Shown: piece by piece, positions 1 through 64,000 of the stretch | Layout: the number at the start of each line of letters is the position of its first letter | Numbering within the stretch: position 1 is the stretch's first letter | Virus genome (UHGV): UHGV-1380027 | Source: a virus | Reading direction: 5' to 3' (one strand) | DNA length: 64,000 nucleotides | Program-made: the position numbers and the translations under genes | Notes under the pieces: model-generated | Told to the model about the DNA's origin: nothing | Seen by the model: the letters and a program-made list of their open reading frames with translations, nothing else | Database searches by the model: none

Positions 1-18
1 ATTTATCAACGAGAAGGT

Positions 19-498
19 GTGAATATGGACTACAGCTACTGCGGAGAAGAAGTACCTTTTAACTACAGCAATCTCACCACGAGCAATCCATATGAGACTC
101 GTCACGGCACGCATATCATTGCTATTGACTTTGATGGAACGTTTAATGCGAGCCCTTTCATCTTCTCCCGCCTTATTAAGGACCTGAAGAAGGAGGGGTG
201 GACAGTCTATCTTGTGACTTTCCGATTCATCACTCAAGACAACGTGGACATCGAATACTGGCGCAAGGAGCTCGATGTTGGAGTGTTTTATACTGGAGGC
301 GTTCAGAAGGCCGCTTATCTGGCGCAGTTTGATATCTACCCAGACATCTGGGTTGATGATTCTCCAGCTTGCATTCCGGCTAAGAATCAGTTAGAGTTTG
401 CAATGAAGGAGATTGAGTATAAGTCTGACGCTAAGCGTAACGGATGGCCCTTTATTATTGAAGATTACCCAGATCCTGAACCGGAGAAAGAACCATGA
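19..498 (+). CDS. HAD-superfamily phosphatase/nucleotidase-like protein
   Basis: ORF of 159 aa; N-terminal motif IAIDFDGTF matches the HAD DxDGT phosphoryl-acceptor motif; size fits small phage 5' nucleotidases or 3' phosphatases. Confidence 0.45.
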   Translation: MNMDYSYCGEEVPFNYSNLTTSNPYETRHGTHIIAIDFDGTFNASPFIFSRLIKDLKKEGWTVYLVTFRFITQDNVDIEYWRKELDVGVFYTGGVQKAAYLAQFDIYPDIWVDDSPACIPAKNQLEFAMKEIEYKSDAKRNGWPFIIEDYPDPEPEKEP

Positions 499-695
499 AA
501 CGAAGATACCATTACGTGATGTGGAAGTTATATCATGGTGCTGCTAAGGCTTATCGAGCCGTGTTTGGTAATGACAATCACTGCATTATGTTACACCTTA
601 CATCCATTGAGCATCACAATGAGTGGATTCGTGAAATCGTAATAGGTGACAAAGACTTTAAGTAAAGTATGGCTTTCTAGATGGAGACTGACTAA

Positions 696-1076
696 ATGTG
701 CAAGTGTAAATCTTATAATTGGAAAGTGAAAGGTGCCAAGCATCCAAATGTTATCGTTGATGTGCCTAAAAAGCTCCGTGACGGCAAAAAACGTGTGTGC
801 CTTGATAAGTGCATGGCTAAACCTATCATGAGTCTATGGGCGGCAGGATTGAAAACTCTAAACTGCTGCTGTGGTCATAACAAAGATGTTCCAAGCATCA
901 TTATCCCAGAGGATGCAGACCCTAAAGCTTATGCCAAAATACTGACTCGCTACCCCAGCACCTTTCTGATCGGAAAATGGTGTCACGATGAACTTCAATG
1001 GTGGATAGCGTACGGTAGTGTAGGTGCTGCTTTTGGCTTCCCAGCTTTGTCAGAGCGCTACGTCAAATCGTCATAA
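696..1076 (+). CDS. hypothetical Cys-rich protein
   Basis: ORF of 126 aa with clustered Cys/His (CKCK, CLDKC, NCCCGH, WCHD) suggesting metal binding; no family recognised. Confidence 0.3.
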   Translation: MCKCKSYNWKVKGAKHPNVIVDVPKKLRDGKKRVCLDKCMAKPIMSLWAAGLKTLNCCCGHNKDVPSIIIPEDADPKAYAKILTRYPSTFLIGKWCHDELQWWIAYGSVGAAFGFPALSERYVKSS

Positions 1077-1180
1077 TCTGTTTTAAGGCCTCAAACGAGG
1101 CCTGTGCCTTCATAAACTGCCTACCTCTGTGTGATTACCTCTCTAAATAAAATACCCTCTCAAATTGCTTAAAATTAAGC

Positions 1181-1209
1181 TTGACATCAACACCAGATTT
1201 ATATATATG
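1181..1209 (+). promoter_or_regulatory. sigma70-like promoter candidate upstream of the 1242 gene
   Basis: TTGACA at 1181-1186 followed after 15-17 bp by TATATA/TATATG; RBS GAGGAG lies 6 nt before the ATG at 1242. Confidence 0.4.
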
Positions 1210-1241
1210 ATTATCTCATCAACCAAGCAGAGGAGATTGTC

Positions 1242-1649
1242 ATGGATAATCTTGCAAGTGTGAACGTCGAAATTGTTAAACTAAAGTTCTTGGGCTTTCG
1301 AGACCCTAATTCTCTAACAGCTATACTGATGGATACCCACTTCACACCTGGGAAAGAGTACACTGCCTTCCGTTATATTTGTGGAGATCACGAATCGGCC
1401 TATAGTGTGAATACAAACCTCGGCGAGGGGTATTTCATCAAAGATATCACAGATCACTTGTGGGGTATGTGGGAATTGGTGGAAGAAGAGAATAAATCCC
1501 TTCCCAAAGAGATTTGGGTGCACACCTTCCACACAGGTAAGTTCGGAGGTACGGAACATAAGTCTATCCACTATGAAGAAGAAAGTGCCATCAAACAACA
1601 AGCTGTGCTTGGTGGATCTGTAGAAAAATTTGTTAAATGCGAGGACTGA
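1242..1649 (+). CDS. hypothetical protein
   Basis: ORF of 135 aa with good RBS, co-oriented with neighbours; no motif recognised. Confidence 0.4.
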   Translation: MDNLASVNVEIVKLKFLGFRDPNSLTAILMDTHFTPGKEYTAFRYICGDHESAYSVNTNLGEGYFIKDITDHLWGMWELVEEENKSLPKEIWVHTFHTGKFGGTEHKSIHYEEESAIKQQAVLGGSVEKFVKCED

Positions 1650-1652
1650 GAA

Positions 1653-1853
1653 ATGGCTGATTTTTGTAAAGATTGCTCTGAAGAGTTGTTTGGCTTTGAC
1701 TGCAAAGATTTGGAAGGTCTGATCACTGAGGATCAGTGGAAGGAAGGCTATGCAGCACCTGTTATTTGTGAAGGTTGTGGCTATACCTATGTTGACCATA
1801 AAGGTAAGCGCGTCAAGCCGTCTGAAGATGGGGCATGTTGGGAGTATTACTAA
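1653..1853 (+). CDS. small zinc-ribbon protein
   Basis: 66 aa with paired CxxC motifs (CKDC ... CEGC); start 4 nt after the upstream stop. Confidence 0.4.
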   Translation: MADFCKDCSEELFGFDCKDLEGLITEDQWKEGYAAPVICEGCGYTYVDHKGKRVKPSEDGACWEYY

Positions 1854-1866
1854 CTATAAAAAGAAA

Positions 1867-1891
1867 GGGGCCATTTGGCCCCCCTTTTTTT
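1867..1891. terminator. bidirectional rho-independent terminator between convergent blocks
   Basis: GGGGCC-ATTT-GGCCCC hairpin (1867-1882) followed by a T-run on plus and preceded by an A-run (T-run on minus); lies between plus gene end 1853 and minus gene end 1904. Confidence 0.7.
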
Positions 1892-1903
1892 ATCTACTAC
1901 TTG

Positions 1904-4900
1904 TTAAAGAGAGAAAGTCGCGTAGGCTCCCAGACGATACTGCTGGTCACCAGGGAACATAACACCTATAGAGGCTGTCCCTAGAATCCTGCCTTCCTTT
2001 CCAGACTCCATTCTGAACCCTACCCATCCTGAACTCCTTGCAGCCTCGATGTTGTCGCTATACCCGAAAGTGGCAAGATCGTCAACACCAGCCCCAAACA
2101 GCAACTGAAGCTGACTTCTCGGAAGCCCTATAATTTCAGGAATATATGCACCAAAGTACACCATCTGCCCTACCTTAGGACCGCTGCCGTACTCCATCGG
2201 CTTGCTTGTAGCAAAAGTCTTCATACCAGAAGTCCCTGCCGGATTAGGGTATGCCCCGTTTGTTGCTGTACCTATCCACATTCTCCACTGTGGTGTCATC
2301 TGTTTGACAGTAAAAGATGTTGAAGACGTTTTGCGACCTGCATCATCAGTAGCTACAAACTTTATAGTGACATTACCAGGAGCTTTAAATGTTACCAGCC
2401 CTGTGGTAGCATCCACTGTTGCAATGTTGGTATTACTGCTTTCCCAAGTCTTTCTAATCCCAGACACATTGGAAGGGGTAATAGAAGGTTCCTGCATCTG
2501 CAGTTTACCACCCACAATCCCTATGCCGTTACCTGGGTTATACAACGCACCAACTTCATCTATAATGTTACCTGCCTTGAGACTGTACTTCCTTGAGAAG
2601 TTGTAAGTTCCGTTATAAGCGTGTGTCCCTGAGAAGGTGACATCTGCTTTTCCGTAAGAGATGCAAACCAAAGCATACTTCCTGTCAGGCAACGTTTCTC
2701 CAGTCTCTGGGTGAGTTTTACCTACCTGGAACACACTCGGGTCAGTGGAGTCGTGGCTATCACTAACGGAGCTTGGACCACCCATCAGTTGTGACAAGCA
2801 ATTCCTTACCCATGTCCAGTTATTGTCACTGGAGAAGTCTACGGTCAAATCAAACACAACCCACTCATTTGGCTTCCACACAGGTGTTGTGATCAACTTA
2901 CCAACACCCCCACCCTGAAGAGTAGGAGATTGTTCAGTGATCAGGGCAGAGTATGCCAGAGTGCCCAACTGCATAGTCTGGCTTGCTGTCCTCACTACCT
3001 TAGAATCAGCATCTGTGAAGTTGTTGATGATCTGGAATGTGCCATAAGTGTTTTTACAGGTAATTCTGGCGTTCAGTGTGTCAATCTTCCTCACATCTGC
3101 CATAGCAGTGTTAGACACAGAGAAGTCAGAAGCTTTAGCTGAGTTTGCCGCAACAGCAGGATCAACGTTAAGAGTTGCGTTGAACTGACAAGCAGGGGTA
3201 ACCAGCAGCTTGTTATCACCTATTTGCTTCCATGAAACACTTTGAACAGGGAGATTCCATTTAATACCTGAGAAAACTTTAGCAACCCTTGGTCCCAGGG
3301 CTCCAGTCCTGTTGTCTTTACAGCACATGGACATGGTGATCGTTGACGGAGTTGCCTGACCAAACAATTGCTGTGCTTTTACAGAGGACATAGTGTAGAA
3401 ATTGTCCTTAACAAACTCATCAGCCGCTAACGATCCGTCAGATCTCCACCATTGTACCTGGTAGCCTGTCTTATCCCAGCCACCAACCTGCTTCAAGTCC
3501 TCCCAAGAGATTTCCAGATCCCCAGTGGTAGGGTTGATTGCCGCAGTTCCTGGTGTTCCAGATGACCATATTGGGATATCGAACCACGCTGGTTTAACAG
3601 ACTGCACTGCGTTAGGTCCTATTGCAGCAGCAAGTTGTTGACCCATCAATACGCGAGCATCTTTCACCAGGCCCCGCTCAATCATAGATCCAGAGTAACC
3701 CTCTTTCTTATATGCAGAGGACCCGTTCAAATGGATGAGCCTGCTGCAGTCGAAGCCATACGCTCCACCACCATTAGGGTCTGCGAAGTTAGTTATGATT
3801 CTATCCCTAATATTTTTCCATGCCCTACCCCCAATCTCGTAGTCATGGTCATAACATCTTTGCAGCGTTGTCCAGCAAATGATTGCCATTCTTCTGCCAC
3901 CTGTAAACCCGAAAGCGCCGTCATTCAACTCTTTCCACAGGTAGCAGTTAGTTGTCCACATAGCTCTGTGAATGTTGAACCAGTTTATGGACTTGGCTGA
4001 GTTATCCCACTGAGTCCCAGGTAATTCAGGCCACACTGCATTAACCAGCATGTCTTCTGTTCCTGCATCAACCAAGAACCCTCTTACCTTTTTACCCATG
4101 CCTACCCTGTCTTTTGCAATCCAACTGCCAAACAATCTCAGTTTTGGACCGTAAACAACATCTTCCGGATGCTCAAAAGAGACATACTTTAAGTAGATTG
4201 TTGGGTCACCGTAGGTGCCATCACAAACACTTTTGTGCATGTTTTCGCCAAGATCTAGACGAAGCCCTGTCACCACTTTAGACGTGTCAGTGAATTTGTC
4301 TGTTAAATCAAATTCATACCACCACCATCCACCACCAAGCATAAATTTCTTGCATCGAGTATTGTCTGTATCAGATATTCTCTTATCCCCTGCAAAAGGT
4401 GAATCAGCAAACTGATAATGCAGAGCAGTCTCGAATAGATGTGTTGAGGTTCCGTTTTCTGCAAGAACTTGCTTACCTATTAAGTCGCACTTAATGATCA
4501 TCACAACACGTTTGTACCCGTTTGTTACTGGAACTTGCATAGATATGGATGTTCCGTCCATGTTCGATCTTAGTGCTGTCATGATGATATATGGGTCAAC
4601 AGCGTTGCCTAAAGTTTCAGGCCCTGGGATTATCTTGTACTTCTTAACCTGCCCCATGAACCTGTCACTGGCGTAAGTTGCAGCCTCAAAGCAAGATCCT
4701 CCATTAGGCAGTTCGCCAGGACCCCAGAAAAATGCGCCATAACAGTTATAAAACCACTTGTTAGGGTCGTATTTGTTCTTGAAGGTCTGAACCTCGTTAG
4801 CCTGTTTTGTCAAGAAAACCTGCGTATCTGTAAAGATTGCAGGATTTACTCTCGCCTGACGTGGAGGGTACCCTGTCGATTGGTTAAACCACTGATTACA

Positions 4901-7540
4901 AGAGTAATCTCTCATATAGTCATAATCAGAGTATTTGTTTGCATCTTCGTTCCAACACATATTTAGGTTGGTACCGCCCATGCACACAATGTATTCTGCG
5001 ATATACTTATCGCTTCTGGTAGGAATACCTATGAACCATCTATTAACAGGCTCATCCCAAGCTGTGCGCTCATCTTTAACGCAGATAGCAATCCAGTCAT
5101 GTGTTCCTGTTTTCTTGCATACATCTCGCTTCATACCGTAGTAGAACTCTTTAGTATTCGGCTCAGGTGCATTTATCAGGTAACTCCATGCCTGATTTGC
5201 ATAAGTTCCATTGGTTCGCGGGTCATGATCAAAGGCATACATGATGATCCTTTCCCCACCAAGATGTTCGCCAAGAGTAACTTTGACATTCACATCGCCG
5301 TAACCATTGCGAACAACATCCATATTATCAATAGAGATGCCCCTAGGGGTGTAGGCAATTTTCAGAGAGCTATCTTCACTGGTGCCTCCAAGTGTAATCC
5401 CTATGTTGTTTGTTGTCCCGTCGGCATATCTTACTGTGGCTTCCCAGCGTATTCCGAAATATCCTGCATCATGGCTGACAATTTTCAGTGTACGAGCACC
5501 TGGGTGAGGTTTTCCAGGATCAGGCCAAGGGTCTGGGTGTTCGTGGACAGTCAACGACGTTCCGTTTTGCTCGTTAACCTGCAACATTTTACCGCCTCTG
5601 CCGTTAGGGTTGAACTCCCATACGGCCTGTGTCTGCACTAAGTTGTTGTAGGTATTTCGTCTCTGATCATAAATCTCTTGGGTAACATCATAGGTGACTG
5701 ATCCAGCATCCATTCTGTGGAGTCGGACCATATACGATGTATCTCCTTCTACCGCAGGCTGAGTCCCATTCAGCCCGAAGTATACAGTATCGTTAACATG
5801 GAACTGCTTGTTTCTACCAACGGTATGCCACTTACCGTCAGAAGGATACGCAGGAACTATGGTGTTCCAGTTCAAAGTCCTTGTCGTGTGAGTTCTTCCT
5901 GTGCCATGTTTGTCATGATAGGTTATTTTTACAGAGTACAGGCCACGTCTGTTAACATTCCTGTTATACTGAGTAACAACAACTTCGTTGGCCCCGCCGT
6001 GGTTCCAGTTGGTGGAGAATTGGTAATTTGCATCTGTAACAACCGTACCCGCAGCATTTACCAGTTCAATCTTGTCAATAATGAACGTAGCCCCCTCTGG
6101 CTGAGGCTTCAATTTCATCTTGACCGTGTCACCAATGTAAATATTGCTAACACTGCTAACACCGTTAACGTCAAAAATATCATCAACACCCCAACTGTCT
6201 ACTGGGACATTTTTATACCAATTCTCAGGAACCTCTGTGAACCCCTGACTATTAAGTCTGCCGCCAAACAGGTTGTTAGAGCCTGCAAAACTTCCCCTTG
6301 GGATGCCTGACCACCAAAGTTTACCATTAACAACAGTAAAGGTACCTAAAAAACCTTCTCTGTGAATGCCCTGGAAATAAACACTCTCTGTCCAGCTAAC
6401 TGGGAGGCGTTGCTCAACGTATTTGGCTGTGGCAAGAGCTTGATAGTGGATAAAATTGGCCCTAGGGTTATTGTTTGCAGATTGTGCGCCAATATCATTA
6501 CATAAGTTGCGAGAGAATCCGCGATACTGCTTAGTGCCATTATTGAAGAAAATGCCACTTGTTCCGTACCCACGAGCCATTATTACTTCATGGGTGTAGG
6601 TAATATTTAAGGAACGCCATGTATCATCTCCCCAGACATCTTGCCCGTAGAATACGTTAACAAGCTGCTGATCATTAGGCTTGTGCATCCTCTGCGTTGC
6701 AATTATCGCCCCGTTCGGACCACACATGAATCCTTTCCACTCCTCCTCTGCAGGAATGCCTTTCAAATCGTTGCGAGTAATCTGAGCAGGGGGCCAAACA
6801 AGGTCGTTTCTACTGTTGTTTCTCAGAAAGTCGTATCCAGCAATCCAAAAACCTCTGGGCCCACCGAAAATAACAGAGTTGTCATGCACCTCGCAGTTGA
6901 TACTTGGGTTTTTCCAAGGGCCTGTTTCAGGATTTTCCGATGTTTCACCAATCTTTACAGGGGTTGCATGCTGGTTCTTATCTACATGTAAAGATCCGTA
7001 GGTGTTGTTACCAGACCCGTACAGGTGTAAAATGCCGTCACCCTCAGCCTCTGCCATAACCCAAACAGTGTTGTTAATACCGCCCATTACCTCGATAAGG
7101 CGCTCTGGGTGGGTGTCAAGGTGCAATCCTTGAACAATCTGTTCCGGAAGAGGTGTCCACTCGTTTACGCAAACATCGTTACCACCTGCCGCAGTGGATC
7201 CGATAAGACCTGCAGTGCAGCCGATGTAGAAAAACTGGTTATCAAAAGTCCGGATCACAAACGCACGGTCTGCTCTCCACACATGATCAACATTCCAGGC
7301 CGTCTCGCTCGGGTAGTTTATAGGGTTACGATCCCCAGTGCGACACTCCCCGAACTTGTTATAGCCAGTAATATTAAGCTGACCATCGTCAAAAAGTATA
7401 GCTAAGCTATTTACATAAGCTACTGTAGTGCTTGTACCGTCACTGTTGTCTATTGGGTATGACAGAACAGCAAGTTCCTTAACTCCACCCCTCTTATCGA
7501 GGAAATGACGACCAAGTTTTAGCAAAGGGATTGGAAGCAT
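1904..7540 (-). CDS. giant multidomain tail fiber/adhesin-like structural protein
   Basis: 1878 aa ORF, last gene of the late operon; Gly/Asn/Thr-rich repetitive beta-type sequence; C-terminal stretch resembling bacterial Ig-like domains; position downstream of the fiber genes. Confidence 0.5.
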   Translation of the reverse strand: MLPIPLLKLGRHFLDKRGGVKELAVLSYPIDNSDGTSTTVAYVNSLAILFDDGQLNITGYNKFGECRTGDRNPINYPSETAWNVDHVWRADRAFVIRTFDNQFFYIGCTAGLIGSTAAGGNDVCVNEWTPLPEQIVQGLHLDTHPERLIEVMGGINNTVWVMAEAEGDGILHLYGSGNNTYGSLHVDKNQHATPVKIGETSENPETGPWKNPSINCEVHDNSVIFGGPRGFWIAGYDFLRNNSRNDLVWPPAQITRNDLKGIPAEEEWKGFMCGPNGAIIATQRMHKPNDQQLVNVFYGQDVWGDDTWRSLNITYTHEVIMARGYGTSGIFFNNGTKQYRGFSRNLCNDIGAQSANNNPRANFIHYQALATAKYVEQRLPVSWTESVYFQGIHREGFLGTFTVVNGKLWWSGIPRGSFAGSNNLFGGRLNSQGFTEVPENWYKNVPVDSWGVDDIFDVNGVSSVSNIYIGDTVKMKLKPQPEGATFIIDKIELVNAAGTVVTDANYQFSTNWNHGGANEVVVTQYNRNVNRRGLYSVKITYHDKHGTGRTHTTRTLNWNTIVPAYPSDGKWHTVGRNKQFHVNDTVYFGLNGTQPAVEGDTSYMVRLHRMDAGSVTYDVTQEIYDQRRNTYNNLVQTQAVWEFNPNGRGGKMLQVNEQNGTSLTVHEHPDPWPDPGKPHPGARTLKIVSHDAGYFGIRWEATVRYADGTTNNIGITLGGTSEDSSLKIAYTPRGISIDNMDVVRNGYGDVNVKVTLGEHLGGERIIMYAFDHDPRTNGTYANQAWSYLINAPEPNTKEFYYGMKRDVCKKTGTHDWIAICVKDERTAWDEPVNRWFIGIPTRSDKYIAEYIVCMGGTNLNMCWNEDANKYSDYDYMRDYSCNQWFNQSTGYPPRQARVNPAIFTDTQVFLTKQANEVQTFKNKYDPNKWFYNCYGAFFWGPGELPNGGSCFEAATYASDRFMGQVKKYKIIPGPETLGNAVDPYIIMTALRSNMDGTSISMQVPVTNGYKRVVMIIKCDLIGKQVLAENGTSTHLFETALHYQFADSPFAGDKRISDTDNTRCKKFMLGGGWWWYEFDLTDKFTDTSKVVTGLRLDLGENMHKSVCDGTYGDPTIYLKYVSFEHPEDVVYGPKLRLFGSWIAKDRVGMGKKVRGFLVDAGTEDMLVNAVWPELPGTQWDNSAKSINWFNIHRAMWTTNCYLWKELNDGAFGFTGGRRMAIICWTTLQRCYDHDYEIGGRAWKNIRDRIITNFADPNGGGAYGFDCSRLIHLNGSSAYKKEGYSGSMIERGLVKDARVLMGQQLAAAIGPNAVQSVKPAWFDIPIWSSGTPGTAAINPTTGDLEISWEDLKQVGGWDKTGYQVQWWRSDGSLAADEFVKDNFYTMSSVKAQQLFGQATPSTITMSMCCKDNRTGALGPRVAKVFSGIKWNLPVQSVSWKQIGDNKLLVTPACQFNATLNVDPAVAANSAKASDFSVSNTAMADVRKIDTLNARITCKNTYGTFQIINNFTDADSKVVRTASQTMQLGTLAYSALITEQSPTLQGGGVGKLITTPVWKPNEWVVFDLTVDFSSDNNWTWVRNCLSQLMGGPSSVSDSHDSTDPSVFQVGKTHPETGETLPDRKYALVCISYGKADVTFSGTHAYNGTYNFSRKYSLKAGNIIDEVGALYNPGNGIGIVGGKLQMQEPSITPSNVSGIRKTWESSNTNIATVDATTGLVTFKAPGNVTIKFVATDDAGRKTSSTSFTVKQMTPQWRMWIGTATNGAYPNPAGTSGMKTFATSKPMEYGSGPKVGQMVYFGAYIPEIIGLPRSQLQLLFGAGVDDLATFGYSDNIEAARSSGWVGFRMESGKEGRILGTASIGVMFPGDQQYRLGAYATFSL

Positions 7541-7588
7541 TGTGTTCTCCAGATAAGAAAACCGCCCCGTCAGGAGCGGTCAGATATA

Positions 7589-9334
7589 TTAACGTTGTGC
7601 AATAACCACATCCACAATATCACCAACACCACAATATGTCAATTGTAGCAAGGTGACACTGTTGGCTTTGTTGTTAATAACAGGAGTAGCCGACAGTATG
7701 GCATATTTATCGTGTAAAGTCACGTTGTGGCCTACAGCATCCTGAATGACATAGATGATTGCAGTGAACGGGTAAGGTTTATCTTCAGCCGATGTTCCAG
7801 GCCATTGCCCTATTGTAAAATCCCCTTTCGCGTGGACAACATACATATTGGCCTGCCCGTTAGGTGTCCATGTCCCACTAGATGCGTCAGCCTCCTCTAA
7901 GTCAAACTCCACCTTCCCTGCATGGAAAGCAGGGGCAGTAATAGTTTTACCAGCTTCAATTTCTTGAGAGGTGGTTATCTTGCCACTAGAGTTAATGCCA
8001 TTACAGACAAAGTTGACATTAGAGAAGTCTGGCAGCCACCCAGTCACTGTACCTGATATTTCAAGGTTGTGAAGGTGGGTGGTGCCAGTCCCTGCTGCGT
8101 TTAAACTAACATCTCCATTTACCTGCAAGTTTCTGGTAACGTTGCAGTTTTCAGAGTTTGCAGTTGTTGCAGTTAAAGTGGTGGTTGTCAGCTCGGTAAT
8201 TACACCTTTGTTGGCTGTAAGTCCTTCTCCTTCAAAAGTGGCACGCTCATTCACCCTCAGAGTATTTAAAGATATGTTCTGGACAGATGCTGTGCCACGA
8301 ATGACTATAGATCCTCCAACCTCTAAATCTCCATTGATCAGTGCATCTCCCGTGCTTTCAATATAGCTAGGGTAGATCATGGTGCCATCTACAGAGTAGG
8401 TTATCCCTGTAACGGTGCCTGTCACCTCAAGGTTCTTAACCCTAGTGGTCCCATCAACCTGCAATGTCGGTTCGGTGGCTGCCTTCATGGCATTACCGCG
8501 AATGTACACGTAGTCAAAAAAGTTATTACCTAGACCATCAAAATGCACATCGTTGTTATTAGCCACTGGTTTCCCAGAAGTTATAGTGTCAGCTATAACT
8601 CTGTGAGTTGATACTTCATGAGGTTGCAGCTCTGTGCTCCTCCAGTCTGCATGCTTAGGATCGCTCCACGCAAAAGTCAGTGTAGAAGTATTTGCCGTAA
8701 GGATTAGGTTCCTGAAGCGTGCAGTAGAATCTGCTCCATTAACAGGTCCGTGTAAGGTAAGGGTACCCCCAACTATAGTGTTAGCAAGTTCTGTAAGACC
8801 TTTTACCACCAAAGATCCTACAGTAACTTTCATCCCCTCCATGGCTTTAAATATGCTATCCACATAGTCAACAACAAACTCTGTGTTTGCTATAGACTCG
8901 GACTTATCATCCATTGGAGGTGTAGGTACTCTCGGGTCACCTTCGAACCTTGGGCTGTTAAGTTTTGCGTAGTATTTTGCCATTACTGCAGAGTCGGTGT
9001 ATAATCTCCAGTTCGGAGATTGTGAAGGATCTGCTGGCATCCTAACCGGGTTAGATTTTGACGCTGCTGGAGCGTACCACCACTGAGGGCCTGTATCTCC
9101 TTTAAACTCATACAGCTGGTTAAAAACTGTTGTGGATGCACCATACGCCCAAGGGATCGGTGGCGTTTTAAAATAAAGGTTGTCAAGCATGGCTTTTCGT
9201 ACCGTAGGGATAGTGGTCCCATCCTCTACGACAACTTCATCCACAGCGTTACCGTTGACAACCAAGTGCAAACGTTCAGAATCAACAATTACTTGATCTA
9301 CCGCCTGCTCGAAGCTTGTCATGTCTTGCGCCAT
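7589..9334 (-). CDS. tail fiber/tailspike protein
   Basis: 581 aa, Thr/Gly/Asn-rich repeats typical of beta-helical fibers; co-oriented within the fiber cluster. Confidence 0.45.
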   Translation of the reverse strand: MAQDMTSFEQAVDQVIVDSERLHLVVNGNAVDEVVVEDGTTIPTVRKAMLDNLYFKTPPIPWAYGASTTVFNQLYEFKGDTGPQWWYAPAASKSNPVRMPADPSQSPNWRLYTDSAVMAKYYAKLNSPRFEGDPRVPTPPMDDKSESIANTEFVVDYVDSIFKAMEGMKVTVGSLVVKGLTELANTIVGGTLTLHGPVNGADSTARFRNLILTANTSTLTFAWSDPKHADWRSTELQPHEVSTHRVIADTITSGKPVANNNDVHFDGLGNNFFDYVYIRGNAMKAATEPTLQVDGTTRVKNLEVTGTVTGITYSVDGTMIYPSYIESTGDALINGDLEVGGSIVIRGTASVQNISLNTLRVNERATFEGEGLTANKGVITELTTTTLTATTANSENCNVTRNLQVNGDVSLNAAGTGTTHLHNLEISGTVTGWLPDFSNVNFVCNGINSSGKITTSQEIEAGKTITAPAFHAGKVEFDLEEADASSGTWTPNGQANMYVVHAKGDFTIGQWPGTSAEDKPYPFTAIIYVIQDAVGHNVTLHDKYAILSATPVINNKANSVTLLQLTYCGVGDIVDVVIAQR

Positions 9335-9343
9335 GATTTCTCC

Positions 9344-9610
9344 TTAAGCTTTTTGCTCTTCGTTTTTAACGTGGTCAGGGTGCTGGCAACCCCACCGGAG
9401 CGAGATGAATTTGCTAATAAGCTGGGGGCAGGCTACTGAAGGTGCGTATATCCACGCATACCATTCAGGAAGCGTATCATTGTACCCCATATGAATAAAC
9501 ACCCCAGTCATCACTGCCATGCCTATGTTTGACCATAGCTTAGATTGGGACACTTTCGTAGGGTCATCCGATGCCGCAACCAACCCCCATAAAAACTGAG
9601 TTAATTTCAT
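9344..9610 (-). CDS. small membrane protein (holin-like or exclusion-type)
   Basis: 88 aa with two or three hydrophobic segments (FLWGLVAA, IGMAVMTGVFIHM, WYAWIYAPSVA) and a charged C-terminus; lies directly after a fiber gene. Confidence 0.3.
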   Translation of the reverse strand: MKLTQFLWGLVAASDDPTKVSQSKLWSNIGMAVMTGVFIHMGYNDTLPEWYAWIYAPSVACPQLISKFISLRWGCQHPDHVKNEEQKA

Positions 9611-9619
9611 TTACCCTCT

Positions 9620-10666
9620 TTAAGCATAAGATATAGTGATCCATTGACCGTTTACAAATTTTTGAATGGCACCAGTCCAATAGTCGCCTTGATACGGGTG
9701 TTTATAGGCGTAATTGCCGGAGCACATTACATGCCCAGGGTATACTCTTGATTCTCTGTAGGTGGTTCTGAAACGGTTTGCTATCCTTACATCTTCAACA
9801 CCCCTACTAGGCATAGGAATAGTAAGGTTACCACTGCTATCTGCGCTGCTACCATTTACCCTGCGGACCACGTTTCTCCCACCAACTGTTGCATATTGAC
9901 CCCTGGCGGTGTTATCGTTACAATCCACTCTTCCACCTATTTGAGCGCTGCCGCAGGATTGTTGTCCATTAACAGTGGCTCTTGGTATCGTTACCGCATT
10001 AGCATTTGCAGAGGAGCTTTTTGCATCATTGCATTCAAGATTCCCTTGGATAGCCAGTCTTGCACGGTTGGCAGTTATAGCATTAAGCTTCATAGCCGAA
10101 AACACAGGCTGCCCACCAGAAGGTTGAAATCTCCAACGGAAACCGTCTATTTGGTGAGAAGGATCATCAAGGTCTGTGCCGTCAGCGCCGCCGATGTTGT
10201 CCATAATCCAGAAATCCATCATCGTTTTGTCTGGAGTTATGGTGGTGTATATCGCTGCATTGTCTGTTGACGCGGATGCAAACTCGATTCTTTGAAGACC
10301 CAAAGTTTGAGTCTGGGTCATTGTGTCCCCAGTCTTGTCAACATACAGGTCATCCATTTCTTCAGGCGAGTATACATTGAGGACTTTACGTGCAGCAGCT
10401 TTGTCTGGAACGTCTGCCAGATTATTAGTGACCCTTAAGAATCTATTATCCCATCCAGGGACAACATCTTCTGTTAAATGCTTTAGCCACGCAGAGAGCA
10501 TGTGGAGTTCAAAGTTAACAACTTCACATGCTATCCTTTGTGTCATATCCCAACCTTTCAATCTCTCTTCTTTGTTCGGTTGAGACTTGTTCAACTCTCC
10601 TGTATTTTCAAGCACAACATCCTGATTGGCCCAAATATCGAGAGGGATAACTGGTTTAGTCATCAC
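9620..10666 (-). CDS. tail fiber protein (paralog B)
   Basis: 348 aa; N-terminus (PLDIWANQDVVLENT...) and C-terminus (KFVNGQWITISYA) parallel the 11679-12719 product, centre diverged; C-terminal motif resembles phage P2 gpH-type fiber tips. Confidence 0.5.
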   Translation of the reverse strand: MMTKPVIPLDIWANQDVVLENTGELNKSQPNKEERLKGWDMTQRIACEVVNFELHMLSAWLKHLTEDVVPGWDNRFLRVTNNLADVPDKAAARKVLNVYSPEEMDDLYVDKTGDTMTQTQTLGLQRIEFASASTDNAAIYTTITPDKTMMDFWIMDNIGGADGTDLDDPSHQIDGFRWRFQPSGGQPVFSAMKLNAITANRARLAIQGNLECNDAKSSSANANAVTIPRATVNGQQSCGSAQIGGRVDCNDNTARGQYATVGGRNVVRRVNGSSADSSGNLTIPMPSRGVEDVRIANRFRTTYRESRVYPGHVMCSGNYAYKHPYQGDYWTGAIQKFVNGQWITISYA

Positions 10667-10753
10667 ATTCTCCTGAGAAAATTCCTTAAGGACTATTTTA
10701 ACACTTTAGAGAACAAAATGCAAGAACGGCATCCTTACCGTTCTTACCTTTGT

Positions 10754-11068
10754 TTACCTTTTACTATGCTCTACAAGCATGTGCAAAATCTTTTGTACAT
10801 CAGCTCGGATACCGGAGACATCTGTCCTGACATCTTGCTTAAGGTCGTTAATATCGGCCTCTAGCTTACTTAACCGGGTCTCGATAATGGAATCAAGTCT
10901 ATCTTTTGTAACCATGCTATTTTTCACTAAAATGAGGTCTTTCTCCAGCTCATCCAACCTCTTGGAAATGCCTTTCCATTTGGTGTGCCACTGGTTGAAA
11001 GCCCATACACAGATCGGGACAACGGTACCCATGCAGATACCGTACAATGCCGCCAAATCCAACTCCAC
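10754..11068 (-). CDS. membrane-anchored coiled-coil protein
   Basis: 104 aa: one N-terminal hydrophobic helix (LAALYGICMGTVVPICVWAF) then a heptad-like charged region; function not assignable. Confidence 0.3.
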   Translation of the reverse strand: MELDLAALYGICMGTVVPICVWAFNQWHTKWKGISKRLDELEKDLILVKNSMVTKDRLDSIIETRLSKLEADINDLKQDVRTDVSGIRADVQKILHMLVEHSKR

Positions 11069-11079
11069 AACACCTCCTC

Positions 11080-11664
11080 TTAGAGGGTAGGTCGTTCCGG
11101 GAAGAAAATGTCAGGGGCTTTAGATGTATCTATTTCAAGAAGTTTTACCCTGTACATTTTCAAATCTCTGATGTTGCGTTTTTGGTCATCAGTAAGATCG
11201 TATTCAAGGTCAATCATGTCTTGATAGGCACCAATTCTAGCAGTAGCCCAAGCAAGTTCTGTCTCTATGACACCCTCTGCCTGTTGAACAAAGAATTCAT
11301 TGTCTGTGACAAATTCATCACCAACTAAACGCAAAGCGTCGTGGTGGAGCATAATGTTTTCTGGTACCTCTTCTTTTTTGGCGATAACCACACGAAGACC
11401 TGGAGCAGGCCACAAGGCATCAGGTTCTTCTGTAGATGTCTTAAGAATACCCTTCTCGTCAACAAGTAAGAAGATACAGCCGGGATTTTCTTGTCGCAGT
11501 GTTCGTGATTGCACATACCAATCGCCATCATCATTACGTAAAAAATATCCAGTGTATGCTGTGTAATCCTCAACCTCCTGAGGAGTCAGCTCCTTGGTCT
11601 CCTTGTTGGTGTAGTATTCGCCAGATCCCGGTTGGTAAAGTTTAAACTCTTGAAGTATTTTCAT
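11080..11664 (-). CDS. tail fiber assembly chaperone (Tfa-like)
   Basis: 194 aa directly downstream of a fiber gene; size and C-terminal region (MYRVKLLEIDTSKAPDIFFPERP) consistent with Caudovirales fiber assembly proteins. Confidence 0.45.
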   Translation of the reverse strand: MKILQEFKLYQPGSGEYYTNKETKELTPQEVEDYTAYTGYFLRNDDGDWYVQSRTLRQENPGCIFLLVDEKGILKTSTEEPDALWPAPGLRVVIAKKEEVPENIMLHHDALRLVGDEFVTDNEFFVQQAEGVIETELAWATARIGAYQDMIDLEYDLTDDQKRNIRDLKMYRVKLLEIDTSKAPDIFFPERPTL

Positions 11665-11678
11665 GCTAGTCCTCCGAT

Positions 11679-12719
11679 CTACGCATAATTAACAGTGATC
11701 CATTGACCATTTACAAGTTTTTGTAAAGGTCCTGCCCAGTAGGTTGAACCACGCATCTCTTTTTTATCACCAAAATGCCAACCTGTGACAACGTAGCCGT
11801 TGCGAACTGGAGATTCAGAAACACCATCAACAAGTCTTGCACCGATTCTGATATCCTGTACCCCTGTCTGCGGGATGGTGATCGTTACATCTCCGTTACC
11901 GTTAGCCGTCACTCCATTCACAGAGCGCACCACATTTCTGTTACCGACAACACAATGCTGGCTTCTTACAACCATACTGTCACAACTTGCACCGCCATCA
12001 ACATATACGGACCCAGCTGTCAACTGACTAGCCACATTACAGTTGGTGAATGTTGCTGTGCTGCTGATGGTAAGGTTGTTACACCGCATGTTATCGACAA
12101 CTTCAACATTACCTACCACTTTCAACAGCGCACGGTTAGCCGTGATCGCGTTCAGGTACATCAAAGTGAACTCTGGATTAATGTCTGGCTGAGTTGGCTG
12201 GAATCTCCAACGAAACGCATCTACTGTAGATGTGCCACCATCATCAAACGCCCCAGTGTTATCACTTAACCCAAAGTCGAGAGTTGTCTTATCTGGACCA
12301 ATAGTTGTCTCTATCCAAGCCTTATCTGTCTCGGCAGCTTTAAAGTTGATACGCTGCAAACCTAAGGGGCCTGTCATTGTATCGCCTGTAACTTTTACAT
12401 ACCTGGCGTCTGCCTCTTCCTTAGTGATAATCCCAAGGTTTCTACGGGCAACAGGAATGTTCAAAAGATCGCTCAGGTTATTATCACGTACCAGATAACG
12501 GCCCTCTTGGGCAGGGATCTGCTCGTCAGCAATATATTTTGCCCAAGTCCCGAGCATATTGAAAATATAGTTAAGTTCTTCACATGACGGCTTTTGACCA
12601 AGATCCCAACCTTTTCTCCACAAATCATCAATCGGGCGTAGCCTGTTCTGTCTGTGGGTGTTAGGCAGAACCTGATCCTCCTCTGCCCAAATCTCTAATG
12701 GAAAACTAGGTTTTGACAT
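11679..12719 (-). CDS. tail fiber protein (paralog A)
   Basis: 346 aa; shares N- and C-terminal modules with the 9620-10666 product (C-terminus KLVNGQWITVNYA). Confidence 0.5.
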   Translation of the reverse strand: MSKPSFPLEIWAEEDQVLPNTHRQNRLRPIDDLWRKGWDLGQKPSCEELNYIFNMLGTWAKYIADEQIPAQEGRYLVRDNNLSDLLNIPVARRNLGIITKEEADARYVKVTGDTMTGPLGLQRINFKAAETDKAWIETTIGPDKTTLDFGLSDNTGAFDDGGTSTVDAFRWRFQPTQPDINPEFTLMYLNAITANRALLKVVGNVEVVDNMRCNNLTISSTATFTNCNVASQLTAGSVYVDGGASCDSMVVRSQHCVVGNRNVVRSVNGVTANGNGDVTITIPQTGVQDIRIGARLVDGVSESPVRNGYVVTGWHFGDKKEMRGSTYWAGPLQKLVNGQWITVNYA

Positions 12720-12731
12720 TTTATCTCCTGA

Positions 12732-14804
12732 TTATGAGAAGTCTGGCGGAACAACATCTTCTACATACCCTTTCAGAGCAACCTGCCCCATATGCAGAAC
12801 AGTAGAATCTCTGGCGGTAACAGTGATGCTGTCAGACATTACTTGCGGGTATGCCCACACATACTGTTTTACCTCAGGGTATCTATACTCTATGGTTGCC
12901 ATGTTTCCGCAAATACATCTCCATAAAAATTCTTGGTAATTCCTGGTTGGGTCGTAGCCATATACCGGAGCAAGCTCTTTGCTAGGAACGAACCCTGCAA
13001 GGTATTGTATTTCAGACGGTTTCCAACCTAACTTAACGATAGGTATGTTTACAGACTCTTTTGCCTTTTCAATACCTCCCTGCATCACCCAATCGTAGCA
13101 CTCAGTGCAGAAGAAATCAAGAGCACCTGCTTCCTTTTTATATTGGTCAGCAAGGTTCAGTTTTTGCGTAAGCTCGGTTTCCATAATAGTGGGGAAAAAC
13201 AGTAAAGCTGTCATCTGAGCCGATGCAGCGTGTGCTTTTATTGCCTTTGAAATGGCTGCAATACGAGCGCCAAGCTTACCACGACAAAATGCTACATACT
13301 TGTCATAAACACCGCCAGTTTTAGGATCGTCAATAGTCCCAATGTCTAGTGCATATTCACCAGTCTCATCATAAAACGCCTGCTTTGTAGGGTAGTCATA
13401 AATACAAGGCTTACGAGTATCGGTATTGAACCACCACCACGGTTCACCAATCTGCATAATCACTGGTAGGTTGTTTCTCATAGCGGCTGATGCAAAATTC
13501 TTAAATACTGCAGTAAGGAAATTCATGCCCTCTTCAATGGTTGGAGACAGGAGGTAACTACAAGGCGTATAGCCTGTTTTAGCATAGTTATCGTTCCAGT
13601 CTCTCTGGGTCCATTCCAACGGACAGGCATCGCTATAAAGCTCAAAGCTTACAGACTGCATAACGTCGAAGTCATGTCGTTTGGCATTGTACATAAAATC
13701 ATCATGCCATTTATAAGCTGCAGCGTTTAGAGCTCCTGTTTTGTTTATAGACCATTGGGTTCCTGACCATGTGTAGTCATAATAATGGCTCATACCAACA
13801 TAATGGTTTATGGTTCCTGTATAGCCCAGACGCTTGATATTGCTCAACACCCTTAAAGGGGATACGTTCCACATATCGTCATATGCTGTGCAGATCCCAA
13901 CATCGTGTTCTTTCACCTGAATATTGTTAAGTTGCATCATTTTCCAGCCTGTGTCCGGCTGAAGAAGATCTAGACGCAACTCACACTCTACATTTTCCGT
14001 TCTCGGGTCTGTGCTATTACCTACCCAATCTTTAGGCATAAGTGGTATTAGAATCCTTCTCACCTGCCGAGGATCAACACCCATCATGTTGTTGTTCTGG
14101 TCCATCCCGACGCAGTCCTCGAAATCAATATGAATTTCTGCAACATTCTTATCCTCTGAGATGCTGACAGCATATTGAGCTAAAGGAACATAGATGATTG
14201 TACCATCAACAAGGTCTACAGGCATAATCATCTTTTCAGGGGTGGAGAAGTTGCTGGCATTGGTTATTGACATTCTGAACCAAAGCTTGGTGTTTCTCAT
14301 CTCGTAGTGATCATCAAATCCAATGCCGAAATGGTCATACTTGTCAACTGTTTCCCAAATGCACCCAGCCATGCCCCCATATGTTCTTGACACTAAACGG
14401 TTAATACAGCAGTTATTATCCGCAACAATACAGGTGCTTTCAGTCTGCTGTGTGGTTGTAACCCAGTATCTTGGGTGAAACATTCTCTCCTCAACTGTAT
14501 CCCAAGATATTCTGTCAAGATTCTCATCTGAAACTATTGTACATTTCGCTCTTTGTGTTCCAATCATAACCCCTTGGGAGTTTGATGAAAACTCCATAAA
14601 GAAGCTCCTTGGCAACCTGTTTGGCAATTTGTCAACAATTTCTACAGGGATCTCGATACTGGTTGCCCCAACCGGGATAGTTACATCGCCCTCAACATGA
14701 TCATAATCCCTACCCGGAACTGCAGTATCTTGAACTGTGCGGTAATGAAACCGTGCAGCCATTGTAGAGTAATCACGGTAAGGTTTAAAAACAGCTGTTG
14801 CCAT
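12732..14804 (-). CDS. tail-associated protein, possibly enzymatic
   Basis: 690 aa between baseplate-like genes and fiber genes; Trp/Tyr/Asp-rich sequence suggestive of a carbohydrate-active fold; no specific motif confirmed. Confidence 0.35.
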   Translation of the reverse strand: MATAVFKPYRDYSTMAARFHYRTVQDTAVPGRDYDHVEGDVTIPVGATSIEIPVEIVDKLPNRLPRSFFMEFSSNSQGVMIGTQRAKCTIVSDENLDRISWDTVEERMFHPRYWVTTTQQTESTCIVADNNCCINRLVSRTYGGMAGCIWETVDKYDHFGIGFDDHYEMRNTKLWFRMSITNASNFSTPEKMIMPVDLVDGTIIYVPLAQYAVSISEDKNVAEIHIDFEDCVGMDQNNNMMGVDPRQVRRILIPLMPKDWVGNSTDPRTENVECELRLDLLQPDTGWKMMQLNNIQVKEHDVGICTAYDDMWNVSPLRVLSNIKRLGYTGTINHYVGMSHYYDYTWSGTQWSINKTGALNAAAYKWHDDFMYNAKRHDFDVMQSVSFELYSDACPLEWTQRDWNDNYAKTGYTPCSYLLSPTIEEGMNFLTAVFKNFASAAMRNNLPVIMQIGEPWWWFNTDTRKPCIYDYPTKQAFYDETGEYALDIGTIDDPKTGGVYDKYVAFCRGKLGARIAAISKAIKAHAASAQMTALLFFPTIMETELTQKLNLADQYKKEAGALDFFCTECYDWVMQGGIEKAKESVNIPIVKLGWKPSEIQYLAGFVPSKELAPVYGYDPTRNYQEFLWRCICGNMATIEYRYPEVKQYVWAYPQVMSDSITVTARDSTVLHMGQVALKGYVEDVVPPDFS

Positions 14805-15490
14805 TAACCCTCCTGTCTAGTTGCGTTTACTGTAATACTTTCACAATAAATGGTTGTAGTGTCCCAATCAGGTCTTACGTCAGGAACATATAACAAAGTA
14901 GCCAGCCCACCAACCCCGAACTGATTTTCTTCCCACACTGATCCAAAGCCGAGAGCTGTAGAGTCCCCTTCAAAACCAAAAGCTTGTCCTTGCGACTCCG
15001 TAAGACGCAAATGACAAGGCAATGGCAGCATATCTAAGATTTGGTCGATAGACTGCAATATGTCAAAGCAAGTTTTTCTAATGTTTATGTCAAACCTGAA
15101 ATTGTCACCTTTCCACGTATCGAAATTATCTCTTCCGAACAACTGTCGTAAGGTGGAGATGACATCTTCGCGAGTACCACCTCTTGATGATGCTGCCTGC
15201 TGAATAATCAGCGTAGCACGAAAATCCGCGTCTGAAAGACCATTCCTAAGAATACCAAGTTGATTACCAACTTCGTCAAGGTATCTCCCGCTGGCATTGT
15301 TAAGCAATCTTCCTTCAGCCAAGCCTACCAGCATTTTATCAACATTCTTCAACCTTTTAAGGTACACGGTTAAGAATGTGACTAAATTAACCTTCTCAGC
15401 CAGAAAATCCCCAGGGAGGTAATCAAGACCTCCCTGAACAAAATCTGGCAGAGTGTGGATGTGGTTGACATCCGACTTAATCTCTGCCAT
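14804..15490 (-). CDS. baseplate protein (P2 gpI / Mu gp48-like by position)
   Basis: 228 aa immediately after a baseplate J-like gene; order matches J-I-H-G of P2-type baseplates. Confidence 0.35.
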   Translation of the reverse strand: MAEIKSDVNHIHTLPDFVQGGLDYLPGDFLAEKVNLVTFLTVYLKRLKNVDKMLVGLAEGRLLNNASGRYLDEVGNQLGILRNGLSDADFRATLIIQQAASSRGGTREDVISTLRQLFGRDNFDTWKGDNFRFDINIRKTCFDILQSIDQILDMLPLPCHLRLTESQGQAFGFEGDSTALGFGSVWEENQFGVGGLATLLYVPDVRPDWDTTTIYCESITVNATRQEG

Positions 15491-15501
15491 ATCTCACCGC
15501 C

Positions 15502-16992
15502 TTAAATAGTTTGTTGGAAAGTTATATTACTTTCGTCTAGATCAAACACCTCAGTCATGTTTGCAACAATATCGTTTGTGGTGTAAGCTTCATCAGAGGC
15601 CCCCACAGGTTTGACTTGAATTACAAGTCTGTTAAATCTGCCTATTGACACAGCAGCCGATGCAGCACCAACCAATTGGATATTGTACAACGTATCTGCA
15701 ACATCCAGTCCGTTAACAACCTGCAAAAGAGCCTCTACAATGGCATCTTTTTCTGTTGTGGAAAGCGCAGCACCTGAGTAGGTAATTCTTACATCTAGGC
15801 GGTAGGTATTTGCCTTGGAGTAATAAATCCTTTCAGTCTGACCGTCTGATGTGGTAATATCGTAGAAGATATTCCCATAAGTTCTATTTGTGCAAGCTAT
15901 GGTTTGATACAGCGCCTGACAGATATCCTCTGTTGCACCACCAAACACCACCACTTGAAACTTATAAGGTGGTATACCTTTCGCATCCGTTTTATCGGTG
16001 TTGTTAGAGAACACTCTTACTTTCTCAACACCTTTCACCTCGCTTACAGCGCTAAGGATTGCAGGACGGGTAGCTTTAGATGTCAGCTGTTTAGTGCTGG
16101 AAGCTCTTAAGCGATACTCAGAGTCTTTCTCAACATCCCTGCCCTCATTGAATCTTTCTCGGTTGGTAAGCTTGATAAATCCACTGGGAGTAGGTGACAT
16201 TGTTGTCACGGTTTCTGCCCCTCTTGACAGCTCACCAGCCTCGTTAGCGATAACATCTAGGGTGATAGTTCTTTCCCCTACAATCGGGGATACTCTGAAA
16301 TCTACCCTGCTATTAAGTCCAACTTGATAAAGATTCGAATTGTACCCTATCCACAACGTCCCTGTCAACATATCTATCTGAATTAAATCATCATTCAGCA
16401 GGGTTGTATTATCGACAATGAATTGCTTAATCTCGCCGTAAAAGCTTGGCAAATCAGAAGAGTCCAGAGCCTTATCTGTTAAAACCAGACTTTTTGTTTT
16501 GATACTTCCGTCTGTCTGGTTGGTAATTTGAAAGTTGTATTTCCCAATTCTTAGGTCTGGAGCGTTTATTCTGTGAGCAATAAGATTTCCCGCCACCTGC
16601 ACATCGTTGCTAAGAACAAAGTTGCCACTGTCCAGCGTATAAGTTTTGGAATCATAAATCATATTGTACGGCACAGTTGTGTTGATTGTCAACTGGCAGG
16701 TACCTGATGATTTAGAACGGCCTCTTCGGTAAATACCCTGTCTTCCAAGAAGCTCATCTAGGTAAATACCTTCTGCCCCGTACAGCGTCTGCGATGCGTA
16801 TACAGATGCTGCCATAAGAATAAGTTGATACTCTCGCTCGTTGAAGATAGTGGTCAGCTTATCTGCAACGGAGTTACTCTGTACGTTGAAGTTTTCGCCA
16901 AAAGCACGGATCAGGCTTTGCTTAGTTTCAACGATTAGGTCATTTAGGGTTGGTATAACGAAACCAGCCTCTGTCAATCCATACTTAGCCAC
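15502..16992 (-). CDS. baseplate J-like protein
   Basis: 496 aa; N-terminal region (YGAEGIYLDELLGRQGIYRRGRSKSSGTCQLT) resembles baseplate J / T4 gp6-family wedge proteins; gene order. Confidence 0.4.
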   Translation of the reverse strand: MAKYGLTEAGFVIPTLNDLIVETKQSLIRAFGENFNVQSNSVADKLTTIFNEREYQLILMAASVYASQTLYGAEGIYLDELLGRQGIYRRGRSKSSGTCQLTINTTVPYNMIYDSKTYTLDSGNFVLSNDVQVAGNLIAHRINAPDLRIGKYNFQITNQTDGSIKTKSLVLTDKALDSSDLPSFYGEIKQFIVDNTTLLNDDLIQIDMLTGTLWIGYNSNLYQVGLNSRVDFRVSPIVGERTITLDVIANEAGELSRGAETVTTMSPTPSGFIKLTNRERFNEGRDVEKDSEYRLRASSTKQLTSKATRPAILSAVSEVKGVEKVRVFSNNTDKTDAKGIPPYKFQVVVFGGATEDICQALYQTIACTNRTYGNIFYDITTSDGQTERIYYSKANTYRLDVRITYSGAALSTTEKDAIVEALLQVVNGLDVADTLYNIQLVGAASAAVSIGRFNRLVIQVKPVGASDEAYTTNDIVANMTEVFDLDESNITFQQTI

Positions 16993-17061
16993 GTCACTCC
17001 TCCGGTATGAAAATCTCTACAAGGTATTTTACCAAATTTTGTAACAATAGTCAATCTGAGC

Positions 17062-17088
17062 ATAAAAATAAACCCCGCCGAAGCGGGG
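17062..17088 (-). terminator. rho-independent terminator after the J-like gene
   Basis: minus-strand hairpin CCCCGCTTCGGCGGGG (17073-17088) followed by TTTATTTTTAT. Confidence 0.65.
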
Positions 17089-17096
17089 CTTTACTG

Positions 17097-20000
17097 TTAG
17101 CCATGAGACTCGTTCCAAGGTCCCTGGAAGCTAGAGTTTGAACGACTAACTATTACGGTTGGACAAGATATTGTAACTCCTGTCACGCTTGACCTTGGTG
17201 TGTATATCTCGACGATAATGTCTATGGTTTGTTCACCGAGACCAGTTATCCCTACCGCACACATGCCGTTGTTGTCGTTTCCGTACTTCTTGCCTGCAAG
17301 GATTTGATGTCCGGCTATCCAAACGTTGAGCTGGGAGCCAGACAAGGTTCCGTTTAGTTTAAAGAAGAATGTTACGTTCTTACCTTGCCCTGAAACGTTG
17401 TCCACATATCTCCACCTCCAACGGCAAACCCCCTGCTGCGAGTTATATACCGGAGGACAGTCACCATAGGTCCTATGTGCAACGATTGCACCTTCGAACT
17501 GGTCAGCACGGATAACGGAAGCTTCTACACGTCCACGGAATGTACCTCCTGTTGCATCTATGGTGCCTCTAAAGCTACCATTATTGGCATAAACATCCCC
17601 ACGGAAAGTGCCACTGGTAGCGTTAACTGCCCCTGTGAAGTTACCTGCACTAGCGTTGATGTTACCTTTCACCCACACATCCATAAACTGGGCGTGTCCG
17701 TTCTTGTTAATATACCAACCGTATTTATGGTACCCGTTGCCATCGTAGTTGTTAGACGAAATTTCTTGTGCAATCTTGGCAGAAGAGATCGTCCCGTTCT
17801 CTATAAAAGCATCTTTCAAGAACGCTTGGTTGTTCTTGATTGCGAAAGCAAGGGTTGCTGTTCCATTTCCGGGGTTGTATACCGCAAAGTTGTTTGCACT
17901 AACCATGAAGTATGATTGAACTTGGCCTCCAGAGCCTTCCATGCCCAATTGGATACCTGCCACATACTTATTCCCTGCGGAGTCTACCTGTATTTTTGTG
18001 CCCCATTGAGCATTTACTTTGCCCTCTAAGTCTGTCACAGCCTTAGATGTTGTAGCTACTGCAGCTCTAAGCTCTGACACATCACCGACATCATCAATGA
18101 TCTCCTGCTTAGCAACAGCAAGTTCTTGACGAATAGCTGACGCTGTGCCGTTAATAAGATCCACGGTTGCTTTGTTGGTATCGGAGATTGTAGCGTCCAG
18201 TGCTGTTTTTGTGGAGGTCAGCTTACCATCCAAATCCTTAATCGCCTGTTTGTTGGTAGAAATTTCTCCACGTGCAGAAGTTATCTGCTCCGACAGTGCA
18301 GAGGTTTTCTGATTCAACAAATCTGTGGTGGCCTTGTTGGTATTGGCAATCAAGGTATTGAGATCAGTTTTTGCGGTAGTTATCTTACCATCAAGGGTGG
18401 TATAGTTCTTAGATACCGTCGCGTTTGTCTGACTGATCTTTTGATCCAGAGTTTCAGATGTCCTGTTGAGAAGATCCACTGTCGCCTGGTTGGTGCTTAA
18501 GATGCTTGCATCAAGTTCCGTTCTCTGAGTATTGATCTTGCCATCTAGAGTTTTATCTCCGGCAAGGTATCCGCTCTCCACACCACTTATTTGTTCTACC
18601 AACTCCCCTTTGGCTGCAACCAATTTCTCGTCTAAAGCCTCTGTCTTTTTGTTCAGAAGATCAGTGGTTGCTTTGTTGGTTGTCTCGATCAGGGATGCCA
18701 GTCTTCCACTTTCAGTGTTCAGATCGTTGGTGAACTTGTTCTGTGCAGCAACAAGTTTCCTATCCAGAGCTGTGATATTACCATTGACATCCTCAAACTT
18801 CTGAGTTGTCTCTGCAACTACTGCACCTATCCTATCTCCAAGTTGTTGGAATGCCTCATCTACCCTTCCGTCCATGTACTTGTTAAGCTCTGTGACACGA
18901 TTTTCAACCTCCTCGATAGAGGAATCTAAAGTGCTCATCAACTCTTTATAAGTTTCTGTCTTTTTAAATTCAGCATCTATCTGAGGCATCAAATCTTCAA
19001 TAGAGGTGTAGCAGCGTGCAGCGCATTCTACAAACTGAGAACTACCAAAAGCGTTTGTGGTTCGAATATACCAATAATAAATCTTATCGTTCTGCAGACC
19101 TTCAGATGTCCAAGTTGAACCAACACCCATACGGGTAGCTTTTGAAGTAACGGTTGCATCACTTGTGTCCGGCAACCTTGTCATACCAGATGTCCAAAAA
19201 TCATACTGGGTGCTTACACTTGCTAAGTCCCTGCTGTGCGGAATCAAGGTGATAGCAAAGTATCCCTGCTTAACTTCTACAGAAACAGGAGCTTCAGGTG
19301 CTTGAATGTTGAACTCGCAGTAGGCTTCTGGAGATACACCACCCTTATAAGATGTTGCAACCACGGTTGCTGTGTATGACCCTTTGGTCAATCCTTCTAC
19401 GCGGACAAACTGCTCGACTGTTTGTGCTGTCCAAATAATCTCTCCGTTCTTTCTTACCTGCACAATATTTTGAGCATAAGTTCCAACGTTGTCCCAAGCC
19501 AAAACACCATGAGTTACTTCCCCAGCTTGAAGAACAGAGTATCTGAAGTTTTGCGGTTGAGCTACACCGGACGGGGATATCGGAATATCCACATCTCCAG
19601 AATCCGGAAGTTGCCCTGTGGCATCATTCCACTCTTTAGCATCTTGACGGAGTTTTACCTTGACACCGCCCTTTTTGGTGAACTCCCATTCAAGAACCCT
19701 CATTTCTTGGCCCACTATACCAATACTTGGGAGGTCCATCGTAACGTAACGCCCAGGCTTAAATTTAAAACCCCGCATATTGCAGGTTACTTCAATAATC
19801 CTGCCAGCTCTGGCACGTCTTAAGAATATTGCGGAAACACGCTGAGCCTGATAAGGACTGGTAACAAAACGATAATCTATATCAATTATCTTTCTTTCTC
19901 CGTCCTTCTCTACCCATTCAGGTACGAACACCGATGGGAAGTCTGTTTCAGAATACCCTTTGGTTGGACTGGTGAATCTCCCAGTTATTGTGTTTGATCT

Positions 20001-20930
20001 TTTGTCGAAGGAGGCTTCAGGATAGATCTTAACCTCACCGCAAACACAGTCCTCACTCAGTGTCATTGTTGCCGGGCCATAGTATGCACCTACCAGCAGA
20101 CCGTATTTGCCAGCTACATAGCTAAGGTCTGCACCACAAGCCTTCAGCATTTCTGCCATAATACTTGCTGGTGCTTCGTCCATGTCGAACTCACCATTAA
20201 TAGTGTAACGGCGCTCACTGGTTCCGTCCGCGTTTTTTACAGCCTCGTCGCATATGTTGGCAGCTTCCTTGAAGGACTCCCAGTTGATGGTTTCGTCAGG
20301 ACATTTAAGGTACGTTCTTAGATAGTCCAGAATCACCAAGGCAGCGTTGTTGGTATACACCTCTTTACTGATACGAGGATCATAACATTTTTTACCAACC
20401 TTGACAAGTGTAACGTTTGGCAACCCAAAAGGAAACTTGTTAGGGTCAAACTTAAAGCTGGCACGTAGCCAACTGATCCCTCTACCTATCATGTCTGGTG
20501 ACCACGAAGGGCAGTGTGTGCCCATGAAAGGATCAGAGGTTTTCCTGTCGTTATGCAACTCCCACGATACCAAATCCCCATACGAGGAAATAGGATTACC
20601 GTCGATAAGTATATCTTCTATACCTTCCAAGGGATGATTGGCAAGAACAATAGCACAATGAAGGGTTCTGTCCCTGTCCTGCTCCAAAAACGCAAGCAAT
20701 CCAGATGTGCGTGTCTTCCCATACACTACAGAGCAAGGTGCAGCAGAAGATCTGAGAAGCTTTTGTCTATCTTGTGGACTTCTGTAAGATTTGTTGCCTT
20801 CGAAAATCTTATCAAGGGTTCTGGTGGTAACAGTGTTCAGGCTGTCAGCCAGAGCTGCCTTGGATGCGTTCCAGTCATAGCTCGAAGATCTTGCAGAAGC
20901 AACGATGTTATCAATCATTGCAATTGGCAT
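17097..20930 (-). CDS. lambda gpJ-like central tail fiber / host specificity protein
   Basis: 1277 aa; segments GYFAITLIPH, KIYYWYIRTTNAFGSSQFVE and KYVAGIQLGMEGSGGQVQSYFMVSANNFAVYNP align to conserved lambda J blocks as recalled; internal repeat region. Confidence 0.65.
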   Translation of the reverse strand: MPIAMIDNIVASARSSSYDWNASKAALADSLNTVTTRTLDKIFEGNKSYRSPQDRQKLLRSSAAPCSVVYGKTRTSGLLAFLEQDRDRTLHCAIVLANHPLEGIEDILIDGNPISSYGDLVSWELHNDRKTSDPFMGTHCPSWSPDMIGRGISWLRASFKFDPNKFPFGLPNVTLVKVGKKCYDPRISKEVYTNNAALVILDYLRTYLKCPDETINWESFKEAANICDEAVKNADGTSERRYTINGEFDMDEAPASIMAEMLKACGADLSYVAGKYGLLVGAYYGPATMTLSEDCVCGEVKIYPEASFDKRSNTITGRFTSPTKGYSETDFPSVFVPEWVEKDGERKIIDIDYRFVTSPYQAQRVSAIFLRRARAGRIIEVTCNMRGFKFKPGRYVTMDLPSIGIVGQEMRVLEWEFTKKGGVKVKLRQDAKEWNDATGQLPDSGDVDIPISPSGVAQPQNFRYSVLQAGEVTHGVLAWDNVGTYAQNIVQVRKNGEIIWTAQTVEQFVRVEGLTKGSYTATVVATSYKGGVSPEAYCEFNIQAPEAPVSVEVKQGYFAITLIPHSRDLASVSTQYDFWTSGMTRLPDTSDATVTSKATRMGVGSTWTSEGLQNDKIYYWYIRTTNAFGSSQFVECAARCYTSIEDLMPQIDAEFKKTETYKELMSTLDSSIEEVENRVTELNKYMDGRVDEAFQQLGDRIGAVVAETTQKFEDVNGNITALDRKLVAAQNKFTNDLNTESGRLASLIETTNKATTDLLNKKTEALDEKLVAAKGELVEQISGVESGYLAGDKTLDGKINTQRTELDASILSTNQATVDLLNRTSETLDQKISQTNATVSKNYTTLDGKITTAKTDLNTLIANTNKATTDLLNQKTSALSEQITSARGEISTNKQAIKDLDGKLTSTKTALDATISDTNKATVDLINGTASAIRQELAVAKQEIIDDVGDVSELRAAVATTSKAVTDLEGKVNAQWGTKIQVDSAGNKYVAGIQLGMEGSGGQVQSYFMVSANNFAVYNPGNGTATLAFAIKNNQAFLKDAFIENGTISSAKIAQEISSNNYDGNGYHKYGWYINKNGHAQFMDVWVKGNINASAGNFTGAVNATSGTFRGDVYANNGSFRGTIDATGGTFRGRVEASVIRADQFEGAIVAHRTYGDCPPVYNSQQGVCRWRWRYVDNVSGQGKNVTFFFKLNGTLSGSQLNVWIAGHQILAGKKYGNDNNGMCAVGITGLGEQTIDIIVEIYTPRSSVTGVTISCPTVIVSRSNSSFQGPWNESHG

Positions 20931-21367
20931 TAATACCTCCAGACATCAACAACGATAGAATCTTTCATGTCGAACATAAAGATCCCTTTATCACCTTTCG
21001 CCCAAATCTGGTTGTTCCAGAACACACCAGCGGTGAGCCCGTTCAGACCTTCGAAAATAACAATATCACCACGCTGAACCTGTTTAGGAGTATCCAGTCG
21101 AGTCAAAAAGAGATCAAAAATAGTAGGCAGATGTGTGGTTTTGAAACGAAGCATGCACCATCTCTTGCTTTCCAACTCTGTTTTATACGTTCCTTCAAAG
21201 TTAGAAAGAAAATCTGTTCCGTATTGGGCATCAACACACTTAGCCGCAAAAGTGCAGCAATCGTGGAATCCCCATTCAAACGGGACGGTGACTTCTTCGT
21301 CAAACACTTTCCACAATCTTTCTTGCCAGTCCACTAAACGAGGGTGTGTGCTCATTAAACCTCCCAA
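20930..21367 (-). CDS. tail tip assembly protein with NlpC/P60-like domain (gpK-like)
   Basis: 145 aa; EWGFHDCCTFAAKCVDAQYG resembles the catalytic Cys region of the lambda gpK NlpC/P60 domain; immediately upstream of the J-like gene. Confidence 0.4.
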   Translation of the reverse strand: MGGLMSTHPRLVDWQERLWKVFDEEVTVPFEWGFHDCCTFAAKCVDAQYGTDFLSNFEGTYKTELESKRWCMLRFKTTHLPTIFDLFLTRLDTPKQVQRGDIVIFEGLNGLTAGVFWNNQIWAKGDKGIFMFDMKDSIVVDVWRY

Positions 21368-21921
21368 ATGATCGGGCGGCTTGCCACCTGATCCACATAT
21401 TTAAAAAATCTGTCATTATCGTTTCTTGAGCTATGGCTCTCCTCTGTGTATCGATAAGGAAAACCTCTTAACCAGCTGTTGAAGATGGAAGATATGGATA
21501 TGGACAAAGCACTATTCTCCCCTGTCTGAATAGCCATGTCTGTTATAAGGCCGTCAAACAAGCCATTGGTTGTAACAGGTAAACCATTCTCCATAGCTGT
21601 GATATACAACGTGGCACGACAACCCGAATACTCCGTCTTCAGCAGATCACCTACATACTTGGGATCAAACCCGTTCAATGTTGCTACCACAGACCCAAAG
21701 TTGGTGGCATCTTTCTCAGATACAGCAGTCAATGTTGCTGATCCACCTATCCCTATAAAATGCTGCCCCTCAATCACCACAACACCAGTGCCTGAGCACA
21801 CCCTGACAGTTCCTGTTGGCAGCTCTAGCTTTGCGGCAATTAAGATCTCAACACTATCAAGCTCTAGCTTTTCAAGAAATAAATTATCTAATGGCGCTCT
21901 TATCATCTTAGAAATCCTCAA
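21355..21921 (-). CDS. minor tail protein
   Basis: 188 aa, co-oriented and overlapping neighbours in the tip-complex cluster; assignment by position only. Confidence 0.3.
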   Translation of the reverse strand: MRISKMIRAPLDNLFLEKLELDSVEILIAAKLELPTGTVRVCSGTGVVVIEGQHFIGIGGSATLTAVSEKDATNFGSVVATLNGFDPKYVGDLLKTEYSGCRATLYITAMENGLPVTTNGLFDGLITDMAIQTGENSALSISISSIFNSWLRGFPYRYTEESHSSRNDNDRFFKYVDQVASRPIIWEV

Positions 21922-22501
21922 AAAAGTTGATAACTATATTATCACCTTTCTGCATAGCATCAACCTTTTGCTTAATCTTATAGAGATCCCTGATATGAAA
22001 TCTACCCTTCGGAGATTGAGTTATTATCTTCATAGTATCCCCTGCGGCAATAGGTTTTCTAAGTCTTGGTGATATGTTTATAACAGCTGCCCCCACACCA
22101 TCACTTCGCACTGAGGATGTCACAACTTTCAACTCATCATTGACAGATATTTTATCCCCAGCCCTGACTATATCTCTGTTCGGTTCCCAACCAACCGTCT
22201 TCAAAAAATCGTCATTACCAGTTGGTCCTAGAGCGATTGGTTCATTGGAAGTAACTGAATGACCATAAGCCTTGATAAGAAAAATGTTTCCATCTTTGTA
22301 AACCTGATCAACAAAACTTTTAAGCTCCAATAGCTGGGACTCACTTATATTGGAAACCGTCAAAGTTCCTTTCCAGTTGGGCGTGGCATAGGTTACTTTT
22401 TGCGTCTTACCTGTAAACGGGCTTTTAAACGTAACAATATCTGCCAGCAACTCCAATCTAATATCTGGAAGATATCTAGGTCTTTCCCATAAAAACATCA
22501 T
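21908..22501 (-). CDS. minor tail protein
   Basis: 197 aa, first gene of the tip-complex cluster after a terminator; assignment by position only. Confidence 0.3.
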   Translation of the reverse strand: MMFLWERPRYLPDIRLELLADIVTFKSPFTGKTQKVTYATPNWKGTLTVSNISESQLLELKSFVDQVYKDGNIFLIKAYGHSVTSNEPIALGPTGNDDFLKTVGWEPNRDIVRAGDKISVNDELKVVTSSVRSDGVGAAVINISPRLRKPIAAGDTMKIITQSPKGRFHIRDLYKIKQKVDAMQKGDNIVINFFEDF

Positions 22502-22560
22502 GCCTCCAGGTTAAACAATTATGATAGTTATTTTACCAGATTTTAAGTTAATACGCAATA

Positions 22561-22590
22561 CAAACAAAAAGCCCTCGCCGAAGCGAGGGC
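22561..22590 (-). terminator. rho-independent terminator
   Basis: minus-strand hairpin GCCCTCGCTTCGGCGAGGGC followed by TTTTTGTTTG; located after the 22597-22929 gene. Confidence 0.65.
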
Positions 22591-22596
22591 AATACT

Positions 22597-22929
22597 TTAA
22601 AGTGCTTCCAAGGTAGATACTGATGGGTCGAACATGTTCAACCTTATCGGATCTACAATTTTTCCGCTTTTAGAGATGATATTTTCTGCATCTTCGTCTA
22701 GAGCCAGAACGTTGACATAAAACAATTCACTTTTCTCGCAAACCGGGTAGACAACCATGTTGCCAAACTCATCCTCGGCCTCATAAGTGTCTTCAGTTTC
22801 TGTGTAAATGAACCCGACAACCTCTACAAGAAGGGTGTTTTGCAACACCTCATTCTCGTAAAAGCCGATTTCGTCCATGAAACCGTTAAAATCCTCCCTA
22901 CCAGTAAACCCAAGGGTAAAAGTATTCAT
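22597..22929 (-). CDS. hypothetical acidic protein
   Basis: 110 aa, highly acidic; stop/start overlap with the upstream 1198-aa gene suggests coupling. Confidence 0.3.
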   Translation of the reverse strand: MNTFTLGFTGREDFNGFMDEIGFYENEVLQNTLLVEVVGFIYTETEDTYEAEDEFGNMVVYPVCEKSELFYVNVLALDEDAENIISKSGKIVDPIRLNMFDPSVSTLEAL

Positions 22930-25900
22930 TATTCAACACTCTCCATCATAAGCTGGGTGTCGGTCAATGCAGAGTTCCAAACTCTTACATCTTTAATATG
23001 ACCAAACAAATGTCTTTCACCTGTCGCCGTTTGACCTCCGAGACGGATGAGAGCGCCTCCTGCCAGGAATTCCCAAGAAGATTGCGTTTCCGTACTCACC
23101 AATCCGTTAGCAAAAGAGCAGGTTTTACCGTCATCTTTTATCCTGAACCCAATTTTCAATTTACGTGTTTTAGCCATCTCATAGACACGTCTGTTTGAAC
23201 CGCCAATATCACAATATGGATAACCATCTTCTGCAATATTTGCTGCAGAGCCAAATCCCATGATAAATGCAGCACCTGATTGGTGGCCCTCTGTATCAAT
23301 AACCCTAGGAGCTGCGTTAGGAGCTTTTCCCCAACCTCTCCAGTTGGCATCCACCGTAGCGGCGATGGTGAACGGTCTAGGTGCTAAATTATCAGTCATT
23401 GGGAATTTACAAAGGTCTGCTGCCCTAGTCACTGGTGAAGACCCTGTAGGGATAAACGAGGACTCACAAGATCCTAACTCGAACTGAGGTATTGCGACGT
23501 CAACCCAATCCCCTACGGCATGTTGAGAACCATCCGGTGGGGCAATCTGGAACTGGCACCCAATATTCATGTCAGAGTCCACTGCCTCAAACGTAGCAAC
23601 AACTCTTATCCAAGCAGGTCCGGCTGTTTGCCATCTCTCAGCTTTTACTTTAATTCTCCCAGCTGCACCACCTGTTGTTTTAACTTCAAGTGTTGACAGG
23701 TTAACATAGGCATCACCCTGGAATACTGTGGTAGATCCGTTATACATGTCGAATCTTACACGCAGTCTCTGGTGAGCTTTACCACCTCTTGCAATAATAG
23801 ACCCAGTACAAAATTTCTCAGCGCCTGTTACATCTGCACCACGGGTGGCTGGAACTGTAGCCAGGTTTAACGCTGTTGTTTCTACACCGGATACGTTGCT
23901 TACTGTAAATCTTGCACCTTTTGTTCCGTTAGTGTTTGTTACAGTGTTACCGACCGTAATCTGTGACTGGGCTCCCCATTTGCTCGGGTCTTCACTGTTA
24001 AGCATCAGATTTGTCCTTTGACCTTCAATGAGCAGCCCATCTCTTTCGAAACGTGGTTGGTTTGCTTGTGCAACAGCCATAACACCGCGCTTAGTGAAAT
24101 AGGTTGCGGTAGAAGGTCTGGAGAAGATCATCTCCCCCTCACCTAACACAGGTTTCAGGTTAGAGGTTAAAGGTAGCCACAGGTCTGGCATAACTGGGGC
24201 AGTTGTACTTTCTGGGAAGCTAGTTCTCTTCCAAGGGCTCCAGTTCATTCCACTTCCAGTGTTATTATAATACCTTTCCCACGTCCCACCAAGATACATT
24301 TTATATATCTGGACACACCCAGTACCCTCGTTGGCAGAGTTTCTAAGCACGATCAGCGTACCAGCCATCTGCTGTCCTGGTGGATAGTGTCTTTCCGCTG
24401 TGGCGTTGGCATTTGCCTCTTGATGGTAAATACCTTCGCGATCAGCTTTGTAATCGTTAAGGTCACTAGTACCCAACCCTTGACCACGGTGCTGAATAAC
24501 TTTGTTCCACGCTCTGTGGTTACCCTGCTCTATGGAACGGGTGTACAGCTGATCTAAACGGCCTGCCATCTGGAAAGCATAGTTTCCAGAAAATGCCACA
24601 GACAACCCGCCAACAACCATTGAACCTTCAGGTCCGTTGACATTGCCAGCCAGTATTTTGGACGGATTATTATTCCCGAACTGATTGTTCCAATCTGCAC
24701 CAGTATGACATACAAAACCACCCGGTGCTGAGAAAGTACCATCTTTGTTGAAATTGTAGAATCTGTGAGCAGAACCTACAACATCACGAACAATAACTTG
24801 ACCAGCTTCTGGAGTAGATCTGAACTCTGCCTGGCCTTTGAGGCCAGCACCATTGCCGCATTTAGAGGTAAATGTACCGTTAGTCAGATCCTCTGTCCCA
24901 TCTGATGCACACTGGAATCCTGCATTAGAGAATAACGCCTTTCTAGGACTGCTGTAGCACAAATAGTCAATACCGTCTGCCCATAGCTCGACTTTCGGCA
25001 TGTTCATTTTGCTCATCACTGCATAGCGTTCAGCAGTGCCTATATAGTGCCACTGTGTGCCGCCGCCAGTGTAGAACCCAGAGGTGCCTTTGAAGTCAAC
25101 AATAGGTCTGGTGTTAGTAATGTTATCTCCAAGAACAGCAAGATTCAAGTCAGCTGACTGGAGAGGTGAAACGAACTTAACACCGTCCTGATTGTTTGTT
25201 ACAGAGCCGACCTGATAATCTTGCTCTCTGGTAAACACTTCGACAACATTTCTACTCGCGTATATGCTGACAGGGAAAGCACGAGCCTCCACATAGAAAG
25301 CAACATACTCTTGTTTACCCCTTGTTGGAGCAACCATCCCAAGAATTGCTTTTTCATTCTGGTAGAAATTTACTACCCCGTAGAAAGAGTCTCCTCTGTC
25401 TGTCCATCCTCCAGTTCTATAGTGACACTGTAAGGTAGCGCAGTTCATAGGGTCATTTCCAGATGACGATCTGGTAACTATGGTAATATCAGTGCCAGTT
25501 GCTGGAGCATAGTACGGATCTGTTCTAACGATGATAGGGTAGTATTTCCCATCTTCCATTCCTGCGGTTCTTGGCAGTGTTAAGAAGTCTTTTACACCTG
25601 CTGCTATAGGAACTTTGAACAGATTCTGAGCATCTGCTAAAGTTGTAGCCCCTGTGCCGCCTTGCTCTATAGCAAGAGGTTGCCACGAAGCTGTTTGTTG
25701 GTTCCACATACCCCAACGGCCTGTTGCATCAAGCTGCAAGTACCCTGCTGTGTTTAAATCATCTCCGGCACGGATAACTGTTCTTGTTGGGTTGTTTGCC
25801 TCCAGGTGTTTAAATTCGTCACGAAGTGCTATTCTTTTTGTTGTTGCTACACCGTTGGTTACTGCAATGGTATACATGGCTCCGGAGGTAGCGCCACGGA

Positions 25901-26525
25901 AAATGCCATCAACAGTTGTAGTATCACGACGAGATACCACACCGTTCAGAAATTTTTCACCCGCCGCTTCAGAAGGGTAGTTAGTAGTTCTTCCCTCTTC
26001 AATAACTGCAGGACCAACAAAGTTGACAAGGTGAATAACATCGCCTACAGTATGCACTGTGCCAAAATCTACCCGCTGTGCAAGTGCTTTAGCATCGTTG
26101 GCTGTCTGAACAGTAACATCCATTACATCCTGGACAGACTGCCCTTCGGCTGTCATGATCATAGATGCGCCAATGGTAGACTCCAGCTCCTCCCTTAAGG
26201 ACGGATCTGTATATACCATCCACGCAGCGTCAGTAATCCCACCGTCAGAATATGGTGAAGACAGTGCAGGGACAGTGTGTGGAAATTCGCCTTTCCAACG
26301 CAGGTATAGATCTTCCTCTTCGAAGTAGGCAAAATCCATTGGGCCGTTTAACTTACCACCTTCCTTAAAGGAGATTACATGAGAAACAGTCCCATCCACA
26401 TGGACAACATCGCCAATTTTTACACGACGGGTCAGGTCTGGTTGTTGAACAACCAGGTAATCATCCTCTGTCACTGCGGTAGTGGCAGGAAGAGATTCAA
26501 TTCTGACAACTTTAATATCAGCCAT
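22929..26525 (-). CDS. tailspike/tail fiber protein with C-terminal lectin-like (LamG-type) domain
   Basis: 1198 aa; N-terminal about 80 aa share a motif with the 222-aa product of 29160-29828; C-terminus (GERHLFGHIKDVRVWNSALTDTQL) resembles concanavalin/LamG-type domain ends. Confidence 0.45.
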   Translation of the reverse strand: MADIKVVRIESLPATTAVTEDDYLVVQQPDLTRRVKIGDVVHVDGTVSHVISFKEGGKLNGPMDFAYFEEEDLYLRWKGEFPHTVPALSSPYSDGGITDAAWMVYTDPSLREELESTIGASMIMTAEGQSVQDVMDVTVQTANDAKALAQRVDFGTVHTVGDVIHLVNFVGPAVIEEGRTTNYPSEAAGEKFLNGVVSRRDTTTVDGIFRGATSGAMYTIAVTNGVATTKRIALRDEFKHLEANNPTRTVIRAGDDLNTAGYLQLDATGRWGMWNQQTASWQPLAIEQGGTGATTLADAQNLFKVPIAAGVKDFLTLPRTAGMEDGKYYPIIVRTDPYYAPATGTDITIVTRSSSGNDPMNCATLQCHYRTGGWTDRGDSFYGVVNFYQNEKAILGMVAPTRGKQEYVAFYVEARAFPVSIYASRNVVEVFTREQDYQVGSVTNNQDGVKFVSPLQSADLNLAVLGDNITNTRPIVDFKGTSGFYTGGGTQWHYIGTAERYAVMSKMNMPKVELWADGIDYLCYSSPRKALFSNAGFQCASDGTEDLTNGTFTSKCGNGAGLKGQAEFRSTPEAGQVIVRDVVGSAHRFYNFNKDGTFSAPGGFVCHTGADWNNQFGNNNPSKILAGNVNGPEGSMVVGGLSVAFSGNYAFQMAGRLDQLYTRSIEQGNHRAWNKVIQHRGQGLGTSDLNDYKADREGIYHQEANANATAERHYPPGQQMAGTLIVLRNSANEGTGCVQIYKMYLGGTWERYYNNTGSGMNWSPWKRTSFPESTTAPVMPDLWLPLTSNLKPVLGEGEMIFSRPSTATYFTKRGVMAVAQANQPRFERDGLLIEGQRTNLMLNSEDPSKWGAQSQITVGNTVTNTNGTKGARFTVSNVSGVETTALNLATVPATRGADVTGAEKFCTGSIIARGGKAHQRLRVRFDMYNGSTTVFQGDAYVNLSTLEVKTTGGAAGRIKVKAERWQTAGPAWIRVVATFEAVDSDMNIGCQFQIAPPDGSQHAVGDWVDVAIPQFELGSCESSFIPTGSSPVTRAADLCKFPMTDNLAPRPFTIAATVDANWRGWGKAPNAAPRVIDTEGHQSGAAFIMGFGSAANIAEDGYPYCDIGGSNRRVYEMAKTRKLKIGFRIKDDGKTCSFANGLVSTETQSSWEFLAGGALIRLGGQTATGERHLFGHIKDVRVWNSALTDTQLMMESVE

Positions 26526-26560
26526 TCTTTCTCCTGAAAGGGGGCAAACAGCCCCCTATG

Positions 26561-29158
26561 TTAAAGGTACAATCCACGGTATTGAGCATAAAGTCCCAGA
26601 CCGCGAAGGATTTCGCCAGAGTGATAGCCTACCGGATCAGAAACTGCCCAGCAGCCGTTTAAAACATTATCCCCGTTAATGAAGTGGTGCTTTTGCAGTA
26701 ACTTCACACAGGCTTCTACAACAATATCTATTTGAGGTATTGTCTCTGAATACCCGCAAAGACCTAGCCAGCAGCAACCTGCAAGCCATTCACCTACCAC
26801 CCACATCCTGTCTCCTCTGTCCTGATAAGAGTATCCTCCAGAGGTGTTAAAGTCTGTAGGTAGATTTCCTGAATGAGATGACCGGAATCTGTTGAGGAAC
26901 CATGCCCATTTCTGGCAGAACAGGAACAGTCTTTCATCAACAGGTTCTTTATGTTTCTTGAGCTCATATATTGTGCGGCACGCAGCAACAAAAGATCTTG
27001 ACTGGAGCTTAGAGTTATCTACCATCTCCCACCAACCAGTCAACCCTTCATTACCTCTCTGCCATACATAACGTGAGGCAACTGGACCCTCTGTCTTAAA
27101 TGTATTGTTATACCAGACTTGAGAGTCATACAGAAAGCCTATTGTATTTGACAATCTATGGCGGTCTATGTTTTCTGCCCCCATGCAGTAGACTGCTGGG
27201 TATTGCATACCAGGATAGGGCCAACTTGGCCTTTCCTCTAAGAGATAATTTTCCTTATCTATCACCTTTCCAGCAGGGAACACACCCGGCGTGTGCCTGT
27301 ATGCACCTTGCTTGTAGTTTCTGACATAACAATCGCCAACCTTAGCGGTTGATTCTGTCTTGCTTGCCATCCATACACTAAACCAAATTAGGTAAGCATC
27401 TCTATCTGCAACATAAAATTGCGGTAGCGTGTTGACGCAATACAGATCAAACAAGCCATTACCTATCTGCCTGTCGCTCAGACTGAAATCTACAGAGGTG
27501 ATCCCTTTGGTGTTAGCAAAGAAAGGTTTAATCTCCTCTTCGGTGTGATGAGGTTGTGTAGGGTCTAGTTTAAAATCTCCCAGAGTAAGAGTTTCTGTTA
27601 TCCATTGTCCATTAGTGGCATATAGATCAGCATACCATAACCAACGGTCTTTGTCAAGAAATTTGACCCTTACCATCTCATCATCTGATCGATAAGTTAC
27701 TGAGTTTAAAGAAATCTCTCTTCCAAAATTGAAAGTTACCTTGCCTCTTACTATGTTGCAACGGGTGAAGTTGTCAGAGTGGTTGTAAATGTCGGTATCA
27801 TACTGCATACTAACACTAGCGCCACCGCTTACGGCAATGTTTTCCTCTTTTGGCAAGAGATACGGGTTACCGTCTTTACCAACCACCTCTACAAAATCAG
27901 TAACCTTGGCAACTGTTTCTGTTACCTCTGCCCCTCCAAAAGGTACACCTATTCTGTACTGTTTTTTGTTATTGTTGCCATCATTAAGGATGAAATGTGG
28001 CTGGAACAGAACCCCTTCTCCTCCGAAATTCATAACAATTTCAGCATCTCTGCCTATTTTGTATGTAGTCCCTTTTTGGATTATTTCGCAAGGCTGGCGT
28101 GCGTTCATTCTAAAATTGATATATCCGTCACTATCCCTACTCATGACAGGTACTGTTCCTGCAACTAGACAAGTACCATCTGTGAACGGGGCCTTAATCA
28201 ACGTGGTCTTTCTGAACAGCTTGTCGTAGGCATTTATATCACTAAAATTAAGCAACTTATTGTAAGACTGCTTAAACGCGGTGTAATACTTTTCCTCACC
28301 TGTCAGGGTGTAGAGTTGATAACAAGCGTCACACCACATCTCTTCCCCATCTAACTCTGGGGCTTGATTGTCTGCAACCACGTTTATAGGATTTACAATT
28401 ACAGGGGATCCAGCAGGTATCACCGATCCGCCCTGCTCTTGAGGCAATCTCACACAATAGGTAACCTTGTGGTTGCCTGTAACACCCTTATCTTGCAGTT
28501 GGATTGTGCCGAACTCTGCAGACGTATGACCACTGTCGGCTATGCTACCGTTGGCCCAATAGCGGTTACCATCCCATGCTATATACCACTCAACCAACCA
28601 ACTTAATCCGGAAGTTGTCCAATTAGGATTAGCATCTGTGCCGCCGTAAACATCAGAGTCTACAGTGTTTCTTCCTAAAACACCGTTATACGCCTGAAAA
28701 GCCTTGTCCAAGTATTCTCCCCATGTCGGGGATCCTGCTGGGATTTTTCCTCTACCTTTGTTAAAAGACACAACCACATCTTTAAACCCACCATGTGATG
28801 GAACTCCATCTGTGGATAACGGGTAGTGGGACAATCTTTGCATTTTACTTTCTACTGCATATACTCCCAGAAGATGACTGTTGTAGGCTTCCCAAGCCTC
28901 TTTGGCCCTGTCCAGATAAAAATCGCTTTTTGATGCCCTGTATGCCTCAATGTATCCCAGAATCAACACAGCTTGGGACTCATGCATTGCCCAATCATTG
29001 TTTATCTTACTCCCTGACCAACCTGACGCTATAAGTCCATCCTGGTTTACCAGTTTGTTCTGTGTAGGGAGATTGGTAATACCTGTGTTGTTATCGAGGC
29101 ACTTCCTGTGCCCCTCGATCATCTGAAATACGTTATCAATGTTGTGTTGAATACGCAT
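26561..29158 (-). CDS. tailspike-like protein, putative glycoside hydrolase
   Basis: 865 aa, Trp/Tyr/Asp/Asn-rich composition typical of carbohydrate-active enzymes; located among tail genes. Confidence 0.4.
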   Translation of the reverse strand: MRIQHNIDNVFQMIEGHRKCLDNNTGITNLPTQNKLVNQDGLIASGWSGSKINNDWAMHESQAVLILGYIEAYRASKSDFYLDRAKEAWEAYNSHLLGVYAVESKMQRLSHYPLSTDGVPSHGGFKDVVVSFNKGRGKIPAGSPTWGEYLDKAFQAYNGVLGRNTVDSDVYGGTDANPNWTTSGLSWLVEWYIAWDGNRYWANGSIADSGHTSAEFGTIQLQDKGVTGNHKVTYCVRLPQEQGGSVIPAGSPVIVNPINVVADNQAPELDGEEMWCDACYQLYTLTGEEKYYTAFKQSYNKLLNFSDINAYDKLFRKTTLIKAPFTDGTCLVAGTVPVMSRDSDGYINFRMNARQPCEIIQKGTTYKIGRDAEIVMNFGGEGVLFQPHFILNDGNNNKKQYRIGVPFGGAEVTETVAKVTDFVEVVGKDGNPYLLPKEENIAVSGGASVSMQYDTDIYNHSDNFTRCNIVRGKVTFNFGREISLNSVTYRSDDEMVRVKFLDKDRWLWYADLYATNGQWITETLTLGDFKLDPTQPHHTEEEIKPFFANTKGITSVDFSLSDRQIGNGLFDLYCVNTLPQFYVADRDAYLIWFSVWMASKTESTAKVGDCYVRNYKQGAYRHTPGVFPAGKVIDKENYLLEERPSWPYPGMQYPAVYCMGAENIDRHRLSNTIGFLYDSQVWYNNTFKTEGPVASRYVWQRGNEGLTGWWEMVDNSKLQSRSFVAACRTIYELKKHKEPVDERLFLFCQKWAWFLNRFRSSHSGNLPTDFNTSGGYSYQDRGDRMWVVGEWLAGCCWLGLCGYSETIPQIDIVVEACVKLLQKHHFINGDNVLNGCWAVSDPVGYHSGEILRGLGLYAQYRGLYL

Positions 29159-29159
29159 C

Positions 29160-29828
29160 TTAGATAGCTCCTGCGATGATCAATGCCCCGTACCAAGTTA
29201 GTCCATTATCATATGTTTCCAACTTGAAAATGTCTGTTGCACCAGCTGTAAATGTTAGGATAGGATCTCTTCCGTAGGCCCATTTAACATTGTCAGGCCA
29301 ATAAACTTTGTTACCACCAGAGGTCTGCGTTATGCATACAGTTATAGTTCTTGCCACTCCGTCGAGCCCTTCTGTTTGATTTTCAAAAGAGATTGTGGTA
29401 TTTGAAGTGAGCCGAACTTTAAACGTGTCTGCAACGTCAAGATCCATGTCAAGTTGACCACCAATAGAGCCGTAATCAACTATCCTACCTGAAGAAGTTG
29501 CAGCAAGCTCTCCAAAAACAGACCATGCTTTTGCAGACACACCTCCGGCACCCTCTACAGTGGAATCTGGGAGGATTATTTTAGGATAATCTCCATTCCA
29601 TGTGTAGTAGCGCTTAGTTTCCGGATCATAAGCAAAATCCTTCTTGCTCTTAAGATAACCGCCTTCTGTGAAATAAACTATTTTAGTAATGCTAAGATCA
29701 TTGACAACATCATCAATCTTAGCCTTTCTTGTCCCGTCAGTCTGGTTGACAACCAAGAAGTCATCACTCAAGACTGTTTCTGCATCTTCAAGATCTGGGA
29801 TTGGTATTGTAGGATAAGCTACAGCCAT
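29160..29828 (-). CDS. tail protein sharing an N-terminal anchor module with the 1198-aa tailspike
   Basis: 222 aa; N-terminus (DDFLVVNQTDGTRKAKIDDVV...FTEGGYL...DFAY) parallels the N-terminus of the 22929-26525 product. Confidence 0.4.
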   Translation of the reverse strand: MAVAYPTIPIPDLEDAETVLSDDFLVVNQTDGTRKAKIDDVVNDLSITKIVYFTEGGYLKSKKDFAYDPETKRYYTWNGDYPKIILPDSTVEGAGGVSAKAWSVFGELAATSSGRIVDYGSIGGQLDMDLDVADTFKVRLTSNTTISFENQTEGLDGVARTITVCITQTSGGNKVYWPDNVKWAYGRDPILTFTAGATDIFKLETYDNGLTWYGALIIAGAI

Positions 29829-29837
29829 GATTTCTCC

Positions 29838-30554
29838 TTAGTTAACATCAATAGCACGACCAGACTGGTTGGCAATAGCCTCATCATTAGAGGTAGCAAT
29901 AACACCAGAATATTCGCGATCATCTGGAGCAAGCGTCCAGGTATTGCGGTTAATGGTTTGTTCTGCATCAGTCATCAGCAGATCTTTATCCTGAGTCAAC
30001 AGAGAACCTACAGGGATCGGGTTTTCCATCTCAGGACCAGCATACTGGTTCCACCACGTAGCATCTCCAGTTCTAGGCAATCTGAAATTGATCAGGTAGT
30101 ACAGTTTATTAGCCCACTTAATCCAACCTTCATCATCACAAAGAGAGGTTGCCCCGTCATCAGGCTGTGGGTAGGTAAACTGATCAAGACCTACGAAAGC
30201 CAGCCTTACAATCTCGTTCTCCTTGGTAACAACCTCAAAGAACGCTTGGTATGTTCTCGATCTTCGATCCATAGTAGACTGGAAGTTTATGATGTTTAGC
30301 ACATCTGGCTCTTGTCTTGCCACTTCCATAATCTTGTTATCAAGAACAGTCTTCATGACCTTCTTACTGAGAAAGTCCATATAAGGGAAGCCAAACAACT
30401 CATCAAAGTACCAGCTCCCCTTCCATGTATTAAACCTCATCCACAGGCGCTGGCGCAGACTTACTTGGTTTGAATCTATCAACTCAAGACCTTTGTCTAT
30501 CGCCAAATCACCTGTCTGTGGGTCCATCAATATATCACTATAAAGCGTAGCCAT
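29838..30554 (-). CDS. baseplate protein
   Basis: 238 aa, directly downstream of the spike-like gene; assignment by position. Confidence 0.3.
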   Translation of the reverse strand: MATLYSDILMDPQTGDLAIDKGLELIDSNQVSLRQRLWMRFNTWKGSWYFDELFGFPYMDFLSKKVMKTVLDNKIMEVARQEPDVLNIINFQSTMDRRSRTYQAFFEVVTKENEIVRLAFVGLDQFTYPQPDDGATSLCDDEGWIKWANKLYYLINFRLPRTGDATWWNQYAGPEMENPIPVGSLLTQDKDLLMTDAEQTINRNTWTLAPDDREYSGVIATSNDEAIANQSGRAIDVN

Positions 30555-30566
30555 TCAAGCCCTCTA

Positions 30567-31244
30567 TTAGTGCGGTCCACTTGTCTCGCCATCAGGGCAA
30601 GAGTGGGTATGACCTTTATATTCTGCATAGAATGAGTCCAAATCCACACCAGCAGCCGTTATAATTCTACCTGATGGGTCTATTGTGGCACCATTCATTC
30701 TGATATTTCCATCCACAGCAGCTCGTAAATTGGCAGCCCCGTTGGTGAAAGAAAACTCCCCGCTACTGTCGCACCGTAATGTCCCACCAGGTGTTTGAAG
30801 CTCAAAATCACCAGAAGGTGTCAGCTTAAAATAAACCCTATCATTCCATAACTCCACATTATCAGGATCGATCTGTAAAGCGTTAGAGTCTGAATGAACA
30901 GAGGTTATTGCCCACCCTGGAAACAGGCCGTGAGTTTGTTGATCATCATTATTGTTTTCATTTCTCTCTGAAAACTGCAATCCTACAACATCACCAGCCT
31001 TAATAGGAAGTGTTAACCTTGCCTTCCCGCTGTTTGCAGACATCACCTGGATTGGCACATCATAGATAAGAGGGTATCTCTCAACATCCCCGTCATCAAA
31101 CGTGGTTTCAGCTATTGGCTGCACTGCTGCGGAGGGGATACTGTAATCTACACTGACAACTCTGGCCCTGATACTGGTGTGGTAGTCCCTCATTATTTTT
31201 TCTATAAAGGATCTTACAGCAGCATCTTTCCTATTAATTGCCAT
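30567..31244 (-). CDS. baseplate central spike-like protein (gpV-like)
   Basis: 225 aa; size and His-rich C-terminus (GHTHSCPDGETSGPH) are reminiscent of P2 gpV-type spikes. Confidence 0.35.
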   Translation of the reverse strand: MAINRKDAAVRSFIEKIMRDYHTSIRARVVSVDYSIPSAAVQPIAETTFDDGDVERYPLIYDVPIQVMSANSGKARLTLPIKAGDVVGLQFSERNENNNDDQQTHGLFPGWAITSVHSDSNALQIDPDNVELWNDRVYFKLTPSGDFELQTPGGTLRCDSSGEFSFTNGAANLRAAVDGNIRMNGATIDPSGRIITAAGVDLDSFYAEYKGHTHSCPDGETSGPH

Positions 31245-32245
31245 TATACCTCCTCAGTTTTGTCAACAACTCCACCCACTGTTTCCCCAAGGCCAAGCTC
31301 TGTAGTGTAATCACCACCTTCTATGGTGCCCTTATGATGGACTGTGATCACCTTATAGAAGCCTGTGTATTGCCTACTTTTAAGATAAATGGTGGACTCT
31401 GGGAGGATAGCCCCGTTAAGACATGTGGTTACAGTAAGACCAACATCCTCTCTCGGGTTTTTCTTTTTCTTCTTACTTGTGCCACCTTTCGCAGCAGCTT
31501 TAGCTTTTCGTTTTTTAGCAGGTTCTGGGTTTTTAGGTGTGGGTGAACCGTGCATCCCAGACTCTGCACTTATTTCAAACACAGAGTCCTTGAACCTTTT
31601 TCCAACCTTGGTCCAATATAAAGCCCCGTCCTGAACGCTAAATGTTGAGTTTGTCAGCCTTGCAAACCTGCGCAGGTTCTCTGCGGTGTTTCCGGAGAAA
31701 GCCATAGAGTATTGCAAAGTTTGGTTTCCAAAACCAACAACCCTCCCTTTTGGCAAGTTCATATCCTTCAGCAGGTCATTAAGCACAGAGTTCAGAGGTG
31801 TACCTTTCTGATAAGATCTTGTGCTTTGGCACTTAATGATGTTCTCAGTGCCATCCCCAAAGATGAACTTAGTTTTTCTGGTCGGGCCTTCCCATCTGTC
31901 CTCAACAAACTCTACAGTTCCAGAGAATATCAACTGGTTCTCATTATCATAGCCAGCCTCAAACATAACTGCAAGAGCATCAGCTTGATGCATATCTAGA
32001 TAGTTAACTGTATCGTCAGACAGGTTGTAAACTGTCACATAGCCTTTGTTTGGCTCTTTGGTATTGTCCTTTTGTATGTCAAACTCTATATTGGCAGCAC
32101 CAGTGTCCGAGCTAATCTCATAAACTCCGGAATCACTTTCTCCTTTCTTTTCAACAGATTTCGGGATATTGGTTTTTGATTTACCACCATGCTCTACAGG
32201 GCGACCAAATAACAATCGCCATGTTCTACGTCTGTACTCTGCCAT
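31244..32245 (-). CDS. tail/baseplate protein with Lys-rich segment
   Basis: 333 aa; contains a poly-Lys stretch (KKRKAKAAAKGGTSKKKKKN); position after tape measure. Confidence 0.3.
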   Translation of the reverse strand: MAEYRRRTWRLLFGRPVEHGGKSKTNIPKSVEKKGESDSGVYEISSDTGAANIEFDIQKDNTKEPNKGYVTVYNLSDDTVNYLDMHQADALAVMFEAGYDNENQLIFSGTVEFVEDRWEGPTRKTKFIFGDGTENIIKCQSTRSYQKGTPLNSVLNDLLKDMNLPKGRVVGFGNQTLQYSMAFSGNTAENLRRFARLTNSTFSVQDGALYWTKVGKRFKDSVFEISAESGMHGSPTPKNPEPAKKRKAKAAAKGGTSKKKKKNPREDVGLTVTTCLNGAILPESTIYLKSRQYTGFYKVITVHHKGTIEGGDYTTELGLGETVGGVVDKTEEV

Positions 32246-32625
32246 TATTCTAACCCTTGCTGTTCCTTGTAAAGATCAACTGGAGTACCGTATACAAGTT
32301 GCAACTCAGATCTTGCTCCAAGGTTGTATCTTCCAACTCTCCCCCAATATTGATCGTCTTTAAACGACAGCGCCATCAATCTACCTTTCGGTAAATCGTC
32401 TCTGTAATGCAGTCCGTCTAGAATATCTTGACAAGCTGTTACTTTTCTGGTTACTAAAGGGCTGTCACCTACCGGACCAAGAGATAACCACCAGGACTCA
32501 TCCCTCTCATTCCATTGCATACGCATTTCATACGTCTCATTGTCTAAAACAACACGCATGGTTTGATCAGGAAAGCCGTCAATGTCCCACACAAAGGTGA
32601 TTATGCACCAATCTTTAAGCTCCAT
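32245..32625 (-). CDS. tail protein
   Basis: 126 aa, overlapping stop/start with neighbour; position between tape measure and baseplate genes. Confidence 0.3.
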   Translation of the reverse strand: MELKDWCIITFVWDIDGFPDQTMRVVLDNETYEMRMQWNERDESWWLSLGPVGDSPLVTRKVTACQDILDGLHYRDDLPKGRLMALSFKDDQYWGRVGRYNLGARSELQLVYGTPVDLYKEQQGLE

Positions 32626-32636
32626 TGCACGCCCCC

Positions 32637-33548
32637 TTATTTTCCGTTAACTTTGTTGTAGTTTCCCTGCTCAGATGGGACTATGGTAGAAGGTCTTCCA
32701 TATTCCTGATAGTACCAATCCGCAGCAGATTGGGTGACACCGTTTTCATCTGTCCACATCATAGATTTGTATGGCTGCCACTCTTCTGCGGCATTTGTGG
32801 ATGCAGTGTCTGCAAATGCCCCTGTGTCCCTCTTGTTACCTACGTTACTGCCATTCTTACAGTCGTTGACAGCACCTTTTTGCTGGGTCTTGCCTACTTT
32901 CTTAGGGTTGCTGTATACAGTTGCATTAACAACCTTGTTCAAGTAGAATGTGCGGAACTCTGTAAGTTCTACATCAAACACCATCGCAGCACCTTCACCA
33001 ACAGACTTGTTGGCAGAAAGGCTGGTTATAATGTAGTTCTCAAGGAGTCTTTCCTCGGTAACCAAAGAAACCAACTGGCGCTTATTAATGATCTCAGTCA
33101 AAGCCTCCAGTGCAGCGCCTGGTCGCATAGATGCTGCAGGATTTTTAGAGTCAGTATTCCTGTCAATGTAGTTTTGCTCATAGATTATATGTGGTGATGT
33201 ATTTACCCTACCAGTAAAAGAAAATACACCATCTTTAATTACAGCGTGGTCTGACAGGGTAGATTTATCTTCCACCGCAAACCCAGTTTTATCAACAGAA
33301 TGTTTGAAAGAGTAGTTCTCAACCTGATCGAAGATAATGGCAAGATCGTTAGTAAAGTTTTTACCCTTCATCTCTATATTGCGACCACCATAGTTAAGAC
33401 CGCTGACAAACATAGTGTACTTTACATCGCTTTCAGTTTGCTGCTCTGCCTTTTCAGCCTTTGGAGATTTAACCTCTTGAGGCTTGTACAGGTCTTTTTC
33501 ATCAACTATATTGCTTGGCATAACCTCTCCAGGACACTCCGATACCAT
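32637..33548 (-). CDS. tail protein (distal tail or DNA-circulation type by position)
   Basis: 303 aa, first gene after the tape measure gene. Confidence 0.3.
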   Translation of the reverse strand: MVSECPGEVMPSNIVDEKDLYKPQEVKSPKAEKAEQQTESDVKYTMFVSGLNYGGRNIEMKGKNFTNDLAIIFDQVENYSFKHSVDKTGFAVEDKSTLSDHAVIKDGVFSFTGRVNTSPHIIYEQNYIDRNTDSKNPAASMRPGAALEALTEIINKRQLVSLVTEERLLENYIITSLSANKSVGEGAAMVFDVELTEFRTFYLNKVVNATVYSNPKKVGKTQQKGAVNDCKNGSNVGNKRDTGAFADTASTNAAEEWQPYKSMMWTDENGVTQSAADWYYQEYGRPSTIVPSEQGNYNKVNGK

Positions 33549-33589
33549 CTAGATATTGTATCATAAAATAGCCGTTTTTACAACACCGA

Positions 33590-33614
33590 TAAAATAAAGG
33601 GGGCCGGAGCCCCC
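33590..33614 (-). terminator. rho-independent terminator after the tape measure gene
   Basis: minus-strand hairpin GGGGGC-TCCG-GCCCCC (33599-33614) followed by TTTATTTTATC. Confidence 0.5.
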
Positions 33615-33627
33615 TATGTGCCGTTTA

Positions 33628-35964
33628 TTACCAAAGATCTGTTGACATAAAGTTAATATCTTTGTTGTTCTCCCACTCAAGTTTTGCATCAATTATTTTG
33701 TTAAACTCGCCCTCATTTATTGAAATAGTGATTTTCCCATCACTGATCTCTAAAGGTAGCATTTCCATAGTTCTTAATTGAGAAGCAAAACCAGGGCCAC
33801 CTGGCAACGGAAGAGTACCGCCAGGTAAGGTGTCCAAAGGATCAACAAACCCGTTACCTCCCGATATGATATCTTTGCGAATCATATCGCTGATAGTATC
33901 CAGTTGCTGATTTCTCTCACTCAGTGGGTTGAAACGGTCATTAAATAACTCTCCGGCGCTCAATATTGTACCGATAATACCCAGCTTACCAAGCAGGCCA
34001 ACTTTACCACCAGGTGTCTTGAGGCCACCTCCACCTTTTCCTGCCGCGCCACCACCACCAGATCCTTCTGCAGTAGCTGCACCTGCTGCTCCAGCTGCGC
34101 CTCTTATAGAGCTAAGGAATTTAAAGGTTTTTACAAGCATAGATGCCATGACAAAACCTTTTGTTAGGGCGTTGACGACCAGCATGATGGCAGCAGCAAA
34201 ACCTGCCCATTTAGCATAACTAAAGGTGTCATGAAGCTCTTCAGAATATTCCTTCGTCTTAGCTGTTATGAATCCCCATTTAATCCCCCATTCAAGGAAA
34301 AACAGGCGGATCTTGACTATGGTATTGTTTAGTTCACCAACTACCAAGTTGAGGCCTCTCACAAACCCGCTAACAAAATCACCAGAGGCATCCCACACAA
34401 ATTGCAAAGTCTCACCAGTGCGAATCAGTGTATAATAGAACTCTGTTAGTTCGTCAGCCCAACGGGTGAACAGTTTCTGACGGGACAGTTCGATGAAGGT
34501 TTTCAGCCTGTTTTCTGCCAGCACGTTAGACTTCTGCATTCTCTCATAACCAGCTGCAGATGCCTCGTTCATGTACTTAGCCACATACTTCATGATCTTG
34601 GCTGTTTTAACCTCGCCTTTCTTCATCATGTCCATGAACTGATCCATGGAGAGTTCAGAAAGACCAAAAGCCTCTTTGGTGGCCTTGATAAAAGGTTCAT
34701 ATGCCCCAGGTAACGCTTCAGCAAGCTGTTGCTTAAGTTCTTCGGACATTACCTGCCCTTTACCGAGCATTTGCTGGATTGCCATAATACCGCGCTGGTA
34801 TTTTACCTCATCAGCACCATAAGCAGCAGCATACTGGGAGTATGCAGAGAATAGCTCATGGACCTCTTGGTTTGTCATCTGGTTTTTGGCGTTTACCGCC
34901 ATCTGGGCGTAACCTTGAAGACCAGATTTGAGATCAAAACCAAGACGCATAGCCTCTTGCTGGACAAACGCAACCTCACTGTTGGCTTTGTTTGGATCTC
35001 CAGTAACAGCAGTAAGAGCAGCACTTGCCCCCTCCATCATGTGACCAGATCTGTTCACAGCAGTAAATCCAGAGAAAGCCGTATACGCAGCTGTTGCATT
35101 AATAACAGATCTACGTAAGTCTCTCATGGCATCGCCTAGTGTAAGCGTTTGGCTGGTGGCGCTTTTAAATCCAGACTGCAGCGCTGACAGGTGGGCGTTA
35201 AAGGTTGACTTTTTCATCTCTCCGCGAGCAAACCTAGACTCTAACTCTGAGTATCCAGGCAAGCTTCCACGGAATCCGGCTCCATACTTGGCAGAAAGTC
35301 TTATTGCAGAGTTGTAGAGGTGGGTTCTCCTTGCCTCACGATCCGACATAAGCCTATTATCCATACCAGCTTTACTGTCCCTTCTTAGCTGTCTATGATA
35401 ACGATTCATAGCTGCTGTCTGAGCTTTCACAAGGTTAGGGTCGGAAGCCACACCACCCATATTAGGGTTACCGGGGATATACTTGAAGGATTTGGCATTA
35501 GCCAAAACTCTTGCCTTAGGTGCCTTATAACCGCCGTAAGACACTGGTGCAGATTTGGCAGCCTTTTTGGCCTCTTTAGCTTGCTGCTGGTAGAACTTAC
35601 GCATCCTAGCCATTTCTGGATTTTTAGCGGTAAGATTACCTACAGCTTGTTTACGTCTCGCGTTCTCCCTACGTTCTATTGCAGCCCTTACTGCAGCCTC
35701 TTTCTTGGCTTGTGTTACGCTCTCCCTGTGCAGTTTAGCATTTGCCTGAGATTGCTGTCTGGCAACCCGCTGCATTGTTTGCTGGGTTTTAACAGCCACT
35801 GCCTGCCATCTACTCATTGGGTTGGCTGAGTTAAAATCCTCGCCCAGTTTCCTGAACTCCCTCCCAATACTGCGAATTTTCTCTACAGCTTTTTTGTAGG
35901 AGGAGTTCTCTATCTCAAAGCCAATCTTGTTGACTGTTGTGGCAACTATTTTGTTTGTAGCCAT
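33628..35964 (-). CDS. tail tape measure protein
   Basis: 778 aa; N-terminal half predicted highly helical and rich in A/K/Q/R, Gly-rich segment, hydrophobic segments near the C-terminus; follows the frameshifted chaperone pair. Confidence 0.75.
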   Translation of the reverse strand: MATNKIVATTVNKIGFEIENSSYKKAVEKIRSIGREFRKLGEDFNSANPMSRWQAVAVKTQQTMQRVARQQSQANAKLHRESVTQAKKEAAVRAAIERRENARRKQAVGNLTAKNPEMARMRKFYQQQAKEAKKAAKSAPVSYGGYKAPKARVLANAKSFKYIPGNPNMGGVASDPNLVKAQTAAMNRYHRQLRRDSKAGMDNRLMSDREARRTHLYNSAIRLSAKYGAGFRGSLPGYSELESRFARGEMKKSTFNAHLSALQSGFKSATSQTLTLGDAMRDLRRSVINATAAYTAFSGFTAVNRSGHMMEGASAALTAVTGDPNKANSEVAFVQQEAMRLGFDLKSGLQGYAQMAVNAKNQMTNQEVHELFSAYSQYAAAYGADEVKYQRGIMAIQQMLGKGQVMSEELKQQLAEALPGAYEPFIKATKEAFGLSELSMDQFMDMMKKGEVKTAKIMKYVAKYMNEASAAGYERMQKSNVLAENRLKTFIELSRQKLFTRWADELTEFYYTLIRTGETLQFVWDASGDFVSGFVRGLNLVVGELNNTIVKIRLFFLEWGIKWGFITAKTKEYSEELHDTFSYAKWAGFAAAIMLVVNALTKGFVMASMLVKTFKFLSSIRGAAGAAGAATAEGSGGGGAAGKGGGGLKTPGGKVGLLGKLGIIGTILSAGELFNDRFNPLSERNQQLDTISDMIRKDIISGGNGFVDPLDTLPGGTLPLPGGPGFASQLRTMEMLPLEISDGKITISINEGEFNKIIDAKLEWENNKDINFMSTDLW

Positions 35965-36018
35965 GCTTTCCTCATAATAAAAAGGGCCAGATCCCAGAAA
36001 AGGAATCCGGCCCTTAGA

Positions 36019-36267
36019 TTATCCTCTCCTGCGCTTAGCTTTCGCAGCAGCTGCGGCAGCCTTCTGCTCCCGCTCCATTTCCCTGTTTTGGACGGTATCT
36101 AGGAATTCTTCGATATCAAGATACTCACAGAGCTTCAGGAAATACGCCATATCTGCAAGATTTAGCGATTCAAAATTTTCCCCTTTGAAATTCTTGAGCA
36201 CCCTGCACCAAAGAAAGTCGAACCAGTTAAGTGAGCTGTTCTTGGCTGCCCACTCACTGGCCCTCAC
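36019..36267 (-). CDS. tail assembly chaperone, -1 frame extension (T part of a G/GT pair)
   Basis: Frame open from 36393 to 36019 in the -1 frame relative to the 36279-36752 gene, overlapping its 3' end; the listed ORF start here is GTG. Confidence 0.5.
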   Translation of the reverse strand: MRASEWAAKNSSLNWFDFLWCRVLKNFKGENFESLNLADMAYFLKLCEYLDIEEFLDTVQNREMEREQKAAAAAAKAKRRRG

Positions 36268-36278
36268 AACAACCTTGC

Positions 36279-36752
36279 TTATTCCTGCTCTTCCGGAGTC
36301 TGATCCAGATTGTTCACCTGCTGGATCATACCCATCTGCTGTAACATCTCCAGAAGGCTTCCTAAACCGTCTTGTGTGAAAAAACAGCCGTAGTTAACCT
36401 CCAGAACCTTACCTGCCAGCTTAATCATCTCCAGCAGATGCCCTGCAAACACAACATCGGGGTTAAGCTTATCCACACCATCCACGGTAATATCTTCGAA
36501 CAAGATTTTAAATAACTCTTCAATAGAGCTATCATCAAGTTCTTGGAACAGGTAAGCCAGGGCTGTAGGAAGTACCTCTGCCATATTCTGACCACCTGAG
36601 AGAATAGATCCGCCGACAGCTCCTAGCGGGACAGCTACAATCTTACCGATTTTAGGCATGTTTTTCATTGCTTTCATCGGTCCCCAGTGGGTGATCACAA
36701 AGTTGTGCCCTGCTAAATCAATCTCTGTTGTAGGTCTAAAGTTTATAGCCAT
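36279..36752 (-). CDS. tail assembly chaperone (G-like)
   Basis: 157 aa directly upstream of the tape measure gene; contains the slippery site and is followed by the -1 frame extension. Confidence 0.55.
   Translation of the reverse strand: MAINFRPTTEIDLAGHNFVITHWGPMKAMKNMPKIGKIVAVPLGAVGGSILSGGQNMAEVLPTALAYLFQELDDSSIEELFKILFEDITVDGVDKLNPDVVFAGHLLEMIKLAGKVLEVNYGCFFTQDGLGSLLEMLQQMGMIQQVNNLDQTPEEQE
36378..36384 (-). promoter_or_regulatory. candidate -1 programmed ribosomal frameshift slippery heptamer (T TTT TTC)
   Basis: Minus strand reads TGT TTT TTC ACA (protein CFFT) in the chaperone frame; heptamer T-TTT-TTC fits X XXY YYZ; the -1 frame stays open to 36019. Confidence 0.45.
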
Positions 36753-36861
36753 TTTATAGCATCCTTATTAGTCATGTTGTGCACCATATTTGTGTATTTT
36801 ACCATGATTATAATGCATTGTCAATTTAACCTTTCAAGCAATCCAAAAAGGTGTGTCAAAA

Positions 36862-36897
36862 CCATAAAAGCAAAAAGCCCCACCCGAAGGTGAGGCT
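36862..36897 (-). terminator. rho-independent terminator after the tube-like gene
   Basis: minus-strand hairpin AGCCTCACC-TTCG-GGTGGGGCT followed by TTTTGCTTTTATGG. Confidence 0.6.
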
Positions 36898-36914
36898 TAT
36901 ACTAAAGTGTGCCC

Positions 36915-37388
36915 TTAGATAATACCTGCAAGACCTGCGAGGCCAGTGAGAGCACCAGTGATGTTGTCACGGTTGAGCCATGCATCCAGAATACCGATAT
37001 CCCAGTCCAGCTGACCTACTTCGGTTCCGTAAGTAAGGTCAGGCTGTTTCTGGATCCAACCGATTGTAGCAATACCGGGGCCCTGGCTACCTTCCAGCAG
37101 AACCGGGAAGAATACAAGACCAGTAATAGATGCCTGTTTCTGCCAGTCAGAAAGGTAGGCGTTCCATACAGAAGTGTTCTGCAAAGACACAGTCATAACA
37201 CCAGATTGGTTACGAGACAGGGCTGCAGACATTTCGCCATCCACACCAACATGAGGGTAGATGTTGTCTTCGTTTCTTGAAACAACGATCTTGGTGTCAG
37301 CAGCGAAGCCAGTGACACGCTGCTGCATCAGGTACAGTTTGACCTTTTTAGGGTCATAAGCATAAGGAGTTAAAATTTGAGTTTCCAT
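36915..37388 (-). CDS. tail tube-like protein
   Basis: 157 aa between the large tail protein and the chaperones, matching sheath-tube-chaperone-tape measure order; followed by a terminator. Confidence 0.45.
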   Translation of the reverse strand: METQILTPYAYDPKKVKLYLMQQRVTGFAADTKIVVSRNEDNIYPHVGVDGEMSAALSRNQSGVMTVSLQNTSVWNAYLSDWQKQASITGLVFFPVLLEGSQGPGIATIGWIQKQPDLTYGTEVGQLDWDIGILDAWLNRDNITGALTGLAGLAGII

Positions 37389-37398
37389 CTAGTCTTCC

Positions 37399-38775
37399 TT
37401 ATTCAGTCATTGCAACAGCATTGGTGGATTTAGAACCAACTTTGTCCAGAAGGACGTTGATCCGGATACGAACGAAGTGCAGGGCGTTGTTATACACCAG
37501 TTCTACTTTCACACCTTCCAGAACACGAGCAGCCAACTGATTGGTTGGGATCTCTGCACGTTTAGGAACTGTGATGATCGGGTCGTAGAACACATTGTTG
37601 TCTTCGTCAAAACCTGTCAGGATCGCGCCATTCTTAATGCCAGTATTGATCGGGTTGTTCATCAGAACAGACTTGATAACCGGAAGATCATCATCAGACA
37701 TCTTCATGCTTAAACCCATATTGGAGCGGCGATGCATGTACCCAAACATGGATTCTTCAGATCTGAACTTGATCCAGTGTGCAAAACGAATAGCGTCTGC
37801 ATACTGACCTGAAGCACACTTACCTTCCCAGAAAGCGCCAACACCGTTAATCATTCTGTAGAAGTTAACGTGGTTTTCCCAAATCGCCATACGCTGAGTT
37901 AAAGTCAGAGATGGTGCAATCACACCGGGCATCTGTTTTAAGTGCAAGCTGTCACCGTAGGACGGATCGTTGGATGCCATAGCACCTATGATACCACCCT
38001 CCGGGAAGTCCTTATCTGCACGAGGATCGTACATGCCAACACTGTCATATTGTGCAGCTTTCAGTTTGGTAGCGATGTTACTATCTTTGCCAGTCACATC
38101 TTCTGCAGTAGAGTAGACGTGCAGCTTGTAGTTGGCCTGAGCCCACTTAGCACATGCTTCAATGTCGGTGTGGTCTTCATGGCACAGGAAGTACCAATTG
38201 TCCCGCTCAGCATTGATCTTATCAACTACTGTAGAAGGTTTTTCAGAATTGGCGATATTCTTGATTGTATAGTTACCAGTATGATAACCAACAGTGCAGT
38301 TACCAGTGATGGTGATAACACCTTCTTCAGCCTCTACAGTGATACCGTCCAAATTATCATCTGCTTCGATTTTAGTCTTCATTGACTCTGCAATCTGAGT
38401 TGCACCTGTTCCACCAGAGATAGGCACTATCAGAGAGGTATTGTAGCCACCTTTTGCAATAGTCATTACGACATCGGTATCGGCTGCGGCAGCAATACCT
38501 TTAAAGTCTACAGTGGTTTTTTCTTTGGCCTGTCTGCCGATCATAACATATTGTGGAGGGAATACACCACCAAAAGCTTTTGCTGCAAACTCATACGCTG
38601 CAGAGCCTTGTGCGAAACCATCTTCCACCATCTGATCCAGCTCAGCATATACGCGAGCTCGCTCAGTAAAGTTGTTGTGGATAGCGATGAACAGGGGAGT
38701 TTCGAAACCTACAGTGTCAATAGGTTGGGTTCCGAGGTTAACTGTAACATCTACCACTTTATCTAAATATGGCAT
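37399..38775 (-). CDS. tail sheath-like / major tail protein
   Basis: 458 aa directly upstream of the tube-like gene; strong RBS; could instead be a large siphovirus-type tube protein. Confidence 0.45.
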   Translation of the reverse strand: MPYLDKVVDVTVNLGTQPIDTVGFETPLFIAIHNNFTERARVYAELDQMVEDGFAQGSAAYEFAAKAFGGVFPPQYVMIGRQAKEKTTVDFKGIAAAADTDVVMTIAKGGYNTSLIVPISGGTGATQIAESMKTKIEADDNLDGITVEAEEGVITITGNCTVGYHTGNYTIKNIANSEKPSTVVDKINAERDNWYFLCHEDHTDIEACAKWAQANYKLHVYSTAEDVTGKDSNIATKLKAAQYDSVGMYDPRADKDFPEGGIIGAMASNDPSYGDSLHLKQMPGVIAPSLTLTQRMAIWENHVNFYRMINGVGAFWEGKCASGQYADAIRFAHWIKFRSEESMFGYMHRRSNMGLSMKMSDDDLPVIKSVLMNNPINTGIKNGAILTGFDEDNNVFYDPIITVPKRAEIPTNQLAARVLEGVKVELVYNNALHFVRIRINVLLDKVGSKSTNAVAMTE

Positions 38776-38847
38776 TTGTTTCCTCTTAATATCTGTGCAC
38801 GGATATCAAACACGCAGTGTAATCATTACACTACACAATTATAACGA

Positions 38848-39399
38848 TTACTGACCACTGTCTGTAACCGCTTTACCAGAATTGGGTGAAGGGAAGTGTG
38901 TGGTTATTTCAGCCTTAATTCCCTGAAGATCCTCAAAAGCCCCAATGTCTGTCTCAACAAACCTTACGTTAAATGTCAGCATTACGGTGGCTCTATTTTC
39001 ATACGTCTGCTTATTCAACGGCACCCTTTGAGGTGAAATTGTTGAATTGTTAGAGTAGGCAAAGCACGATCCCAGAGGGAAATACTTGTCATAAAACATT
39101 GGAAGGTTTATTGCTTGCAATACTCTGCTAAGTGCAGCATATGCCCTGCCGCGATAAGCTGTTAACAGATAAGTGACAGTGTAACTGTGGGTGACGTAAG
39201 CATTACCCTCCGCATCTTGAAACTCATTATCTTCCCAAGTGGTGGGATTGATTGCCAGGGTTTGCAAAAGTACAAACTCACCTTCCGGCTTCGGTATGGT
39301 AGAGCTTTCTGCCAGAACTACAGTTCTTCCTGTGGCAACCTTGACAAGCTTAGCGATGGTTGTTTCAAGATCAGAAAAAACTTTTTCGAAAGCTTCCAT
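38848..39399 (-). CDS. tail completion/terminator-like protein
   Basis: 183 aa between head-completion genes and the major tail gene; position only. Confidence 0.3.
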   Translation of the reverse strand: MEAFEKVFSDLETTIAKLVKVATGRTVVLAESSTIPKPEGEFVLLQTLAINPTTWEDNEFQDAEGNAYVTHSYTVTYLLTAYRGRAYAALSRVLQAINLPMFYDKYFPLGSCFAYSNNSTISPQRVPLNKQTYENRATVMLTFNVRFVETDIGAFEDLQGIKAEITTHFPSPNSGKAVTDSGQ

Positions 39400-39824
39400 C
39401 AGTTTTCTCCTTCAGGCTCTTCTACCACAAAAAATCTGTATCTTCCACCACCAGACGTGACATAAGAATCGCATTTTAAAACGGTAAACCACTTCAGGTC
39501 ACCACGGATGTCAGGCAGTTGAATTTGATCAGCCATTGCATATGTTCCTTCGTCTGGACTATACAACTTGGTTGAGGAGTAAACTGTAAAAGCCTCGTAC
39601 TGTCTGCCACCCTCAGGATTTATCTGGGAGGAGTAATCTTTAGCTGCTCTTCCTGTCAACGGCTGCACAACACACTCTAAGACATCAAACTCTTCATACT
39701 CAAGTTCTAACCCCTCGTTAGCAAAAGGACTGCCAACTGTTTTGTTATACACTCTGTGGCGACCTTTGAATGTTTTACGAGGTATTAGCCTGTTCTTTCC
39801 TATCAGCTTATAACCTGCTGCCAC
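39399..39824 (-). CDS. head-tail joining / neck protein
   Basis: 141 aa; position only. Confidence 0.3.
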   Translation of the reverse strand: MAAGYKLIGKNRLIPRKTFKGRHRVYNKTVGSPFANEGLELEYEEFDVLECVVQPLTGRAAKDYSSQINPEGGRQYEAFTVYSSTKLYSPDEGTYAMADQIQLPDIRGDLKWFTVLKCDSYVTSGGGRYRFFVVEEPEGEN

Positions 39825-39843
39825 TCAACCACCCCCTTATTTT

Positions 39844-40314
39844 TTACTGTCCAATTTTAAAGGTTGCAGATTCAAGCAGCACATCGTAATGCCGCATAGC
39901 CTCGTTGAAGCCCTTCTCTTGTGCCCACTGCTCACTAACAGTAGGGTTACTAAACTGACCAGCCTCAATAACAAACTGGATAGCTTTGGCCCCTGTGTCC
40001 CCCATCTGCCTAAGAACAGCCTCTGCACTTGATCCTCTAGCCATAGCTCTCAACAATTTTTCTGTCAAGGTCTGTAGTTGCGTGCTGTGAAATGCAAAGG
40101 CCGTCTCCATGAAATTGCGAACAGGCAGCCCGTTCCAACCGAAGTTGTGAATAGCTGCCAATGTTGCCATATTTAAGCCTGACGGGTGAGGTTCATCATA
40201 AAAGCCGTAGGTTATTGTTTTGCTTTCAAGTTTCACAAGGTCTTTATAAAAGCGATCTAAACGCTTTAGGTTGAACCTTGTTTGACATTTAACCTTTAGC
40301 ATTATATTCCTCAC
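39844..40314 (-). CDS. head completion / virion morphogenesis protein
   Basis: 156 aa; position only. Confidence 0.3.
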   Translation of the reverse strand: MRNIMLKVKCQTRFNLKRLDRFYKDLVKLESKTITYGFYDEPHPSGLNMATLAAIHNFGWNGLPVRNFMETAFAFHSTQLQTLTEKLLRAMARGSSAEAVLRQMGDTGAKAIQFVIEAGQFSNPTVSEQWAQEKGFNEAMRHYDVLLESATFKIGQ

Positions 40315-40355
40315 TAATGTATTTTACCACAAAGATACATCAAAAGCAACAATTT

Positions 40356-41033
40356 TTAAAAACTGCGTTTGCGTCTTGGGTGGCGAGGAGGTTGATTATT
40401 TAGACCACTAATAGGTGTAATCCCCTGAACATCGAACGGGCCGTTACTGTTTTCATTAAATTTAACCCGAATTCCCTCGTCTACACGAACACCACCGATG
40501 ATAATCATTCTGCTATAAGCATCTAGCTCAGAGTCTACATAATCTGGGTGTGCCAGCAGCCAATCAAGAAAATCTTTCCACTGGGCGTAGGAAGATCCAC
40601 CACGAATCTCTATGGTCTCATCACCTATTTTTTCCAGACGAGAAGTTATACTTGCATTACCACTAGAAACTTCCTGCATCATCAGCCACCGCACAAGCTG
40701 CACAAGCACATTGTACTTAAGCAGGGGTAGCTTATCGGGGTCTGCTGGATAGTTTAGTTTCAGCTTCTCCATGTCAAGGAATGTTTTAATTACCTCGTCA
40801 GGGAGTGTTTCCTCATCAACATTGCCAAGCAATAACCTCATAATATCAATAAGAGGTTGGTCTGGATCAGGTTCCGGAGGCACAGGATCTTCTTTTGGTG
40901 GTTCTTCTGGGGTATCGACTACACCATCATGGTTAGGCGGTGACGGGATAATCTCTTCATCTTCATACCATGCCATTTGAAAATACCTCGTAAAAATAAA
41001 GCCCCATTCCTGATTTGGAAGGGGCCTTAACAA
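40356..41033 (-). CDS. head-tail connector or adaptor-like protein
   Basis: 225 aa with a Pro/Glu-rich N-terminal region; true start may be the internal Met (MAWYEDEE); position only. Confidence 0.3.
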   Translation of the reverse strand: MLRPLPNQEWGFIFTRYFQMAWYEDEEIIPSPPNHDGVVDTPEEPPKEDPVPPEPDPDQPLIDIMRLLLGNVDEETLPDEVIKTFLDMEKLKLNYPADPDKLPLLKYNVLVQLVRWLMMQEVSSGNASITSRLEKIGDETIEIRGGSSYAQWKDFLDWLLAHPDYVDSELDAYSRMIIIGGVRVDEGIRVKFNENSNGPFDVQGITPISGLNNQPPRHPRRKRSF

Positions 41034-41035
41034 AA

Positions 41036-41890
41036 TTATGCCAGTGCAGCCTCAAAATCTTTCATCATATTTTGGAAAGTTTTTGCCTTACTTAAGGTAA
41101 CACCGTGCTCTTTAGCGAAGGTTTGGAGTGCATCTTTCGAACCACTCTTGTCATCTTCGTTGTTAAGAGCTGCGGCTTGCTGCAGTATGGCATCAATATC
41201 ATTACCGGAAGATCTTGATTCTTGTGCCTGTTCAGGATCCTGCTCAGTGCCTTCCGTACCATCCGGTGCGGTAGGGCCTGGTGATTCCTCACTGCCACCA
41301 CCAGGTTCAGTAGGGCCTACAGGTGGCTCCGGCTCTGGTTCAGGTTCTGGGGCTACTGTAGAAGTCAGCCCAAGATTTACAACCTGAGAACGTTTCTTAG
41401 GCCACTCAATGGTGAAAGTCTGGGTATCTTCTGCATAAGCAACATCGCATTGCTCATCGTTTATGGTCACTTTTTTGGGCATCCCTTCAGGGTCCCACAG
41501 ATGACCTTCTGCCACTGAAACTTTGAAAGCGGCATCTACCTCTTTAAACACTGACGGGGTGAGTGTGATATTGACATCACCGCTTTGCAGTGTTAAAGTG
41601 CTTTCATCAAGGTTCTCTGTGAAGAACAGAAGAATAACACCCATACGGATAGTTGAGATACCAGTATCAATTGGCAGGCCTGTGTGTTTTGCAATCTTCT
41701 CGAAGAAGTCTACAATCGTTCTGCACGGATAGTGAACACTGCCAATAACGAATTCTGTTGGTGGCAGCAGGGCTGATAAACCAACATTGATTTCTGGATT
41801 GTATTGTGCTAAAAATTGATAAAAACTTAACTGATTGTTGAAAACTCTTAATAGAGGATCATACTCGACTGGATATACGGCTCTCTTCAC
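41036..41890 (-). CDS. capsid-associated protein with Pro/Glu-rich linker
   Basis: 284 aa immediately downstream of the major capsid gene; contains PEPEPEPEPPVGPTEPGG linker. Confidence 0.3.
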   Translation of the reverse strand: MKRAVYPVEYDPLLRVFNNQLSFYQFLAQYNPEINVGLSALLPPTEFVIGSVHYPCRTIVDFFEKIAKHTGLPIDTGISTIRMGVILLFFTENLDESTLTLQSGDVNITLTPSVFKEVDAAFKVSVAEGHLWDPEGMPKKVTINDEQCDVAYAEDTQTFTIEWPKKRSQVVNLGLTSTVAPEPEPEPEPPVGPTEPGGGSEESPGPTAPDGTEGTEQDPEQAQESRSSGNDIDAILQQAAALNNEDDKSGSKDALQTFAKEHGVTLSKAKTFQNMMKDFEAALA

Positions 41891-41910
41891 GGGACACTCC
41901 TGTTAAACCC

Positions 41911-41946
41911 TAATAAATAAAAAGGGGAGGGGAGAACCCCCTCCCC
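41911..41946 (-). terminator. rho-independent terminator after the major capsid gene
   Basis: minus-strand hairpin GGGGAGGGGG-TTCT-CCCCTCCCC followed by TTTTTATTTATT. Confidence 0.7.
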
Positions 41947-41970
41947 ATATGGGATGAATCACCTTAGTGA

Positions 41971-42978
41971 TTAGGCACCTTTCAGAGTTGCTTTAACAAC
42001 CAGCTCTGGGCGGGTGTTAACTGCCAGCATTGAAGTTTCAGATTCAATCTTCTCTTCACGCAGGTATGCAGAGTGTTTATACCACATGTACAGTTCCTGT
42101 GCAGGGGTGTTTGCTTCGTTAACATCATCTGCCGGAGCAAAGTGCAGCTGGAACATCTGATCAATACCCATCGGCAGGATGCGAGCCTCTTTCTTAGGAA
42201 TATTGCCAGAGATATCTTCGATAAAGGTGATACCTTTATGTTCAAACACACGGTATACGCTGTCTTGACCGCCAGCACCCAGACGGCGACGCAGAGGTTC
42301 CTGAGCAGAGCCGTAATAGGTGTATGCCAGTTCTACCAGCGGGTGATGGGTAACAGCACTGAAGAACTCCGGTGAGCACAGAGCTACGATGCGATAGCCA
42401 GCTGCGTTATCACCAGCTTGCAGCGCGATGTGCAGACGAGCCTCTTCCAGAACCTCCATAGGATCCTGATCTGCTTTTGCAGGGTCAATCTCAACAGATT
42501 TCTGTTTAACACCCCACAGAGTGTAGTAGTCATACTGACAGGTGGTGTCACCAGGTGCATAGGATTTACCCAGAATAGCCTGGAACAGCGCTTTCTCACG
42601 CAGTGCTTCATGAGAAACACGGATACGGCGAACAACGCGGGTTACTACGTCCTGAACAGTTTTCGGAGCATCAGGGGTGAAGTAACGACGGAAGTTCTGA
42701 ACATCTGCGGCAGTGATGCCTTTGTCCAGAGGGAAGAACGGGATGTTCAGGTTTTTAACCTGGGCACGTTCACTACCAACGTAGTTACGCTCACCACCAC
42801 GACGGCGTGCCGGAATGTCGGTTACAACTTCATCAACACGCTCGATCTGAGCAATCGTTGAGGTGCCGAGACGGGTTTCGAACAAATCCATACCAGTAAT
42901 CAGTCGGAATTGGCGCGGAACAAGTTCCAGAGTAGCACCTAAATCAACAATGCCAAATTCATCTTTACGAGTAATCAT
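41971..42978 (-). CDS. major capsid protein
   Basis: 335 aa; position after terminase-portal-protease-scaffold-decoration (lambda-like order), strong RBS and a strong terminator immediately downstream. Confidence 0.6.
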   Translation of the reverse strand: MITRKDEFGIVDLGATLELVPRQFRLITGMDLFETRLGTSTIAQIERVDEVVTDIPARRRGGERNYVGSERAQVKNLNIPFFPLDKGITAADVQNFRRYFTPDAPKTVQDVVTRVVRRIRVSHEALREKALFQAILGKSYAPGDTTCQYDYYTLWGVKQKSVEIDPAKADQDPMEVLEEARLHIALQAGDNAAGYRIVALCSPEFFSAVTHHPLVELAYTYYGSAQEPLRRRLGAGGQDSVYRVFEHKGITFIEDISGNIPKKEARILPMGIDQMFQLHFAPADDVNEANTPAQELYMWYKHSAYLREEKIESETSMLAVNTRPELVVKATLKGA

Positions 42979-43025
42979 TTATTTCTCCAAAGTAAAACTT
43001 AAATATTTCCCGAACAATTTAGGGC

Positions 43026-43415
43026 TTACTCATCACCAAGGGTCTGGACTTGAACCTTGTTACCAAGGGCCTCAAGCGTGTCTAACACAGCCTGTGCTGC
43101 TTTAGCGCCACCAGTTGCCAGCAATTTATCCTTGGCAAAAGTAACACCACGTACAGCAACAACCAGTTTATATTTCTTTGTGCCAAGAGGTTCAGCGATA
43201 TGCACTTTACCAGCAGAGTCTGGAATTAAAGCACGATCCACCAGAACGCCGTAAGCGTCTGAACCGTCCTGATTGGCAATGCTACCATCTTTGGTCACAA
43301 CCGTGCCAGCGTGGTGATGCTCTGTCAGTGTAATTTCCATCTCTTTAAAATTGTAGCCAGCATCGCTAGAATCAACTTTGCCGAGCACGATATCAGAATA
43401 TTGAGCGGTAATCAT
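43026..43415 (-). CDS. head decoration protein
   Basis: 129 aa between scaffold and major capsid genes, the position of gpD in lambda-like head modules. Confidence 0.4.
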   Translation of the reverse strand: MITAQYSDIVLGKVDSSDAGYNFKEMEITLTEHHHAGTVVTKDGSIANQDGSDAYGVLVDRALIPDSAGKVHIAEPLGTKKYKLVVAVRGVTFAKDKLLATGGAKAAQAVLDTLEALGNKVQVQTLGDE

Positions 43416-43435
43416 TTATTTCCCCCGTTAATGTC

Positions 43436-44413
43436 TTATTTGGTAGATTCTGCACGTGCACGAGCAAGTGCTTTTGCAACGTTTTCAGCAAGAATTTCTT
43501 CTGCGGATTTTGCAATATCATCCACAACAGGTTCGCCATCATTACCATGTTCAGTGGTGGCAAACTCTTCTTTGGTTTTATGCACCTCTGCTTCCAGCTC
43601 TTTAATTTTGGCTTGAGCTTTCTCCAGCATAGCTACGATAGGTTCGTTAGCTTTTTCCAGCATGAAGTCAACCAGGGTTGCATGATCTTCTTCACCAACA
43701 AAGCTTAAAGCTTGAGCTTTAGCCAGCATTTTAGCTTTTTCAACTTCAACCTGGGCCTTGATGATTTCTTCAGCTTTACTCTGGGTTGCTTTCAGCTCTT
43801 CTACTTGCTTCAGCAGATCCAGATACTCTTTAGTTTTGGTTACGTCCACCGGATTCTCCTCGGTATTTGCGGATTTTGCAACATCATCCACCTCGGTAGT
43901 TTTATCCACCTCAGCAGGTTCCTGTACCGCCTTGATCAGGTTCCCTTCTTTATCGAAGAGATCAGCGGTTACTTGTTCAAAAATCTGTTGTGTTTTTAAC
44001 AGACTGTACTGATCTACCACGCTAAGCTGCTTGCCTTCTTTTGCAGCTTTATGAATGGTCACGTTATCACAACGCTCTTCCAGCCATGCAATGCAAGACT
44101 CTGCGTCAGCTTGCGCCCATTCCCAATCAGGATGCTCTTTAGCCCAAGCTTCCTCTTCAATCTCAAAACCAAGCATGTGTGCGAGTGCTTTGGCATCGTC
44201 ATACCACATATCGAAGAAACGACGCAGGTATTCTTCAAAACTCAGCTCCACAGTAACTTGGCGAAGTGCCTTAACAATATCGTCTGTTAACTGCTCAGGC
44301 TGAAGATCACTCTTCATCAAAAGAGATACAGGTCTGTTGTTAGCGCTATAGCCTTGCGCCTTATGGCACAGGGCAATCCCCTTCTCTTTAATAGTGATTG
44401 TTTTTTCAGACAT
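43436..44413 (-). CDS. scaffolding protein
   Basis: 325 aa, strongly helical and rich in E/K/A, located between protease and capsid genes. Confidence 0.5.
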   Translation of the reverse strand: MSEKTITIKEKGIALCHKAQGYSANNRPVSLLMKSDLQPEQLTDDIVKALRQVTVELSFEEYLRRFFDMWYDDAKALAHMLGFEIEEEAWAKEHPDWEWAQADAESCIAWLEERCDNVTIHKAAKEGKQLSVVDQYSLLKTQQIFEQVTADLFDKEGNLIKAVQEPAEVDKTTEVDDVAKSANTEENPVDVTKTKEYLDLLKQVEELKATQSKAEEIIKAQVEVEKAKMLAKAQALSFVGEEDHATLVDFMLEKANEPIVAMLEKAQAKIKELEAEVHKTKEEFATTEHGNDGEPVVDDIAKSAEEILAENVAKALARARAESTK

Positions 44414-44844
44414 TATTCATTGCCCTCTTCTACAACACTGATCCCGAAATTTACGTTGGTAATTTCGCCCGTCTCTTCATCAACATTGCCTGTTGCCTGA
44501 ATGCTTAGGCCACCAACAATGCCAGCCTTCTTAGCTTCCCATAATTCAGGATTATTGTATTTAACTTTAGCAACCCAAGAGCCAGCCTTGATGACCTGCT
44601 CAGTACCAATTACTACAACATCAAACTCTTCTTGAATCCACGTCTTTTCAATAGTGAAAGCATCTGTAGAGGTCAAGTGGAAAAGGTTTTCAGAAACTAG
44701 GCCTGCGGCGTATGCTGCGTCCCAATTATCTTTAGCCTTTTTGATGGTGTCTTTACTCATCCACTCACCGTGAGCGTCTTTAGTGTCCGGTTCGTAGATG
44801 ATTTCGTAGGAAATCATTTCTTCCTGTGGCATCTTATTCCCCAT
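44413..44844 (-). CDS. prohead protease-like protein
   Basis: Position between portal and scaffold; listed ORF extends to 44985 over the portal 3' end, so start trimmed to an internal ATG at 44844 or 44832; protease call is positional. Confidence 0.3.
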   Translation of the reverse strand: MGNKMPQEEMISYEIIYEPDTKDAHGEWMSKDTIKKAKDNWDAAYAAGLVSENLFHLTSTDAFTIEKTWIQEEFDVVVIGTEQVIKAGSWVAKVKYNNPELWEAKKAGIVGGLSIQATGNVDEETGEITNVNFGISVVEEGNE

Positions 44845-44899
44845 GTGGATTATTTTATCACGCCAAAGGAGGTTTTGCAACCCCCTGTGTTGATAATTT

Positions 44900-46456
44900 T
44901 TAATTTTCCATGTTGGATATGGAATTATCTCTGGTTGATGACATCTTAGAAGTGCCGTTGCCAGTGGATCCTGCAGCCATTCCATCGCCAGCCCTACTGA
45001 TGTCCTGGCCCAAGAGCTTCATTAGCTCTTCCTGATCCATGTCCTCGTCAAATCTTTCATCAAACCCACCTACTTCAAGAATCTTATTAATTACTGCAGG
45101 AGTTTTTGGCAAGTAACCTACAGCACCGATCCTCTGGACAAACTTGGAGAAGCTCTCCATGTCCACCTCTTCAATCAGGCCAGGTTTCAGTTTAGGCATA
45201 TCATCATCTTCAAGGATGATACCATTCAATGCCAGAAGCTGTGGAATAAGATCTTTATTGAAGGCCTCAGTGATAATATCTATATCACGCTGAACAAAAT
45301 GACCATGGATAGACTGTTTTGACTCAGACAGAGAGAAGGATCCAACGTTATCGTTACCGAGGTTAATAAAGCCAGCACCGAAACGGTCAAGAATCGCCTT
45401 CTTACGGGCATCAATCAAATCTTTAGTGGAATACTGCTTACCCATACCGTCAACCCCCTTCAGGGTCATGGAGTAAAGCTCTTTACCAGACTTATCTCTA
45501 TCAGACGGAAGTATAAAGAAACTTTGCTCCCCACTATGGGCGTTTGCTGCGTCCAACATAAGATCTGCAACCATTCTCCCTTCCATCGAATTCGGGTCAA
45601 TGCTGGCCTTGTTCAAAATATTGGAAGGAATTTTCAGCTCAAGCACACCACCAAGGTCTTTGGAGCAGCCAACAACCTCAAGGTTTTCAATCAAAACTTT
45701 CTCACGGAAAGATCTGTAGCAACCTATCATCGGTGACACACCTGCAGGATTAGATTCTGTTCCTGACAGAGTCATGAGCATAAGCTTTTTAGCAGGGATG
45801 AAAATTTCAGGCTCATTAAAGCCTTTTGAAGGCATTGCAGCGAGAGGTCCAGCCCAGCGTGCATTCTGAGTGTTTAGAAATGCATTAGGTGACTGATAAA
45901 TACCTGTCAGTGTTCTGCTATTCTTGTCAAAGACAAACGGCTCTGATCTGGACAAACTGGCCTGTGGTCGGAATGCAATTTTATCAATAAGAAGCATCCC
46001 GGCATATTTACCTTCTTTCTCTCTGCGGTATACTTTCTCAAACAGTGAAAAACCATACTCGTTAAAGGTAGCTGCGCTTCTTGCAATATCTCGAAGAGTT
46101 TGTTGGTTTGCCAAATTACGCAAAGAATACTCTATAAGCTCGGCGGCTTTCTTAGAGTCTTCACTTTTAACATTATAAAGGATCTTAAAATCATTGAATG
46201 CTTTCGTGATGAAAACATATTTTGTATCTAAGGCAGTAGCAACTGTGGAATCACATTTCATAGTCTCCACTGTGGCAATCAGCTGAGGCCAACGCAATTC
46301 CTCAACCATCATAGATTGTGATTCTGCCATAATTTGGGAAAGTGCGCCAGAACCGATCTCACTCATACGAACATTATGAGTTGGTGCGCCTGCGTTCCCA
46401 GATTTATTCACAGTTTTGGCTGTGGCGTTGTGTTTCCTGCGGTTCTTTTTGGACAC
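44900..46456 (-). CDS. portal protein
   Basis: 518 aa immediately downstream of the large terminase gene; size and position typical. Confidence 0.65.
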   Translation of the reverse strand: MSKKNRRKHNATAKTVNKSGNAGAPTHNVRMSEIGSGALSQIMAESQSMMVEELRWPQLIATVETMKCDSTVATALDTKYVFITKAFNDFKILYNVKSEDSKKAAELIEYSLRNLANQQTLRDIARSAATFNEYGFSLFEKVYRREKEGKYAGMLLIDKIAFRPQASLSRSEPFVFDKNSRTLTGIYQSPNAFLNTQNARWAGPLAAMPSKGFNEPEIFIPAKKLMLMTLSGTESNPAGVSPMIGCYRSFREKVLIENLEVVGCSKDLGGVLELKIPSNILNKASIDPNSMEGRMVADLMLDAANAHSGEQSFFILPSDRDKSGKELYSMTLKGVDGMGKQYSTKDLIDARKKAILDRFGAGFINLGNDNVGSFSLSESKQSIHGHFVQRDIDIITEAFNKDLIPQLLALNGIILEDDDMPKLKPGLIEEVDMESFSKFVQRIGAVGYLPKTPAVINKILEVGGFDERFDEDMDQEELMKLLGQDISRAGDGMAAGSTGNGTSKMSSTRDNSISNMEN

Positions 46457-46470
46457 AAGCTTTACCCCTC

Positions 46471-46507
46471 AAAACAGTATAACAAAATAGCCCTCGTGTT
46501 AGAGGGC
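46471..46507 (-). terminator. hairpin/attenuator between terminase and portal
   Basis: minus-strand hairpin GCCCTC-TAACAC-GAGGGC followed by a T-rich stretch (TATTTTGTTATACTGTTTT). Confidence 0.4.
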
Positions 46508-46558
46508 CAGTATCTCCGATTACTCTATTCTACCACATCTAATTAAGATTGGCAACAC

Positions 46559-48106
46559 TTAGATAAAACGCTTGAACATAGAAGGTGATGAGATTGATGG
46601 AATCACACAAGGCAGCGCTACCTCCTCTTTCTCCAGGAAATTAATCGCAGAAGCTACACAGTCGGCCCAGTCGTCTTTTCTGTTAAATGTTGATCTTTCC
46701 CCGTTGAACTTTTCAAGTTCAGTTAGAAATGCTTCCAGAGTGTCAGGATGGAAACTGGATTTTACAATCCTCACCATTCCTTGTTGGGCAAGATTGGCAA
46801 AGGGTGAGAACCTTGTCAGTTTAGATTTGTTGGAAGGCATTGGATCTTCTTCAACCCTGAACCCTTCGGCGAGCAAGGATCTGGACGAGGTTAAGAACTC
46901 ACTCTTACCTGCCTGACCGGGGTCCACAGAAAATACGATTATGCAATCATCTCCATCAAACTGCGCCTGTTTCCTGATGATCACATCTCGTTCCCCAGCC
47001 TTTTTACAGAACTTTCCTTCCAGACCTGTGGAATACCTACCGTCATCCACGTTCTCAGGACAATAATCCCCGGACAGGTAATAAAAGCCGTCGCTATCTT
47101 TACTTACCTTAACACTGGCGGTAAAGTCAGGAAATTTATTACCGGAAGTTCTCTCGGTTCCTGCTTTATCCCATGCCCTGCAAGATACTGATCCAAGAGG
47201 TACTCTATCGGCATCACGAAGGAAAGATCTTTGGAAATAGTTTGCACCCTCAGGTTTGGCAAACCAGTTGCCATGAAGAAGCTGGGCTTTTTCAAGCTCG
47301 GGTAGACCTTCAAGGAAAGCAAGGTATTCCGGGTTGTCTCTCAAACAGACAGGATTATCGAAAATTGTTGCGCCTATAAACGAGAATGACAACGGTCTTG
47401 GCTTGATCTCCACACCCAGTCCGTTAACCGTGGTGTATTTCTCTATTAACTCTTCTTTAGAGTCTCCCCAAATAAATTCACCGTCGCGTCGGATAAAATA
47501 TCTTTTCTTACCACATTTCTCCGGATCTGGATACCCTTCATCGTCCAACCACCACCTAACCAGTTTGGCAAGCATGTGTTCTGAGTCGGGGTTACAGCTG
47601 ATAACCATTCTTGATGGATACTTTGACTGAGATCGCAGACGAGACATCAAATAGTCTATCTGCTCCCATTCGAATTGCGTGCCTTCATCGAAGCAAACCA
47701 TGGTGTACTCAAGGCCTTGATGGTTAAGCTTATCTTGGACATACTCCATGTGGCAGTATTTTACAACGGCCCCCTTTTTGCTCCTGTCCCACTTGCCAGT
47801 GCTCGGATCAAACCGTGGAAAAATAAACTTATGATCCTTCTCTCTGAACTTTGGTTTAATGTTTTCAGGCAGATCACTGTAGATAGCTACTGCTTTAGGC
47901 CATAGCCCACCCTCACCTTCCAACTGGGGAGTTGTTCTTCGGAACATAACCACAGAGCTGTGCGGGTCATCAATAATTTTAAGCGGCATTAGCTGCAAGA
48001 GGAACGACTTGCCAGACCCAGCTGCACCTCCGATCACCAAAATATCTGCATCGTTCTCTAGGATCATCTTCTGCTTTTCAGAACACGGTCCGTAAATCTT
48101 AGACAT
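46559..48106 (-). CDS. terminase large subunit
   Basis: 515 aa; Walker A motif GGAAGSGKS near the N-terminus; position ahead of portal. Confidence 0.85.
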   Translation of the reverse strand: MSKIYGPCSEKQKMILENDADILVIGGAAGSGKSFLLQLMPLKIIDDPHSSVVMFRRTTPQLEGEGGLWPKAVAIYSDLPENIKPKFREKDHKFIFPRFDPSTGKWDRSKKGAVVKYCHMEYVQDKLNHQGLEYTMVCFDEGTQFEWEQIDYLMSRLRSQSKYPSRMVISCNPDSEHMLAKLVRWWLDDEGYPDPEKCGKKRYFIRRDGEFIWGDSKEELIEKYTTVNGLGVEIKPRPLSFSFIGATIFDNPVCLRDNPEYLAFLEGLPELEKAQLLHGNWFAKPEGANYFQRSFLRDADRVPLGSVSCRAWDKAGTERTSGNKFPDFTASVKVSKDSDGFYYLSGDYCPENVDDGRYSTGLEGKFCKKAGERDVIIRKQAQFDGDDCIIVFSVDPGQAGKSEFLTSSRSLLAEGFRVEEDPMPSNKSKLTRFSPFANLAQQGMVRIVKSSFHPDTLEAFLTELEKFNGERSTFNRKDDWADCVASAINFLEKEEVALPCVIPSISSPSMFKRFI

Positions 48107-48393
48107 TAACCTCTCTCCTTTGGAAACAGTGTTCTTATATAGTCTTGCAAAATGATCAATTTAGCTCTATCATTACTACAAGACAGGTTATTATCCCTCA
48201 TAATGCCAGAATTCACCGCATCTGGCGCACCTTTCTTCAAAGGGATAGCCTTAGCAGGAGGCTTCATAGCACCCTCGGGAGGTTTAACAATCAACCTTCC
48301 TACATCCGGAGGGTCAATCCTGTATTCTCTCTCAACGCTGGTTGCACACCCACACAATAACAAGCACAAAACAACCAGTGCAGTAACTCTCAT
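48106..48393 (-). CDS. outer-membrane spanin-like lipoprotein (Rz1-like)
   Basis: 95 aa; signal peptide with lipobox-like LLLCGC; Pro-rich mature region (DPPD, KPP, KPPAKAIP); start overlaps the stop of the upstream membrane coiled-coil gene. Confidence 0.55.
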   Translation of the reverse strand: MRVTALVVLCLLLCGCATSVEREYRIDPPDVGRLIVKPPEGAMKPPAKAIPLKKGAPDAVNSGIMRDNNLSCSNDRAKLIILQDYIRTLFPKERG

Positions 48394-48788
48394 TGAACCT
48401 CCTGATTGATACTCTCATTATAAATATCTATTAGCTGATCAGGAAGTGTTGACTTCTTACCTTCAGGTGATTGGAGGTAGATAATCTGCTTTTCTTTACC
48501 TGCCTTCTCAGCCATATTTAATTTATCCTGTAGATCAGAAAGAGATTTTTCAAGGTTTTTAACCTCCTCTGCGTGGCCCATTTTAATTTTGTCGGCCTGC
48601 TTTTGTTGTTGGTCAAGGATCCGTTCCCACTTTAACTCTGTTGCTGACACACCTTCCTGATAAGCATCATTGAGCTTAGAGTTAAACCAATACACGGCAC
48701 CAAGATAAGCCATACCTATAGCCGCTGCAAAAACTAAACCTTTTATGATCCCTCTGTATTTACTCATCAATGTTAAAACTGAAATCAT
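48390..48788 (-). CDS. inner-membrane spanin-like protein (Rz-like)
   Basis: 132 aa; N-terminal transmembrane helix (GLVFAAAIGMAYLGAVYWF) then charged coiled-coil region; overlaps the downstream lipoprotein gene. Confidence 0.55.
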   Translation of the reverse strand: MISVLTLMSKYRGIIKGLVFAAAIGMAYLGAVYWFNSKLNDAYQEGVSATELKWERILDQQQKQADKIKMGHAEEVKNLEKSLSDLQDKLNMAEKAGKEKQIIYLQSPEGKKSTLPDQLIDIYNESINQEVQ

Positions 48789-48802
48789 TTTAAGGCTCCA
48801 GA

Positions 48803-48840
48803 AACGAAAAAACCCCGCAGCTATACAGCTAACGGGGCGG
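48803..48840 (-). terminator. hairpin with T-run (terminator/attenuator)
   Basis: minus-strand CCCCG...CGGGG hairpin with internal AGCT palindrome followed by TTTTTTCGTTTC. Confidence 0.4.
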
Positions 48841-48893
48841 GTTAAAATTGAGTAACCTAAATAGATCGAAACTAACTAAAAGGAGACTAATAC

Positions 48894-49163
48894 TTATCGA
48901 GGCACTCGGTGGATGATTCTGACAGTAACCGCATTCTCATTCATCAAGTAAGCATCCACATCTCTGTAAATATAAAACTTCTGCTCGCTATCAACAACAC
49001 AAGCTACTGCCCCTTCAGAGTTGTCTTCAAAGAAGACCACAACTGCATCGCAGCTTAGTTCATGATACGACTCTCGAAGATTTACAGCAAGAGGGTTGAA
49101 ATCTTCACGAAGATCTAAAGTATGGGTTGGATTTACACGTTCTACAATTTTAAGTGTATACAT
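48894..49163 (-). CDS. hypothetical protein (possible small terminase by synteny only)
   Basis: 89 aa, first protein gene downstream of the tRNA cluster; RBS AAGGAA; no motif recognised. Confidence 0.3.
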   Translation of the reverse strand: MYTLKIVERVNPTHTLDLREDFNPLAVNLRESYHELSCDAVVVFFEDNSEGAVACVVDSEQKFYIYRDVDAYLMNENAVTVRIIHRVPR

Positions 49164-49209
49164 TTTAAAGGTTCCTTTTGTGTGTATATATTTAAAGTAT
49201 AACTAAAGG

Positions 49210-49286
49210 TGGTCTCCACGGAGTGATTCGAACACTCGACCTCCTGATCCCAAATCAGGCGCTCTACCAAGCTGAGCTACGCGGAG
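49210..49286 (-). tRNA. tRNA-Pro (anticodon TGG)
   Basis: Hand-folded cloverleaf: acceptor CTCCGCG/CGTGGAG (one G-U), T arm GAGTG-TTCGAAT-CACTC, anticodon loop TTTGGGA, encoded CCA. Confidence 0.7.
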
Positions 49287-49297
49287 TATTTATTATT

Positions 49298-49372
49298 TGG
49301 TGGCCCTGGGTGGAATTGAACCACCGTCTGGCGATTATGAGTCGCTTGCTTGAACCTTCCAGCTACAGGGCC
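49298..49372 (-). tRNA. tRNA-Met or Ile2 (anticodon CAT)
   Basis: Acceptor GGCCCTG/CAGGGCC, T arm GGTGG-TTCAATT-CCACC, anticodon loop CTCATAA, encoded CCA; CAT cannot distinguish Met from lysidine-modified Ile. Confidence 0.65.
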
Positions 49373-49373
49373 A

Positions 49374-49449
49374 TGGTGCTGATGGCAGGACTTGAACCTG
49401 CAACCTATTGATTACAAATCAATTGCACTGCCAATTGTGCTACATCAGC
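49374..49449 (-). tRNA. tRNA-Thr (anticodon TGT)
   Basis: Acceptor GCTGATG/CATCAGC, D stem GCAC/GTGC, anticodon stem ATTGA/TCAAT with loop TTTGTAA, T arm GCAGG-TTCAAGT-CCTGC, encoded CCA; 1-nt spacer from the previous tRNA. Confidence 0.75.
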
Positions 49450-49453
49450 AAAA

Positions 49454-49552
49454 GGTGCTAGGTGATGGAATCGAACCATCTATGTATTCAACGACTACCT
49501 CGTCTATTTTCAGGATTAAAAATCCTCGCCCTTGCCAAAGGGCTTACCTAGC
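49454..49552 (-). tRNA. atypical tRNA-like gene (about 99 nt; anticodon loop TTTTTAA, possibly TTT)
   Basis: Perfect 7-bp acceptor GCTAGGT/ACCTAGC, D arm GCCC-TTTGGCAA-GGGC, T arm GATGG-TTCGATT-CCATC, but about 31 nt between anticodon stem and T arm; no encoded CCA. Confidence 0.35.
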
Positions 49553-49650
49553 TCAGTATGTTGACCATGTTGCTAGTCGGCGATGACGACTGTAACATTT
49601 GATAATCCGGTTCTGCTTCCGGCTTTCGCTTAATTACAAGGTCAACAATA

Positions 49651-49741
49651 TGGCAGAGGATAATGGAATCGAACCATCATCGAGTCATCCTCAACGGGAC
49701 GGTTTTCAAGACCGCTTGAGCACCATTGCTCCCTACCCTCT
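49651..49741 (-). tRNA. tRNA-Ser (anticodon TGA)
   Basis: Acceptor AGAGGGT/ATCCTCT (one G-U), anticodon arm GCGGT-CTTGAAA-ACCGT as in bacterial tRNA-Ser, long variable arm, T loop TTCGATT, discriminator G, encoded CCA. Confidence 0.6.
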
Positions 49742-49855
49742 TTTATAAACAATACTGATAATGACACTGATTTTCGAGCAGTTAGTGACTAGTATAAACG
49801 ACGATAAATATCAATGCCATTATCTGTATGATTTATGCATTTAAAAATATAAATT

Positions 49856-49943
49856 TGGTGGTGAGTGATGGAGTCGAACCACCCGAATCGCAATGATAAC
49901 AGATTTACAGTCTGCCCCGCTACCCCTACGGAATTAACTCACC
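49856..49943 (-). tRNA. tRNA-Tyr (anticodon GTA)
   Basis: Acceptor GGTGAGT/ACTCACC, anticodon arm GCAGA-CTGTAAA-TCTGT, long variable arm, T arm GGTGG-TTCGACT-CCATC, encoded CCA. Confidence 0.7.
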
Positions 49944-50073
49944 TAAATACTAATATTTAAATTCTTTTTAAAATAGCTAGTGTTCTAACCACTAACTATG
50001 AGGTATCGGTAAAGTGGTTACCGCCACTTGCCGAAGATTTACTCTGCTAAAGTAAGCTACATTAAAAAGAACT

Positions 50074-50148
50074 TGGCACCCCGTACTGGACTCGAACCAG
50101 TGTCAACGGCTTAGAAGGCCGCTGCTTTATCCACTAAGCTAACAGGGC
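50074..50148 (-). tRNA. tRNA-Arg (anticodon TCT)
   Basis: Acceptor GCCCTGT/ACGGGGT (two G-U), D stem GCTT/AAGC, anticodon arm GCGGC-CTTCTAA-GCCGT, T arm ACTGG-TTCGAGT-CCAGT, encoded CCA. Confidence 0.65.
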
Positions 50149-50206
50149 ACTGGGTGGCTTTCTTTTACACCTGAGCCGCCAGAAAAGGTGGGAGACCATG
50201 TTTATA

Positions 50207-50235
50207 ATATTACACTGTTAGGCAAAGTTTGTCAA
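50207..50235 (-). promoter_or_regulatory. sigma70-like promoter for the tRNA cluster
   Basis: On the minus strand TTGACA, 17-bp spacer, TAATAT; lies about 50 nt upstream of the first tRNA 5' end. Confidence 0.5.
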
Positions 50236-50244
50236 GAAAATATT

Positions 50245-50583
50245 TTAACTATTGCCAACAGGCTGTATTTCTGTGGTAAATGGCATAAAAGGTGCTGGTT
50301 TTTCAGCCTCTTCCACTACCACCTCTTCCTCTTCACCAAACATCTCATCATATTCTTCCTGCATTCGGTCTGCCTTATCAAGAACATACTCTGCAATGCT
50401 TTGACGAATATTTTGTTTGGTTTTCGGGTCCAACATCAGCTCTCTTAAAACTTTGTGAGCTTCTGGAACCATCGCTATAAAAGATTCCTTCATATCAAGA
50501 ATGTTCTTCTCTAGCTGAATGGCGTTGGACTCCTCTTTCAGAGGTCTGCCTCTACGGCGACGCTTTTTAGTTGTATCCGCCAT
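50245..50583 (-). CDS. small protein with basic N-terminus and acidic C-terminus
   Basis: Start trimmed to an internal ATG (50581-50583) preceded by RBS GGAGGAAAC; N-terminus KKRRRRGRPLKEE, C-terminus EEEEVVVEEAE; the listed longer ORF runs into a non-coding GC-rich island. Confidence 0.4.
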   Translation of the reverse strand: MADTTKKRRRRGRPLKEESNAIQLEKNILDMKESFIAMVPEAHKVLRELMLDPKTKQNIRQSIAEYVLDKADRMQEEYDEMFGEEEEVVVEEAEKPAPFMPFTTEIQPVGNS

Positions 50584-50928
50584 GTTTCCTCCATTATCAC
50601 GTGATAGGTGGATTTTATCACGGCAAATACTGATTGTCAAGTTCGCCGCAGGGTGGTATTCCCTGCGACTTGCCCAGCGTCCTGGACCAGCAAGACCCAA
50701 CAAGTGGGTTACCAGATACCCATTACCGCGCTCTGGCTCGACCTTATTACAGGTTGGCTGGGGTCACATCGTCATGTGCTGGCTGCCCCTACCATTTTAA
50801 GTGTGGTGCACTATCAAGCCCTCTAAGGGGAACTCAGCCTTCTCCGAACCCTGTTTCAAAGCATCCGGAGATAAAGCCATCAAACTCATCTTTAAATTGG
50901 ATATTCATCATGATACACGAAAACAACC

Positions 50929-51171
50929 TCATTGTAAAGCACAAATAAATAAAACATACTTAATTTGTTTGTTATCAGGCTCAGGGTAGAAGTAGAAGAT
51001 CTTGCTATCACCGATCTGAACACCACCATCCCAACAGCATAACCCATAACCAGTATTCATACAAGCTAAGTCGTTGGCAAAATCTATTGCATCATCTAGT
51101 GCACGAAATTCACCTTCATCTTCTAAATAATCCTCATTCATGGAACGGAAAACGAGCTTAACCTTAAACAT
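50929..51171 (-). CDS. hypothetical protein
   Basis: 80 aa, co-oriented ORF. Confidence 0.3.
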   Translation of the reverse strand: MFKVKLVFRSMNEDYLEDEGEFRALDDAIDFANDLACMNTGYGLCCWDGGVQIGDSKIFYFYPEPDNKQIKYVLFICALQ

Positions 51172-51247
51172 AGCATTACCTGTAGACCTCGTAAGTTAAA
51201 ATTGTATCACATCATATTGCAGATCTTATCAGGTAACATTATTTTTG

Positions 51248-51436
51248 TCAACAGATTCCGGCCTTATCCCTCCTGTCTGCGTATTCTTTAATCGCAACCT
51301 CACCTGCATTGGTAACCAGATCTTCAAAGTAATTCTCAAGCTCCTCGTCAATGTCCGGTGACCAGCTCTTTTTCCTGTCAGTGTGAATTGCAGACTTGTT
51401 GAACTTATTACAATTCTTTGCTACCGGATTGTTCAT
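51248..51436 (-). CDS. hypothetical protein
   Basis: 62 aa, co-oriented ORF. Confidence 0.25.
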   Translation of the reverse strand: MNNPVAKNCNKFNKSAIHTDRKKSWSPDIDEELENYFEDLVTNAGEVAIKEYADRRDKAGIC

Positions 51437-51446
51437 TAAGCTCTCC

Positions 51447-52025
51447 TCAACGTTCGTAGTAAATCTTATTCAACATTACCTCATCGTTTGCAGAAAGGAT
51501 ATCAAGATATGCATCACCAAATCTGCCTGCAACAACCTCTGCATGATACATCACTTCGTTAACATCGTCAAGAGTGATAACCGGATGACCATATCTTTCT
51601 GAATATTGTCTCAGTGTGCGATGTAACGAGTCGTCATCATATGCAGACTTTTTAATATCACAAACACGACGAATGGCCTTGATGTCGAAAAAACCTGTGC
51701 GATACCACCCAAGAAAAAAGTTCCGTGTAGTGTCAACATCTACACCAATACCATTAAGAACCTTATCTACAAGATAGCTGTCATCCTTTGGACTAGCGTC
51801 CTTAGTGCGAATGTAGTTGCCATCTTTTCCAGGTGATAGCTCCTTCTCATCACCAACCTGCATGCCATCATTTGGCGGTGTTAGCCACTTATCAGGATGC
51901 TTACGATCACGAGCGTTAGAATGATTACGCTGGAAACCTGGCTTCCACTTGAAAGTTTTCTCCATCTGTTCTTCATTCTGATAACGTTTTGCAATCTTTT
52001 CACTGGCATCTTTGCGTGAACTCAT
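51447..52025 (-). CDS. hypothetical protein
   Basis: 192 aa, charged; first gene downstream of the origin-like region. Confidence 0.35.
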   Translation of the reverse strand: MSSRKDASEKIAKRYQNEEQMEKTFKWKPGFQRNHSNARDRKHPDKWLTPPNDGMQVGDEKELSPGKDGNYIRTKDASPKDDSYLVDKVLNGIGVDVDTTRNFFLGWYRTGFFDIKAIRRVCDIKKSAYDDDSLHRTLRQYSERYGHPVITLDDVNEVMYHAEVVAGRFGDAYLDILSANDEVMLNKIYYER

Positions 52026-52529
52026 AGCAGACTCCTCTTCAAGTTATAGAAAAACTCACTGTATCGCTTTGTAACGAGCTTTTCTATCAAACTGGTGCGA
52101 TTGCCTTACTTGGTATAGTTTATATAGCTGTGGAGCGATTTAGGGGCCTTCTTGTCAGTTTCCACACATAAACTTTATCCGAACTCGCGCGGGAGGCTCT
52201 CAACCGACTCCTTCCGGCGCTGGCAAGCTTTCGTCGGTGGTCCACATTAGTGCTCGGCCTTTGGCCTGCGCTATCGCTTCGCTCCCACACATGTTAACAG
52301 TCCTGCATGTATGCACTTCTGTTATTGTGTGCACTATGGAGGCCCGGCATCTCGCCCCTCGTAGGCGAGTGCCAATGAAGGGCCGACACTACCCATAATA
52401 AGTAATAAATTTAAAACATGGTACTTAGGATCTAGTATATTCTACATAAGTTAAGTATATGTACTTTAGTACCATAAGTACTAGATCTTTTATTTTTTAT
52501 TATTTAGTTATTTTAGTTATATTCTTTAT

Positions 52530-52612
52530 GTGTCCGTATCACGGACAGTTAGTGTCCGTATTACGGGCAGATGTGTCCGCGTGACGGACAGTAGTGTCCG
52601 TATCACGGACAG
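52530..52612. repeat. four tandem 19-bp palindromic iteron/operator units
   Basis: GTGTCCGTATCACGGACAG at 52530 and 52594 (perfect 7-bp arms TGTCCGT/ACGGACA), one-mismatch variants at 52552 and 52573; 21-22 bp phasing. Confidence 0.8.
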
Positions 52613-52686
52613 TTACTAACTTCTGTTCCAGAGTGAACATAAAACATACAAATCCTTATAGTACAGATGTTTAAGTTTTTACTGGT

Positions 52687-53037
52687 CTAACCAGTTGTTG
52701 ACATTCGAATAACTTCTTCTGGTGGCAAAACTTTGGAAAATGTGCATCTTTTACCTCTCCCTTGTGTGGATATTTCAACCACTCCTGCACATTCTAAAGT
52801 TTTAACGCACGCTGCTGCTTTTGTTTTCTTTATCCCAACATCTGCTGCAATTTTCCTTGTGCTGGGTGTGAAGCGTGAATTTTCTCCAAGCTTATACCAG
52901 TTGTGCAGGTAGCAGTATACGATCTTGTCATATAAGTCAAGAACAACAACCTCCCCAGTTGTGTCATTCAAAACTTTTGACATAGACAGTATTTCAAGGG
53001 GGACTTTAAGATATAGCAGCTTATCCCCATCTTTCAT
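52687..53037 (-). CDS. small helix-turn-helix DNA-binding protein
   Basis: 116 aa; segment TRKIAADVGIKKTKAAACVKTLECAGVV resembles a helix-turn-helix; gene ends 75 bp from the palindrome array. Confidence 0.35.
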   Translation of the reverse strand: MKDGDKLLYLKVPLEILSMSKVLNDTTGEVVVLDLYDKIVYCYLHNWYKLGENSRFTPSTRKIAADVGIKKTKAAACVKTLECAGVVEISTQGRGKRCTFSKVLPPEEVIRMSTTG

Positions 53038-53084
53038 ATCTCCTGATTCTCCTTGTGTGGCAATTTTCTTTAAAATAGCAGGGA

Positions 53085-53639
53085 TTACTCCCCGCTGTCA
53101 ATAGCAAGACTCATTGCAATACGGTATGCCTCTTCTAATGGTAAGAGTCTCCCCCACACATCCCAACCGACATCAAACTGCCTGCCAAACAACTGCTGTG
53201 TGGTTCCGTGAGCATGACCGAACAGTTGGACTGATCCGTGAGGCTTTCTGTTCCACTTTGCAAACTGGTAATGGCTCATACAGATCAAATTCTTGTTGTG
53301 GCGAAGCTCGTAATAATCTACAACCTCATGACCGAACTCTTTCATAATTCTGACAGTCGTCCTTGTGTCATGGTTACCACGAACAAGAATAATATGTCCG
53401 TTCAACATATTTAGAACATCTGGAAGCAATTTGTTGATATTCTTATCATTAGTGCACGCAATATCCCCCAAGTGAAACACAGTGTCTGCAGGTGACACAA
53501 CAGAGTTCCACTTGGTGATGATTCCCGCATTCATACTGTCAAGATTGTGATCATACTGAGATCTGTGTTTTTGACATGAGTCGAACTCCATTACCCGCTG
53601 GTGGAGAAAGTGTGTGTCGCTTGTTACAAAGTATTTCAT
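53085..53639 (-). CDS. calcineurin-like metallophosphoesterase
   Basis: Motifs SDTHF (DxH), GDIACTNDKN (GDxxDxG-like), LVRGNHD (GNHD/E), GHAHG; start trimmed to internal ATG 53637-53639 that matches motif spacing. Confidence 0.6.
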   Translation of the reverse strand: MKYFVTSDTHFLHQRVMEFDSCQKHRSQYDHNLDSMNAGIITKWNSVVSPADTVFHLGDIACTNDKNINKLLPDVLNMLNGHIILVRGNHDTRTTVRIMKEFGHEVVDYYELRHNKNLICMSHYQFAKWNRKPHGSVQLFGHAHGTTQQLFGRQFDVGWDVWGRLLPLEEAYRIAMSLAIDSGE

Positions 53640-53646
53640 ACATTCC

Positions 53647-54057
53647 TCATTTAAGTTTAATGCAGTTTTTAAGCTGGCGTTCCATACGATCCACAACCCT
53701 GTCTGGAACATCCTGAATGCTTTTATTACCATGGCGGTTTTCAACCACGATCACGGTATAACTATATCCATGACTGATCGCCATGTCAATATATTCTTGC
53801 ACATGTTTTTCTTTTGTAAACGTATTACTTACCACGATACGGTCGTAGCCCATACGCATCATATCTTCTACGTTATCTTTGCACCATTTTGCTGCAAGTG
53901 TTACTTTACTTGCATCCCAGTTGTAATTGCCGTCATCGTCGTACCAGAACATATCGTTCTCAAAATGTGGATACAGACCTTCTAAAGATAGCGCATTTGC
54001 CAGTGTTGATTTGCCAGACCCTGGTAGACCACGCACGATATATAGCATTTTAGACAT
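53647..54057 (-). CDS. P-loop polynucleotide kinase-like protein
   Basis: Walker A GLPGSGKST at residues 11-18 from the trimmed start; ATG at 54055-54057 preceded by RBS GGAGGG and a sigma70-like promoter; listed longer ORF would overlap the divergent plus gene. Confidence 0.55.
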   Translation of the reverse strand: MSKMLYIVRGLPGSGKSTLANALSLEGLYPHFENDMFWYDDDGNYNWDASKVTLAAKWCKDNVEDMMRMGYDRIVVSNTFTKEKHVQEYIDMAISHGYSYTVIVVENRHGNKSIQDVPDRVVDRMERQLKNCIKLK

Positions 54058-54085
54058 AGTAACCCTCCGTTTTAATTTTAACGAT

Positions 54086-54114
54086 AGTATACCTAACTGT
54101 TTTGTTAATTTCAA
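54086..54114 (-). promoter_or_regulatory. sigma70-like promoter for the kinase/phosphoesterase operon
   Basis: On the minus strand TTGAAA, 17-bp spacer, TATACT, about 30 nt upstream of the kinase ATG. Confidence 0.5.
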
Positions 54115-54148
54115 GTGTTGACACCAGGTTATTTGTGTGGCAGGATAA

Positions 54149-55093
54149 ATGGACAAAATGACAAATGAGGAATGTATGATGAAGTATTTTAATGCAGACG
54201 ACCTGGTTGACAAAGGTCTTGTAACCAGTCGGTATTATCCAGATCTTGGATTAAAGATCTACAAATACGCCAGAAAAGTATTCTACAACAACTTATGGCA
54301 CTTATCTCCGCGTTTACTTGAGTGCCGAGGCATTGTTGTTGGTAATGAAGGGAATGTTGTGGCATGGCCCTTCACAAAAGTATTTAATTTGGGAGAAAAC
54401 TCCACCAACCTGCCTGACAATAAGCTTGTGACGGCGGTAGAGAAAAAGAACGGATTCCTTGGTGTGGTATCATCTCATAAAGGTGAGCTATTGTTCTCAA
54501 CAACCGGGTCTCTTGATTCTCCATACTGTAACCTCGCAAAGGAAACAATCCAGGAGCAATGTGGTAATTTAGATCTCATCAAAAAGGTTATGGGCCATGA
54601 AAACATGACATTCATGTTTGAAATTTGTCACCCTTCAGATCCGCATATTGTTCAGGAAGACCATGGCGCATATTTGATAGGTTGCAGATATAATGATTCT
54701 GGAATAATGCTACCAGAAGCAGCTTTAGATGGGATTGCCAAATACCTTGGTGCAAAACGTCCTCACACTGTGCGTGAAATTCCGTTCAGCTATGCAAAAG
54801 AATTAGCTGCAGAAACAAGAGGTGAAGGGTATATGATTCGTAAGCCTTACTACCCTTATGATCTGCAGCTGAAGATCAAGTCTCCATACTATTTGGCACG
54901 GAAGGCCGTAATGAGGGGTAAAGCTTGGAAGATTTGGGATGATGATATCTTTAAACGTATTGACGAAGAGTTTTACGGCATGGTAAACTTCATTCGTAAC
55001 AATTACACAGAAGATGTGTGGAACTGCCTCCTAGAGCAGGAACGCCGTGAGATACTTGACTGCTATTTCCACAACGAGGACTATATGCAATGA
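54149..55093 (+). CDS. RNA ligase-like nucleotidyltransferase
   Basis: 314 aa; candidate ligase motif I in VEKKNGFLGVV (KxNG); true start probably ATG at 54176 or 54179 after RBS GAGGA; divergent from the kinase/phosphoesterase genes. Confidence 0.4.
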   Translation: MDKMTNEECMMKYFNADDLVDKGLVTSRYYPDLGLKIYKYARKVFYNNLWHLSPRLLECRGIVVGNEGNVVAWPFTKVFNLGENSTNLPDNKLVTAVEKKNGFLGVVSSHKGELLFSTTGSLDSPYCNLAKETIQEQCGNLDLIKKVMGHENMTFMFEICHPSDPHIVQEDHGAYLIGCRYNDSGIMLPEAALDGIAKYLGAKRPHTVREIPFSYAKELAAETRGEGYMIRKPYYPYDLQLKIKSPYYLARKAVMRGKAWKIWDDDIFKRIDEEFYGMVNFIRNNYTEDVWNCLLEQERREILDCYFHNEDYMQ

Positions 55094-55440
55094 AGAAGTT
55101 GATCGTGTGGCTGGATGACTTGAGAGATCCGTCAAATTATGGGATCCCCGATGCTATTTGGCTAAAGAATTCCTCTGAGTTTATGGATTTTATTAACGAT
55201 AAGGGAAAGCTCTACAGGCGCGTTTCTGAGTGGCACATGGACAACGACCTTGGAGAGGTATTTGAAGGGTACGATTGCCTATCTATGCTGGAGGAAAAAT
55301 TTGTATTTGGTAAGCCTCCTGTAGTTGACAACGTGAAGATTTTCGTGCATACTTCTAACCCATCAGCGGCTCGTAAATTCATGCTTGCTGCTGACTCGTT
55401 TAAAAAGTTTGGAATAGAGATTAAACAAAACATCTACTGA
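55090..55440 (+). CDS. receiver-like (CheY-fold) small protein
   Basis: 116 aa; LIVWLDD beta-strand start, acidic cluster HMDNDLGE, HTSNP and RKF spaced like receiver-domain landmarks; inference only. Confidence 0.3.
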   Translation: MKKLIVWLDDLRDPSNYGIPDAIWLKNSSEFMDFINDKGKLYRRVSEWHMDNDLGEVFEGYDCLSMLEEKFVFGKPPVVDNVKIFVHTSNPSAARKFMLAADSFKKFGIEIKQNIY

Positions 55441-55448
55441 GGACACTT

Positions 55449-56210
55449 ATGCGACGACTGATCATTATCTCCGGTGCTGGTTTGAGCGCTGAATCTGGTA
55501 TCCCAACTTTCCGATCTGGTGGCACTGCAATGTGGGAGAATTTCAGCATCGATGAGGTGTGTAACATCCACACCTTTGCCAAGAACTACTATAAGGTTCA
55601 TGACTTTTACAATGCACGGCGTGTAGCTCTTGGCAGTGTTGATCCTAACCTTGCACATCTCCGGATCGCTGAGTGGTATTCCCGCTGGTCTGGTCGTGTG
55701 ATCAACCTGACCACCAATGTAGATGATTTGCTGGAGCGTGCTGGTGTAAAACATGAAGATATTTTACATGTCCACGGATATTTGCCAGAAATAGTCTACG
55801 AGGATGATGAAGGGAGTAACGTCATTAAAGACATTGGATACTCTGAGGTAGATGCAAGCAAGTATACTTGGGTTAAGCCTAATGTAGTGTTCTTCGGAGA
55901 AGTAGCTCCAAAGTATACAGACATGTATGACCTGTTGACTTCTCTGACGAGCAATGATATGGTTATCCTTGTAGGGTGCTCCAACACAGTTATCAATTTT
56001 AACTGGGAGCTATTCCCTGCCTGTAATAAGGGGACCAAACTGCTGATCGTTAACAAATACGACTCACAGCATTTAGGGGAGAATGGCATTTCACGTAGTG
56101 ACATTTACCAGTATGAGGATCGCGGCATCCCAGTTTGGTTTAACGGGGCTGTTGACGCTTTCTCTGATAAAACATTCATTGACATCGTAGAAAACTTTAT
56201 GGAACTGTAA
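55449..56210 (+). CDS. Sir2 (sirtuin)-family protein without zinc-ribbon cysteines
   Basis: GAGLSAESGIPTFR (sirtuin NAD-binding signature), TTNVDDLLERAG (TQNIDxL-like), HVHG (catalytic His-Gly); no CxxC pairs; RBS GAGGA. Confidence 0.75.
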   Translation: MRRLIIISGAGLSAESGIPTFRSGGTAMWENFSIDEVCNIHTFAKNYYKVHDFYNARRVALGSVDPNLAHLRIAEWYSRWSGRVINLTTNVDDLLERAGVKHEDILHVHGYLPEIVYEDDEGSNVIKDIGYSEVDASKYTWVKPNVVFFGEVAPKYTDMYDLLTSLTSNDMVILVGCSNTVINFNWELFPACNKGTKLLIVNKYDSQHLGENGISRSDIYQYEDRGIPVWFNGAVDAFSDKTFIDIVENFMEL

Positions 56211-56224
56211 GCGGAGGCCTTTTA

Positions 56225-56938
56225 ATGCTGAATACTAAACTGATTGACAACCTGGAAAAACTGTCTCAGCCTGAAAACTACCTTTGGTCTGCCAACTGGG
56301 TGGAAAATTGGAACCGTGTAGCAGCTAAAGTGAAAAAATCATACACACCATTCGAACTTCAGCTGAGTTTCATTGAGGAAGAGTTCAATGAAGTTTTGGA
56401 AGAGTTGGAGAAAGGTGATGGTGGGGATCATCTCCTAAAAGAGGCCTGCGATCTTCACGTTGTCACAAGTTATGCCGCTTATCTTGTTAACGATAACCAT
56501 GAAAAGTGGTCAAACTTGTTTGATAATCCGCGAGGTCTTAAGTTTAAGATCGGTGAATTTTATGATACGCTGATCGCTGCGAAAAATACCTCTAAGCAAA
56601 GAGCGTCTGCTTACCGCTTAGCAGAGTTGTCAACAGCTTTGCTGTTCCAGCTTCGCGGTGATGTGTGCGGGATGATGCGGAAGGTTCTAAAATCTAATGA
56701 CAGCAAGTTTGCACGCGTCAACCATCTGCGGTATTCACACGGTGCCAGTGCAGATATGCCTGCTGAACAACTTATCGAGTTGGAGATTAAAGATCTTGAG
56801 CGACGCTTTGATGGTCGCTATGAAGGTTTTGTTGCTAAAGAAGAATTCTACAACGGAAATAAAGTTATCATATTCCTCGACAGTAAAGGTAAGATTATGA
56901 AGCCTTCAAGCTTTAAGGATGTAACAGAATATATTTAA
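56225..56938 (+). CDS. MazG-like all-alpha NTP pyrophosphohydrolase
   Basis: 237 aa; acidic helix pair IEEEFNEVLEELEKGD ... LLKEACDLHVV resembles the MazG EExxE...D metal-binding motif. Confidence 0.35.
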   Translation: MLNTKLIDNLEKLSQPENYLWSANWVENWNRVAAKVKKSYTPFELQLSFIEEEFNEVLEELEKGDGGDHLLKEACDLHVVTSYAAYLVNDNHEKWSNLFDNPRGLKFKIGEFYDTLIAAKNTSKQRASAYRLAELSTALLFQLRGDVCGMMRKVLKSNDSKFARVNHLRYSHGASADMPAEQLIELEIKDLERRFDGRYEGFVAKEEFYNGNKVIIFLDSKGKIMKPSSFKDVTEYI

Positions 56939-56944
56939 TAACAT

Positions 56945-56973
56945 AGCCGGGGCGATCCCGGCTTTACTTGTTT
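56945..56973 (+). terminator. rho-independent terminator
   Basis: AGCCGGG-GCGAT-CCCGGCT hairpin followed by TTTACTTGTTT immediately after the MazG-like stop. Confidence 0.55.
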
Positions 56974-57002
56974 AGGAAAGTATGCAAGTGAGGTAGAAAG
57001 TT

Positions 57003-57311
57003 ATGTACAAGCACTCCAGAGATCTTGAAAACGATGATGTGTTTGGGGATCAGATGAAAGAATTGGTTAAACTTATAGGTAGGATAGAGGATAAGTTTGA
57101 CACTAAGATCTACATCGACAGCAAAGTATTCAACCACAAAATATGGACAAATCTGTGTGTTGGACTGCATGGAGATAAAGATGTGGTAAATTTGGTTGTA
57201 ATTAAGTTCATAGTGTGGCAGAATAAAACTATAAATTATTACGATCCACACCTACTTGTTTACCCGATAAAAGACCTATTAGAGAAGGAGGACTGCAATG
57301 CCGTTATTTAA
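57003..57311 (+). CDS. hypothetical protein
   Basis: 102 aa co-oriented ORF. Confidence 0.3.
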   Translation: MYKHSRDLENDDVFGDQMKELVKLIGRIEDKFDTKIYIDSKVFNHKIWTNLCVGLHGDKDVVNLVVIKFIVWQNKTINYYDPHLLVYPIKDLLEKEDCNAVI

Positions 57312-57567
57312 TCTTGCTAAACCTGTAGAAGCACACCAGTTTGACGGAAGCTCTTCATCAGTATCTGATCTGCAACGGTGGATTGATACAGGTGTGTTTA
57401 CACCGTCACCTGTTCGGACCAGAGATATTCTTCGCATGTGTGAGCTTGTCGAGCCGTTTGGTAACCTGGTCTTGTACCAAGGGGATTGGTTAGTTGACTT
57501 TATGGGAGACTGGTTGGTAATGAGCAAAGAAGAGATGTTTAAAATTTTTAAGGAAGAGGCTGAGTAA
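57298..57567 (+). CDS. hypothetical protein
   Basis: 89 aa; RBS AGGAGGA upstream; stop overlaps the ligase start. Confidence 0.3.
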   Translation: MPLFNLAKPVEAHQFDGSSSSVSDLQRWIDTGVFTPSPVRTRDILRMCELVEPFGNLVLYQGDWLVDFMGDWLVMSKEEMFKIFKEEAE

Positions 57568-58850
57568 TGCATCAGATCAAAACAACACTGTACGCACTGA
57601 ACAAAGATGGCAGCTACCAACAGTGGAAAGTATTCACGGATGGTGATAAGGTTATCGTAGAGTTTGGCAAGCTTGATGGTAAACTGCAATACAAAGAGAC
57701 GATCTGTACACCTAAGAACGTGGGCCGTGCCAATGAAACTACAGCTGAGCAACAGGCTGAGCTGGAAGCGATCAGTAAGTGGGAAAAACAAGTCCGTCTG
57801 GGGTATGTTGAAAATATGGAAGATTGCGAGCAGGGGGTTGACCTTTTACCCATGCTGGTGCATGACTACCTGAAGCGTGGAAAGGCACTTAAATTACCTT
57901 GCTGGATCTTGCGTAAGTTAGATGGCCTTCGTCTACTGGTTGTTTTCCAAAACGGTGAGCCTAAATTTATTTCCCGTGGTAATAAGTCCTACCCTATTCA
58001 AGGAAAGCTTCTGGAGCAACTTCGTTCTTTCCACTTCACCACCGGGATTAAACAGCTCGACGGAGAGATCTATATTCATGGTCTGCCTCTGCAGAAAATA
58101 GTGTCTCTTGCTAAACGTTGGCGCACACAGGAAGAGATTCAGGCCGAGATCGATAAAGACTACGAGGCAGATAAAAAACGCCGTCATGCCGCAATTAAGG
58201 CAGGCTTATCAACATACAAAAACTTCAATAAGGTAGATATTCCTGTTGATGTTGAGCCTGTTCGTGATGATTTGCGTTACGGAGGGTACTGTAGCTATGA
58301 CTTAGAGTATCATATTTTCGACATCCCTAGTGACAAGGTATGGTGGGATCCGGAAACAGAATCTGGACGATGCAAGGATCTTATGGATGCAGAAGATACC
58401 ATTACCACTCTGATGCTTGACCATATCAAGGTTGTTGACGCAGAGCTTGCGTACACAGTTGATCATTGCGAAGAATCTGTTGGTGTATTCATGTCCGAAG
58501 GATATGAAGGTACTATCATGCGTAACTTCTGTGGTAAATACGAATACGGTCAGCGAACATCTGAAGCATTGAAATGGAAAAAGTTCAACGATGCTGAGGT
58601 GAAAGTTATTGACGTTGAGAAAGATAAGAATGATGAAGGTGTTCTTATCTGTGTTGACAAGGAGGGTATCGTTGTTAAAATGAAGATGAAAGGTACGCAC
58701 GAGGAGCGTAGCTATGACAGGATGCAGGAAATGATCGGCAAGTTTGTCACCTTCAAATATCAAGCAAGGACAGAAGACAACAACTACCAATTCCCTGTCG
58801 GCATCTGCGTCCGAAATGTTAACCCGGACACTTGGGAGGTTCTGGAATGA
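57567..58850 (+). CDS. ATP-dependent DNA ligase
   Basis: 427 aa; motif I RKLDGLR (KxDG adenylation lysine) with downstream Gly-rich ligase-like blocks. Confidence 0.65.
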   Translation: MHQIKTTLYALNKDGSYQQWKVFTDGDKVIVEFGKLDGKLQYKETICTPKNVGRANETTAEQQAELEAISKWEKQVRLGYVENMEDCEQGVDLLPMLVHDYLKRGKALKLPCWILRKLDGLRLLVVFQNGEPKFISRGNKSYPIQGKLLEQLRSFHFTTGIKQLDGEIYIHGLPLQKIVSLAKRWRTQEEIQAEIDKDYEADKKRRHAAIKAGLSTYKNFNKVDIPVDVEPVRDDLRYGGYCSYDLEYHIFDIPSDKVWWDPETESGRCKDLMDAEDTITTLMLDHIKVVDAELAYTVDHCEESVGVFMSEGYEGTIMRNFCGKYEYGQRTSEALKWKKFNDAEVKVIDVEKDKNDEGVLICVDKEGIVVKMKMKGTHEERSYDRMQEMIGKFVTFKYQARTEDNNYQFPVGICVRNVNPDTWEVLE

Positions 58851-58975
58851 TGTAGGAAGGTTTAGTAGGTAACGGTAGCCAATTGAATGATGGTTTTTTC
58901 AATTGGCACCTGCATAACCACATTATGCAGTGTTGTTGATCGGGTTAGTTATGAGTAAATTGGAGAGTATGAAAA

Positions 58976-59446
58976 ATGAAACTTGATAAAAATGTTCAAC
59001 GAAAAGCTTTCTTGGATATGATCGCATATTCAGAAGGTACAGATAACGGTAGACAACCTACCAAGGATCGGGGCTATGATGTCATAGTCGGTGGCAAGCT
59101 GTTTAGCGATTACAGCAAGCATCCGGGTGTGTACGTTAAGCTAAATGCTAAACTTACCTCCTCTGCTGCGGGGCGCTACCAAGTTTTGGAGAAGTTTGCT
59201 AAACACTATATGAAACAGTTAGGATTACCAGATTTTGGCCCTGCCAGTCAGGATAAGATCGCACTACAATTGATCCGTGAGTGCAAGGCGCTCGATGATA
59301 TTGATGAAGGTCGTATTCATCAGGCCATCCATCTTTGCAGATCCCGATGGGCAAGCCTTCCTGGTGCAGGGTATGGTCAGCACGAACAGAAGATCGAAAA
59401 GTTGATCGAGGTGTTTAAAAAGTCAGGCGGTGTTGTCCTAGATTAA
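58976..59446 (+). CDS. endolysin, lambda R-type lytic transglycosylase
   Basis: 156 aa; near-colinear with lambda R as recalled: NVQRKAFLDMIAYSEGTDNGRQ, GYDVIVGG, AGRYQ, WASLPGAGYGQ; RBS GGAGAG. Confidence 0.85.
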   Translation: MKLDKNVQRKAFLDMIAYSEGTDNGRQPTKDRGYDVIVGGKLFSDYSKHPGVYVKLNAKLTSSAAGRYQVLEKFAKHYMKQLGLPDFGPASQDKIALQLIRECKALDDIDEGRIHQAIHLCRSRWASLPGAGYGQHEQKIEKLIEVFKKSGGVVLD

Positions 59447-59449
59447 TCA

Positions 59450-59478
59450 TTGACATGACCACATGGATGTGGTATTGT
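59450..59478 (+). promoter_or_regulatory. promoter candidate with embedded palindrome
   Basis: TTGACA (59450-59455), 17-bp spacer, TATTGT; spacer contains perfect inverted repeat ACCACAT-GG-ATGTGGT (59458-59473). Confidence 0.35.
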
Positions 59479-59509
59479 TACCCAGTAAAATGTTAAGGAG
59501 AGTTTAACC

Positions 59510-59716
59510 ATGAAAGATTTTCTGTTGGCAATTTTATTCATGGCAGCATGCTTTGCCTGTGGTGTCGTGTTTGCAGGTGAAACAGCGTATCTTGTAGATG
59601 TATATCGGGACAATGGTAAACGTATTTGCCTTTATGAAACAAGCCAAGGTGAGCTCTACGAGCTTGTGAAACAAGGCGAGGCTGGATCTTGTCCTCGGAC
59701 TCACTTCTTCGAATAA
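59510..59716 (+). CDS. small secreted/lipoprotein-like protein
   Basis: 68 aa; N-terminal hydrophobic segment with lipobox-like FMAAC; RBS AAGGAG; adjacent to endolysin; holin or o-spanin role not established. Confidence 0.35.
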   Translation: MKDFLLAILFMAACFACGVVFAGETAYLVDVYRDNGKRICLYETSQGELYELVKQGEAGSCPRTHFFE

Positions 59717-59726
59717 GGGTGGTAAT

Positions 59727-59945
59727 ATGGCTTTAGAAGGCACTGATTATATTCACGATTATCGTGGGAGTGCAGTGTATGTGGGAGATACTGTTGCAGT
59801 ATACTACGGTTATGGTTCCCTAGAAACAGCGAAGGTCATACAGATCAAGAATGACCGTGCTAAGCTTGAAGTTTATTACTCTAATGGCGAAAGATCGATT
59901 TCTAAGTGGAAAGATGGTTATTGTATGGTCAAATTGGAGGGCTGA
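59727..59945 (+). CDS. hypothetical protein
   Basis: 72 aa co-oriented ORF. Confidence 0.3.
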   Translation: MALEGTDYIHDYRGSAVYVGDTVAVYYGYGSLETAKVIQIKNDRAKLEVYYSNGERSISKWKDGYCMVKLEG

Positions 59946-60409
59946 TGGAAGACGGACGTTTAATGAAATCTGAACGCAGGCTTATTGTACAGCTGATCCC
60001 GGAGACAGCTTGGTATAATAATCTCCGAAACGCTGTGAAGAAGAGTGAGTGGGATAAGATCCGTAAGAAGTGCTACAGAGAAGCCAACTATACTTGTGAG
60101 GTGTGCGGCGGTAAAGGCAGCAAACATCCGGTGGAGTGTCATGAACTTTACACTTTCGAAGAGGGAGTGATCCGGCTTGTCGGACTGATAGCGTTGTGCC
60201 CAGATTGTCACACATCGGTGCATCCTGGGTTAGCAAATATCCGTGGAAAGTATGCTCAGGCAGTTAATCAGTTGGCTAAGGTGAATAAGATCACCAAGGG
60301 TATGGCAGAGGCGTATTACCGAGACTGCTTTGCAGAGTGGCGTGAGCTTAGTAAAGTTCCAGAATGGAAGACTGACTTTTCGTGGATAGAGGGTTACCTT
60401 GATGGCTAA
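59906..60409 (+). CDS. zinc-finger HNH-like protein
   Basis: 167 aa with CEVCGG ... HPVECHELY ... CPDCH, a C-x2-C/H/C-x2-C arrangement typical of HNH nucleases; 5' end overlaps the previous ORF so the true start may be internal. Confidence 0.35.
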   Translation: MERWLLYGQIGGLMEDGRLMKSERRLIVQLIPETAWYNNLRNAVKKSEWDKIRKKCYREANYTCEVCGGKGSKHPVECHELYTFEEGVIRLVGLIALCPDCHTSVHPGLANIRGKYAQAVNQLAKVNKITKGMAEAYYRDCFAEWRELSKVPEWKTDFSWIEGYLDG

Positions 60410-60692
60410 GAAACCTGTAAAAGAGAAATTCGATAAGACAGCTTTTGTATTTGATACGCCTCTGGACGACATTATCAGAGGCATGCAAGCACTGTATCGA
60501 AAGGCTGAATCTGAGCAGTTGTCTGAATCAGAACTTTACTGGCTTGGTTGGTGGGAGTTAAACCTGCCTAAAGCTGAAAGTTCTTGTCTGAGAACTGTTA
60601 AAACGTGCGCCCAAGAAAACGCCGCACTTGGAATCTACCACAAAAGGAAAAGATCAACAAAAAGCTCTCCAAGAAAGACTAAAAAGTCTTGA
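60399..60692 (+). CDS. hypothetical protein with basic tail
   Basis: 97 aa; C-terminus KRKRSTKSSPRKTKKS. Confidence 0.25.
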   Translation: MMAKKPVKEKFDKTAFVFDTPLDDIIRGMQALYRKAESEQLSESELYWLGWWELNLPKAESSCLRTVKTCAQENAALGIYHKRKRSTKSSPRKTKKS

Positions 60693-60718
60693 CAAAAGTG
60701 CTATTAATCTGATATTAT
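60689..60718 (+). promoter_or_regulatory. sigma70-like promoter with overlapping inverted repeat
   Basis: TTGACA (60689-60694), 18-bp spacer, TATTAT; CTGATA-TT-ATCAG palindrome overlaps the -10; RBS AGGAGA before ATG 60752. Confidence 0.45.
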
Positions 60719-60751
60719 CAGTCAGATATTTATAAACTAGGAGAACTAGAC

Positions 60752-61060
60752 ATGCTTAAAATTTTTATTGTTGAAGATAAAGATATTGTCCAGTTGTATG
60801 CAAACGAGAATCATAAAGGTATGATCCTGAAGAAGGCAAGCAACCTTCATGAAAACACCATTCAACCTGGCGATGTAATTAAGATCTGTGGCTATCTGAT
60901 ACCAGACTCCTTGATGAAAATAACCCACCACTGGGGGTCTAATCCGTTCCTTTTTGAAAAATATTGGGATGTTGAGTCGCTTATTGCAGAGAGTGATGAT
61001 GCATTCCATTACAGCATCCAACCATCTTGCAGAATAACTAACAGGAGGGTCTTTGAGTAG
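60752..61060 (+). CDS. hypothetical protein
   Basis: 102 aa with promoter and RBS immediately upstream. Confidence 0.35.
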   Translation: MLKIFIVEDKDIVQLYANENHKGMILKKASNLHENTIQPGDVIKICGYLIPDSLMKITHHWGSNPFLFEKYWDVESLIAESDDAFHYSIQPSCRITNRRVFE

Positions 61061-62192
61061 AGAATATCCGCTTATTGAGTCCATAGATTGTCTAGCTGAT
61101 CTTCTTGAACCTGACGCTATAGTTTATTATGACTTCGATCAGGTTGCATACCAAGCTGCAGCAAGTTGTGAAAAAAGGACAATTGAGGTAACACATAAAG
61201 CCTCCGGACGTAAGAAGGTGTTTAAAACACGAACAGAATTTTGGGGGAGGCAGAAGAACGCAGTTGGCGGTTGGTTAAAGGCTGAGAACACCAACCGTGA
61301 AGCTGCATGTAAAAAAGCTGGCAAGGAGTTTATTCCGTGGACACGCGAAGATTTTGATGTCTTGGATATCCAAACCCCTGATCCTGTAGAGAACTGCTTG
61401 CACACAATTAAGTGTAAAGCTAATGCAGTCCTTAACTATCTCGGTATTCCTGAAGATCGGTGCGTAGGGGTGCTTGGAGGAACAGGCAATTTCAGACTAG
61501 ATCTTCCCATGCCGGAACGATATAAAGCCAACCGTAACAATACTCTTCGACCACTGTTGCTCGAAGATGCAAGACAGTATCTACAAAAGCAATATAACGC
61601 TCAAGTGATCAACGGTATTGAAGCTGACGACTGGTTAGCTATCCAGCAATTTGAAGGTTGGAACCACTACCAGAAAACAGGAAAGTTCAACAAGTTTATT
61701 ATCTCTATAGATAAGGACCAGCGAACACTTCCTGGGCTTGTATTCGATCCGATGAGGAACGATAAAGGTGATTTTGTAAGAGAGACACCTATGCTCATTG
61801 ATAACGGTATGGGTAACATATTCATGAAACCAAACGGCGATGTTGGTGGGTATGGAATGTTGTTCTTCGGTTATCAAATGCTGTGTGGTGACTCGGCTGA
61901 CAATATTAAGCCTTACCAAGGGCTTATTGGTAAAGGAAAGTTTGGAGATGCATCTGCATTCTCCTTACTGTCTCAGTGCAGCACACCGAAAGAGATGTGG
62001 TTAGCAATTATTGATCAGTATAAAAAATGGTTTCCGAAAGGTGCCGTTAAGTATACTGATTTCAATGGTATCGACCGTAGGATTTCCGTAGGCCAGTGGA
62101 TGAGTATAATTTTTGACTGTTTGTATATGAAGCGAACATTCAATGATCAAACAAAACTTGTTAACGTTCTTAGAAATGTTGGAGCAATTTGA
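61053..62192 (+). CDS. 5'-3' exonuclease / flap endonuclease (T5 D15 / T4 RNase H family)
   Basis: GIEADDWLA (GxEADD), ISIDKDQRTL (cf. STDGDWDTL), CGDSADNIKP...GLIGKGKFG (cf. GDxGDNIxGVxGIG) in the order seen in T5-type 5' nucleases, as recalled. Confidence 0.6.
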   Translation: MSREYPLIESIDCLADLLEPDAIVYYDFDQVAYQAAASCEKRTIEVTHKASGRKKVFKTRTEFWGRQKNAVGGWLKAENTNREAACKKAGKEFIPWTREDFDVLDIQTPDPVENCLHTIKCKANAVLNYLGIPEDRCVGVLGGTGNFRLDLPMPERYKANRNNTLRPLLLEDARQYLQKQYNAQVINGIEADDWLAIQQFEGWNHYQKTGKFNKFIISIDKDQRTLPGLVFDPMRNDKGDFVRETPMLIDNGMGNIFMKPNGDVGGYGMLFFGYQMLCGDSADNIKPYQGLIGKGKFGDASAFSLLSQCSTPKEMWLAIIDQYKKWFPKGAVKYTDFNGIDRRISVGQWMSIIFDCLYMKRTFNDQTKLVNVLRNVGAI

Positions 62193-62515
62193 TGACTAAA
62201 AATTCTGTAGATAGTGCAATTATGGAAGCTGTTTTTGAGGATGATCATACAACAGGCACCATTAAAACAAAAAATACATTTATTGTTGCCACAGGTATGT
62301 GGCGATTGTATGAAGATGATACTATTGCATACATCTTGTACACTGATGATTACGCAGATGATCGTGTATGGTCTGCTGTTTTAAAAGAGGACTGTGAGCT
62401 GATCGAGGGCGAGCGGTTATGCATGTTTACCAGTGTGGAAACAGATGTTAAGCTTTGCTCCCTTGTGTTGTTCAAAGACAAAGCTTATGCCCCAGATGAA
62501 GAGGAAACAGCATGA
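62189..62515 (+). CDS. hypothetical protein
   Basis: 108 aa, translationally coupled to neighbours. Confidence 0.3.
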   Translation: MMTKNSVDSAIMEAVFEDDHTTGTIKTKNTFIVATGMWRLYEDDTIAYILYTDDYADDRVWSAVLKEDCELIEGERLCMFTSVETDVKLCSLVLFKDKAYAPDEEETA

Positions 62516-63141
62516 GAGAAAGACTGCTGTCTATAGACCAGTCTCTTACCCACACGGCCTGCGTTGTATGGGACGATGGTAGGCCTGTTCATAAGGTTGT
62601 GTTACGAACCCAAAGCTCGTCTGCAAAAGAGAAGAAACCAGGGACGGTTTCTTTTGCAACAGCTGCTGAGCGTATTGACTGGATCTGCAAACAGGTTAGA
62701 TATTATATCCACACGCACGGCGTTGACACCGTGGTTATGGAAGGGCTCTCCTTCGGATCGCGAGGAGATGCCACACGTGAACTGGCTGGGTTGTTTTACG
62801 GTCTTGAAGTTATGCTTTGGGATGCTTTAGCAGATTGTGAAAATGACGGCCTGTTTAAGGTTCACACAGTGACACCAACAACTGCCAAAAAGTTTGCTCG
62901 TAGCCATCTTCCTGAAGAACTTGCTTTTGAGGAGAAGAAAAAGCTTGACAAAAGGACAGGTAAGGAGCATACTGTGAAGAAACCTGTTACGATGGATAAA
63001 AAGTTGATGGTTAAGGCCTGCGAAGTATCTGAACCGGGGTTCCTAGATGGGATCAACTTGGTACAAGGTAAGGCCGATCTCGCAGATGCTTATTGGATAG
63101 GCAGGGCGCATCTGGAGGGATTATCGCAAAGCGTAAAATAA
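62512..63141 (+). CDS. RuvC-like Holliday junction resolvase
   Basis: N-terminal LSIDQSLTHTACVV (cf. RuvC GIDPG..TG), central VVMEG acidic residue, C-terminal KADLADAYWIGRAH (cf. RuvC D...D...H). Confidence 0.45.
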   Translation: MRERLLSIDQSLTHTACVVWDDGRPVHKVVLRTQSSSAKEKKPGTVSFATAAERIDWICKQVRYYIHTHGVDTVVMEGLSFGSRGDATRELAGLFYGLEVMLWDALADCENDGLFKVHTVTPTTAKKFARSHLPEELAFEEKKKLDKRTGKEHTVKKPVTMDKKLMVKACEVSEPGFLDGINLVQGKADLADAYWIGRAHLEGLSQSVK

Positions 63142-63698
63142 GAAAGAAAGCTGTCAAAGCCCCCGTTCATAGCGGGTGGCTAAAAGATTCTAAGGACATA
63201 GCTAACTTTCGGAAAGAATTGTCAGAAGAGCAGGATGGTCTTGATCCGATCTTGTGCGAACCACTTCGTAAGCCTTGTTTAGATCATGATCATCTGACTG
63301 GTCGTTGTAGGGGTGTTTTGTCCCAATGCACTAATACCTTTGAGGGGTATGTGCTTAAATACTGGATGAAATACTGTAACGAGTATACAGATTGCAGTTT
63401 ATCAGAGGCGTTGCGCCGGATGGCTGACTATCTGGAGAAAGACTACAGCGACTTCCCGCTCCACAAAAACTACAGGGACGATATGACAAAGTTCTTGAGG
63501 AGATGCTCTAAAGCTACGATTATTGCACGGGCAGAATCGGATCTAGATCTTGTCATTAATTCAGAGTATACCAAGCATGAGGCTATTGAGGCCTACATGC
63601 AGGAGTTTATAAAGAAAACTGAGGAGAGAGATTTCTATGGAGATGAAAAAGGTATTCAATCCTTGCGATTCAGTTCTGATCAGGATGAAATACCGTAA
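63093..63698 (+). CDS. endonuclease VII-like (T4 gp49-family) junction nuclease
   Basis: CEPLRKPCLDHDHLTGRCRGVLSQCTNTFEG matches the endonuclease VII zinc-binding/HNH-like core; 5' end overlaps the previous gene so the true start may be downstream. Confidence 0.6.
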   Translation: MDRQGASGGIIAKRKIRKKAVKAPVHSGWLKDSKDIANFRKELSEEQDGLDPILCEPLRKPCLDHDHLTGRCRGVLSQCTNTFEGYVLKYWMKYCNEYTDCSLSEALRRMADYLEKDYSDFPLHKNYRDDMTKFLRRCSKATIIARAESDLDLVINSEYTKHEAIEAYMQEFIKKTEERDFYGDEKGIQSLRFSSDQDEIP

Positions 63699-63858
63699 CT
63701 GGAAAGGTGTTGTTGCAGATCGCTGCGTTACTGAGCCTAGTTTATGGTTTGGCTCTACAGATTATCATAAAGAAGATCAGTGGTTGATGCATGCATTTGA
63801 TGTAGACAAGGGCGAATATCGTGACTTCGCTTTAAAAGACATTCTTCAGTTTTACTAA
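63637..63858 (+). CDS. hypothetical protein
   Basis: 73 aa ORF overlapping the 3' end of the endonuclease VII-like gene. Confidence 0.25.
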   Translation: MEMKKVFNPCDSVLIRMKYRNWKGVVADRCVTEPSLWFGSTDYHKEDQWLMHAFDVDKGEYRDFALKDILQFY

Positions 63859-63870
63859 GGAATCTTAACG

Positions 63871-64000
63871 ATGATGACAAAGTTAACTCTTGAGCAAATT
63901 TTAACACTAAAGCAACAGGGATACACTAATAGACAAATTGCTCGTGAATTTTTAGGTCGTGAGTCACGTGAGAGCTGGATCCGGCTACAGCTTAAACGTG
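63871..64000 (+). CDS. helix-turn-helix protein, 5' partial (runs off the window)
   Basis: ATG at 63871 after RBS AAGGAA; translated MMTKLTLEQILTLKQQGYTNRQIAREFLG contains an HTH-like segment; 3' end not in window. Confidence 0.3.
   Translation, partial: MMTKLTLEQILTLKQQGYTNRQIAREFLGRESRESWIRLQLKR

Follow-up and report, generated by a model that had tools for sequence, protein, structure and literature searches.

Anti-phage nucleases commonly target tRNAs, and phage tRNAs counter them (PMC10264068; PMC11464382). Phage T5 encodes a lysine-type tRNA (UUU, A73), otherwise a normal tRNA of 76 nt, which was shown to resist cleavage and to rescue infection (PMC11464382; PMC12409363). Here we describe a tRNA-like element in a 64-kb stretch of DNA (the window) from an rV5-like Vequintavirus (rV5-type coliphage). 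It lies on the minus strand at 49552-49456, with an encoded CC to 49454, and folds as a cloverleaf. Like the T5 variant it is phage-encoded and lysine-type, and both RNAs have an anticodon stem unlike that of the host around the site of the PARIS nuclease AriB, with C41 in each. It differs from the T5 RNA by a shortened anticodon arm, a swapped core, a 31-nt insertion and the retention of U39.

The irregular tRNAs termed allo-tRNAs (PMC5389517) resemble the element in several respects. [quoted passage not shown] However, their acceptor/T split is 8/4 or 9/3, whereas that of the family described here is 7/5, since A8 faces C65 and G49-C65 is invariant. The allo-tRNA V-arm adjoins the anticodon stem, whereas the hairpin of the element is flanked by conserved single strands of 8 and 10 nt, and allo-tRNA anticodon arms are longer than the canonical arm while that of the element is shorter. 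Allo-tRNAs proper are found in bacteria (Clostridia, Proteobacteria, Acidobacteria), with only the (8/4) tRNA-Ser subgroup also in phages; in contrast, the element family was found only in Vequintavirinae.

A long extra arm is common to tRNA-Sec (RF01852) and the element, the D arm of 6 bp and a 4-nt loop is predicted for the element as well, and several lineages of the element carry UCA with A36 A37 A38. tRNA-Sec has an 8/5 helix, G73 and U33, whereas the element family has 7/5, U73 or A73, and A33. RF01852 is characterized by at least 47 bits, the 8/5 helix, G73 and UCA; the window copy scores higher with the tRNA model and has A73 and UUU. In the YrlA/bacterial Y RNAs and the tRNA-like domain of tmRNA, which mimic tRNA, the acceptor, T arm and elbow are kept and the anticodon side is replaced; the element, by contrast, retains both a D stem and an anticodon-like arm. 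The Rfam models of YrlA, tmRNA and permuted tmRNA gave no significant match at the element, and together with the other families compared (ribozymes, C4-like RNAs) they yielded only weak tRNA-clan matches. The annotation of a curated relative, in which most genes are hypothetical, names no Ro60 or SmpB partner. The stable RNAs C and D of T4 (species 1 and 2) are non-tRNA RNAs that lie in a phage tRNA cluster and are co-processed with the tRNAs; they belong to a different phage family, and no such Rfam match was found for the element. The tRNA-Other of Bacillus cereus, as far as it is described where PMC5389517 cites it, is likewise a small RNA that resembles a tRNA but has a non-standard body, and it is aminoacylated and apparently non-translational. 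It differs from the element in being chromosomal, Gram-positive and charged by a LysRS1:LysRS2 complex, and the two are unrelated in sequence.

Architecture of the element

The original prediction described an atypical tRNA-like gene at this locus. That observation was confirmed, the element being real, and the interpretation attached to it was borne out in part. ARAGORN, one of the programs proposed for checking it, called the gene at 49454-49552(-) as tRNA-??? with anticodon (atcc). Rfam RF00005 (tRNA) matched 49456-49552(-) with 37.5 bits, the gathering score being 29, and our own covariance model of the family gave the window copy 104 bits. Existing records label the element tRNA-Lys, tRNA-OTHER, tRNA-TERM/suppressor, tRNA-???, tRNA-Pseudo or hypothetical protein, or leave it without a label; its gene is missing from the six tRNAs listed in the rV5 genome paper, and a literature search found no published mention of a tRNA-like RNA in Vequintavirinae.

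The 5' half of the RNA reads GCUAGGU AA GCCC UUUGGCAA GGGC G AGGAU UUUUA AUCCU, and after the anticodon arm it continues as GAAAAUAG ACGA-GGUAG-UCGU UGAAUACAUA GAUGG UUCGAUU CCAUC ACCUAGC A CC. The minimum free energy (MFE) was -34.8 kcal/mol (z = -4.2), and none of 200 shuffled sequences folded as well. The parts of the element are listed in Table 1.

Table 1. Features of the element and its surroundings (coordinates are those of the window)
Feature	Position	Strand	Observation or basis
Whole tRNA-like RNA gene	49456..49552	-	97 nt through discriminator A; ARAGORN, Rfam, family model, MFE
Acceptor stem 5' strand GCUAGGU	49546..49552	-	Pairs with 49457-49463; 7/7 pairs in all 32 distinct homologues
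Positions 8-9, A8 A9	49544..49545	-	A8 in 32/32 homologues, replacing near-universal U8
D arm GCCC UUUGGCAA GGGC	49528..49543	-	4-bp stem with covariation; loop contains G18 G19
G26 and shortened anticodon-like arm AGGAU UUUUA AUCCU	49512..49527	-	Stem covaries; loop differs between lineages
Variable region 5' single strand G44-AAAA-UAG	49504..49511	-	G-AAAA essentially invariant; alignments
Variable-region hairpin ACGA GGUAG UCGU	49491..49503	-	Compensatory change in Avunavirus; other hairpins elsewhere
Variable region 3' single strand UGA-AUACAUA	49481..49490	-	Alignments
T arm GAUGG UUCGAUU CCAUC	49464..49480	-	Canonical T loop; covariation
Acceptor 3' strand ACCUAGC, A73 (49456) and CC (49455-49454)	49454..49463	-	Sequence
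Sigma-70-like promoter, TTGACA-17-TAATAT	50207..50235	-	Upstream of tRNA-Arg; 10/12 consensus matches; consensus match only
Candidate intrinsic terminator, CCCCG-UU-AGCU-GUAU-AGCU-G-CGGGG then U6	48807..48837	-	Candidate, from reading the sequence

The perfect 7-bp acceptor stem and the consensus T arm with its canonical loop were found as originally described, and 31 nt do separate the anticodon stem from the T stem. In the window copy they form a 13-nt hairpin with single strands of 8 nt on its 5' side and 10 nt on its 3' side. To call this longer than any standard variable arm was a fair statement: across the family the region measures 31-41 nt, compared to 4-5 nt in a canonical tRNA or a class II stem-loop set at most about 2 nt from the anticodon stem. 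The D arm had been called canonical, which is correct for the 4-bp stem and G18 G19 but not for U8 and A14, the element having A8 and U14. Both RNAalifold and the MFE fold predicted a tRNA-Sec-like D arm of 6 bp with a 4-nt loop (U14-A21, U15-A20, UGGC tetraloop); U14-A21 and U15-A20 never vary among the homologues, hence the 6-bp stem is without covariation support.

The anticodon arm had been read as 4 bp with the loop UUUUUAA (U32 U33 U34 U35 U36 A37 A38). This is one reading and not the only one: U31-A39 can pair to give 5 bp and 5 nt, and the MFE fold has 6 bp and 3 nt. A canonical arm of 5 bp and a 7-nt loop places 17 nt between G26 and G44, which are invariant here; the window copy has 15. 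The arm is 15-16 nt (1-2 nt short) throughout the family, and most lineages have A33. The alternative fold of ARAGORN (AUUUU/AAAAU stem, 8-nt loop, 4-base anticodon AUCC) was rejected; its AUUUU strand is absent in other genera.

The element agrees with elongator tRNAs in its 7-bp acceptor, 5-bp T stem, T loop UUCRANY and G18G19-psi55C56 elbow, and the window copy exceeds the gathering threshold of RF00005. The U8:A14 and R15:Y48 tertiary pairs are absent: A8, U14, U15 and A48, the reverse of the canonical arrangement, are invariant in 32/32 homologues. Of 133 ordinary tRNAs encoded in the same phage clusters, 125 had U at position 8; at position 33, 122 had U, 11 had C and none had A. Judged by these sequence features the element is not an ordinary tRNA. 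The conserved strands of the variable region may be purely structural, standing in for the canonical tertiary core, and not a binding site.

Class II tRNA-Ser is identified by G73, G2-C71, C11-G24 and a large variable arm, and C2-G71 is a SerRS antideterminant (PMC9976931; Table 3 therein). Only C11-G24 and the long variable region are present in the element; the discriminator is A73 or U73, and 31/32 copies have C2-G71.

Conservation in the Vequintavirinae

Homologues were found in every Vequintavirinae genus and in related metagenomic contigs, amounting to 44 copies of which 32 are distinct. The distinct copies score 78-118 bits with the family model; other matches reached at most 23 bits and were mostly at tRNAs called by ARAGORN. 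More than 180 sequenced phage genomes carry the gene. Walking outward by BLAST from the copies that diverge most led to Vequintavirinae only, and a pattern scan of 185,579 bacterial genomes gave a single match, in a Bdellovibrionales MAG, which the family model did not confirm. No Rfam tRNA was found at E<0.1 at the Seunavirus and Mydovirus copies, and ARAGORN missed the Seunavirus and Avunavirus copies on which it was run. In a comparison made to look for a paralogue among the phage tRNAs, the tRNA most similar to the element varied by genome (Thr, Ser, Gly, Cys or Ile). A deletion has removed the element from phage V18, which is viable; we counted this against the mimic proposal discussed below.

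Among the 32 distinct homologues 98.7% of the cells of the family fold pair, compared to 34-49% in slide controls. Double compensatory changes were found at 14/24 pairs, including 5/7 pairs of the acceptor stem, 3/4 of the D stem and 2/5 of the T stem. The elbow pair is G19:C56 in 24 homologues and U19:A56 in 8, with no mismatches. Within Vequintavirus 6.2% of the columns of the element are substituted, compared to 20-25% for the flanking spacers and 13-17% for tRNA-Tyr/Ser, and its within-genus diversity is as low as that of bona fide tRNAs.

In the variable region the G-AAAA and AUACAUA strands stay constant while the hairpin between them is swapped freely. AUACAUA (49487-49481), which adjoins the T stem, is invariant in 32/32 distinct homologues, and the lone exception to G-AAAA is GUAAAA in L104, a larger relative. 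The hairpin of Avunavirus carries an A-U to G-C compensatory change (ACGG...CCGU), and the hairpins of other lineages, 13-26 nt long, are unrelated. Of the non-tRNA parts of the element the insertion is the most conserved in sequence, and it is therefore regarded as a functional module. The earlier suggestion of a tRNA with an insertion is adequate as a description but not if the insertion is taken for an accident.

Also proposed were a tRNA-derived regulatory RNA and a decaying tRNA pseudogene. The unusual anatomy, the labels tRNA-Pseudo or tRNA-OTHER in some records and the deletion in phage V18 would agree with the pseudogene. However, all genera keep the element with the same aberrant architecture and compensatory changes in all stems, none of the relatives was found to have an ordinary tRNA at its position, and its diversity is below that of the spacers and equal to that of real tRNAs. 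Neither disrupted stems nor spacer-like diversity was seen. Because the fold is conserved and divergence is low relative to the spacers we reject decay, which we consider extremely improbable. There is good support for regarding the element as a genuine gene under selective maintenance, which encodes a tRNA-shaped RNA and represents Vequintavirus in a family spanning the subfamily.

Cluster context and production

Read along the minus strand, the cluster runs Arg, Tyr, Ser, element, Thr, Met/Ile2, Pro. The reported packing against tRNA-Thr was reproduced, with UUUU at 49453-49450 between the CC and tRNA-Thr (49449-49374). Besides the promoter-like sequence in Table 1 we found only one minus-strand promoter-consensus match inside the cluster, a weak one (9/12, 49820-49791) in the Tyr-Ser spacer. 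The candidate terminator is located beyond an 89-aa ORF downstream of tRNA-Pro; a terminator scan with a loop limit of 3-8 nt did not report it. In the curated relative, genes for RNA ligase, polynucleotide kinase and phosphoesterase are located approximately 4 kb from the cluster. An Arg-rich protein of 112 aa (phrog_3330), encoded next to the cluster and considered as a possible partner, matched nothing in Pfam, and every annotation has it as hypothetical.

It is plausible from this arrangement that the tRNA cluster of the phage and the element are transcribed together; the element would then be freed by RNase P and 3' exonucleases. The base following the encoded CC is U, so that the terminal A would need to be added, presumably by the host CCA-adding enzyme, which also completes T4 tRNAs without an encoded CCA. 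The genes of most other lineages include U73-CCA; those of Avunavirus have no CCA.

The tight packing and the two conserved single-stranded segments could also indicate an action in cis or by base pairing, the element being either a spacer or processing signal of the polycistronic tRNA transcript or an antisense RNA released by RNase P. One such RNA is C4 of P1/P7, which resembles a tRNA, is cut by RNase P and has two antisense loops. For the conserved strand we found no complementary site (CTATGTATTCA, at most 1 mismatch) elsewhere in the 64-kb window, where 1.6 were expected by chance. Furthermore, a processing signal needs no conserved elbow, CCA end or invariant 7-nt motif, and the position of the element within the cluster differs between genera, all of which makes this explanation quite improbable.

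Resemblance to tRNA-Lys and possible roles

The bacterial LysRS identity set is A73 and U34 U35 U36 (PMC9976931, Table 1), and in the 7-nt loop reading the window copy has the full set (A73 at 49456, UUUUUAA). Positions 30-40 are identical to E. coli tRNA-Lys (sequence printed in PMC11464382) at 10 of 11 nucleotides, the anticodon arms being GACUUUUAAUC in E. coli tRNA-Lys and GAUUUUUAAUC in the element. The AriB site in tRNA-Lys is U36AAUC/A41, and cleavage is inhibited by A41C (PMC12409363); the element has the U36-A-A-U-C motif read by AriB, plus C41. There is no other tRNA-Lys in the rV5-type tRNA cluster, while L104 has a tRNA-Lys as well as the element.

The anticodon TTT given in the original prediction applies to the Vequintavirus lineage only. 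The anticodon is not conserved in the family: the loops found were YAUCAAA, CAUCCA/CUUCCA/CCUCCA/CAGCCA, UUUUA/UUAUA and GUGAUA, and orthologues carry UAU, UCC-type (in 6-nt loops), GCC-type or UCA-type triplets with U or C discriminators. The sister genus Avunavirus, with UAU and a U or C discriminator, keeps the fold without the Lys features, and a Lys bait is therefore dispensable for the role of the family there. The Seunavirus and Mydovirus copies have 5/6 Gly determinants (U73, G1-C72, C2-G71, C35, C36), and in two clades the discriminator follows the anticodon-like triplet, A73 occurring with UUU and U73 with UCC.

One explanation of the lysine features is a working but aberrant tRNA-Lys(UUU), charged by LysRS and decoding AAA/AAG, which would act as a nuclease-resistant surrogate once PrrC, PARIS or similar systems destroy the host tRNA-Lys. 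Its foreign anticodon stem and giant variable region would make it a poor nuclease substrate, and C41 agrees with this, as does the precedent of the T5 tRNA-Lys variant that neutralises PARIS (PMC11464382). The complete identity set, U33 and A37 in the 7-nt loop reading, the 7/5 helix with a canonical T loop and G18 G19, the Rfam tRNA score above the gathering threshold and the lack of another tRNA-Lys in the rV5 cluster are consistent with decoding, and records with tRNAscan-SE in their methods call the element tRNA-Lys. However, the 7-nt loop rests on four Watson-Crick pairs and a G-G mismatch, leaving the anticodon branch a layer too short; in the MFE fold the loop shrinks to 3 nt, and A8 and U14 are swapped. 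Avunavirus has UAU and lacks A73, and other orthologues combine loops of 5-6 or 8 nt, A33 and other triplets with the same constrained body and variable-region motifs. Since loops and triplets differ while the body is constant, Lys decoding cannot be the conserved function of the family. For the window copy we regard a surrogate of this kind, poorly cleaved on account of its stem and variable region, as possible though doubtful.

That the discriminator tracks the triplet in two clades, and that most lineages encode CCA and keep G1-C72 and C2-G71 in a non-canonical body, could also mean that the RNA is aminoacylated but used outside normal decoding, or that it titrates an aminoacyl-tRNA synthetase, EF-Tu, RelA or a modification enzyme. 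Irregular tRNAs that are charged but not translating provide a precedent (PMC5389517), and the element would then be comparable to tRNA-Other of Bacillus cereus or to the inactive allo-tRNAs. Against this, the identity elements could be leftovers inherited from a tRNA-Gly ancestor, and no candidate tRNA-dependent transferase was recognised in the annotation of the curated relative, whose genes are mostly hypothetical. We find such a role improbable.

A recoding tRNA was also considered, either an opal suppressor or tRNA-Sec-like decoder in the UCA lineages or a frameshift suppressor with an 8-nt loop ('atcc'). The loop YAUCAAA is found in the Erwinia-phage and several metagenomic lineages, GenBank labels these copies tRNA-sup(tca), the predicted D arm has 6 bp and a 4-nt loop, and tRNA-Sec is the best Rfam family for the UCA lineages. 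Their scores of 36-38 bits are, however, below the gathering score of 47, the helix is 7/5 and not 8/5, and these lineages conserve A33, found in 0/133 ordinary tRNAs. UGA still serves as a stop in UCA-type loci (5/33, a small sample, compared to approximately 21% elsewhere). The window copy has no UCA, and the AUUUU/AAAAU stem on which ARAGORN based its frameshift-type anticodon is not conserved outside rV5. Altogether, recoding appears very improbable.

Our best inference from the sequence is that the element may be a tRNA mimic or surrogate directed at host enzymes that act on tRNA-Lys. We lean, with less than even confidence, towards a poorly or non-decoding mimic of tRNA-Lys that would titrate or blunt these enzymes. 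The scaffold and the variable-region module would form a constant platform for a conserved partner, whereas the anticodon arm and discriminator would be a lineage-specific 'bait' imitating a particular host tRNA, in the window phage tRNA-Lys(UUU). PrrC-, RloC- or AriB-type anticodon nucleases are candidate targets, and the mimic would complement the phage RNA ligase/PNK repair genes. The decoy step is proposed entirely from the resemblance to tRNA-Lys. The loop of the window copy may also be read as canonical (Y32, U33, UUU, A37, A38), and with A73 it would fit a working tRNA-Lys equally well.

A broader proposal, which we consider fairly unlikely, is that the family represents a new class of phage RNA counter-defence, in which a constant tRNA-shaped platform with an exchangeable bait would, without decoding, trap or block immune nucleases that target tRNAs or some other host factor that binds tRNA. 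The bait would be Lys in rV5-type phages and, with the same reservation, Gly-like or UCA-like elsewhere.

The inconsistent annotations can be corrected, and tallies of codon-supplementing tRNAs or suppressors should leave the element out. As a tRNA fold it provides a natural case in which the 8-14 and 15-48 pairs are reversed and the variable region is elaborated. Many of the phages that carry it are candidates for therapy or for biocontrol of E. coli O157, Salmonella, Klebsiella, Cronobacter and Erwinia, and the rV5-like phages of the BASEL collection make it a genetically tractable candidate for studying how phages respond to tRNA-cleaving immune systems.

Position and distribution of the element

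ARAGORN called the element at 49454-49552(-), exactly the boundaries of the original prediction, and named it 'tRNA-???' with a four-base anticodon. The Rfam tRNA model matched 49456-49552(-) with 37.5 bits (gathering score 29), and the match showed a long insertion separating the anticodon and T stems. The RNA reads GCUAGGU-AA-GCCC-UUUGGCAA-GGGC-G-AGGAU-UUUUA-AUCCU, followed by GAAAAUAG-ACGAGGUAGUCGU-UGAAUACAUA-GAUGG-UUCGAUU-CCAUC-ACCUAGC-A-CC, and when folded alone it gave a five-arm cloverleaf (-34.8 kcal/mol, z = -4.2). The order of the minus-strand cluster is Arg, Tyr, Ser, element, Thr, Met(CAU), Pro, with a sigma-70-like site upstream. The element would be released from a polycistronic transcript, receive CCA and mature in a tRNA-like manner.

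The tRNA cluster of the window was 100% identical to that of several rV5-like Escherichia phages of the genus Vequintavirus. The 99-nt element was present in 124 phage records (92-100% identity), where it is unlabeled or labeled tRNA-Lys, tRNA-OTHER, tRNA-TERM or tRNA-???(atcc). It is not among the six tRNAs given in the rV5 genome paper. A Salmonella Seunavirus copy used as query matched 189 records, all Vequintavirinae, from phages of Escherichia, Klebsiella, Salmonella, Cronobacter, Erwinia, Enterobacter, Raoultella and Proteus. A family covariance model built from 12 representatives was run on IMG/VR and metagenome contigs that had been retrieved with two sequence patterns. These searches gave 44 copies (32 distinct) with scores of 78-118 bits; other matches scored at most 23 bits and were mostly at ARAGORN-called tRNAs. 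One place matched in a pattern scan of 185,579 bacterial and archaeal genomes and was not confirmed by the family model, and BLAST walks from the most divergent copies found nothing outside Vequintavirinae. Eighteen GenBank 'Campylobacter phage' records (MG0656xx, mostly 128-143 kb) carry the element at 98-100% identity, and the two with a listed whole-cluster match were 97.5% identical; these appear to be E. coli rV5-type phages that were entered in GenBank with Campylobacter as the named host.

Anatomy and selection on the fold

Ordinary tRNAs have the canonical U8:A14 and R15:Y48, while the element family has the reverse: A8 and U14 in 32/32 homologues, together with U15 and an A directly before the T stem. 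Among distinct ordinary tRNAs from the same clusters 125 of 133 have U at position 8. For the D arm, both RNAalifold and single-sequence folding preferred a 6-bp stem closed by a tetraloop, a form shared by tRNA-Sec and allo-tRNAs; the 6-bp stem is a prediction because neither of the extra pairs shows any variation. G26 and G44, both invariant, are separated by only 15-16 nt compared to the canonical 17.

The anticodon arm differs between lineages. Erwinia-phage and most metagenomic lineages have the loop YAUCAAA on a 4-bp stem, Seunavirus and Mydovirus have CAUCCA, CUUCCA, CCUCCA or CAGCCA on 5 bp, and Vequintavirus and Avunavirus have UUUUA or UUAUA on 5 bp (alternatively 7 nt on 4 bp). In most lineages A replaces U33, and none of the 133 control tRNAs has A33. 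This A33 argues against a recoding tRNA, a minor alternative that does not apply to the window copy. The variable region is 31-41 nt long. Its hairpin is exchanged freely from one lineage to another, but the flanking single strands are fixed: G-AAAA follows the anticodon stem, and AUACAUA directly precedes the T stem. Such a constant module would imply a conserved partner.

The Rfam tRNA model did not match the Seunavirus and Mydovirus copies, and ARAGORN missed the element when run on Seunavirus and Avunavirus copies. Erwinia-type copies scored 36-38 bits with Rfam tRNA-Sec, below the threshold of 47; membership of tRNA-Sec fails on score, helix length, discriminator and anticodon. The closest described RNAs are the allo-tRNAs and 'irregular tRNAs' (Mukai et al., PMC5389517). 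Like the element, they have an extra arm, varied anticodons and a D arm resembling that of tRNA-Sec, but the element lacks the 8/4 or 9/3 helix by which the allo-tRNAs are defined. Some of them are charged without translating (PMC5389517); a charged RNA acting off the ribosome, or titration of a factor, is a lesser alternative for the element. We found no published description of it, and no paper in the literature searched combined 'Vequintavirinae' with 'tRNA-like'. We rate it as belonging with tRNA-like or irregular tRNAs, and its anatomy is, on good evidence, genuinely unusual.

Standard pairs occupied 98.7% of cells in the 32 distinct sequences, with changes on both sides in 14 of 24 pairs. 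The covariation score was 0.44 vs 0.17 in shuffles, and pairing fell to 34-49% when partners were shifted by 1-3 columns. At the elbow, a D-loop G (UUUGGCAA) accompanies a T-loop C (UUCGAUU) in 24 sequences and a D-loop U (UUUGUCAA) a T-loop A (UUAGAUU) in 8, with no exceptions; this tertiary contact behaves as a base pair. Among eight distinct Vequintavirus clusters, 6.2% of columns were substituted in the element and 20-25% in flanking spacers, with 13-17% for tRNA-Tyr and tRNA-Ser and 6.6% for tRNA-Thr. The decaying pseudogene, left open by the original prediction, is ruled out since the covariation and low within-genus diversity place the fold under selection and no relative compared has an ordinary tRNA at this position.

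The only clear natural loss was found in phage V18, where a deletion removes tRNA-Ser and fuses the 5' half of tRNA-Tyr with the last 42 nt of the element, yielding a chimeric tRNA-like sequence.

Altogether, the element is established as a conserved, structured, phage-specific tRNA-like RNA gene, in which the acceptor/elbow half is preserved, the core is non-canonical, the variable-region module is constant and the anticodon arm is specific to the lineage.

Other features of the tRNA clusters

Coordinates of features in the window and in sequences of relatives (L numbers)
Feature	Sequence	Coordinates	Remark
Sigma-70-like site	window	50235-50207	
tRNA-Arg/tRNA-Tyr spacer	window	49944-50073	130 nt
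tRNA-Tyr(GUA)	window	49859-49943(-)	
tRNA-Ser(UGA)	window	49651-49741(-)	
tRNA-Thr(UGU)	window	49374-49449(-)	adjoins the element
CAU-anticodon tRNA	window	49298-49372(-)	
phrog_3330 protein gene	window	50245-50583(-)	
phrog_3330 protein gene	L001	2215-2592	
Second irregular tRNA-like RNA	L001	~1621-1786	outside window
Second irregular tRNA-like RNA	L012	~1612-1778	outside window
Second irregular tRNA-like RNA	L003	~1615-1787	outside window
tRNA-Tyr/element fusion	L002 (phage V18)	1451-1547	
RNA ligase, polynucleotide kinase and phosphoesterase genes	L149 (MZ501061)	25348-27356 (MZ501061 125348-127356)	~4 kb from tRNA cluster
'Ribosome hibernation factor'	EduardKellenberger	98010-98327	annotated

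Seunavirus and Avunavirus carry another irregular tRNA-like RNA, ~165 nt long, immediately after the element. A ~105-nt insertion, which contains a hairpin with a CUGAUCA loop, interrupts the D stem of this RNA (GCUC...GAGC); the RNA also has an anticodon-like arm, in which G33 precedes CGG or UGG, and a short T-like hairpin. RNAalifold gave 43 pairs, 13 with double changes, from three sequences only.

The phage tRNA-Ser(UGA) has A8 and can be drawn with an 8-bp acceptor stem (AGAGGGUA/UAUCCUCU) and a T stem of 4 bp (AUGG/CCAU), in the manner of the (8/4) tRNA-Ser that PMC5389517 describes from phages; its best Rfam family was tRNA-Sec (39.4 bits), with the tRNA model below threshold. tRNA-Tyr(GUA), which has a 3-nt insertion between acceptor and D stem, was found by Rfam (39 bits) and not by ARAGORN. 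The CAU tRNA is Met according to ARAGORN and an AUA-reading tRNA-Ile in a curated BASEL relative, which would need lysidine at position 34.

The tRNA-Arg/tRNA-Tyr spacer is missing in most rV5-like relatives, and many records covered only 88% of the cluster query. In 241Ecol014PP the match spans ~350 nt more than the query, with an HNH endonuclease gene under it. A phrog_3330 protein of 112-125 aa, with an arginine-rich N-terminus (KKRRRRGRP) and an acidic C-terminus, is encoded in or beside the cluster in every genus examined. It had no Pfam match, and its homologues are mostly unnamed or else 'hypothetical'; possible identities are a small terminase and an N-like RNA-binding protein.

Likeness to tRNA-Lys and possible role

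G1-C72 and C2-G71 are nearly invariant across the family. Most lineages encode U73-CCA, the rV5 lineage A73-CC then U, and Avunavirus U73 or C73 with CCA absent. Compared to experimentally defined bacterial identity sets (Table 1, PMC9976931), the window copy has the entire Lys set (A73, U34, U35, U36), and the Seunavirus and Mydovirus copies have five of six Gly determinants (U73, G1-C72, C2-G71, C35, C36). Serine identity was rejected, as G73 is absent and C2-G71, a SerRS antideterminant (PMC9976931), is present.

The window arm GAUUUUUAAUC is identical at 10 of 11 positions to positions 30-40 of E. coli tRNA-Lys (GACUUUUAAUC, as printed in PMC11464382). The arm includes the motif U36-A-A-U-C, within which the PARIS nuclease AriB has its cleavage site, and C41, a change that substantially inhibits tRNA-Lys cleavage by AriB (PMC12409363). 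The adjoining phage tRNA-Thr(UGU) carries U36-A-A-U-C-A41, the AriB cleavage site of E. coli tRNA-Lys and tRNA-Thr(UGU) (PMC12409363). It therefore has, unlike the element, no obvious resistance change.

In EduardKellenberger, a curated rV5-like relative, the genes for RNA ligase, polynucleotide kinase and phosphoesterase are adjacent to one another; these make up the T4 repair set for PrrC-cut tRNA-Lys. The same phage has an annotated 'ribosome hibernation factor'.

The variable arm and discriminator look like imitations of particular host tRNAs. We tentatively suggest that the element mimics tRNA-Lys, decoding poorly or not at all, and blunts host enzymes directed at tRNA-Lys. The main alternative, somewhat unlikely in our view, is that the rV5 lineage uses it as a functional tRNA-Lys that resists nucleases; the loop can be read as a canonical 7 nt, the discriminator is A73, rV5 lacks any other tRNA-Lys and T5/PARIS offers a precedent, but this leaves unexplained why copies whose loop cannot decode keep this body and these motifs. 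Another smaller alternative is a cis or antisense role, for which a search of the 64-kb window found no target. The proposed link between the element and tRNA-targeting immunity is testable.

Follow-up and report, generated by a model that had tools for sequence, protein, structure and literature searches.

What does a GC-rich gap between small phage genes encode? The gap considered here lies at positions 50585–50930 of the window, by which we mean the whole 64,000-nt stretch of virus genome UHGV-1380027 that was analysed, and a sequence-only reading had offered two explanations for it: a second structured RNA, or a promoter or operator for a phage factor that recurs in another GC-rich island near 52.2 kb. 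Comparison with related phages leads us to favour, with moderate confidence, the reading that the minus strand of about 50833–50641 encodes a multi-helix non-coding RNA of ~190 nt, rather than a protein or a repeated operator.

The island and its genomic setting

By sequence, the phage is a Vequintavirus, an rV5/FV3-like coliphage: the 2.6 kb around the island share 99.9% identity with Escherichia phage vB_EcoM-ECP26, and about 118 rV5/FV3-like phages of that genus exceed 95% identity here. Eighteen GenBank records (MG0656xx) titled 'Campylobacter phage', with C. jejuni as the host, are also 96–99% identical to this Vequintavirus across the region, which suggests that they are mislabelled or contaminating phages. 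The island is genuinely GC-rich (0.50–0.535 across 50500–50900, compared with about 0.37–0.42 in its flanks), and the minus strand carries every gene around it. Downstream (3') of the adjoining gp070-family gene lies a tRNA cluster, and the RNA-repair genes for polynucleotide kinase, phosphoesterase and RNA ligase are located just past 53 kb. In other Vequintavirinae genera, tRNA genes are found directly upstream of the gp070 homologue and the element described below is absent.

Three smaller observations concern these neighbours. In Mydovirus, Seunavirus, Henunavirus, Avunavirus and Certrevirus, the gp070 homologue sits among the clustered tRNA genes. The product of the gp070-family gene begins with MADTTKKRRRRGRPLKEES (KKRRRRGRP), an N-terminus that is Arg-rich or AT-hook-like. 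At 49454–49552, ARAGORN reports a 99-nt tRNA-like gene with a four-base anticodon ('tRNA-???'), annotated in relatives as tRNA-Lys or tRNA-OTHER, which may be an unusual or intron-containing tRNA.

The island itself is composite, consisting, in minus-strand order, of a probable mini-ORF (50911–50834), the putative RNA (~50833–50641) and the promoter, UTR and ribosome-binding site of the next gene (50640–50584) (Table 1). Its earlier description as non-coding thus holds for the RNA part, but not for the first 78 nt, where a 25-codon ORF shows five synonymous changes among Vequintaviruses (GAG>GAA, TCC>TCT, TTT>TTC, GGG>GGA, TTC>TTT) and two non-synonymous ones, both in the last codon; because of this pattern, the ORF probably codes for a protein. 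Some GenBank records annotate it, and a sister lineage (L088, L138, L151, L171, L174 and L175, known only from metagenomes and IMG/VR) retains MKDEFDGF* alone. In this phage, a candidate promoter at the end of the upstream gene would serve the RNA as well as the mini-ORF.

At the other end of the island, TTGACA-17-TGaTAAAAT (50640–50612) matches the promoter consensus at 11 of 12 positions, carries the TG extension of an extended -10, and is annotated in rV5 as sigma-70 promoter P74. The inverted repeat GTGATA..TATCAC (50621–50601) that had been pointed out here is present, one base away from where it had been placed (arms at 50601–50606 and 50616–50621); it overlaps the extended -10, and its left arm reads ATGATA in most relatives, so it is not conserved. 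The downstream gene does start at the ATG at 50583 and is preceded by the strong ribosome-binding site GGAGGAAA, as had been noted.

Table 1. Features of the island and its surroundings, in coordinates of the window
Feature	Coordinates	Strand	Basis or details
Candidate sigma-70-like promoter, TTTACA-17-TATCAT	50910..50938	-	Consensus scan only, 10/12 matches
25-codon ORF, probably coding, MMNIQFKDEFDGFISGCFETGFGEG*	50834..50911	-	ORF list and substitution pattern
Putative structured non-coding RNA body, ~193 nt, GUUCCCCUUAGAGGG... to ...CCCUGCGGCGAAC	50641..50833	-	RNAalifold and pair counts
5' segment of the RNA	50800..50829	-	Hairpin CCCU/AGGG (50829-50819) and invariant CUUGAUAGUGCACCACACU, capped helix AGUG-CACCA-CACU (50812-50800)
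SroH-like core	50717..50794	-	P2, J2/3, P3, UCGAG, P4, GGUAAUGGG; covariance model R1, 52.6 bits, E 1e-13
Vequintavirus-specific 3' hairpins H5, H6, H7	50645..50709	-	
H5, ACCCA/UGGGU	50709-50695	-	
H6, GUCCAG-GACG-CUGGGC	50687-50672	-	
H7, GUCGCAGGG-AAUACCA-CCCUGCGGC	50669-50645	-	Contains the perfect hairpin of the sequence-only reading
Promoter, 5' UTR and ribosome-binding site of downstream gene	50584..50640	-	Consensus scan; rV5 annotation
Downstream gene, rV5 gp070 family, PHROG 3330	50245..50583	-	
tRNA cluster, six or seven genes	49210-50148		ARAGORN and Rfam

Conserved pairing on the minus strand

To describe the RNA region, 13 distinct Vequintavirus sequences were folded together with RNAalifold, which yielded eight helices. 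In these sequences 99.7% of helix cells are paired, as against at most 45% in slid controls, and four pairs are altered on both sides, a count that none of 500 shuffles matched. One of these changes is in H5 (A-U>U-A) and three are in H6 (U-A/U-G/C-G; C-G/U-A; C-G/U-A/U-G), where G-U intermediates are among the variants. The hairpin CGCAGGG-TGGTATT-CCCTGCG, found exactly where it had been reported (50647–50667), forms part of H7, whose 9-bp stem is invariant and whose loop varies at five of seven positions. Overall, variable columns are rarer in stems than elsewhere (10/90 versus 25/108, p=0.04).

The 5' segment and the core can also be compared with the sister lineage. The CUUGAUAGUGCACCACACU segment, within which falls the ATAGTGCAC motif singled out earlier, is unchanged in 19 sequences from the two lineages. 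In the window, P2 is formed by UGGU-A-GGGG / CCCC-A-GCCA and encloses the hairpin CACAU-GACG-AUGUG; the sister lineage has GGAAC/GUUCC in place of GGGG/CCCC and CUACG-GACG-CGUAG as the inner hairpin. P3 (ACCU-GUAAUA-AGGU, 50754–50741) follows, then UCGAG, the P4 mini-helix (50737–50728) and GGUAAUGGG (50727–50719). As judged from these alignments, we have shown that the RNA sequence is conserved as a set of helices whose pairing is kept through compensatory changes; that it exists as a discrete RNA species is what we infer from this.

The strand of the RNA is indicated by several lines of evidence that agree with one another: the conserved G-U pairs, which are compatible with the minus strand only, the promoter of the sister lineage, and the terminators that follow the related module in L303 (a phage sequence) and in E. 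coli sroH all point to the minus strand. The ends were placed as follows. In the sister lineage, which retains the same flanking genes, the consensus promoter TTGACA-17-TATACT ends about 7 nt before GTTCCCC (GTTCCCCTTAGAGGGCTTGATAGTGCACC), which was used to set the 5' end, and the promoter of the next gene comes about 170 nt further on; in the window, the -35 of the downstream gene's promoter was taken as the 3' limit. No T-run follows H7, and hence it is not an intrinsic terminator, nor were any terminator-like sites found on the minus strand between 50000 and 52800.

Folding energies add little to this picture. The thermodynamic z-scores of the island are modest (minus strand, -2.1; plus strand, -1.5), and the compact relatives described below range from -0.9 to +1.5, which is not significant, with minimum free energy folding still recovering their helices P1–P3.

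An SroH-like core shared among phages

The conserved core was used to build a covariance model, R1, which was trained on phage sequences only and is roughly calibrated. With this calibration, R1 matches sroH at 33.2 bits (E 1.5e-9 in E. coli K-12 and 3.9e-9 in O157; about 1e-5 once scaled to the whole genome), and both matches fall inside the annotated non-coding RNA b4691, on the same strand, with CUGAA-GAAA-UUCAG as P2. In addition, a permissive Rfam scan of one compact relative (L344) gave a weak match to sroH (11.8 bits, E 0.68), and the Rfam sroH consensus GGUCAAGGCauaGUCCGGUAAuGG is nearly equal to the Vequintavirus variant L164. The connection surfaced only through the covariance model: blastn of the island against E. 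coli genomes returned no match, and the Rfam sroH model (RF00372) has no match in the window at its gathering threshold (80 bits), nor any at E<=10 over 50100–52700. By Rfam's own criterion, then, the phage RNA is outside the sroH family.

SroH is an E. coli small RNA that has been without an assigned function since 2003. Of 5426 complete E. coli genomes, 3738 carry it; the RNA occurs in processed forms, and its deletion renders cells sensitive to envelope stress. Its elements, arranged as in the phage RNA and on the same strand, are a P2 hairpin, ..CAA, an ACCU..AGGU helix, UCAAG, a GC/GC mini-helix, CGGUAAUGG and a closing helix; on these comparisons, the phage RNA is shown to have both the conserved sequence of the core and the order of the helices in common with genuine SroH. 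The differences are also considerable. SroH (RF00372, b4691) is a chromosomal gene of about 161 nt located between thiH and yjaZ, with its own promoter and intrinsic (Rho-independent) terminator. The phage RNA, in contrast, resides in a Vequintavirus genome, has a dedicated promoter in the sister lineage only, lacks a terminator, and possesses a P2 domain that is much larger, a 5' segment that appears to be permuted and three extra 3' hairpins. It is therefore most likely, judging by sequence and helix order, a new, rearranged phage variant of an SroH-type RNA.

Other known classes were compared with the island as well. The Rfam scan proposed in the earlier reading was run, and no family reaches threshold for either GC-rich island; with Rfam 15, which was searched for riboswitches, self-cleaving ribozymes and phage motifs at both gathering and permissive thresholds, only tRNA and chance-level matches were obtained. 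ARAGORN and Rfam are silent for tRNA and tmRNA in 50585–50930. Decayed tRNA genes, considered in view of the tRNAs that other genera have at this place, were rejected, there being no cloverleaf and no ARAGORN call. The motifs GGUAAUGG and CCCAAGC resemble HDV-like and twister ribozymes; this resemblance was set aside, with no Rfam match and a helix topology that does not fit. Finally, vs.8 and YjaZ, encoded next to the phage T4 element described below and to sroH, were compared in case they formed a conserved protein partner, but they are not homologues.

The core is also found well beyond Vequintaviruses. Positions 50717–50761 (45 nt) have 91–95% identity to sequence left unannotated in about 560 records of T4-like phages, and the T4 version of the element, which is flanked by denV and by the true vs.8 start, matches 1040 records. 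A core of ~65 nt (P2, a ..CCAA linker, P3 ACCU/AGGU, UCGAG, a P4 of 2–3 bp and GGUAAUGG) recurs in T4-like and in unrelated phages, in the latter within or beside tRNA clusters. Same-strand tRNAs lie near the module in L344, L334, L355 and L403: it is upstream of them in L344 and L403, downstream of them in L355, and directly after tRNA-Glu in L334, a 360-kb phage. In L303, an intrinsic terminator follows the module. These members were collected by pattern scans, among which the scan of genome contigs, most of the metagenome scan and the degenerate viral scan gave mainly chance k-mer matches. We found no description of this phage element in the literature.

Compact members share one plan: P1; an A-rich J1/2; P2; ..CCAA; P3 (ACCU-loop-AGGU); UCRAG; P4 (2–3 bp); CGGUAAUGRG; and P1', with P1 being UUGUGAC/GUCACAA in L344 and UAUUUAC/GUAAAUA in T4-likes. 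To examine pairing across the family, 22 sequences were placed in a curated alignment (A5) in which the P2 strands were chosen by eye and the P2 interior is a placeholder, a procedure that biases pair counts toward structure. With that bias, 89.8% of pairs form, compared with 47% or less in slid controls, and the covariation score is 0.435 versus 0.14 in shuffles (0/500). All five P2 pairs covary in this by-eye arrangement, with at least 10 different helices, and the P4 pair 45–52 is C-G in 19 sequences, G-C in one and U-A in one; P3 is invariant, so it is uninformative on covariation. A second, model-fitted alignment (A6) mis-registers P2 in members with long P2 inserts and was left out of the counts.

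The T4 element has the same P2-P3-P4 layout as the window RNA, with the 91–95% identity of the T4-likes in the 45-nt core. It is compact, about 105 nt, closed by its UAUUUAC/GUAAAUA helix, and has neither the 3' hairpins nor the CUUGAUAGUGCAC segment at the 5' side; it precedes vs.8, and the T4 tRNA cluster is about 6 kb away. The window RNA lies beside phage tRNA genes. Because the Vequintavirus 5' segment (UUCCCCUUAGAGGGCUUGAUAGUG-CACCA-CAC) is similar to the compact form's 3' tail together with P1 (UUCCGGGGUUAGUAGUCAC; UUCC..GGGGUUAGUAGUCAC), the Vequintavirus RNA would appear to be a circular permutation of the P1-closed form, with P1 loop-capped and the ends between GGUAAUGGG and UUCC.

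Several side observations were made in these relatives. The annotated start of T4 vs.8 is inside the element (L145, 2793–2935; NC_000866, ~64,790–64,935, minus strand), and vs.8 homologues begin at MRTFLTG, 117 nt further downstream; T4 vs.8 has thus probably been annotated too long, with the wrong start codon. L344 (~5100–5700), L355 (~10300–10800) and L403 (~8600–9100) contain arrays of different structured units beside their tRNA genes, bracketed by conserved complementary flanks (..CAUUUCCGUUGUG.. / ..CACAACAGGUAAUG..) that look like RNase III-type excision stems. In L355, the stretch 10995–11130, which lies downstream of the SroH-like unit by a few hundred nt, weakly matches permuted tmRNA (33.7 bits, against a gathering score of 47) and also beta-proteobacterial tmRNA, and is not called by ARAGORN.

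Possible function and competing explanations

The compensatory changes, together with the homology to a broad family of RNAs, E. coli SroH among them, support the first of the two options raised at the outset, a structured RNA. We propose that host sigma-70 RNA polymerase would transcribe it early and leftwards, from its own consensus promoter in the sister lineage and here probably from the upstream promoter, in a transcript shared with the mini-ORF. Lacking a terminator, this transcript would extend through the gp070 and tRNA genes, and trimming would then release the RNA as a stable species. Most likely the RNA would act in trans, its invariant single-stranded junctions contacting a protein or a second RNA, as has been proposed for SroH and for other stable phage RNAs; a stable RNA of this trans-acting kind is our best guess. 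The best functional analogy is provided by T4 RNAs C and D (rnaC and rnaD, or 'species 1 and 2'), which are small stable phage RNAs at a tRNA gene cluster; no sequence relationship to them was found, and in the T4 locus including rnaC and rnaD, R1 matches only the denV-vs.8 element.

A bolder version of this proposal, to which we give little credence, is that the SroH-like module defines a large class, so far overlooked, of compact RNAs with four helices, invariant junctions and circularly permuted topologies; such RNAs could be catalytic or act in tRNA processing or as decoys rather than as base-pairing small RNAs. It is suggested by the tolerance of permutation, the processing-type contexts and the processed forms of SroH, which are hallmarks of small self-cleaving ribozymes or of RNAs acting on tRNA transcripts.

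If the SroH-type reading is true, a little-studied bacterial RNA appears to be part of a much wider, mostly unannotated phage RNA family, and a further kind of stable RNA, beyond tRNAs and the T4 RNAs C and D, would be added to phage RNA gene clusters. T4 would then offer a tractable system for finding the function of SroH-type RNAs, and the vs.8 start in T4 and several 'hypothetical protein' calls in phages would need correction. With a core shared among more than 1000 T4-like genomes, rV5-like phages and phage tRNA clusters, the junctions and covarying helices would amount to a testable structural model.

The explanation that competes best with a free-standing RNA, though we consider it unlikely, is that of a cis-acting leader or processing element, in a 5' UTR or between cistrons, that controls or insulates the gp070/vs.8 and tRNA transcript by binding a protein or ligand, by RNase processing or by self-cleavage. 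The absence of a terminator between the RNA and the downstream gene would suit such an element, but in both the window and the sister lineage a full-strength promoter stands between the two, so that the gene needs no leader. Similarly, in T4-like phages and Av-05 the module is almost always directly upstream of a vs.8 homologue, yet across the family the downstream genes vary (gp070, vs.8, an IpII-like gene, tRNAs or none). Processing is suggested by the SroH processed forms and by the long complementary flanks of L344-type units, which resemble RNase III sites; the intrinsic terminators that end L303 and sroH argue instead for independent genes.

It is also improbable, in our view, that the island is the boundary of a mobile or recombinational cassette, or a decaying relic, in which case a horizontally acquired DNA homology patch of ~45–80 bp would have no RNA function here. 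Repeats of ~70 bp reportedly flank the internal-protein genes of T-even phages, a description said to go back to Repoila and colleagues in 1994. Two copies of the present element flank an internal-protein (IpII-like) gene in Klebsiella phage K65, and these repeats, like PeSLs, are conserved intergenic sequences bordering variable early-gene cassettes in T4-type phages. PeSLs (promoter-early stem-loops), the precedent for this explanation, are short stem-loops fused to an early promoter that occur in many dispersed copies bordering variable ORFs (PMC4122927). The window element lacks this anatomy: it occurs once, and it belongs to a family of multi-helix units of ~65–190 nt with invariant junctions and covarying stems, which places it outside the PeSLs. 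Horizontal movement would account for the 91–95% identity across unrelated phage families, for the T4-type cassette carried by Av-05, and for the absence of the island, with tRNA genes in its place, in other Vequintavirinae genera. A homology patch, however, would not be expected to keep pairing on one strand through G-U intermediates and compensatory changes, or to acquire the dedicated consensus promoter of the sister lineage, and helices that are wholly different between lineages around invariant junctions are the reverse of what it predicts.

That the island codes small proteins throughout, as in some GenBank records with hypothetical proteins annotated here, is very improbable: plus-strand ORFs of 72–104 aa and a minus-strand ORF extension do exist, but indels of 1–2 nt break the frames even among Vequintaviruses more than 95% identical (RNA region of 193–197 nt), open stretches in homologues span 19–72 codons on either strand with no common start or stop, and coding-like behaviour is confined to the 25-codon ORF. 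The plus-strand ORFs had already been regarded as not credible; they are spurious, and their frames in homologues indeed have no conserved start, stop or length. Peptide coding, sense or antisense, was also considered for the 45-nt core (LDLITG frame) and rejected, with no start or stop conserved.

Equally implausible is the second of the original options, by which both GC-rich islands would carry a repeated motif, GTGNGCACTAT, serving as promoter or operator for recognition by a phage factor; we regard it as largely refuted already. Of the 19-mer that both islands had been reported to contain (GTGGTGCACTATCAAGCCC), the window holds only one copy, even when up to three mismatches are allowed. 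What the islands do share is the 9-mer GTGCACTAT, found in both and nowhere else in the 64 kb, together with a loose by-eye likeness in motif order; the 9-mer is within chance, as 13 of 100 shuffles give at least two copies of it. In the 52.2-kb island it reads TTGGCGCAC or TTGGTGCAC in most other Vequintaviruses, being mutated at three of nine positions, and in the present island it is inside the conserved RNA segment CUUGAUAGUGCACCACACU and away from gene starts; neither copy is at a promoter position. Aligning the two islands with each other revealed no global homology. The 52.2-kb island has no match to R1, and among seven Vequintaviruses it displays no compensatory change and many substitutions that break predicted pairs.

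With filters off, R1 recovers the island as the element's single copy in the window. The next match (58396–58461, minus strand; 18.3 bits, E 0.003) is antisense within a 427-aa plus-strand ORF (57567–58850) and was treated as chance. The 52.2-kb island itself is a GC-rich intergenic block (52100–52400). Beside an AT-rich stretch within 52400–53037, four copies of a palindromic GTGTCCGT..ACGGACA repeat are present at 52520–52620, adjoining a gene that matches a PHROG 'replication initiation protein' and Pfam HTH_36/DUF6945; from their sequence, these repeats look like an iteron-type replication origin.

Follow-up and report, generated by a model that had tools for sequence, protein, structure and literature searches.

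We describe a compact cassette in a 64,000-nucleotide stretch of viral DNA (the window), in which four phased palindromes adjoin an AT-rich block and lie next to the gene of a small winged-helix protein. It is established that the palindromic array is unique, phased and constrained in sequence, that it is in contact with the most meltable DNA, that it adjoins a small winged-helix (wHTH) gene whose homologues travel with different arrays, and that gene and array have a common, non-lethal phenotype. From these facts we infer, with the chances about evenly balanced, that the array, the AT block and the wHTH gene form an accessory, initiator-bound replication origin of rV5-like phages. This reading draws on an architecture like that of the lambda origin (ori-lambda), the resemblance of the protein to the N-terminal part of known initiators, the position of the array near a switch in compositional skew and transcription direction, and a parallel arrangement in a plasmid-like replicon. 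It offers a concrete candidate origin and a probable binding protein for the rV5-like phages, whose origin was left undefined by earlier skew analysis (PMC3606486). The group is widely isolated and finds use in E. coli biocontrol and therapy.

Over the 2.4 kb around the array, identity is 99.8% with Escherichia phage vB_EcoM-ECP26 and 95-99% with over 100 further rV5-like phages (genus Vequintavirus), and on this basis the window is assigned to a Vequintavirus, i.e. an rV5-like E. coli phage. The complete 137-kb ECP26 genome was used for genome-wide tests of motif occurrence, stability and skew, with window position x converted to ECP26 position x + 28975. Table 1 lists the features of the locus. 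The wHTH gene is separated from ORF77 by a 661-bp gap (52026-52686) that contains no credible ORF, and a scan of 51900-53200 detected no terminator-like site. The gene is surrounded by early genes and is not grouped with the terminase; the functions of the genes downstream of it are unassigned in profile searches, and no loader or P-like gene lies nearby. In ECP26 the array is located at 81.5 kb, close to the cumulative GC-skew minimum at 82-83 kb and the transcription divergence at 83.1 kb, GC skew being confounded with transcription direction, which is a caveat on position evidence of this kind. The rV5 genome paper reported that skew switches only where transcription changes direction, and it defined no origin (PMC3606486). 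Our literature search turned up no description of the array, no link between it and the protein, and no proposed origin for rV5-like phages.

Table 1. Features of the locus (window coordinates, except the last three rows, which are positions in the complete 13.7-kb circular element)
Feature	Coordinates	Strand	Remarks
ORF77	51447-52025	minus	next gene beyond the gap left of the wHTH gene
5' leader	52026-52124		plus-strand reading of the gap
GC-rich block without ORFs	52125-52394		flanks the AT block opposite the array
AT block, candidate DNA-unwinding element	52395-52529		TTAGTTA direct repeats and two GATC-containing inverted motifs
Phased palindromic array, n = 4	52530-52615		TGTCCG-N5-CGGACA; cores 52531-52547, 52553-52569, 52574-52590, 52595-52611
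Hypervariable linker	52616-52633		18 bp, between the array and the promoter-like site
Promoter-like site	52634-52662	plus	TGAACA-17-TATAGT; 19 bp right of the array; antisense into the wHTH gene
116-aa stand-alone winged-helix protein	52687-53037	minus	rV5 gp075/ORF79, bas54_0212; candidate array-binding protein
Sigma-70-like promoter	53072-53101	minus	TTGACA-18-TATTTT, TG-extended; upstream of the wHTH gene; P76 in the rV5 record
13.7-kb element, GC core	12388		in the only large non-coding region of the element
13.7-kb element, least stable AT block	12954-13126		same region
13.7-kb element, iterons	13235-13511		same region

The four palindromes were recognized in the first-pass annotation, and the positions given there proved exact: 22-nt units begin at 52530, 52552, 52573 and 52594, each carrying the TGTCCG-N5-CGGACA motif, with the single departure that the right half-site of copy 2 reads CGGGCA instead of CGGACA. 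The measured spacing of 22/21/21 bp agrees with the 21-22 bp phase that had been described, and the distance to the small HTH gene, put at 75 bp, was measured as 76 nt past the stop codon of the 116-aa minus-strand gene. When up to two mismatches are allowed, the motif has four matches in the 64-kb window, all of them within the array; this count was equalled in one of 100 shuffles, and the clustering and phasing of the sites are far beyond chance. Across the whole ECP26 genome the motif is confined to the array and one unrelated two-mismatch match, and the array is the top-scoring tandem repeat of that genome. A scan of IMG/VR for exact copies of GTGTCCGNNNNNCGGACAG gave mostly single chance matches among the matches listed, and Rfam holds no family for the array or the GC blocks, its only match being a spurious, sub-threshold one to rli43. 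Several assemblies terminate in or at the array.

Conservation of the array in related genomes, a check proposed together with the first description, was assessed in an alignment of 11 distinct Vequintavirus copies whose wHTH proteins are 85-100% identical (gaps were ignored). Only 1 of the 48 half-site positions varies, as does 1 of 18 in the linkers between sites, 4 of 20 in the central 5-nt spacers, and 28-31% of third codon positions in three flanking genes. The right-hand boundary of the conserved array is formed by the 18-bp linker that follows it, the least constrained stretch of the locus, where 12 of 18 positions vary. Half-site changes among relatives are single T/C transitions that are never compensated on the partner arm. 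Invariant half-sites, free spacers and uncompensated changes together point to a dimeric protein that recognizes inverted half-sites and not to a hairpin, and the palindromic nature of each unit also implies binding by a dimer rather than a monomer. The phase of the sites is constant among Vequintavirus relatives, and their number is two (YN3), three (A135, FFH2, nimi and O157 typing phage 4) or four (most others) as a result of independent deletions of whole units.

The AT-rich segment reported to the left of the array was borne out as the block at 52395-52529, whose GC content is 22-25% in 100-nt windows and falls to 7% at its 40-nt minimum. Duplex stability was calculated from nearest-neighbour energies for segments of 40, 80, 120 and 200 bp. 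The tract adjoining the array is the least stable in the window at 40, 80 and 120 bp (z = 4.9, 5.4 and 6.0, respectively), and the same tract is the genome-wide stability minimum of ECP26 at these three lengths (z = 4.7, 5.1 and 5.7), ranking third at 200 bp. The direct repeats ascribed to the segment are present, with TTATTTAGTTATTTTAGTTAT located within 52500-52520. Its inverted repeat also exists, although the two arms, which had been placed at 52419 and 52468, lie about 10 nt further to the right (GGATCTAGTA at 52428-52437 and TACTAGATCT at 52479-52488). Among the 11 Vequintavirus copies, 13 of the 135 positions in the block vary (~10%), and this conservation of sequence shows that the block holds specific information or sites beyond base composition, which is more than a pure unwinding element needs. 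Neither TTWTNCACA nor WATCAANNNNTTR has a match in 52026-52686 in a scan for DnaA boxes and IHF sites, and matches to TTATCCACA with at most one mismatch occur in 51500-53500 only inside flanking coding sequence, one of them at 52765-52773 in the wHTH gene. A promoter scan found no sigma-70-like promoter in the AT block or beyond it towards ORF77. Transcripts from the predicted promoter at 53072-53101, approximately 540 bp upstream, would run through the wHTH gene towards the array and the AT block, with no terminator-like site between.

The 116-aa protein consists of one winged-helix domain, and has no recognizable module for recruiting a helicase or loader. In Pfam it matches DUF6945 (1.7e-6) and HTH_36 (1.9e-5), with no match to Phage_rep_O or Rep_3. 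Its PHROG match is family 12838, 'replication initiation protein', and weaker matches are to the N-terminal parts of phrog_8102, phrog_428 and phrog_270, which are longer initiator families; the labels of PHROG families are themselves inferred annotations. These profile matches suggest that the protein resembles the N-terminal DNA-binding part of phage O-like/DnaD-like initiators. Many GenBank records call it a transcriptional regulator. It is a near-orphan: an exhaustive HMMER search of 1.8 billion representatives gave nine matches, confined to its own cluster and weak HTH_36/DUF6945 proteins, and a word-indexed protein search returned only proteins that are at least 85% identical to it. Because matches are few, and weak outside the family, no deep alignment is possible, and an AlphaFold2 model computed from the shallow alignment was unusable (pLDDT 40.5). 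Its best solved relative is an uncharacterized 120-aa protein, 4ro3 (E = 1e-5). All family members share the same putative recognition helix, in keeping with the invariant half-sites.

Syntenic regions in sister genera were found by means of a conserved phosphoesterase. In Erwinia phage Hena1 (Henunavirus) a 122-aa wHTH gene is followed by three CTAATTATTCCC-N4-GGGTATA sites in a 24-bp phase, an AT block and a strong sigma-70 promoter; a Klebsiella Mydovirus has the same layout, with a 120-aa homologue and TATTCC-N6-GGAATA sites. In a Cronobacter Seunavirus the module comprises a 105-aa ORF that is not annotated, a pair of CCTAnnCTCAAATTGATA repeats and an AT block. The 105-aa ORF links the proteins of the different genera, as it is homologous to the 116-aa protein of the window (E = 2e-6), matches the Mydovirus protein (E = 1e-3), and aligns with positions 9-113 of the 337-position initiator family phrog_8102 (1.4e-35). 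Hena1 contains a second module, in which gp130 (94 aa; phrog_8102, 2.9e-14) precedes TGACAAATTTGTCA-type palindromes 23 bp apart and an AT block, the gene-then-sites order being that of the window. By instability, the two Hena1 AT blocks take the top two places in that genome, and a GC-skew minimum is found close to each of them. Thus, four genera contain five modules that are built from a 94-122-aa wHTH gene, genus-specific palindromes with a 21-24-bp phase, and an AT block. From genus to genus the protein and its neighbouring sites vary in concert, which provides good, if indirect, evidence that the one binds the other. For the same reason a binding site for a host factor, which was also considered, is unlikely.

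Phenotypic information on the locus comes from HIDEN-SEQ (transposon-insertion sequencing) of the Vequintavirus Bas54, phage MaxBurger, described in a 2025 preprint (10.1101/2025.11.20.689424). In that data set the wHTH gene, bas54_0212 (132224-132574), was hit at 17 of 20 TA sites and classed as 'Intermediate' with a mean of 13.6, compared to mean counts of 170.6, 139.9 and 139.5 for neighbouring genes (10.1101/2025.11.20.689424). The same class was given to bas54_0213 (132621-132722), with 4 of 7 TA sites hit and a mean of 18.1 (10.1101/2025.11.20.689424). We find that bas54_0213 is a spurious ORF that overlies the array, as the Bas54 iterons are at 132650, 132671, 132692 and 132714, and our own counts of TA sites (20 in the gene and 7 in bas54_0213) agree with the table in the preprint. 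A depletion of roughly 8-10-fold is therefore common to the gene and the array (~8-fold for the array), and neither is essential in Bas54. The pseudo-ORFs of the GC block, bas54_0214 and bas54_0215, tolerate insertions, with means of 134.9 and 78.4 (10.1101/2025.11.20.689424). The AT block of Bas54 (132723-132870) contains 31 TA sites, which fall outside all gene calls. The matching intermediate phenotypes of gene and array fit a single functional unit, and the cassette offers an explanation for both 'intermediate' calls, including the one assigned to a spurious ORF. Since gene and array are dispensable in Bas54, the cassette cannot be the sole start of replication.

The Bas54 data also revealed a non-coding region of about 2 kb elsewhere in the genome that is free of insertions (10.1101/2025.11.20.689424). 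It corresponds to ECP26 120.2-122.7 kb (2.5 kb), which is outside the window and rich in other repeats. We considered it as the true origin; however, Vequintavirinae relatives have direct terminal repeats of 514-519 bp that are located elsewhere than the array (Hena1 record; KPP-1, PMC9862379), and because these repeats lie at the equivalent place, the insertion-free region is most simply read as the terminus and packaging region.

If the cassette is an accessory origin, dimers of the 116-aa protein would bind the four palindromes, and the two-helical-turn spacing would align them on one face of the DNA in a compact nucleoprotein complex, as is the case for lambda O at ori-lambda. Stress from this complex, combined with early transcription from 53072-53101 through the gene into the array, would open the AT block, and the phage primase-helicase and polymerase would then enter the opened DNA; the structured GC-rich element on the far side may help priming or processing. 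The phage carries recombination genes (endonuclease VII, an exonuclease and a RecD-like helicase), whose functions would allow replication to start at other places, as in T4, with the cassette raising fitness without being essential. The same sites would probably also regulate local transcription, as initiator sites do in iteron plasmids. Non-essentiality is compatible with an origin of this kind, because this is a large lytic phage with recombination functions and T4 provides a precedent, but it rules out a sole, essential origin of the lambda type. Several features count against an origin, namely the single-domain protein, the lack of a DnaA or IHF consensus, the conservation of the AT block in sequence, and the non-essentiality of gene and array. 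The confounding of GC skew and the inferred nature of the PHROG labels weaken the evidence further.

Comparison with characterized origins defines how far the likeness extends. Ori-lambda contains four ~19-bp inverted-repeat iterons beside an AT-rich tract (PMC7466680), and the locus resembles it in having four imperfect inverted-repeat iterons of about this length in a regular phase, an AT tract directly alongside, a (here candidate) binding protein encoded beside the sites, and (here predicted) transcription through or near the origin. Two iterons and the AT tract are enough for unwinding at ori-lambda (PMC7466680), which is in line with the viability of isolates that retain two or three sites here. 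However, ori-lambda lies inside the O gene, whereas the array lies past the stop codon of the wHTH gene; the C-terminal domain of lambda O recruits P-DnaB and the P gene follows, whereas the protein here is a single 116-aa domain; and ori-lambda is essential for lytic growth, whereas array and gene in Bas54 are not. The lambda-type layout proposed in the first-pass annotation thus stands as architecture, given the phased sites, the AT minimum, the initiator-like protein and the recurrence of the arrangement in sister genera and a circular replicon, but not as membership, as the array is outside the gene and there is no O C-terminal domain, P partner or Phage_rep_O match, nor is the cassette essential.

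The iteron plasmids (P1 oriR, pPS10, R6K gamma and RK2 oriV) resemble the locus in their ~22-bp phase, AT-rich region and adjacent initiator gene, and in sites that overlap the initiator promoter and so permit autoregulation, as in the modules of Hena1 and the Mydovirus. In the P1 origin the AT-rich unwinding region contains GATC motifs. The iterons of these plasmids, however, are asymmetric direct repeats bound by monomers of a two-winged-helix Rep protein (Rep_3), as opposed to palindromes and a one-domain protein, and the DnaA boxes and/or IHF site expected of such an origin have no consensus match in 52026-52686. The cassette is a member of neither the lambda O/ori nor the iteron-plasmid family. 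T4 is similar as a large lytic myophage with redundant early origins, one of which, oriE, has evenly spaced repeats and RepEA/RepEB; the oriE repeats, in contrast to the palindromes described here, are 12-nt direct repeats for which neither a binding protein nor a role is proven. In T4 the more active origins are found at transcription-divergence or compositional-skew switches, oriF and oriG combine a promoter with an AT-rich unwinding element downstream, and several origins fire early, with recombination-dependent replication later (PMC3016281). The position of the array near a divergence and skew switch, and its dispensability with a fitness cost when lost, follow a T4-like logic. Were the origin confirmed, it would show that a lone winged-helix domain can act as initiator at an iteron origin and that reliance on dispensable origins extends to large lytic phages beyond the T4 group.

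A further parallel to the locus is found in circular E. coli 'plasmids' of 13.2-13.7 kb (e.g. NZ_CP020521), which carry genes for capsid, tape-measure and baseplate proteins. The GC-rich block of the window (55-58% GC; 43 of 270 positions variable in the 11 Vequintavirus copies) has a conserved structured core at approximately 52184-52248, and homologues of the block occur only in Vequintavirus and in these elements. The core common to both lineages is ~65 nt, and three of the six pairs of one stem are compensated between them; RNAalifold did not recover this stem, which was spotted by eye and whose pairs were then checked directly. Searches of bacterial genomes with a 19-nt motif from the core gave chance matches only, in GC-rich bacteria. 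In the complete 13.7-kb element the homologous core, the least stable AT block and the phased palindromic iterons follow in the same order as in the window, with a winged-helix protein nearby that has weak initiator-like matches, and the capsid protein of the elements is distantly related to that of Vequintavirus. The elements differ in their iteron (CGGAAATATTTACCG, as in the 13.7-kb element, or GAGAAATTCTC), in having seven copies at a 23-bp phase, and in larger distances between the parts.

As the elements were assembled as circles in several unrelated isolates, this non-coding region is predicted to be the likeliest origin of the 13.7-kb element. The parallel raises confidence that the phage cassette is an origin; since the elements are themselves uncharacterized, it serves as a parallel and not as a reference. 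A more speculative extension, which we consider rather doubtful, is that a portable three-part origin cassette, made up of a GC element, an unwinding block, and iterons with a single-domain initiator, is common to rV5-like myophages and the 13-kb elements. If so, the elements would represent satellites or mini-phages and would employ or imitate this replication logic, and a minimal initiator would open DNA without a helicase-recruiting domain, which would be a new organization of a phage origin. The link to capsid-encoding circles may point to an unrecognized satellite family.

The main rival to an origin, already raised as an alternative in the first description of the array, is a transcription-factor role for the 116-aa protein, with the four sites as its operators. 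We regard this bank of operators as a live possibility, albeit a somewhat unlikely one. When occupied, it would repress or insulate local transcription, namely read-through from the wHTH operon into ORF77 and the tRNA cluster, and/or the antisense promoter-like site at 52634-52662, and instead of unwinding, the AT block would serve as an upstream or curved-DNA element. The sister genera provide the strongest argument for it: in Hena1 and the Mydovirus the promoter of the wHTH gene (TTGACA-17-TAGnCT) has the proximal site on one side and the two distal sites on the other, a classical layout that makes autoregulation likely there, and a strong sigma-70 promoter follows the AT block. The promoter-like site of the window, 19 bp from the array, occupies the place where the Hena1 and Mydovirus wHTH genes have their own promoter, and it is conserved, with a -10 of TATAAT in the Aya lineage and a -35 of TGGACA in others. 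Conservation of the AT block in sequence and not in composition alone, dispensability with a fitness cost, which is typical of phage regulators, and the 'transcriptional regulator' label of the GenBank records also favour operators. In the window, however, the array is downstream of the gene and overlaps no promoter, and the promoter scan found no sigma-70-like site in or beyond the AT block towards ORF77. Moreover, four sites spaced at exactly two turns beside the genome's least stable 120 bp would be an unusual operator layout, a plasmid-like replicon has the same order of parts in its one large non-coding region, and the nearest profile families of the protein are initiator N-terminal domains. 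By itself, the flanking of the promoter by sites in Hena1 and the Mydovirus argues only for autoregulation. Initiators of iteron plasmids also autoregulate, such that the two roles are not exclusive, and they may well coexist here. If the array is a bank of operators instead, it would represent a conserved early regulatory switch across the Vequintavirinae.

It is improbable that the array has another nucleoprotein role, such as packaging or terminase recognition, concatemer processing, or action as a decoy or trigger in defence or satellite interactions, with the small protein as an adaptor. Such a role is conceivable given that repeated sites are bound by small terminase subunits and similar adaptors, which are small winged-helix proteins, that several assemblies end at the array, and that the GC core is shared with capsid-encoding circles that are possible satellites. 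However, contig breaks at short repeats by very AT-rich DNA are a common assembly artefact, the gene is among early genes and away from the terminase, and packaging signals are normally essential, whereas the array is not. In addition, the direct terminal repeats of the Vequintavirinae lie elsewhere (Hena1 record; PMC9862379), and the Bas54 region without insertions is at the equivalent of the termini and not at the array.

Finally, we rejected as very improbable an element that acts in RNA, with the palindromes forming transcript hairpins (a stabilizer, processing site or attenuator) and no DNA-binding protein: each unit could fold into a 6-bp stem closed by a 5-nt loop, conservation is confined to the stems and the loops are variable, and transcription from 53072-53101 should cross the units, but no stem is followed by a T-run, no terminator-like site was found, changes are not compensated (a change at site 3 places C opposite A on the mRNA strand in all genomes, and FV3 has another change on the opposite arm), all four stems retain one sequence, which structure alone would not require, the exact 21-22-bp phase and unit-wise changes in copy number fit recognition of DNA, and sister genera pair different palindromes with divergent homologues of the protein. 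Parts of the cassette already carry labels, as some databases name the protein a 'replication initiation protein' and a few GenBank records annotate the repeats as repeat_region.

The ORF bas54_0213, annotated as 'hypothetical protein' in the Vequintavirus Bas54, is a spurious reading frame that runs across the iteron array of the candidate origin cassette, and its 'Intermediate' essentiality call in the published Bas54 transposon sequencing (HIDEN-SEQ) therefore reflects the array and not a protein. Four independent assemblies, namely three Logan contigs and MG065672.1 (phage A141), terminate in the array or a few bases away from it. These ends probably represent breaks at short repeats adjoining very AT-rich DNA, with a physical discontinuity in the molecule being a possible alternative.

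Features of the window and of other genomes
Feature	Location	Strand	Remark
ORF bas54_0213	MZ501093.1 132621-132722		window equivalent ~52539-52640
GC-rich block	window 52125-52394		ORF-free
Conserved structured core of GC-rich block	window ~52184-52248
Capsid protein	window 41971-42978	-
Circular E. coli 'plasmid' family (~13 kb)	NZ_CP020521.1 (13,689 bp circular), CP148565, NZ_CP035869, NZ_CP178698, NZ_CP043822
Winged-helix modules, phage Hena1	NC_048828.1, 42.68-42.96 kb and 132.0-132.45 kb
105-aa ORF, Cronobacter phage EspYZU08	MW882934.1 2136-2453	-	unannotated
2.5-kb non-coding region, phage ECP26	ECP26 120231-122722		outside window; between convergent gene blocks
Small protein (phrog_3330; rV5 ORF74; bas54_0220)	window 50245-50583	-	no assigned function
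Second GC-rich block	window ~50600-50850		ORF-free; directly upstream of small-protein gene
tRNA cluster members	window 49454-49552 and 49859-49943	both -

Beside the AT block lies a GC-rich block with a structured core, in which three compensated pairs fall within a single 6-bp stem and which may function as either RNA or single-stranded DNA. The block matched no family in Rfam, and it tolerates transposon insertions in Bas54. Its homologues are confined to Vequintavirus and to circular, capsid-encoding E. coli elements of 13.2-13.7 kb, and in the latter the GC core likewise adjoins an AT block and palindromic iterons. These 'plasmids' encode a major capsid protein, a tape measure and a baseplate protein, and carry iteron arrays; their capsid protein and that of the window are distant full-length homologues (23% identity, E 6e-12). 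One 39.6-kb record of the family contains the core three times and may be a trimer. The family may represent mini-phages or satellites that have a relationship to rV5-like phages.

Comparable modules occur in phages of sister genera. The Erwinia phage Hena1 carries two paralogous copies, each consisting of a winged-helix gene, palindromes, an AT block and a promoter; the proteins and sites differ between the modules, the AT-block segment TAAAGATCTTAAAGAYCTTATAGGGG is common to both, and a GC-skew minimum lies near each. In the Cronobacter phage EspYZU08, a 105-aa ORF shows a match (1.4e-35) to the initiator family phrog_8102 over the family's N-terminal third; the ORF is omitted from the GenBank record, which is sparsely annotated overall.

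The 2.5-kb non-coding region of ECP26, a close relative of the window phage, received zero transposon insertions in Bas54. Two stretches of it are very AT-rich, and it contains several inverted repeats as well as at least six copies of the repeat ACTGTTTACG. The terminal repeat and the packaging region are probably located here, because Hena1 and KPP-1 have direct terminal repeats of 514-519 bp at the equivalent place; a replication origin within it is possible.

The small-protein gene bas54_0220 is essential in the Bas54 transposon data (1 of 20 TA sites hit), in which it differs from all of its neighbours. Among the members of the tRNA cluster is a tRNA-like gene of 99 nt (49454-49552), called 'tRNA-???' with a four-base anticodon by ARAGORN and annotated tRNA-OTHER in phage naam. 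A weak Rfam tRNA match at 49859-49943, missed by ARAGORN, lies where relatives have an annotated tRNA-Tyr.
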